A program made the translations under genes and the position numbers. Shown here one piece after another: positions 1 to 20,000 of a stretch of 20,000 nt of DNA. Every line of letters begins with the position of its first letter. The stretch's first letter is position 1. The stretch lies in the IMG/VR virus record IMGVR_UViG_3300032167_000116, positions 45,785-65,784 of that record. One strand, written 5' to 3'. This DNA comes from an uncultured virus (IMG/VR IMGVR_UViG_3300032167_000116) (lineage: Duplodnaviria > Heunggongvirae > Uroviricota > Caudoviricetes). The notes under the pieces were generated by a model. That model ran no database searches. It saw nothing but the letters and a program-made list of their open reading frames with translations, and was not told where the DNA came from.

Positions 1-648
1 AACACCTGCATTCACTGCATCATCACCCATGATCAGGCCCAATTCGTGTGCTCTGTCTGTCAATTCAACAATGCCTTCTGCACCGTTGTTCAACATCGGC
101 ATCATTTCAGATCCGGATCGGCCAAGAAGTCCATTTGCAAGTGCTGCTTTTTCTGTGCCATTTTCCATTGCAGCAAGTGCCATTGTCACTTCCTTGAACA
201 TATCTTCCTGATTCTTCATTTTTCCTGTGGAATCGTAGATGCTAACACCTAACGCTTCGAACATTTCAACACTCTTTTCAGTTCCGCTTGCTGCTCCGTC
301 CATTTGTGCAACAAGCGTTTTCATACCCATCTGAAGACTGTTGACATCCATTCCATTCTGCCCCAATACATAGGACCATTCCTGATATGCCTGTTTTGAC
401 ATACCGATCTTTGCAGACATCTTGTCGATTTCATCCGCTGTTGATGCAGACGAAGAAACCACACCCATCAGTGCCGCACCTGCTGCTGCCGTTCCGGTGA
501 CAACCGCTGTTCCAAACTTCGCTGCCGTTGCCGCCCCTTTCTTCAAGGATTCCGCAAAATTGCCTGCCTTTTTCGATGTGGCTTCTATGTTCTCGTTTGC
601 TTCTTCGTTATCAATAGCAATCTTTCCGAAGATCTTAAAAAGTTCCAT
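1..648 (-). CDS. Second tape-measure-like protein (N-terminal 216 codons; runs off the window; not in ORF track)
   Basis: Manual translation from ATG at 648 (RBS AGAAGGGGGTGA) is open to position 1: MELFKIFGKIAIDNEEANENIEATSKKAGNFAESLKKGAATAAKFGTAVVTGTAAAGAALMGVVSSSASTADEIDKMSAKIGMSKQAYQEWSYVLGQNG...LLGRSGSEMMPMLNNGAEGIVELTDRAHELGLIM. It is Ala/Gly-rich and helical, with TMP-type segments (ADEIDKMSAKIG, LLGRSGSEMMPML). Confidence 0.85.
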   Translation of the reverse strand, partial: MELFKIFGKIAIDNEEANENIEATSKKAGNFAESLKKGAATAAKFGTAVVTGTAAAGAALMGVVSSSASTADEIDKMSAKIGMSKQAYQEWSYVLGQNGMDVNSLQMGMKTLVAQMDGAASGTEKSVEMFEALGVSIYDSTGKMKNQEDMFKEVTMALAAMENGTEKAALANGLLGRSGSEMMPMLNNGAEGIVELTDRAHELGLIMGDDAVNAGV

Positions 649-685
649 AAGGGATTCACCCCCTTCTTTTGTTCTTTATCGTGGT

Positions 686-2593
686 TTATACGTTCCCACG
701 CATTTTTCTGTTTGATAATATACCCAATTCCTGATCAATCCTTGGTGCCAATCTGCTGACCAAGGCATTCCCATCAAGAACGATGTTCGAATCCTTTTCT
801 GCAAGCTGTGGCATGTATTCTGCCAATATTGACATGATCCTTTGCATGTAATAGATGACAGGTTCATTCTCTGCTTTCACAGCTTCCCTGACGAACACAA
901 GAAGTGTGTCAATAGGTGTGATTGCTTCTGCTCCTGCTTCGCCAAACCCTTGCCATCCTGCAAGTGTTGGAAGCACTGTCGGCCTGTCAAATATTCCACC
1001 CTTTGCATTCCACTTGACAGAAAACTTTGGAACACCGGGGATGTCAAGAAGTTCCGCAGCCTTTGCAAGAATTGCAGGCTTCTTTGACCATGACACACTG
1101 ATTGAAGGCATTTTGATTGCTTTGAACTTCAGATCAATGTTGAAGAATCCCTTTATCTTTTTGATGGCATTGTCCACTGTGTTCCGTGCTGATTCGATTT
1201 TTTCTTTGATTGTTGAATAGATTGATCCGAAGACTTCAACAACCTTGTTCTTTGCAGAAACTATTGGATCAATCAGGCCCGATTTCAGCAATTGGAAAGC
1301 TGAAACAGCCTTGTCCTTTGCTGATTGCACCTTTTCAGAAATTGTGTTCCGGATGTTGTTGAAAATATCCGTTGCCTTCTGTTTCATGGATTCGAATTTC
1401 TCTTTCATGCTGTTGTACATTTCAGTGAATTTTGTTTTCAGTATGGAAGCAGCCTTTGAACATGCATCTTGTATCTTCTCCCATAGATTGATCCAAAACT
1501 GTCTGAATGGTTCAACATTGTTCCATAAATAGATAAAGGCAACCACAAGGCCTGCAAGAAGTGCCACGATGATTCCGATTGGATTGGCCATAAGTGCCGC
1601 ATTGAATAAAAGGATCGCATTTCTGACCGTGCTGATTGCTTTTGCAGCTGCTGTCATAATGGTTCCCCAATTCATAATCAAAAGAAAGATTCCGATGGAT
1701 GTTGCTGCACCAAGAATGACTGCAACCCATGTATGAATTGTGTTTTCATTCTCTTTGATCCAATTGATTGCATCCTTGAACTTGTCAATAAGTTCCTGGA
1801 TCTTTGGTGCTGCTGCCGCAACCATGTCCGCAATCTTATTTTTGATTTTAGTCACGATTGGTTCAAATACCGCACCAAGTTCTGCAAAGGCATCAGAAAG
1901 CTTTTCCTGTGCCTTCCTTGCATCCATCACATCCTTGTTTGTTTCCTTGTACTGATCCGCTGCTTTGCCGTATGTATCACGCAAGGTGTTCATGATCAGG
2001 TCCTGTCTTTCTTCCTCTGTTGAACACTCCGCAAGCTGTGCATTGAAGTCATCAACGGTTATTCCGGACCATTCGAGTGCATCGGCCAAGGACGATTGCA
2101 CCTCTCCTAAAGAACTGCTGTGGTTGATGGCTTCTGCCAACCCCTCCAACGGCAATGATGCCCCGAAAGTCGAATACACTCCTGTCAAGGTGTTTGTCAT
2201 GTCATTCAGTTCTTCTTCGTTATCAGCAACCAATGCAAGGTGCTGTGCAGCTTCAACAGCCGCACCGGAATCACCCATGACTGCATTCAGATCAGAATAG
2301 GTGTTTTTGGCCACTTCAGAACTGTGGCCTGCTGTCTTATAGGCAGATTCAAGCAATCCCATTTCCTGCCTATATTCTCTTGTACTTTCTGTGACTGCAA
2401 GGATGGATCCACCAATGGCCAATCCTGCACCTGCAATCAACTTGCCTGCTGACACAACGGCCCTTCCAATTCCACCGAAAGCACTGTTGATGGTTCCCTG
2501 TGAATTGTTCGCCCTTTCTGCTGTGTCATCAATGGCATGGTTCGCTTCAGTGTTGTCAATGGCAATGCTGCCAAACAATCTGAACAGTTCCAT
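686..2593 (-). CDS. Tail tape measure protein (635 aa)
   Basis: Directly follows the tail chaperones. Helical and Ala-rich, with a hydrophobic ANPIGIIVALLAGLVVAFIYLW segment, periodic aromatic residues, and TMP-type C-terminal motifs (WNAKGGIF...GEAGAEAITP; IVLDGNALVSRLAPRIDQELG). Confidence 0.9.
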   Translation of the reverse strand: MELFRLFGSIAIDNTEANHAIDDTAERANNSQGTINSAFGGIGRAVVSAGKLIAGAGLAIGGSILAVTESTREYRQEMGLLESAYKTAGHSSEVAKNTYSDLNAVMGDSGAAVEAAQHLALVADNEEELNDMTNTLTGVYSTFGASLPLEGLAEAINHSSSLGEVQSSLADALEWSGITVDDFNAQLAECSTEEERQDLIMNTLRDTYGKAADQYKETNKDVMDARKAQEKLSDAFAELGAVFEPIVTKIKNKIADMVAAAAPKIQELIDKFKDAINWIKENENTIHTWVAVILGAATSIGIFLLIMNWGTIMTAAAKAISTVRNAILLFNAALMANPIGIIVALLAGLVVAFIYLWNNVEPFRQFWINLWEKIQDACSKAASILKTKFTEMYNSMKEKFESMKQKATDIFNNIRNTISEKVQSAKDKAVSAFQLLKSGLIDPIVSAKNKVVEVFGSIYSTIKEKIESARNTVDNAIKKIKGFFNIDLKFKAIKMPSISVSWSKKPAILAKAAELLDIPGVPKFSVKWNAKGGIFDRPTVLPTLAGWQGFGEAGAEAITPIDTLLVFVREAVKAENEPVIYYMQRIMSILAEYMPQLAEKDSNIVLDGNALVSRLAPRIDQELGILSNRKMRGNV

Positions 2594-2605
2594 GCATTTC
2601 CCTTT

Positions 2606-2926
2606 CTATTTTGGGGAAAATCTCTGCAAGATTCCCCTTGATTGCTGTTTGGTTTCTTCCACCTGTTCATCTGTCATTGATAAGGTTGTCGGTTGTTCCT
2701 TCTGCTTCTGCCACAACCCGGCCTTCCATTCGCTGAAAGGCATGTCAGACATACTGTGAACGTAAGCAATCCAAAGTTTGTTGTCATCCTCTTTTTCCGC
2801 TTCTTCTTTTTTGCGCTCATTTTCAAGATTGATTATTTGGTTCACAAACTCCCCAAACCGCCCTTGTTCGATGTACAATCTCATGAAGTCCATTGGACTT
2901 GCGTATCTTGAAAACAGCAAGTCCAT
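2606..2926 (-). CDS. Tail assembly chaperone, downstream (gpT-like) part, probably expressed as a -1 frameshift fusion
   Basis: Lies between the gpG-like gene and the TMP. Its frame stays open upstream to the T TTT TTC slippery site at 2968-2974. Confidence 0.8.
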   Translation of the reverse strand: MDLLFSRYASPMDFMRLYIEQGRFGEFVNQIINLENERKKEEAEKEDDNKLWIAYVHSMSDMPFSEWKAGLWQKQKEQPTTLSMTDEQVEETKQQSRGILQRFSPK

Positions 2927-2943
2927 GAACTCAATCTCACCTA

Positions 2944-3345
2944 TTAAAGCAATTTGAAGACAACCTTGAAAAAAGATGTGTTCTTCACCTCATTGAAAGA
3001 ATCATAGATCATCAACGGCAGTGTGCCGAACTCCATCTTCTTGATCTCGTCAACCGGGATCCCGGACATATCCGACCAAAAAGAATAGATGTCCTCACCC
3101 ACCGGACCGCATAACTTGGAAATCACGATGTCAGCAATGTCAAGCACAACCATCTTCCCGACTTCATCAATGGTCATTCCCTTCGCTTCCTGCTTGAAGG
3201 TGTCCTTGAACTCCTTCAGGCCAAGCTTGCGGAAAAGCTGCAACAACGGCATCAAATCACCATCATTCAGCTTCCGCAATGTATACGGTCTTTCAATCAC
3301 TGCTTCTTCCTGCTTCGTATTATCTTCAATAATTGCTTTACTCAT
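2944..3345 (-). CDS. Tail assembly chaperone (gpG-like)
   Basis: 133 aa immediately downstream of the major tail gene. It ends ...NTSFFKVVFKLL, with a slippery heptamer near the 3' end. Confidence 0.8.
   Translation of the reverse strand: MSKAIIEDNTKQEEAVIERPYTLRKLNDGDLMPLLQLFRKLGLKEFKDTFKQEAKGMTIDEVGKMVVLDIADIVISKLCGPVGEDIYSFWSDMSGIPVDEIKKMEFGTLPLMIYDSFNEVKNTSFFKVVFKLL
2968..2974 (-). other. -1 programmed ribosomal frameshift site T TTT TTC
   Basis: X XXY YYZ heptamer in the correct phase (TCT TTT TTC). The -1 frame reads ...QGCLQIALIGEIEF-MDLLFSRY..., in frame with 2606..2926. Confidence 0.85.
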
Positions 3346-3363
3346 AAGGTTTCAATCCTTTCT

Positions 3364-4116
3364 TTACGCTGTGGCCTTTTCCGGGTAGAAAATATAGATC
3401 GGTAAGGTGTCAAATACATCACCCTTGAAGTCAGCAGAACATTCAAAGGTTGCCTTCAACACTGCCGTTTCCTTGTTCTTCGGCTCAACCTCAAAACCGG
3501 AAGTGCAAAGTGCATTTTCCATGATGATGATCACTTCCGTTCCGTCCGTCATGTTTCCGACAAATGCGATATTGTCAAGATAGTCGGACAGTTCAAGAAG
3601 CGGTTTGGTGATGATCTGCGTGTATCCCTTGATAAGAGAATCCACTTCCTTGCCGACAATTGCCCTCTTGAAACTCTCCACAGTATGCTGTGCAAGGTTC
3701 GTTTCAAGGCTGCCTGCTTCACCCATCTTCAAGGTCAATCCCTTGACCTTTACAGTCGCACCATCGACATCAACATCCGTAAATTCGGAAACGATGGAAC
3801 ACTTGTTGCCACCGGATGTTGCACCAAGGACATTTTCTTCAGAATCATCCCATTCACCGATGACAAAATCACCTGCCTTCGGCACATAATCTGCGGCAAC
3901 TCCAATGAAGGAAACATCCGGTGTCAGCTTGCTGATCCGAATCGTGTCAGTGCCTTCTTCCTCGGTGTCTGCGATAACCTTCAGGGAACCCTTCGGCTGC
4001 TCTCCACCATCTTCCACCGTGACTTTGTTGTACACATACTTCAAATTCTTGAATACCGTGCCTGCTCCAAGTAAGAAATCATCCGGAGTCTTGCTGTTAA
4101 TTCCCGATTTTCTCAT
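3364..4116 (-). CDS. Major tail (tube) protein
   Basis: Position between tail-completion gene and chaperones; motifs LLGAGTVFK, LGATSGG, DVDGATVKVKGL, IIMENALCTSG. Start moved to ATG 4116 (GGAG RBS; ATGA overlap with the upstream stop). Confidence 0.85.
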   Translation of the reverse strand: MRKSGINSKTPDDFLLGAGTVFKNLKYVYNKVTVEDGGEQPKGSLKVIADTEEEGTDTIRISKLTPDVSFIGVAADYVPKAGDFVIGEWDDSEENVLGATSGGNKCSIVSEFTDVDVDGATVKVKGLTLKMGEAGSLETNLAQHTVESFKRAIVGKEVDSLIKGYTQIITKPLLELSDYLDNIAFVGNMTDGTEVIIIMENALCTSGFEVEPKNKETAVLKATFECSADFKGDVFDTLPIYIFYPEKATA

Positions 4117-4505
4117 TTTTTCACGCTCCATTCTTTCAAATCTAAGTTGATTTGGATTCTTTTCAGGGAACCTTCACCTGTTGGAACAGGGAATGCATTC
4201 CCATAAAAAACAGCAATCCCATTTCCATTCGGAAGGATTGCTGTTCTGCCCCCAATTGCAGGGAATAATTGTTCAATTGTTGCTTTCTGCTTTTCAAGAT
4301 CCAACCATGATCCTTTTCCGGTTCCGGTCAGGATGAATTGTGCTTCCTGCTTTCCATCTTCTGCACCGGGTGTCACTTCTGAATAAGATCCAACCCAATA
4401 TGCAGGAATGGAAGAAACATCAGAAGTGAATTCCATAAATTCATACGGAATCCCGGCTGAATCCATTGCATCTTTTATGAATCCCAAAGCTGCCGTTGTC
4501 ATCAT
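4113..4505 (-). CDS. Putative tail completion/terminator protein
   Basis: 130 aa between the gp10-like and major tail genes; PAYWVG motif and beta-rich C-terminus. Confidence 0.65.
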   Translation of the reverse strand: MMTTAALGFIKDAMDSAGIPYEFMEFTSDVSSIPAYWVGSYSEVTPGAEDGKQEAQFILTGTGKGSWLDLEKQKATIEQLFPAIGGRTAILPNGNGIAVFYGNAFPVPTGEGSLKRIQINLDLKEWSVKK

Positions 4506-4930
4506 TCACCATTCCCTTCTTCCATTCGTGCCTTCAGAACTTCCATTGCCCTTCTGATGATTGCATTCTTCAAGGTGTTGAATGCATTCTGCAATGCCCG
4601 GTTTGGTGTTTTACCGTATGTGTGATGGAATTCCCCGGTCTTTTCATCCCGGTACACCCAACCGCCTTTTCTACCATCACCCTTCAAGGCATATTCACCT
4701 GTTCCGAATTCTTCCCATATAGCATTCTGAAGTGGTGATCCGATCACTGCTTCCAATTTCGATTCATCGACTTTGTAGGTCCATGAATTCTTCAATTGTC
4801 CGGTTCCAACCCTTGAATTGTTTGCTGTCTGTGAAGCAAGTGATTCTGCCGATTCAAACAGATAGGCAATTGCAGCCTGATTCATTTCTTCCCTAACTCT
4901 CATTGAATTATCTTCAAAATGAACAGCCAT
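4502..4930 (-). CDS. HK97 gp10-family neck/tail component
   Basis: Motifs VGTGQLKNSW, NAIWEEFGTG and TYGKTPNRALQNAF match this family; gene order agrees. Confidence 0.85.
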   Translation of the reverse strand: MAVHFEDNSMRVREEMNQAAIAYLFESAESLASQTANNSRVGTGQLKNSWTYKVDESKLEAVIGSPLQNAIWEEFGTGEYALKGDGRKGGWVYRDEKTGEFHHTYGKTPNRALQNAFNTLKNAIIRRAMEVLKARMEEGNGE

Positions 4931-4931
4931 A

Positions 4932-5264
4932 TCATTGCCCCCCTGTATACTTCAGATAGATTTCAAGCTGTTTGTGCAATCCCATTGGATCATCAATCAA
5001 CTTGACATCATACACACCACCATTCACAATCATTCTGCTATTTTCAGCCTTCACAGCCGAATCAAGCTGCTTCCAATCAGAAACAAACACATGTGTTGAT
5101 TCCTGAATCTTTGCATTGAATGTCGTATAGGTGGAATCACCGGAAGAAAGGTCAAGGAATCCTGCAATGTTGTGAATGGTTTTCCATTCCTTCACGGATT
5201 CACCGATTTCATTCTTGGTTGTGGTGCTGATCTGAAGCTGTGCAATTGTATTGCCACCAATCAT
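4932..5264 (-). CDS. Head closure / head-tail adaptor (SPP1 gp16-like)
   Basis: 110 aa; KNEIGE..EW and YDVKLIDDPMGLHKQLEIYL motifs; gene order. Confidence 0.8.
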   Translation of the reverse strand: MIGGNTIAQLQISTTTKNEIGESVKEWKTIHNIAGFLDLSSGDSTYTTFNAKIQESTHVFVSDWKQLDSAVKAENSRMIVNGGVYDVKLIDDPMGLHKQLEIYLKYTGGQ

Positions 5265-5275
5265 GCAAACACCCC

Positions 5276-5806
5276 CTAAAATCTAGCCTTCATGTAAGGC
5301 CGTAGGAAGCCGATTAAGGACTTCGGATAACCAAGTGAGGAATTATCCCCATCCATGTTGAAATAGGTCACAGAATGCCGGGAAATGGTTTCAGACTGTA
5401 TGCCAACCTTATCCCTGTTTTCAAGATCCCACTTCATCATGTTCACAACACCCATCTTCACATCCACCGGATAGACAACTTTCGTCACAAGGACATCAGT
5501 TTCATCCAAGGCATCCGGAAGTGCGATGACATCATCACCTTCTTCTTCAACCTTAGAAACAACATACAGGCCTTCATTGAAGTTCGATTCGGTGATCTGT
5601 ATCGTGTCACCTGCCTTGAACATGGCAACATCACAATACAGTTTCCCATCCTCAATCGTTCCAACAGTTCTGATTGCCCTTTGCTGAAAGTTGTTGTTGG
5701 TGTGTCTTCTGATCAGCAATTCGATGGCCTGAAGCTTTGCTTCAATCACCGGATCCGCAACATCGGTTGTCACATATGTCTTGAATTCTTCTGCTGTCAT
5801 AATCAT
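5276..5806 (-). CDS. Head-tail connector (SPP1 gp15-like)
   Basis: IRRHTNNNF near the N-terminus and GIQSETISRHSVTY...LRPY at the C-terminus; first neck gene after the capsid cluster. Confidence 0.8.
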   Translation of the reverse strand: MIMTAEEFKTYVTTDVADPVIEAKLQAIELLIRRHTNNNFQQRAIRTVGTIEDGKLYCDVAMFKAGDTIQITESNFNEGLYVVSKVEEEGDDVIALPDALDETDVLVTKVVYPVDVKMGVVNMMKWDLENRDKVGIQSETISRHSVTYFNMDGDNSSLGYPKSLIGFLRPYMKARF

Positions 5807-5824
5807 CAGGGATTCCCCCTTTCA

Positions 5825-6064
5825 TTATTCAGCATCCGTCACTTCATAGCCTGCATGACTGCGGAACCATGCTGCCATTCTTGCATCAGAAATGACTGCC
5901 TGACCATGTGCGAACTGCACACCGCCTGCATCAATGCCGCAGAAATTCGGATTGCTTACCACCTTAACCAACCACTTCTTTGCCTTTGCATCTGCCTTTG
6001 CATCTGCTGCTGCATCCTTCTTTGCATCTACTTCTGCATTTACTTCTGCATCCTTCTTTGCCAT
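5825..6064 (-). CDS. Small hypothetical virion-associated protein with low-complexity Ala/Asp/Lys N-terminus
   Basis: 79 aa after the capsid gene; RBS AGAAAGGA; AKKDA occurs twice. Confidence 0.7.
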   Translation of the reverse strand: MAKKDAEVNAEVDAKKDAAADAKADAKAKKWLVKVVSNPNFCGIDAGGVQFAHGQAVISDARMAAWFRSHAGYEVTDAE

Positions 6065-6088
6065 GTCGATCCATCCTTTCTTTTATAA

Positions 6089-6114
6089 GGTGCGGCAGAC
6101 TATGCCACCGCACC
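6089..6114 (-). terminator. Stem-loop after major capsid gene (weak terminator or mRNA stabiliser)
   Basis: GGTGCGG-N12-CCGCACC inverted repeat just after the TAATAA stops; only a poor U-tract (TTAT) follows. Confidence 0.5.
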
Positions 6115-6124
6115 ATTCACATTA

Positions 6125-7099
6125 TTACGCAATCTTGATGTTACGGAGAACACCTGCATTTGCAGTATTCTTCAGAACGGTTGCTGCTACCATCTCAACT
6201 TCACCCTTCTTCACTGCACCCGGCTGACTGAAGTCCGGAACATAGGAAGTGATTGCACCGTTTCCGGTCAAGGAAGCTGCATGGAAACCGTTGTTTACAT
6301 CGAACTTCGCTGCATAGATGTCAGTAACACCGGAATTCACCTTCACGCAAGAATTTGCGGTCACAGCACCACCGGAAACAGCGTAATGATTGCCAAGATC
6401 CATGAAACGAACACCATCCATGACAGTCACTCTCTTGCCGAATGCTTCCTCGGTTTCGGTCTTATAACCAAGAAGTCTTGCGATGGTCTGAACCTTGCTG
6501 ATCATGTCAGTGTTCATCAGGAGTGCATCTGCATTGGTCTTCTTGATAAGGTTCTGAAGCATTTCATAGAACTGATCCATGTTGGTCTTCAGGTTTGCCA
6601 TCGTGGAAAGATCAATCGTCTTGCCTTCACCTGCATTGAATTCGGAAGTGGTGCCTGCAAGCATCTTGTCAAGGCCATCGAATTCATCCGTTGCAGTGGT
6701 GCTGTTACCATTGATCAAGGTGTAGTGGAACAGGGAAATTGCTGCTGCAATCTTTTCCTCGAACTGATATGCCATGTTGTTGAACTTGCCTTCAGCCTGC
6801 TTCAACACACGGTCCATCTCGAAGGAACCACCGAAGATCTTCAGTGCAACAGTCTTCGTTTCAACGGTTGCCTGATTTGCAGTATAGTCATTGTTCAACG
6901 CACGGAATGCAGCAGTTGCCGGCAACTTCTTCTGCACATAGGAATAGGTCAAGGTGCTTCCACCGCCTGCGGACGGAGAAACACAGTTATCAAACGGAAG
7001 CATCTGAAGGATTTCAGACTTTCTCAAAAAGATGTCAACGATCTGCTGACTTACCTTGTCGGCCATACCGACTTTCATTTCTGCTAATGTCATAGCCAT
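6125..7099 (-). CDS. Major capsid protein
   Basis: About 324 aa directly after the scaffold; LINGN...FDGLDK and AALLMN-like motifs; tandem stops. Start is probably ATG 7099 (GGTGA RBS); 7111 is an alternative. Confidence 0.85.
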   Translation of the reverse strand: MAMTLAEMKVGMADKVSQQIVDIFLRKSEILQMLPFDNCVSPSAGGGSTLTYSYVQKKLPATAAFRALNNDYTANQATVETKTVALKIFGGSFEMDRVLKQAEGKFNNMAYQFEEKIAAAISLFHYTLINGNSTTATDEFDGLDKMLAGTTSEFNAGEGKTIDLSTMANLKTNMDQFYEMLQNLIKKTNADALLMNTDMISKVQTIARLLGYKTETEEAFGKRVTVMDGVRFMDLGNHYAVSGGAVTANSCVKVNSGVTDIYAAKFDVNNGFHAASLTGNGAITSYVPDFSQPGAVKKGEVEMVAATVLKNTANAGVLRNIKIA

Positions 7100-7120
7100 A
7101 ATAATCACCATTTACCTTTC

Positions 7121-7741
7121 TTATTTGGATTCAAATTGCTGCTGAAGTGCTTCAGCAAGTGACTTCGGTTCAGAACTACCATGCCCGGCATCCGAACCCG
7201 GAAGCTTGTTTTCCTCAATCTTCTTCGTAGAAGATGATTCAAACATGTTCGGGAACTGTGTCTTCAATCCCTCACTGTAAGTCTTCCAATCTTTGATGTT
7301 GTCATTTTCGTCAAGTTCAAGGGATTTGCCCTCTGCATTCAGCTTTTCGTTCAGCTTATAAGTGAGATAGCCAACATCAAGGGCCTTTTCGGAAAGAAGT
7401 GCCACTTTGATTGCTGATGCCTTCTTCGTTTCCTGAAGCTGCTTCTGCAAGTCTGCCACCTGCGTTTCATAGCCTGTGATCTTGCCCTGCAATTCCTCAT
7501 TGCCCTTCGTTCCCTTCTTCAGTTCCGCAATCAGGCCATTTGCCTGTTCCAGTTCCGTTTTCTGACCATCGAACAATGCCTGAAGTGCATCATGCTTGCC
7601 CTTGCCTACATATTCACCGGATGTCAGATTGGCAAGCTTGATTTGCTTGTCCTTGTTTGCTTCATCCCCATTGTAGGCATTCACTTTTTCAGCAAACTGC
7701 TTGAAAAGTTCTTCACCCAAGATCTCTTTCAAAAATTCCAT
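7121..7741 (-). CDS. Capsid scaffolding protein (Phage GP20-like)
   Basis: 206 aa coiled coil with GEYVGKGK and LKTQFPNMFE motifs, ending PKSLAEALQQQF; sits directly before the capsid gene. Confidence 0.85.
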   Translation of the reverse strand: MEFLKEILGEELFKQFAEKVNAYNGDEANKDKQIKLANLTSGEYVGKGKHDALQALFDGQKTELEQANGLIAELKKGTKGNEELQGKITGYETQVADLQKQLQETKKASAIKVALLSEKALDVGYLTYKLNEKLNAEGKSLELDENDNIKDWKTYSEGLKTQFPNMFESSSTKKIEENKLPGSDAGHGSSEPKSLAEALQQQFESK

Positions 7742-7756
7742 ATCATTTTCCTTTCT

Positions 7757-7848
7757 TTTGCGTTGTTTTTAATCGTGGTGTCACCACTGCAAAGCCTAGT
7801 TTTAATGTCATGCGACAGGACAAATTTGAAGGGATAAATGCCCCCTTC
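7757..7848 (-). promoter_or_regulatory. Structured 5' leader of the scaffold gene (candidate cis-regulatory RNA)
   Basis: Three hairpins on the minus strand: GAAGGG/CCCTTC; TGTC-GCAT-GACA followed by TTAAAAC; GTGGT-GAC-ACCAC followed by GATTAAAAAC and closed by TTTGC/GCAAA. Confidence 0.5.
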
Positions 7849-7857
7849 TTGGCATAT

Positions 7858-7885
7858 AAAAAAGCAGTCATTTTCGACTGCCTTT
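7858..7885 (-). terminator. Intrinsic terminator after the MuF gene and small Cys-rich ORF
   Basis: Minus strand AAAGGCAGTC-GAAAAT-GACTGC-TTTTTT. Confidence 0.75.
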
Positions 7886-8017
7886 CTTCTCTTTCATTTC
7901 TTTGTATTGATCACATTTCCCAATACAAAAACACTGTTTGATCTTGCACCACATCCGGGCCACACATGAAGAAGATGTCGGATGCAGTATCTTTTCAATC
8001 ATGTATTTACATTTCAT
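7868..8017 (-). CDS. Small Cys-rich hypothetical protein (49 aa; not in ORF track)
   Basis: MKCKYMIEKILHPTSSSCVARMWCKIKQCFCIGKCDQYKEMKEKKGSRK. Its ATG overlaps the MuF stop (ATGA) and it ends inside the terminator hairpin. Confidence 0.55.
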   Translation of the reverse strand: MKCKYMIEKILHPTSSSCVARMWCKIKQCFCIGKCDQYKEMKEKKGSRK

Positions 8018-9066
8018 TTTTCTAACCCTGCAATCCTTTCCTGTGCCTTCGTGTATTCTTCCGTGTTGCGATAATTATATATTTTGTCATACTGCCTTTT
8101 GAAATCATCATAGTTCTTCGCCTTCACCGGAATGATTTCATCCTTGTATTGCCGCAATGCATCAACGGAAATTCCAAGCTTCCCGGCAATCGGTTCAAGG
8201 TCTTCATCGGACATCCTGTCAGTATCACCGATATATTTTGTTTCTTCCTCTCCAAGCAACCACCTTGCCCTTGAATCACAACGGCATCTGCAATTGATGT
8301 CTTCAGAAGGTTCCCCGAATCCACCCGGTTCCATTGCTTCCATGCCATAGATTTCAAACGGTTCATCAAGTTCCCGGACCTGTCCATCAAGCAATCTGTG
8401 TGTATCTCTTGTTTTGCTATCAAGCGCAGCACTCCAAATCTTCACAATGTCTGCTCCCCGGTCCTTTGCATGGTGCTGTGCATTGGAAATGGCCTTATTT
8501 TGGATCCTGTGGCCTTCAGTCCTTGCAATACGCATTGCATTGTTCTTGCTGATGCCTGCATATCCGGAAAGGTTTCTTGCAATCTCTGAATACATTGCAT
8601 TGTTTGTGATTCCTCTGCTGATTTCAGAAGCAATCTTCTTGGAAAGTTCCTTGGTGTCCTTTCCAAGTGCCACATACAGTGACGATGACAGCTGTGTTTC
8701 ATGCTGAATTGCTGCCACAACCATTTCCTGATCAATCGGGAACACCAATGGAATGCCCTGCCCTTGTATATCATACAAAGTGCCGATGAATCCCTGTTCA
8801 TAGCACTTTGTGAGATATTCGGAAACAGATTCAAAGTTGTTGTTGTGCAGCTGCTCCAAGATTGTTTCAATCTGTGATTTCAATTGCTTCTGATACTCTG
8901 TTTGATAGATGACATGTTGAAGATCGGCATCCCCACGCATCTGAAGGATTGCAATTCTTGTTTCAACCTCTGCCAATGCATCCTGATAGTTTTCGGACAG
9001 CTTTTTCAAGATCTCCTTTTCACTATTCAGTGATACTTGAAGCATTTCCTTCTGTCTGCGGTTCAT
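8014..9066 (-). CDS. Minor head morphogenesis protein (SPP1 gp7 / Mu gpF, MuF)
   Basis: RIARTEGHR, KIWSAALDSKTRDTHRLLDGQ and INCRC motifs; follows the portal gene. Confidence 0.92.
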   Translation of the reverse strand: MNRRQKEMLQVSLNSEKEILKKLSENYQDALAEVETRIAILQMRGDADLQHVIYQTEYQKQLKSQIETILEQLHNNNFESVSEYLTKCYEQGFIGTLYDIQGQGIPLVFPIDQEMVVAAIQHETQLSSSLYVALGKDTKELSKKIASEISRGITNNAMYSEIARNLSGYAGISKNNAMRIARTEGHRIQNKAISNAQHHAKDRGADIVKIWSAALDSKTRDTHRLLDGQVRELDEPFEIYGMEAMEPGGFGEPSEDINCRCRCDSRARWLLGEEETKYIGDTDRMSDEDLEPIAGKLGISVDALRQYKDEIIPVKAKNYDDFKRQYDKIYNYRNTEEYTKAQERIAGLEK

Positions 9067-10513
9067 CTGTCATCACCCCATTCAAAGCACCCTGTGCAGC
9101 CTTCAGTTCATTTTCAGCTTCATCCGGATCCGGAAGCTTCCCTTTGATTTCTTCATAGTCAATGTCAAGCACATCACAGATATTCTGCATCAATGTTTCA
9201 TTGTCAAGCTTTGCCGCAAGGTTCAACAAAGTGGTGATTCTTGCCTGCTGCTCCTGTGCTTCCAATAATGCAATCTGTGCATTCTCCTGTGCATTGGACA
9301 TCACTTCATGTGCAAAGTTGAAATACACATCCTTCTGCTGATAATCAGTGCCATTGATGCTGTTGATTTCATCAAGGACGATCTTCAGGATCTTCCGGAA
9401 CATCTGCTTCAGCTTGATTTCCTTCTTGGTTGCCTTCAGGTCAAGAAGGGAATACATTGCCTTGATTGCAATGTTTGTGGTTGCAGCAGTGTCCTTCAGT
9501 CCGGACATGTTCAAACCGAATCCGAATCTGTAAATATTCTTTTCATCCAAGTTCAGTTTTGCTTCCCTTGCCTGATACGGAACATCTACTGTGTGGACCT
9601 CAACACCACCATTTTCATCAGTGCCGATGATCTTCTTGGTCTTCAAATTGGTCTGCAATTCATCAAGGTTGTCACCTTGGAATCCCTTCACAACATGAAT
9701 CGGTGTGTCAAAGTCAATCAGATTGTTTGAAAGGCTGCTTGCCATCAAATCATAGTCATCAATCAGATCCTTGATCGGTTTCAAGTCACTGAATCTCTTT
9801 TTGTTGTTATCCAACCTGAAGAACGGAATGAACCCGAATCCTTCAAAATAGGTGGAATCATCATTTTCCTTCTTCCATGTGGTGTGCGGCCTTGGATTGA
9901 TCTTCATGGAATCATCTTCAATGATCTTCCCATCAGATCCCATGACATAGAAATATGCCTGCTTATCATCCCACACTTGGATTCTTGTGATTTCCTTCTT
10001 GCCCTTGTCAATTCTATCAATATAGTGATAGATGACATATTCGCATCCGTCATCGGTGTCCTTCTCCCGGACCTCAATCACACCAAGGCTGTCAGCACAC
10101 TGAAAGGCAATCCGGTCTTCCGCATTCTTATATGCGTACAAATAGCCGAATCCCTTTGCACTGCTGTCAGTGAGTAATTCAGCCACTTCAGAAGCGAAAT
10201 CTTCATTGTTGTTGAAGTATATATCCAATTCTTCCTGAAGCTTCGGATCATCCGACTTGAACAGGCCATCATCCCCGGAAAGAATGTACTGCACCACCTG
10301 ATCAACCAATTCAGCAAAGAACGGATGTGAATTCCGGACATTTGCCCTTGTCGTGTCTTCCTGAATCTTTCCATCAGCATCATAATAGAACACCCGGTAT
10401 TGCTTGATGTCGTGTTCTCCTTCGTAGTATCTCTGACCGATCCTTGCAAACTTCTTATTGTCTGCACCCTTGTCTTCGTCAATAAACTGCTTTATTTCAT
10501 CAATCGAAAGCAT
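9023..10513 (-). CDS. Portal protein (SPP1 gp6-like)
   Basis: RYYEGEHDI, HPFFAELVDQ, FGFIPF and SDLKPIKDLIDDYD motifs. Start moved to ATG 10513 (RBS AGAAAGGGGTG). Confidence 0.93.
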   Translation of the reverse strand: MLSIDEIKQFIDEDKGADNKKFARIGQRYYEGEHDIKQYRVFYYDADGKIQEDTTRANVRNSHPFFAELVDQVVQYILSGDDGLFKSDDPKLQEELDIYFNNNEDFASEVAELLTDSSAKGFGYLYAYKNAEDRIAFQCADSLGVIEVREKDTDDGCEYVIYHYIDRIDKGKKEITRIQVWDDKQAYFYVMGSDGKIIEDDSMKINPRPHTTWKKENDDSTYFEGFGFIPFFRLDNNKKRFSDLKPIKDLIDDYDLMASSLSNNLIDFDTPIHVVKGFQGDNLDELQTNLKTKKIIGTDENGGVEVHTVDVPYQAREAKLNLDEKNIYRFGFGLNMSGLKDTAATTNIAIKAMYSLLDLKATKKEIKLKQMFRKILKIVLDEINSINGTDYQQKDVYFNFAHEVMSNAQENAQIALLEAQEQQARITTLLNLAAKLDNETLMQNICDVLDIDYEEIKGKLPDPDEAENELKAAQGALNGVMTDEPQTEGNASSITE

Positions 10514-10527
10514 CTTTACACCCCTTT

Positions 10528-10863
10528 CTATAAACAATCGGCATCCAAAAATGCCTTGAAAATTTTAGGTCCTTGTATTGCGAACCAATCTGTGATTGTT
10601 TCATCCTGCCCGAATGCTTCTGAAGTTCCGCTGTTGTTCCATATACCGGATTCATAGAAAAAAGCATGAATTATTTCATGCCTTAACACTTTCTTTCTAT
10701 ATTCCGTCAAATCAGAAAGACTATTTCTGCATGGTTCAAACTTCCTGATTTTGATTGTCTTGATACTTTGGTCCATGCAACCATCGGAATCTTCAGGCAT
10801 ATCTTCTTCCGGAACATCATATAAAATTGTATATTCCGTTCCTAAAACATCTAATACATCCAT
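10528..10863 (-). CDS. HExxH-motif (zincin-like) small protein between terL and portal
   Basis: KVLRHEIIHAFFYESG plus a downstream Glu (DETITDW). Start is ATG 10863 or 10881. Confidence 0.7.
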   Translation of the reverse strand: MDVLDVLGTEYTILYDVPEEDMPEDSDGCMDQSIKTIKIRKFEPCRNSLSDLTEYRKKVLRHEIIHAFFYESGIWNNSGTSEAFGQDETITDWFAIQGPKIFKAFLDADCL

Positions 10864-12086
10864 TTCTTCTGCTTTCTCCATCCTTCTATGACATAACGCA
10901 AGGCCGCCATTGCATCATCTTGGAATGCCACAGGTTCATCTAAATATTCCCCTGTTCGGTCATCCTTTTTCCATTTCCATTGCTGCAATTCCTTGATGGT
11001 ATTCACACAAGAAGGATGCACATATATTTTCCGCTGCTTCAGATACTCAATCTGTGCCTTCACGGATCCACCGGAACCACCCTTGTCAACACCTTTTGCC
11101 CGGTTATATCCACCCTTCTGCCACATCTTGATTCTGTCTGGTTCTGCCGAATCACACCACATCTGCTTGTTTCGTGGTATATCAGCAGCCTTTGCCATTT
11201 CAATCAGTTCTGAAGTGTCCTTTTCAAACTCATATATTTCCTTCGTGATATAGATGTCATCATCCTTGATTCCGCATGGAAGGATCGCATTCGCATGGTT
11301 GAAACCAAAGTCCTGACCGATTGCAAAATCATCATAATCGGCAGGATTCTGTGAGATCTCTTTCACTTCCCAATTGTGAAGGATCAATCCACCGATTTCA
11401 CCCCATTCACCAAGGCCATATATTTGATACCCTTCCGGATCCACAATCTTTCTTCGCTCCATGCGCTGCTTGTATGCATCATCAATGAAACGGTTCTGAA
11501 GATATGTGCTGTGATGACACAACACATTCGGATCCGGAATATCAAAAAAGACTTTCTTGATCCAGTGATTCTTGTTCACCGGATTGAAAGTCATTCTGAT
11601 CTGATAAAATTGCCCTTCCGGAAGTTCACCACGCAAACGGTCATCAATGATTTCCAAGTCTGCCTGCGTGAATTCCGTTGCTTCTTCCAACCAAACATCC
11701 GTCAGCTTCCCTTTTGGGAATGTGATTGACTTCAGCTTCTCCCTTTGCCTATCATCATTCATTCCCCGGAATATGATCTGATTTCCATTCGGAATGAATG
11801 TCAATGCCATTGGTGACTTGTTTACTCTCCAATACTTATCATATTGATCACCAAACATCTTGTATAAGGCACCTGTCAATTCAGCAAAGGTTGAATCCCT
11901 GTTGCTGATGTCTGATTTTCTCATTGCCACAAGGTTTCTTCCGGGATCCTGCATCAATCGCAGTATGTAATTCTGTGCAGTATCAACGGATTTTCCGGAT
12001 CCTGCTGATCCTTTCATGACAATATACCGCTTTTTGCTTCGGTCCACTTCCCGGAATCCGGGATTCATCTGAACTTTTATATTCAT
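10851..12086 (-). CDS. terL: Terminase large subunit, PBSX family
   Basis: Walker A GSAGSGKS, Walker B VWLEEATE, TFNP coupling motif, GQDFGF, CDSAEP and DDAMAALRY nuclease motifs. Confidence 0.95.
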   Translation of the reverse strand: MNIKVQMNPGFREVDRSKKRYIVMKGSAGSGKSVDTAQNYILRLMQDPGRNLVAMRKSDISNRDSTFAELTGALYKMFGDQYDKYWRVNKSPMALTFIPNGNQIIFRGMNDDRQREKLKSITFPKGKLTDVWLEEATEFTQADLEIIDDRLRGELPEGQFYQIRMTFNPVNKNHWIKKVFFDIPDPNVLCHHSTYLQNRFIDDAYKQRMERRKIVDPEGYQIYGLGEWGEIGGLILHNWEVKEISQNPADYDDFAIGQDFGFNHANAILPCGIKDDDIYITKEIYEFEKDTSELIEMAKAADIPRNKQMWCDSAEPDRIKMWQKGGYNRAKGVDKGGSGGSVKAQIEYLKQRKIYVHPSCVNTIKELQQWKWKKDDRTGEYLDEPVAFQDDAMAALRYVIEGWRKQKKWMY

Positions 12087-12529
12087 TCATCTTCATCCCC
12101 ATAATCAACACTGATGTTCAGGCTCATGTCCACATCAGCTTCAACCTTTTCTGTATACAGTCCATAACGCTTGCCAAGAAGTTCTGCCGCCTTCAATCTG
12201 TCCTTCTCTGAAGGTTCCTTCATGATCGTCCTTGCTTCAGAACATCCTTCCCCGGTTCCTTCCACCACAATTTCTGCGGATTTACTTTTGCCACGCAAAA
12301 CAGATGTCAAGTATTTCAGCACTTCATCCTGATCAGCAATCAATGCTTTTTCCTTTTCTGCCATCCGTTCTTCTATATATTCGCTGATATAAGGTTTTTT
12401 TAGGTTTTCATTTGCAATTACTGCCGCTGTCTTTACAGAATATCCTGCTCTTATAGCTGCTTGTGTGGCATTTAAGTCAATCAGATATTCATCACAGAAT
12501 CTTTGCTGTTTGGCTGTTAATTTAGCCAT
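12083..12529 (-). CDS. terS: Terminase small subunit
   Basis: KLTAKQQRFCDEYLIDLNATQAAIRAGYS and RLKAAELLGKRYGLY. Start moved to ATG 12529 (RBS AAAGGTGGTGA). Confidence 0.95.
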   Translation of the reverse strand: MAKLTAKQQRFCDEYLIDLNATQAAIRAGYSVKTAAVIANENLKKPYISEYIEERMAEKEKALIADQDEVLKYLTSVLRGKSKSAEIVVEGTGEGCSEARTIMKEPSEKDRLKAAELLGKRYGLYTEKVEADVDMSLNISVDYGDEDE

Positions 12530-12547
12530 CACAATCACCACCTTTGA

Positions 12548-12593
12548 AACAAAAAGGCCTTGAATGCAGGAGTATTGAGCATCATTCAAGGCC
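12548..12593 (-). terminator. Terminator-like hairpin in the late leader upstream of terS
   Basis: Perfect 11-bp inverted repeat GGCCTTGAATG/CATTCAAGGCC followed on the minus strand by TTTTTGTTT. Confidence 0.6.
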
Positions 12594-12600
12594 AAAGGAA

Positions 12601-12632
12601 AAGGTGCTGCCCTCACCCGAAGACAACACCTT
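12601..12632 (-). promoter_or_regulatory. 14-bp RNA hairpin near the start of the late leader
   Basis: AAGGTGTTGTCTTC-GGGT-GAGGGCAGCACCTT pairs fully only as minus-strand RNA, using three G-U pairs. Confidence 0.55.
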
Positions 12633-12653
12633 CATGAATCATTTTACATTTTA

Positions 12654-12717
12654 ATAATATCACAGGTTTTCAATCACATGTTATACAACATTTTGCAAAA
12701 AAGTCACAACGTATACA
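12654..12717 (-). promoter_or_regulatory. Putative activator-dependent late promoter
   Basis: Extended -10 TGTGATATTAT (12664-12654) with no consensus -35. Direct repeats TGTATA-N3-TGTGA-N-T at 12702-12717 and 12672-12687 flank the palindrome TTTTGCAAAA (12691-12700). Confidence 0.55.
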
Positions 12718-12721
12718 TTTT

Positions 12722-13183
12722 TTAACACTTTTTCTTCTTTGCATCATGCCTTTGTTCCTGTGCATATAGCATTGCATAATACTGACCGTAACTCATGCCA
12801 CTTGCCAATGCCTTGCTGTTCGCTTCGTGCAGCTGCTCTTTCTCTTTCTGCTTCTTTTCTTCCTGAAGCTTTTCCTGTCGTTTCTTCTCCCTATACTCCA
12901 CACCATACACCTTTTGCCTTTCAGCACTTGCCTTGATTCTGCATCCATCGTTGCAATACACTTTCGTTTCCTTGGTTGTCGTGAACTTCTTCCCACACCA
13001 CAAACAAAGTCTTTCATGCCGAACCACTTCCCCGGTCTTTTCCCTTTTTCTTCTCTCTCGCTTCCGCTTATTTTCCACAGTTATTGCACAATCCGGGGAA
13101 CAATACTTTTTGTTCAGATCTCCTTTTTGGTATTCGTTCACCCAAAATTCACTGCCGCAGTATGCACATATTTTCTTTGTCAT
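12722..13183 (-). CDS. Hypothetical protein with two CxxC...YCxxxC zinc-binding repeats
   Basis: CAYCGSEF...KYCSPDC and CLWCGKKF...VYCNDGC, basic coiled coils, and a GMSYGQY C-terminal motif. Confidence 0.75.
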   Translation of the reverse strand: MTKKICAYCGSEFWVNEYQKGDLNKKYCSPDCAITVENKRKRERRKREKTGEVVRHERLCLWCGKKFTTTKETKVYCNDGCRIKASAERQKVYGVEYREKKRQEKLQEEKKQKEKEQLHEANSKALASGMSYGQYYAMLYAQEQRHDAKKKKC

Positions 13184-13422
13184 CCCTGCTCCTTTCTGTT
13201 ATCAATCGGGGATTTCAGCCAATCAAAAATCAATTTTTCTCCAACTCCGTGACAAAACTGCTTCGTCAAAAACTCTGCCAATTCTACATCATTCATTGTC
13301 CGGATGCGGTCTGCGTTGGTTTCCTGCTCCCACATATCTGTTGCATTTCTTATACACTTGACACATGGATGTTCTTCAATACCATTCATCTTGTATTTGC
13401 AGTTATCGCATTCTCTCTCCAT
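13180..13422 (-). CDS. Hypothetical phage protein (CxxC..CxxC plus TNADRIRxM..ELAEFL motif)
   Basis: Start moved to ATG 13422 (RBS AGAAAGGAG); 80 aa. Confidence 0.75.
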   Translation of the reverse strand: MERECDNCKYKMNGIEEHPCVKCIRNATDMWEQETNADRIRTMNDVELAEFLTKQFCHGVGEKLIFDWLKSPIDNRKEQG

Positions 13423-13552
13423 CCTGCGCTCCTTTCTGACACCTTTCACACTTATCCTTAAACATGCAATCCTCACACTTCAACCACTTTTTCTTCTTTC
13501 GTTTCTGTGCCATGTAGTCAAAATATTGTACCAAGCAATATTTGAACATCAT
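13403..13552 (-). CDS. Small Cys-rich hypothetical protein (49 aa; not in ORF track)
   Basis: MMFKYCLVQYFDYMAQKRKKKKWLKCEDCMFKDKCERCQKGAQDGERMR; RBS GAGGGGGAG; ATGA overlap with the upstream ORF. Confidence 0.65.
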   Translation of the reverse strand: MMFKYCLVQYFDYMAQKRKKKKWLKCEDCMFKDKCERCQKGAQDGERMR

Positions 13553-13701
13553 TGCTCCCCCTCTAAACCCAAACTAGCCACCAATATACACCTACCATCC
13601 AAACCGTCATCAAGGAAGTACGGACATTTTGTGCATGGAATGTGCAGACAGCGTTTTTCAAACTCCTTACGTTTAAAATACTGCTTAATTTTTCGTATCA
13701 T
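13549..13701 (-). CDS. Small Cys-rich hypothetical protein (50 aa; not in ORF track)
   Basis: MIRKIKQYFKRKEFEKRCLHIPCTKCPYFLDDGLDGRCILVASLGLEGEQ; strong RBS GGAAAGGAG. Confidence 0.7.
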   Translation of the reverse strand: MIRKIKQYFKRKEFEKRCLHIPCTKCPYFLDDGLDGRCILVASLGLEGEQ

Positions 13702-13715
13702 GGTTGCTCCTTTCC

Positions 13716-13997
13716 TTAACTCCAATCAAGATGCTTCCCACAACCGCAAACACGATGGTAATACAAAACAATTCCGTGGCAAGTAGGACAGTGCCAATTC
13801 CCGATGTTGGGATTTGAATCATACGGCACATAATATGGCTTATTCGGCTTTGCCTTTTCCTTCAACTCTCGGAACTCGGAAACAGTGCCGATTGCTCTGT
13901 ACGATTCCAATTCTTCCAAAAGTCCCTTCTGCGCTTCCAACGTTTTTCCATAATGTCTGCCACCGCCAACAATTAGAACTTTAGGTTTCTTCGTCAT
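13716..13997 (-). CDS. Hypothetical protein with C-terminal zinc ribbon
   Basis: ELESYRAIGTVSEFREL, then WHCPTC...CGCGKHLDWS. Start at 13997 (ATGA overlap). Confidence 0.7.
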   Translation of the reverse strand: MTKKPKVLIVGGGRHYGKTLEAQKGLLEELESYRAIGTVSEFRELKEKAKPNKPYYVPYDSNPNIGNWHCPTCHGIVLYYHRVCGCGKHLDWS

Positions 13998-14227
13998 TCT
14001 GCACCGCCTTCCTCTACTATCCTGCAAGGAACATCATCATCAACCTTTTTAATATCGTTGTAATCAATGATGATTTCCGTTTTTTCGCTTTCATCACAAG
14101 AACAAATCCCACAAGCGCACCAATCCGGACGGATCTTGTCACATTGTTTCAGCAACTGTTTAAGTGTTATATCTTCCGGTGCTTCTGCTATAAAAGAAAT
14201 ATCACATCCATTCAAAATAAACTTCAT
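13994..14227 (-). CDS. Hypothetical Cys-rich protein (77 aa)
   Basis: RBS AGGAAGGAG; contains WCACGICSC; coupled to the next gene. Confidence 0.7.
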   Translation of the reverse strand: MKFILNGCDISFIAEAPEDITLKQLLKQCDKIRPDWCACGICSCDESEKTEIIIDYNDIKKVDDDVPCRIVEEGGAE

Positions 14228-14231
14228 TCTG

Positions 14232-14387
14232 TCACTCTCCTTCCTGCGGATCCTCTAATCTCTCCAATAGTTGCTCTCGCATTTCTCTGTCCTTTGCTTC
14301 GATCTCCCGAAGTCCGTTCTTAAACTCCTTTATGGTGATTTCTCCTGCTTTGTACTTCTGCTTCAAGGTTTCCCTGCTGTACTTCAT
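14232..14387 (-). CDS. Hypothetical protein (51 aa)
   Basis: MKYSRETLKQKYKAGEITIKEF...; start at 14387 overlaps the activator stop (ATGA); RBS GGAAGGTGA. Confidence 0.65.
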   Translation of the reverse strand: MKYSRETLKQKYKAGEITIKEFKNGLREIEAKDREMREQLLERLEDPQEGE

Positions 14388-14809
14388 TCCGTCACCTTCC
14401 TTTCCAAGATCTCCTGAACATGCTTCAATGCCCGGCCATGAACTGTTGTGGCCCATGAATATGATTTGTCCATCATGGCAGCAGCTTCATCAAGCGTTTT
14501 GAACTGTATGTATACCTTGTGCAGCACATCATATTCAGCAACCGGAAGCTTTTCAATGGTCCTGATGACATCCTTCTTGGTATCAATCAATTCATCTATG
14601 TATCTATCAATTTCTTCTTCCATTTCAATCAATCTGATCACTGCATCTTCCATCCTGCTTTTGTTCCCGGAAGACTGAACCCTTTCCTGTTCCGAAGAAC
14701 AGGATCCGGTTGACAGTGCAATTGATTTCCACTGACTTTTTTCTATCAGCTTGTTTTGAATCATTTTGTCAAGCTTGCTGACCTGCTGAAGATAGTCCTT
14801 TGCTTTCAT
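14384..14809 (-). CDS. ArpU/RinA-like (DUF1492-type) late transcriptional activator
   Basis: MKAKDYLQQ, ERVQSSG, and a sigma-region-4-like HTH at the C-terminus (VLHKVYIQFKTLDEAAAMMDKSYSWATTVHGRAL). Start at 14809 (RBS GAAAGGGG). Confidence 0.8.
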   Translation of the reverse strand: MKAKDYLQQVSKLDKMIQNKLIEKSQWKSIALSTGSCSSEQERVQSSGNKSRMEDAVIRLIEMEEEIDRYIDELIDTKKDVIRTIEKLPVAEYDVLHKVYIQFKTLDEAAAMMDKSYSWATTVHGRALKHVQEILERKVTE

Positions 14810-14874
14810 TGCTTTTCCCCTTTCCATATTTTTTCGCCAATCTTGCCTTCAGTCGATCCCTTCTTTCTTCAAAG

Positions 14875-15651
14875 TCAGGGATCACCATTCCCAAGCAACT
14901 GTTTCTCTAATGCATCCATGTCACCATAGTTGTGCTGTGGAATGTCGTTGAAGCTGTTCTTTTTGATCCAAGAAGGAACAGGTTCTGTTCTTCCGGTTGT
15001 TGCTTTCTTCAATGGGAATATACCCTGCCAACCGTTCACAATCGACTGATTCAGAATTTCAATCTGTTCAGGAATGGATCCTGACAGTTTGTTCAGTTTG
15101 CTAAGAAGAAGTGAAACGGCATTTTCCGTCATTGGTTTCTTGATACCTTTCCGATAATCAATAAAATCAATGATTGCTTTGTTCAGTTCGGGAACATCAG
15201 AATATATTATTTCTTTACATTCTTTTACCTTCTTAACATTCTTTATCTTCTTGTTTGTCGTCACTTGTCCGTCACTTGTCTGTCGGTTGTCCGTCACTTG
15301 AATGCTGTTTTGTCCGTCAGAAGTCTGATACAAATCCCATTTAAGCACTGTAATCAGTGAGTTTTTATTACTTGTCTGTCTGTCAATCTGTCCGTCACTT
15401 ATGAAGTCATTTAGTGTTCGCCTGACTTTACTTTCAGAAATAGACAACTGATTCCCTATGGAAATACAACCTGTGATCAACTGCCCCGGCTGCAACATTA
15501 TTTTCTTACCTTTGAACAACGCAGGATATTCCGCATGTGTGGCATTCAGCAATAAATACATCCATACCGCAAGATGGTCCGCATCCTTCATGACAATTGG
15601 ATTGTCAAGCAGCTTCCTATGAAGTTTTATCCATCCATTGTTGTCAGCCAT
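14875..15651 (-). CDS. Phage replication initiator / replisome organiser
   Basis: N-terminal GWIKLHRKLL...WMYLLLNA...GQLIT...LITVLKWDLYQ winged-helix-type region, repetitive linker, and C-terminal FIDYRK..KKPMT...NGWQGIF domain. Start at 15651. Confidence 0.85.
   Translation of the reverse strand: MADNNGWIKLHRKLLDNPIVMKDADHLAVWMYLLLNATHAEYPALFKGKKIMLQPGQLITGCISIGNQLSISESKVRRTLNDFISDGQIDRQTSNKNSLITVLKWDLYQTSDGQNSIQVTDNRQTSDGQVTTNKKIKNVKKVKECKEIIYSDVPELNKAIIDFIDYRKGIKKPMTENAVSLLLSKLNKLSGSIPEQIEILNQSIVNGWQGIFPLKKATTGRTEPVPSWIKKNSFNDIPQHNYGDMDALEKQLLGNGDP
15255..15398. repeat. Iteron array (probable replication origin) inside the initiator gene
   Basis: Consensus TTGTCCGTCAC, copies at 15255 (10-bp variant), 15265, 15276, 15287, 15310, 15372 and 15388; AT-rich tract adjacent at about 15200-15254. 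Confidence 0.75.
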
Positions 15652-15655
15652 AAAA

Positions 15656-15979
15656 TCATCCCCTTGCGTATTCCCGGAAGACTTCTTCATTCAAAAGCCT
15701 TTGTCCTTCAACAGTGCTACTTCCACACAGTTCCGGATGCTCTGCCTGAAGCTTCTGTCGTGTTCTTCTGATCGTTTCCGTTGATGGGAACCCATATTCC
15801 TTCATGTGAAGAAAGAATGTCGGCATCGACATGGAATCTATATCAATACCATTCTTCTTTCCTACAATCTTATAAACCATATAACACAAATAATTGTCAC
15901 TGCTTCTTGCCATCGGCTGTTCCGTCAGGACTTCAAGAACAATGTCCTGTGTTGTTTTCAATTCATTCAGTTTTCCCAT
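15656..15979 (-). CDS. Hypothetical protein, possibly DNA-binding
   Basis: 107 aa; RBS GGAAGGAG; PSTETIRRTRQKLQ helix. Confidence 0.7.
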   Translation of the reverse strand: MGKLNELKTTQDIVLEVLTEQPMARSSDNYLCYMVYKIVGKKNGIDIDSMSMPTFFLHMKEYGFPSTETIRRTRQKLQAEHPELCGSSTVEGQRLLNEEVFREYARG

Positions 15980-15994
15980 TGCAAATACTCCTTC

Positions 15995-16402
15995 CTAAAT
16001 CTCTTTGATTTGGATCCCATGCACATGCAGCATCAGTTTCCTTTTAAGAACAAAATATGCATAACCTGCTGTTGATGGATTTCTATAACCCTTTGTGTCT
16101 TCAACCACTGTCTTTCCATCTTGCTGATAAACAAAATCAGCTATGTACGAACATTCTTTTTCAATGCATCTTTGGCCATCCTTCAGCCTTTTCCCTGTCT
16201 TTGAATATCTTTCAATGACTTCATACTGTGAAGGGATCAGAACATATTTGACTTGCCTTTGCAGGCCTTGGATTGCCCCTGCTTTTTCAAGCAAGGACAA
16301 TTCCTGAAACCTTTTTGCTTCCTTCTTGGAATCAAAGACAATGCCATCAATTTCAACCTTCTTGCTGCCATATTTGTTGCCACTGTATCTTTTCCAAGCC
16401 AT
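15995..16402 (-). CDS. DUF1064-family PD-(D/E)xK nuclease
   Basis: NKYGSKKVEIDGIVFDSKKEA and YIADFVY...VVEDTKG motifs. Confidence 0.85.
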   Translation of the reverse strand: MAWKRYSGNKYGSKKVEIDGIVFDSKKEAKRFQELSLLEKAGAIQGLQRQVKYVLIPSQYEVIERYSKTGKRLKDGQRCIEKECSYIADFVYQQDGKTVVEDTKGYRNPSTAGYAYFVLKRKLMLHVHGIQIKEI

Positions 16403-16415
16403 GCTGCACCTACTT

Positions 16416-16739
16416 TCAATCTGTTATTGCTATAGAATCATATACTTCTGATTCACAGCCAACACCATTGATACATATGGAGCATGCTTCAATGCCAAGC
16501 ACAACATAACCTTCCTTGCAAACACCGGGTTCATCAAGAATATAATTGATGTATACAACAGCGCATCTTCCTGTTAACATGTGTTCGCCTTTTCCATTGC
16601 AAGGATGTGGTGTCAGTTCATTCAAACCGATAAAATCACCCACCATGAAATTCCTGTCATTCTTACGGACTTCAAAAGTCTTTTTACCTGACACAACATC
16701 CTCAAAATACTTTGAACCAATTTTCAATTGATGTATCAT
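16416..16739 (-). CDS. ASCH/PUA-like (DUF3850-type) protein
   Basis: HQLKI...FEDVVSGKKTFEVRKNDRNFMVGD...GYVVLGI. Start at ATG 16739. Confidence 0.85.
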   Translation of the reverse strand: MIHQLKIGSKYFEDVVSGKKTFEVRKNDRNFMVGDFIGLNELTPHPCNGKGEHMLTGRCAVVYINYILDEPGVCKEGYVVLGIEACSICINGVGCESEVYDSIAITD

Positions 16740-16756
16740 ACACAATCACCTTCTCC

Positions 16757-17047
16757 CTAGCTGATAACTGCAACACCGCAATCATGATCCTTTTTGTTCG
16801 CAAAATAGCTTTCACCTTCAGGAAGAACCATATATCCTGCATCATAATCAAGCATTGGATTTGGTCTTGGCTTGTTTATGCGGAACAATCCGCTAATATC
16901 TTTTGCAAAGCCACCGCAAGTGTGACGAATCACAAAAGGTGAAGGTTTTTCACCATCTTCAATCCCTTTTTCACACCACATCCTGAATTCTTTTCCGCAC
17001 TTTTCGCATTTATATACCATATATCCATGAACCATAATTTTTCCCAT
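16757..17047 (-). CDS. Hypothetical zinc-finger-like protein
   Basis: YKCEKCG...HTCGG; AGGTG RBS. Confidence 0.7.
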   Translation of the reverse strand: MGKIMVHGYMVYKCEKCGKEFRMWCEKGIEDGEKPSPFVIRHTCGGFAKDISGLFRINKPRPNPMLDYDAGYMVLPEGESYFANKKDHDCGVAVIS

Positions 17048-17062
17048 ACATGCACCTACTTC

Positions 17063-17482
17063 CTAATTGAACGGCAATTCTTCATCAATGCCATCCGGGA
17101 TGTTCATGAACCCATCCTGATCAACCTGTGGTGCAGATGCCGCATTGCTTGCCGATCCACTTCCCTTGCTTTCGCAGAATTCAAAAGTGTTCACCACAAT
17201 CTGTTCCGAATAATGCTTGACACCATCCTTTTCATAGTGGTTATTTCTCACTTCACCTTCAATCAGAAGCTTTGTTCCCTTGCCTACACTGCATTTTTCA
17301 AATGTTTCAGCAATTTTCCCAAATGCCACAAAGCTGAAAAAATCTGCTTCAGGTTGTCCTTCCTGCTTGAATCTTCTGTTACATGCACCGTTAAATCTTG
17401 CAACAGCCTCAGCCTTGCCATCCTGTGAATATTTGATTTCTGCATCAGCAGTCAATCTGATTATGCCTATCCATTTATTCAT
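17063..17482 (-). CDS. ssb: Single-stranded DNA-binding protein
   Basis: RLTADAEIKY, ADFFSFVAFGKIAE, KGTKLLIEG, and an acidic tail GFMNIPDGIDEELPFN. Start at 17482. Confidence 0.95.
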   Translation of the reverse strand: MNKWIGIIRLTADAEIKYSQDGKAEAVARFNGACNRRFKQEGQPEADFFSFVAFGKIAETFEKCSVGKGTKLLIEGEVRNNHYEKDGVKHYSEQIVVNTFEFCESKGSGSASNAASAPQVDQDGFMNIPDGIDEELPFN

Positions 17483-17687
17483 CTTCTTCACCTTCCTTTG
17501 GAGCCAAAACAGCTTCGCCAATATAGTCAAACTGTTCGTTTGTCAATCTTATGTATGCAGTTCCCTTGTATGGAATTTTCATTCCTGCCTGAACCCCCCA
17601 TGATTTGACTTCATCAACAATCAGCAGGCAACCGCACCATTCACCGGAATTTTCGTTTGCCTGAATTACAGAACCAACTTTCACCAT
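17475..17687 (-). CDS. Hypothetical protein (70 aa, beta-rich)
   Basis: Overlaps both neighbours; RBS GGAAGGTGA. Confidence 0.7.
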   Translation of the reverse strand: MVKVGSVIQANENSGEWCGCLLIVDEVKSWGVQAGMKIPYKGTAYIRLTNEQFDYIGEAVLAPKEGEEDE

Positions 17688-18019
17688 CAGATGTCACCTT
17701 CCCTTCTGTGCAGGCTGTGTTCCGCATCAAATCCTTCCGGGAATCTTGCCTTCAGCTTGTCGATGTTCATCTGCATCACTTCTTCAAGGCTCCATCCATG
17801 CGCTGTGCAATATTCGGCCACGAACCAAAGCAGATCACCAACTTCTTTCTTCATGTGTTCTTCGTTGAAATCATGCCCCTGATATAACTTTTGACAAATG
17901 CTGTGGATCTCCCCGACTTCAGCCGACATCCCATGCAATGCATGAAGTTCATTCTGCCATGCCATAAGGTCATGATTGATAGTTCTTGCCGCTAATGCCT
18001 GATATTCGTTTCCGGTCAT
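17687..18019 (-). CDS. MazG-like nucleotide pyrophosphohydrolase
   Basis: NEYQALAART, GMSAEVGEI, KKEVGDLLWF and NIDKLKARFPEGF motifs. Confidence 0.88.
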   Translation of the reverse strand: MTGNEYQALAARTINHDLMAWQNELHALHGMSAEVGEIHSICQKLYQGHDFNEEHMKKEVGDLLWFVAEYCTAHGWSLEEVMQMNIDKLKARFPEGFDAEHSLHRREGDI

Positions 18020-18034
18020 AACGCATCCCCCCTT

Positions 18035-18895
18035 CTAATTGCCGAACAATGCCATCTGTGCATCCGTTACATCTTCAGAAGGTGCTTCCGGAACCGATTC
18101 TTCCTGATCAACTTCAGTCACCTGTGCTTCAATGATGGAATCATCGTTTTCAACATAGGTCTTTGTTCCATCCTCATTGATCACCGTCATGTCACCATCC
18201 ATTGCCATCTGCATTTCAATGGACATGATGCCCCATTTGCTGATCAGCTGACGAAGCATTGTTTTGAAGGCCATTCCATCAAAATCCTTTTCCCAAAAGG
18301 TGAATCCCTTCTTTGCGGCATATCCCTTGGAATACTTCAAGGCATGTGCTTCCATCTTCTTTTTGCTCCAATACATTGCCTTCTTGAATCCGTTGGTATA
18401 TTCGAACATTGCATAATATCCAATGGTTTCTGCCTGCTCTCTTGCTTCTTCATCATCAATCAGCTTCACTTCGATTTCCTCATTCAAAGGATCGAACCGG
18501 ATCAATTCACCTTCCTTGATTGCAAGCACGTTCAATTTCTTGTACTGCCCGGACCGGATTGCAAGCTGAATATATCCCTTATATCCAAGCTGAAACTGTG
18601 CCACCTTTCCCTTGTTCTTGTCATTGAACGGCACCATGTAATACTGCCCCAACTGCGGAGAAGGTGACAGGTTCAAGGACTGTCCAAGAAGTGCAGCCGA
18701 AAGAATTGACTGATTTGTGCATTCCTGAAGTGCAGGATTGTTATTCACTGCGGAAACCACCGCAGAAATGAACTTCGTGCCATCCTTGCCGCCAACGACA
18801 CTGTTGATCTGATTCTTCACTGCATCCGCAGTCAAATATGCTGTGATGCCTAATCTCTGATTCTGCTTTGCTACCAAACTATTATTTACTGCCAT
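18035..18895 (-). CDS. recT: RecT-family single-strand annealing recombinase
   Basis: LNLSPSPQLGQYYMVPF, AQFQLGYKGYIQLAIRSGQY and MAFKTMLRQL motifs. Start at 18895. Confidence 0.93.
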   Translation of the reverse strand: MAVNNSLVAKQNQRLGITAYLTADAVKNQINSVVGGKDGTKFISAVVSAVNNNPALQECTNQSILSAALLGQSLNLSPSPQLGQYYMVPFNDKNKGKVAQFQLGYKGYIQLAIRSGQYKKLNVLAIKEGELIRFDPLNEEIEVKLIDDEEAREQAETIGYYAMFEYTNGFKKAMYWSKKKMEAHALKYSKGYAAKKGFTFWEKDFDGMAFKTMLRQLISKWGIMSIEMQMAMDGDMTVINEDGTKTYVENDDSIIEAQVTEVDQEESVPEAPSEDVTDAQMALFGN

Positions 18896-19024
18896 ATTAT
18901 TCACCTTCCTTATTGTTTTTCTTGTCATTTTTCTTGCCATTGTTATTCGGCATAGCGCAAATTACTATCAACGTAATGCAAATAATTAATACGATCTGTA
19001 CTGAAGTTGCCATATTATTCACCT
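18890..19024. repeat. 17-bp direct repeat AGGTGAATAATATGGCA (minus strand) at 18890-18906 and 19008-19024
   Basis: Exact duplicate covering the RBS, ATG and codon 2 of both recT and the upstream small ORF. Confidence 0.85.
18897..19013 (-). CDS. Small single-pass membrane peptide (38 aa; not in ORF track)
   Basis: MATSVQIVLIICITLIVICAMPNNNGKKNDKKNNKEGE; RBS AGGTGA; hydrophobic helix followed by a basic/Asn-rich tail. Confidence 0.75.
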   Translation of the reverse strand: MATSVQIVLIICITLIVICAMPNNNGKKNDKKNNKEGE

Positions 19025-19032
19025 ATTCCTTT

Positions 19033-19881
19033 CTAAACTGCCTTGAATTCAATGTTTCTGCCGTTGAAGAAGTCCTTCAATGCAAGTGCATCTGCCGTTG
19101 TCATATATGCCTGAAACTTCACCCACTGTCTTGCAGGTTTTGCTTCTTCAGCAATAGCATCAAATGACTGTGAATCAGTGAATCCCACCTGCCCCGGAAT
19201 CTGTTCCGCTTCAGCAGCCTGTGCCTTTGCCTTCTGTTCTTCTTCGATCTTCCGCATTGCTGCTTCTCTTTCAGCCTTCGCCCTTGCTATCTCTGACATC
19301 CTGTGGCCTTCAGCAATGGCCTTGTTCATGTCAAGGGTAGAAATATACACCTGCTGTGCTTCAAAGCCGAATTCAGGCAGCTTTGCAAGCGTGGACATGT
19401 CCTGATTGAACTTCTCAATTGCAGCATCAATTGCTTCATGAATAGATTTCATTGAAACAGTTGCATTCAACCACTTTGAATCGAAGATCTTTTCAAATAC
19501 AAGGCCTTCCGGAACATCACATGAATTCCAAAAGTTCTTGATTTCATCCATCTTGTCCTGCTTCTGCTTTTCCTCATACTCCTTCACCTGTCTGTCAATC
19601 ACCGCAACAGGCCGATCAATAATGCTGATGATCTCATTGATCTTCGCCTTGAAATCGTTGAAAGGCTCCATATACTCCTTTTCCCTGCGGATTCTTTCAT
19701 CATTCAGTGCCTTCTTCAGCTTGTTCAGATTGGCCTTGTCTGCCTTTGCTTCCTTGATCTGTGCATCCGTATAGACCAAAGTTTCATACATGCTGACCTT
19801 TTCTGTCAGTTCCTTCTTCAACTCCTCATAATTGAACAAAATCTGTTCCGGAAGCTGATAATCATTCATTTTTAATTCCAT
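19033..19881 (-). CDS. DUF1351-family protein
   Basis: FNYEELK, KEAKADKANLNKLKKALNDERI and IFDSKWLNAT motifs; located between exonuclease and recT. Confidence 0.8.
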   Translation of the reverse strand: MELKMNDYQLPEQILFNYEELKKELTEKVSMYETLVYTDAQIKEAKADKANLNKLKKALNDERIRREKEYMEPFNDFKAKINEIISIIDRPVAVIDRQVKEYEEKQKQDKMDEIKNFWNSCDVPEGLVFEKIFDSKWLNATVSMKSIHEAIDAAIEKFNQDMSTLAKLPEFGFEAQQVYISTLDMNKAIAEGHRMSEIARAKAEREAAMRKIEEEQKAKAQAAEAEQIPGQVGFTDSQSFDAIAEEAKPARQWVKFQAYMTTADALALKDFFNGRNIEFKAV

Positions 19882-19898
19882 TTCTATATACTCCTTTC

Positions 19899-20000
19899 TT
19901 ATATTCCCGGAAGAATCAGATCAGGCCTTTTCCGGTCCTGAACCTGCTTCCAAAACTTTCTTTCTGAAGATTCCAAAAACTTAATATCTTCTTCAACCTC
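19899..20000 (-). CDS. C-terminal end of a probable YqaJ-like exonuclease (partial)
   Basis: ...EVEEDIKFLESSERKFWKQVQDRKRPDLILPGI*. The FW..V....P ending and position upstream of DUF1351-recT fit YqaJ, but only 33 aa are visible. Confidence 0.6.
   Translation of the reverse strand, partial: EVEEDIKFLESSERKFWKQVQDRKRPDLILPGI

What the first reader, a model, noticed from the sequence alone, without database searches (positions are those of the whole stretch)
1..2593. Two tandem tape-measure-like genes with a shared N-terminal cap but different cores
Seen: a complete 635-aa TMP is followed 37 bp later, with no terminator and its own RBS, by a second TMP-like ORF (648 to beyond 1) that the ORF track missed. 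The N-termini match at 14/18 residues (MELFRLFGSIAIDNTEAN vs MELFKIFGKIAIDNEEAN) despite many synonymous DNA differences. The cores look unrelated (ESTREYRQEM...SLPLEGLAEA vs TADEIDKMSAKIG...QEWSY). Established: siphoviruses normally have one TMP, followed by Dit/Tal, and it sets tail length at about 0.15 nm per residue. Inference: both proteins keep the same docking end, which suggests a heteromeric tape measure, two alternative tail lengths or virion types, or a split between ruler and ejection-channel roles. I cannot tell whether this arrangement is already described in related phages.
Basis: partly seen in the sequence, partly recalled or inferred. Interest (0 to 1): 0.8.

Follow-up and report, generated by a model that had tools for sequence, protein, structure and literature searches.

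The report
Gut phages with two tail rulers
This phage of gut bacteria carries two complete tail-ruler (tape measure) genes side by side, each apparently matched to its own set of tail-tip genes, so one genome may build two kinds of tail; many uncultured relatives share the arrangement, and I found no description of it.

Summary
Window 686-2593 (-) encodes a 635-aa tape measure protein (TMP1). After a 37-nt spacer, a second TMP gene (TMP2) starts at 648 and runs off the window; the full gene is 704 aa. The first 18 residues match at 14 of 18. The cores are not unrelated: the two proteins are full-length paralogs (25% identity, E 9e-36), and each has the N-terminal cap, a hydrophobic core and the C-terminal TMP motif. 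Both are under purifying selection.

The pair is neither a chimera nor a one-off. It recurs in the second phage on the same record and in 33 non-redundant loci.

Loci with two TMPs almost always carry two Dit/hub (Tal) sets, in the nested order TMP1-[TMP2-set 1]-[Dit2-Tal2-DUF859]. Single-TMP relatives have one set. Each TMP's C-terminal tail tracks the class of tip set. In pairs, TMP2's tail matches the adjacent set and TMP1's matches the distal, conserved set.

Best reading (about 0.5): there are two alternative tail-tip initiator complexes. They share the tube, chaperones and neck, and the cap is the shared docking end. This would yield two virion types. The main rival is one composite tail. 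Four literature searches found no report of this arrangement.

The parts
686..2593 (-). TMP1, a complete tape measure gene (635 aa). Its C-terminal tail is of the 'LDxGxLVG...RGN' class.
   Evidence: ORF. PHROG TMP families. Orthologs at 44-47% identity in phage A and MT835521. dN/dS 0.07-0.08 against the 96%-identical copies in L010/L011.
1..648 (-). TMP2, the first 216 codons of a second complete tape measure gene (704 aa in all, G000 44318-46432).
   Evidence: PF10145 PhageMin_Tail hit below the gathering cut-off (27.3 bits against 33.2). dN/dS 0.08 against the 86%-identical ortholog in L068.
2540..2593 (-). N-terminal cap of TMP1 (MELFRLFGSIAIDNTEAN).
595..648 (-). N-terminal cap of TMP2 (MELFKIFGKIAIDNEEAN).
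649..685 (-). 37-nt spacer between the TMP genes. It holds an AAGGGGGTG ribosome-binding-like run and has no terminator-like site on the coding strand.
2606..2926 (-). T part of the tail assembly chaperone. Its frame is open from 2989, in the -1 frame relative to G.
   Evidence: Homologs precede TMP1 in related loci.
2944..3345 (-). G tail assembly chaperone (133 aa). A T_TTT_TTC slippery heptamer lies at 2968-2974.
3364..4131 (-). Major tail (tube) protein, the only one in the module.
   Evidence: phrog_885 at 2e-47.
4502..4930 (-). Candidate tail completion protein (HK97 gp10-like, 142 aa) and inferred docking partner of both caps.
   Evidence: phrog_5 'tail completion or Neck1' at 2e-11. 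PF04883 at 26.2 bits against a 21.4 cut-off. The partner role is inferred from phage 80alpha.

Best explanation
Both ORFs are genuine, full-length, paralogous tape measure proteins. The phage also encodes two complete tail-tip sets downstream, outside the window.

Set 1 lies next to TMP2: a tube-fold DUF6711 protein, a 684-aa gp27/Tal-type hub, and fibre and CBM5_12 proteins. Set 2 lies further on: Dit2, a Prophage_tail-type Tal2 and DUF859.

I propose that TMP2 plus set 1, and TMP1 plus set 2, form two alternative tail-initiator complexes. Both are extended by the same tube protein with the same G/GT chaperones, then closed and joined to heads by the same neck proteins. The conserved N-terminal cap is the end that both rulers must present to the shared head-proximal partner, most likely the single HK97 gp10-like tail completion protein. 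The divergent C-terminal tails fit their own hub.

The result would be two virion types from one genome, with different receptor-binding tips and somewhat different tail lengths. At the textbook 0.15 nm per residue, the lengths would be roughly 95 and 106 nm here.

What is shown: the anatomy, the paralogy, selection on both genes, conservation of the pair, the co-occurrence with two tip sets, and the link between C-tail and tip class. What is inferred: the pairing of each TMP with a set, the role of the cap, and the existence of two particle types.
For: (1) Full-length paralogy and selection. TMP1 and TMP2 align over nearly their whole lengths (E 9e-36) and share both cap and C-terminal block. 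dN/dS is 0.07-0.13 for TMP1 and 0.08 for TMP2.

(2) The pair is conserved. It occurs in phage A of the same record (669 + 761 aa) and in MT835521.1. It was auto-scored in 52 of 80 fetched viral loci that hold the cap and found in 12 of 80 prophage loci. That makes 33 non-redundant pairs.

(3) Two TMPs go with two tip sets. Of 10 paired prophage loci with enough downstream DNA, 9 have two sets. Five have two Pfam Prophage_tail hubs (L140, 141, 145, 146, 150). L143, L148 and L149 combine a Gp37-type or DUF6711-type set with a Prophage_tail set. In L142 the adjacent set is unassigned and precedes the Prophage_tail set. Phages A and B and MT835521 also have two sets. All 7 closest single-TMP loci have one set.

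(4) In the window's own phage, set 1 is a real Dit/hub pair by fold. DUF6711 (pLDDT 84.5) matches tail-tube, initiator and Dit chains. The N-terminal 450 aa of the 684-aa protein (pLDDT 77.5) match Mu gp44/MuSo2, Listeria gp18, 80alpha Tal and T4 gp27 hubs, with E down to 8e-13.

(5) The TMP C-tail tracks the tip class. Among TMPs directly followed by a tip set, all 12 with an 'LDxGxLVG' tail precede a Dit2/Tal2-type set, and all 8 with an 'SPKALSRLEIY' tail precede an SPP1_Dit/Gp37-type set, with no crossovers. In pairs, TMP2's tail matches the adjacent set. A2, B2 and the L149 TMP2 share the 'G(I/M)F...FA' tail and all precede DUF6711. TMP1 has the LDxGxLVG tail in 9 of 11 pairs whatever lies next to TMP2.

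(6) Each system works alone elsewhere. TMP1-type singles are followed directly by Dit-Tal-DUF859 (L155, L183). TMP2-type singles also exist (L023, L025, L037, L070).

(7) Cassette swapping. L011 has a TMP1 96% identical to this one but a TMP2 only 63% identical.

(8) The cap is far better kept than the body: 10.9 of 18 residues against about 27% identity, as means over 33 pairs. Capped TMPs occur in loci with the same tube, chaperone and neck backbone.

(9) In phage 80alpha, TMP residues 1-37 dock by a beta-strand onto the monomeric tail completion protein, and the TMP C-terminal helices bind Tal (preprint 10.1101/2024.12.10.627806; passages read).
Against: - No particle data exist. Nothing shows that both TMPs, or both hubs, are in virions, or that they sit in different virions.
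- L147 has two TMPs but only one visible Dit/Tal set before lysis-like genes.
- In six paired loci both sets are of the same Sipho_tail/Prophage_tail class, so tail class does not tell the pairing there.
- My tail regexes left 45 of 69 tip-adjacent TMPs unclassified.
- Related loci are not independent samples, because they share ancestry.
- Two Dit-type proteins can sit in one tail (Nocturne116, T5; PMC13595954), so two Dit genes alone do not require two tails.
- All genes lie in one apparent operon with no switch that I could see. If two tail types are made, they are made together.
- No cultured host or phage with the pair was found.
Confidence: 0.5

Rival explanations
1. One composite tail. 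Both tip sets, and perhaps both TMPs, are built into the same particle. This could be two stacked Dit-type rings with a second hub-based appendage, or set 1 forming an accessory receptor-binding structure on a tail whose core tip is Dit2-Tal2-DUF859.
For: Phages with several Dit-type proteins in one tail are known: a mixed ring in Nocturne116 and two rings in others (PMC13595954, passages read). All the genes sit in one co-oriented block with no terminator signal above chance.
Against: - A TMP fills the tube lumen, so a second complete TMP has no obvious place in an accessory appendage.
- The two TMPs differ in length by -21 to +628 residues among 14 complete pairs. That fits poorly with two rulers lying in parallel in one tube.
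- Two gp27-type hubs each close a tube end.
- Each TMP-plus-set combination is sufficient on its own in related phages.
Confidence: 0.2
2. Only one system is in use and the other is a spare. The nested arrangement would be a long-lived recombination intermediate or a reservoir of tip cassettes, or the two systems would be used under different conditions through regulation not visible in the DNA.
For: The TMP2-plus-set-1 cassette is swapped between close relatives (L011) and is of at least four types. The TMP1-TMP2 junction holds inserted genes in some relatives (L140 and MT835521). L147 has lost one set, and in L085 TMP2 is broken into two ORFs.
Against: Both TMPs are under strong purifying selection. 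Both sets are intact in 9 of 10 informative paired loci plus phages A and B and MT835521. No invertase, promoter or terminator signal separates the systems.
Confidence: 0.15
3. One of the two TMP-like proteins is not a ruler. It would have another role, such as an ejected pilot or channel protein or an assembly factor, as in the reader's 'ruler versus ejection channel' idea. Alternatively, the two form a mixed trimer or act end to end as one long ruler.
For: Relatives with the same cap have one TMP of 958 to over 1014 aa (L015, L033, L041, L063, L066, L090), so longer rulers exist in the clade. TMP1 is much better conserved than TMP2 (57% mean column identity among 10 orthologs).
Against: - Both proteins have the cap, a hydrophobic core and the C-terminal block. 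They are duplicates, not the two halves of one ruler.
- Each type serves alone as the only TMP elsewhere.
- TMP1's C-terminal tail is of the class that goes with Dit/Tal sets. It is a tip-binding end, not a linker.
- The spacer varies from 27 to 1310 nt and can hold other genes, so read-through fusion is not conserved.
Confidence: 0.1
4. Artefact: an assembly chimera or a decaying duplicate.
For: The record is an odd concatenation of two related phage genomes, and public-run contigs break near the repeated cap.
Against: The junction is identical in contigs of three separate metagenome data sets, and a 93% variant exists. A contig of an independent run bridges it. The gene is intact at 704 aa and under purifying selection.
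Confidence: 0.02

Closest known systems
Canonical Gram-positive siphophage tail initiator: one TMP followed by Dit and Tal (SPP1, TP901-1, 80alpha). 80alpha was read here (preprint 10.1101/2024.12.10.627806); the others are recalled.
   Same: The gene order MTP, G/GT chaperones, TMP, Dit, Tal is the same. The TMP N-terminus is a strand-plus-helix motif at the head-proximal end, and the TMP C-terminus is associated with the hub. The tube-fold Dit and gp27-fold hub are also the same.
   Different: Here the TMP, the Dit-like protein and the hub are each present twice, nested as TMP1-[TMP2-Dit1-Tal1...]-[Dit2-Tal2-DUF859]. The tube, chaperones and neck are present once.
Single-TMP relatives with related TMPs: Enterococcus phage AE4_2/EFP1 (TMP 1049 aa, then two 'distal tail protein' genes), Phage nd12 (977 aa), and prophages L155 and L183.
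   Same: The TMP bodies are homologous. The tip-set types are the same as set 1 or set 2 here.
   Different: They have one TMP and one tip set.
Phages that make two virion types by switching tail fibres, such as P1 S/S' (preprint 10.1101/2022.07.24.501295, abstract seen in the listing) and the Mu G segment (recalled).
   Same: One genome would yield particles with two receptor specificities.
   Different: Those phages invert a DNA segment and swap only fibre tips on one tail design. Here no invertase is seen, and the whole initiator (ruler, Dit, hub, fibres) is duplicated and apparently co-expressed.
Tails with two distal tail proteins: Nocturne116 DTP1/DTP2, and T5-like phages with two rings (PMC13595954, passages read).
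   Same: There is more than one Dit-type gene per genome, including a minimal tube-fold Dit of about 120 aa, like DUF6711.
   Different: Those phages have one TMP and one hub, and both Dit proteins sit in one tail.
Split or frameshifted single TMP, seen here in L196 and L206 (435 + 583 aa).
   Same: There are two adjacent ORFs with TMP similarity.
   Different: In L196 and L206 the first ORF lacks the C-terminal block and the second lacks an N-terminal cap, so they are the two halves of one ruler. In the window each ORF is a complete TMP.

Membership tests
Tape measure protein (TMP): TMP1, window 686-2593 | Profile similarity to TMP families | tested here: met
   phrog_58 at 3e-42 and phrog_991 at 1e-30, plus more than 20 further PHROG TMP families. 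tblastn hits to annotated TMPs of Lactococcus, Geobacillus and Clostridium phages.
Tape measure protein (TMP): TMP1, window 686-2593 | Position directly after the G/GT chaperone genes, downstream of the tube gene | tested here: met
   MTP at 3364-4131, G at 2944-3345, T at 2606-2926 with a -1 overlap and a T_TTT_TTC site, and TMP1 starting at 2593.
Tape measure protein (TMP): TMP2, window 1-648 plus G000 44318-45784 | Profile similarity to TMP families over its whole length | tested here: met
   phrog_8462 at 1.5e-33 (residues 40-634), phrog_58 at 3e-32 and phrog_9483 at 2e-31. The PF10145 PhageMin_Tail hit is below the gathering score (27.3 against 33.2 bits).
Tape measure protein (TMP): TMP2 | Followed directly by a Dit-type and a hub (Tal)-type gene | tested here: met
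   DUF6711 has a tube-type fold. The N-terminus of the 684-aa protein has a gp27/Mu gp44/Tal fold, E 8e-13.
Tape measure protein (both) | Protein length sets tail length; the protein lies in the tube lumen as a trimer | not testable with these tools
   This needs virions, electron microscopy and deletion or insertion mutants.
Tape measure protein (both) | The N-terminal strand docks on the tail completion protein, as in 80alpha | tested here: inconclusive
   A motif of the right kind and a gp10-like protein are present. Binding is not shown.
One ruler split into two genes | The two ORFs correspond to the consecutive N- and C-terminal parts of one TMP | tested here: not met
   Both ORFs align end to end with each other, and each has both the cap and the C-terminal AKGG..GAEA..P block. 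True split forms look different (L196, L206).
Distal tail protein (Dit): DUF6711 protein, G000 43925-44305 | Tail-tube-like beta-sandwich with a flanking helix, encoded between TMP and hub | tested here: met
   The model has pLDDT 84.5. Foldseek gives tube, initiator and Dit chains (monocin, Mu baseplate 115-aa chain, T1 and lambda tip chains, SPP1 Dit), with prob ~1 but modest E (2e-3 to 4e-2) and TM ~0.5. There is no sequence-profile link to Sipho_tail Dits.
Tal / gp27-like baseplate hub: 684-aa protein, G000 41874-43928 | gp27 / Mu gp44-type hub fold at the N-terminus | tested here: met
   58 PDB chains at E <= 1e-3. The top hits are MuSo2 43-kDa tail protein at 8e-13, Mu gp44, Listeria gp18, 80alpha Tal and T4 gp27.
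Invertible or switchable host-range cassette (Mu Gin, P1 Cin type) | A site-specific invertase and inverted repeats flanking alternative genes | tested here: not met
   The ORF list shows no recombinase gene in the tail module. The only serine recombinase on the record is the integrase-like gene at G000 32303-33736. Inverted repeats were not searched for.

The most novel reading that the evidence does not exclude
A large clade of temperate siphophages of gut Clostridia builds two different tails from one genome. The inner TMP2-plus-tip cassette is exchangeable. The arrangement would therefore be a modular, constitutive way to widen or hedge host range, distinct from invertible fibres, DGRs and multi-fibre baseplates.
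Probability: 0.45. Interest if true: 0.85.

Novelty: new variant of a known kind. Interest (0 to 1): 0.72.

Why it matters
Tail assembly in long-tailed phages is taught as one ruler, one initiator, one tail. A common, selected arrangement with two complete rulers and two Dit/hub sets would do several things if the two-tail reading holds.

- It would show that one head-and-tube chassis can be shared by two adsorption machines. That would be a new route to dual host range in gut phages.
- It would offer a natural experiment on which ends of a TMP talk to which partners: the N-terminal cap to the neck, and the C-terminal tail to the hub.
- It would matter for host prediction and for annotating gut viromes, where a second TMP and a second tip set are easily taken for errors or chimeras.

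If the composite-tail rival is right instead, the tip architecture would still be of a kind not yet seen in solved siphophage structures.

Tried and rejected
- Complex prediction of the gp10-like tail completion protein with three copies of the TMP2 N-terminus. It gave no verdict (median score 0.19, mark 0.32) and is evidence neither way.
- hhalign of a 3-sequence DUF6711 alignment against an 11-sequence Dit alignment found nothing (prob 0.1). PDB sequence searches with DUF6711 and the 684-aa protein gave only chance-level hits. The fold searches then resolved both proteins.
- Four literature searches for two or duplicated TMP genes, or for two tail or tip modules. They returned only chaperone pairs, TMP repeat evolution, two Dit proteins in Nocturne116, two sets of tail fibres and unrelated papers. 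The passages I checked were not about this arrangement. The library lacks most subscription journals, so a description elsewhere cannot be excluded.
- The annotated phages inspected all have one TMP: AE4_2, nd12, Gardnerella vB_Gva_AB1, and NatCom Ruminococcus and Dorea phages. The 'two places' in some records lie within one long gene.
- The promoter/terminator scan of the tail region found nothing above shuffles. The one terminator-like hairpin in the spacer lies on the non-coding strand.
- Tandem Repeats Finder found no DNA repeat in TMP2, although the protein shows a repeated stretch of about 44 aa.
- RNA evidence is inconclusive. A contig from a metatranscriptome library covers all of a TMP1 relative and part of TMP2 (X9), but DNA carry-over cannot be excluded. 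The raw-read RNA run X21 gave only 8 partly fitting reads, which is no evidence.
- Run labels: 20 of the 24 listed runs hold part of the stretch, none holds half of the sampled words, and only four were laid. I draw no habitat claim beyond the labels 'gut/feces metagenomes' on those rows.
- Read-through or frameshift fusion of TMP1 and TMP2 was rejected. The two genes are in different frames, and the spacer ranges from 27 to 1310 nt and sometimes contains genes.
- The script counts crudely. By my reading, L028, L039 and L048 are also pairs, and L085 has a broken TMP2. Several loci are two views of one contig (L044/L045, L046/L047, L053/L054, L075/L076). The non-redundant count of 33 is therefore the number to use.
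Full report
**Observation**

The window is the last 20 kb (45785-65784) of a 65,784-bp virus record. On the minus strand, a 635-aa ORF (window 686-2593, here TMP1) ends in TAA. A 37-nt spacer follows, holding an AAGGGGGTG ribosome-binding-like run. Then a second ORF starts at 648 and is still open at base 1.

In the whole record this second ORF is intact: 704 aa, G000 44318-46432, here TMP2. The first 18 residues match at 14 of 18. The 54 nucleotides differ at 16 positions, with 7 synonymous and 4 non-synonymous codon changes. The match is therefore maintained at the protein level and is not recent gene conversion.

Both proteins hit many PHROG tape-measure families. TMP1 sits where a TMP should. 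It lies after the tube gene (phrog_885, 2e-47) and after a G/T chaperone pair, whose T frame overlaps G in the -1 frame at a T_TTT_TTC heptamer at 2968-2974.

BLASTP aligns residues 1-599 of TMP1 with 1-672 of TMP2 at 25% identity, E 9e-36. A four-way alignment shows that both keep the cap, a hydrophobic middle and the C-terminal block KGFF..IKMP..AKGG..GEAGAEA..P. They are complete paralogs.

**Not an artefact**

The 241-nt stretch across the junction is identical in contigs of three separate metagenome data sets. It is 93% identical in contigs of two metagenome data sets (L010 and L011; L011 shares a contig with L013). A contig of a public DNA run bridges it (X1 record 5).

Both genes are under purifying selection:
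- TMP1 has dN/dS 0.07-0.08 against 96%-identical copies.
- The phage-A TMP1 ortholog (A1) has dN/dS 0.13 against its 91%-identical copy in L068.
- TMP2 has dN/dS 0.08 against an 86%-identical ortholog.

**The pair is a family trait**

The record holds two related phage genomes in a row. Phage A runs from 1 to about 34 kb and ends with a serine recombinase. Phage B runs from 35.7 to 65.8 kb.

Phage A has its own pair: 669 aa, 44% identical to TMP1, and 761 aa, 24% identical to TMP2 overall but with nearly the same last 26 residues. A third phage, MT835521.1, has a 578-aa TMP1 ortholog (47% identity) followed by a capped 674-aa TMP2-type gene.

In the 80 loci fetched, every hit starts a TMP-like ORF, and 52 of the 80 were auto-scored as tandem pairs. 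A few more pairs were missed by my ORF caller.

A scan of one genome per species with a TMP1 alignment returned 80 prophage loci, mostly gut Clostridia MAGs. Twelve of them have the capped pair.

After removing near-duplicates there are 33 pairs. In these, the paralogs share on average 10.9 of the 18 cap residues, against about 27% identity in the rest.

**What lies downstream**

TMP2 of phage B is followed by these genes:
- a 126-aa DUF6711 protein
- a 684-aa protein
- four small fibre and CBM5_12 proteins
- a Dit (phrog_33, 8e-17)
- a Prophage_tail-type Tal (529 aa)
- a DUF859 protein

Folding shows what the first two are. DUF6711 (pLDDT 84.5) has the tail-tube/Dit-type sandwich. Its best Foldseek matches are tube, initiator and Dit chains, with modest E-values of 2e-3 to 4e-2. 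The N-terminal 450 residues of the 684-aa protein (pLDDT 77.5) have the gp27/Mu gp44/Tal hub fold, with E down to 8e-13 and 58 chains at E <= 1e-3. So the window's phage encodes two rulers, two Dit-type proteins and two hubs. It encodes only one tube protein, one chaperone pair and one neck.

**Two TMPs go with two tip sets**

Ten paired prophage loci have enough downstream DNA to judge, and 9 of them have two sets:
- L140, L141, L145, L146 and L150 each have two Pfam Prophage_tail hubs.
- L143 and L148 have a Gp37-type set plus Dit2-Prophage_tail.
- L149 has DUF6711 plus a 755-aa homolog of the hub, then Dit2-Tal2-DUF859.
- L142 has an unassigned set, then Dit2-Tal2-DUF859.

L147 is the exception, with one visible set and then lysis-like genes. 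L144 and L153 end too early to judge.

MT835521 has SPP1_Dit plus Sipho_Gp37, and further on a second Dit-like gene and a Tal. All 7 closest single-TMP loci (L151, L152, L154, L155, L171, L183, L188) have one set.

The order is always nested: TMP1-[TMP2-set 1]-[Dit2-Tal2-DUF859]. TMP1 and set 2 are conserved. TMP2 and set 1 vary, with at least four types.

**The two ends of the ruler**

The C-terminal tail of a TMP tracks the tip class. Among TMPs that directly precede a tip set:
- All 12 with an 'LDxGxLVG' tail precede a Dit2/Tal2-type set.
- All 8 with an 'SPKALSRLEIY' tail precede an SPP1_Dit/Gp37-type set.
- 'REFARL' tails go with a third set.
- 'G(I/M)F...FA' tails go with DUF6711.
- My regexes left 45 of the 69 unclassified.

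In pairs, TMP2's tail matches the set next to it. TMP1 carries the LDxGxLVG tail in 9 of 11 pairs, whatever lies next to TMP2. That is the tail class that fits set 2.

Single phages L155 and L183 have a TMP1-type gene followed directly by Dit-Tal-DUF859. TMP2-type genes also occur alone (L023, L025, L037, L070). L011 has a 96%-identical TMP1 but a 63%-identical TMP2, so the inner cassette is exchanged.

Capped TMPs occur in loci with the same tube, chaperone and gp10-like backbone.

In phage 80alpha, TMP residues 1-37 add a strand to the hairpin of the single tail completion protein in the neck. The authors equate that protein with HK97 gp10. The TMP C-terminal helices bind Tal (preprint 10.1101/2024.12.10.627806, passages read). 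The window encodes an HK97-gp10-like protein at 4502-4930.

**Explanation and rivals**

The simplest account is that an ancestral TMP1-Dit2-Tal2-DUF859 phage acquired, between TMP1 and Dit2, a cassette made of a second ruler and its own tip set. The two initiators now share chaperones, tube and neck. This explains why both rulers keep the same N-terminal cap while their C-terminal tails differ. Two virion types with different tips would result. I put this at about 0.5.

The pairing of each TMP with a set and the role of the cap are inferences. Particle composition is unknown.

The rivals are:
- One composite tail (0.2). Two Dit-type proteins can share a tail (PMC13595954). However, a second full ruler, a second hub and length differences of -21 to +628 residues fit poorly.
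- A spare or conditionally used cassette (0.15).
- A non-ruler, mixed-trimer or end-to-end role (0.1).
- An artefact (0.02).

**Comparison and novelty**

All the parts are of known kinds (TMP, Dit, Tal hub, G/GT chaperones, gp10-like protein). The doubled, nested initiator is not something I could find described. Four full-text searches and the passages read gave nothing on two TMP genes or two tip modules. Every annotated phage record I opened has one TMP. The library lacks most subscription journals, so this is not proof of absence.

It is a lead, not independent support.

I file this as a new variant of a known kind. Interest is high because the arrangement is common, selected and directly testable by proteomics and electron microscopy.

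Noticed in passing
G000 1-34000 and 35700-65784 (the window is 45785-65784): The 65.8-kb 'virus record' is two related siphophage genomes in tandem. Phage A is cut at its Tal gene at the record start. It ends with a repressor-like HTH gene and a large serine recombinase (G000 32303-33736). A 374-aa protein with Endonuclease_NS_2 and Ada Zn-binding domains (34210-35334) lies between the two phages. The completeness estimate of 100% is probably inflated by this doubling.
   Followed up: partly
window 2968-2974 (-): A canonical -1 slippery heptamer T_TTT_TTC lies near the end of the G chaperone gene. The T frame is open from 2989, so a G-T fusion by programmed frameshift is likely.
   Followed up: partly
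window 649-665: The spacer between the two TMP genes can form a 5-bp hairpin (AAGGG...CCCTT) that includes the ribosome-binding run of TMP2. The scan flagged it only as a terminator-like site on the opposite strand. A role in tuning TMP2 translation is possible but untested.
   Followed up: no
L007 4991-5773; L140 11792-12990; L145, L146 and L147 between TMP1 and TMP2: In some relatives the TMP1-TMP2 junction holds extra DNA. MT835521 has an opposite-strand ORF with a signal-peptide-like start. L140 has two small ORFs. Three other loci have gaps of 500-750 nt. This is a module boundary that accepts insertions.
   Followed up: no
G000 about 44.9-45.2 kb (TMP2 residues about 431-518, outside the window): TMP2 contains two nearly identical consecutive stretches of about 44 aa (KIEENGGGIKGYFKTMTDSAKQ...). 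This is the kind of internal duplication by which rulers change length. Tandem Repeats Finder saw nothing at the DNA level.
   Followed up: partly
L145 12261-15884: In one paired prophage, TMP2 is 1207 aa against 582 aa for TMP1. This is the most extreme length mismatch found and the best candidate for an electron-microscopy test.
   Followed up: no
L196 and L206: In two loci a single uncapped TMP is split into two ORFs (435/436 aa, then 583/316 aa). The first lacks the C-terminal block and the second lacks an N-terminal motif. This is a true split or frameshift and a different thing from the pair studied here.
   Followed up: no
L085 4801-6040: One viral contig has its TMP2 broken into two ORFs (143 aa and more than 296 aa). 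This is either a decaying copy or a sequencing error.
   Followed up: no
L148 18526-19200: Some relatives carry a peptidoglycan hydrolase (Peptidase_M15 with a PG_binding_1 domain) between set 1 and set 2, just before Dit2.
   Followed up: no
L141, L142, L145, L150, L156, L158, L189 and others: Several prophage-bearing contigs sit in MAGs labelled Alphaproteobacteria, Prevotella, Bacteroidales or Akkermansia, although the phage backbone is typical of Clostridia. These contigs are probably mis-binned.
   Followed up: no
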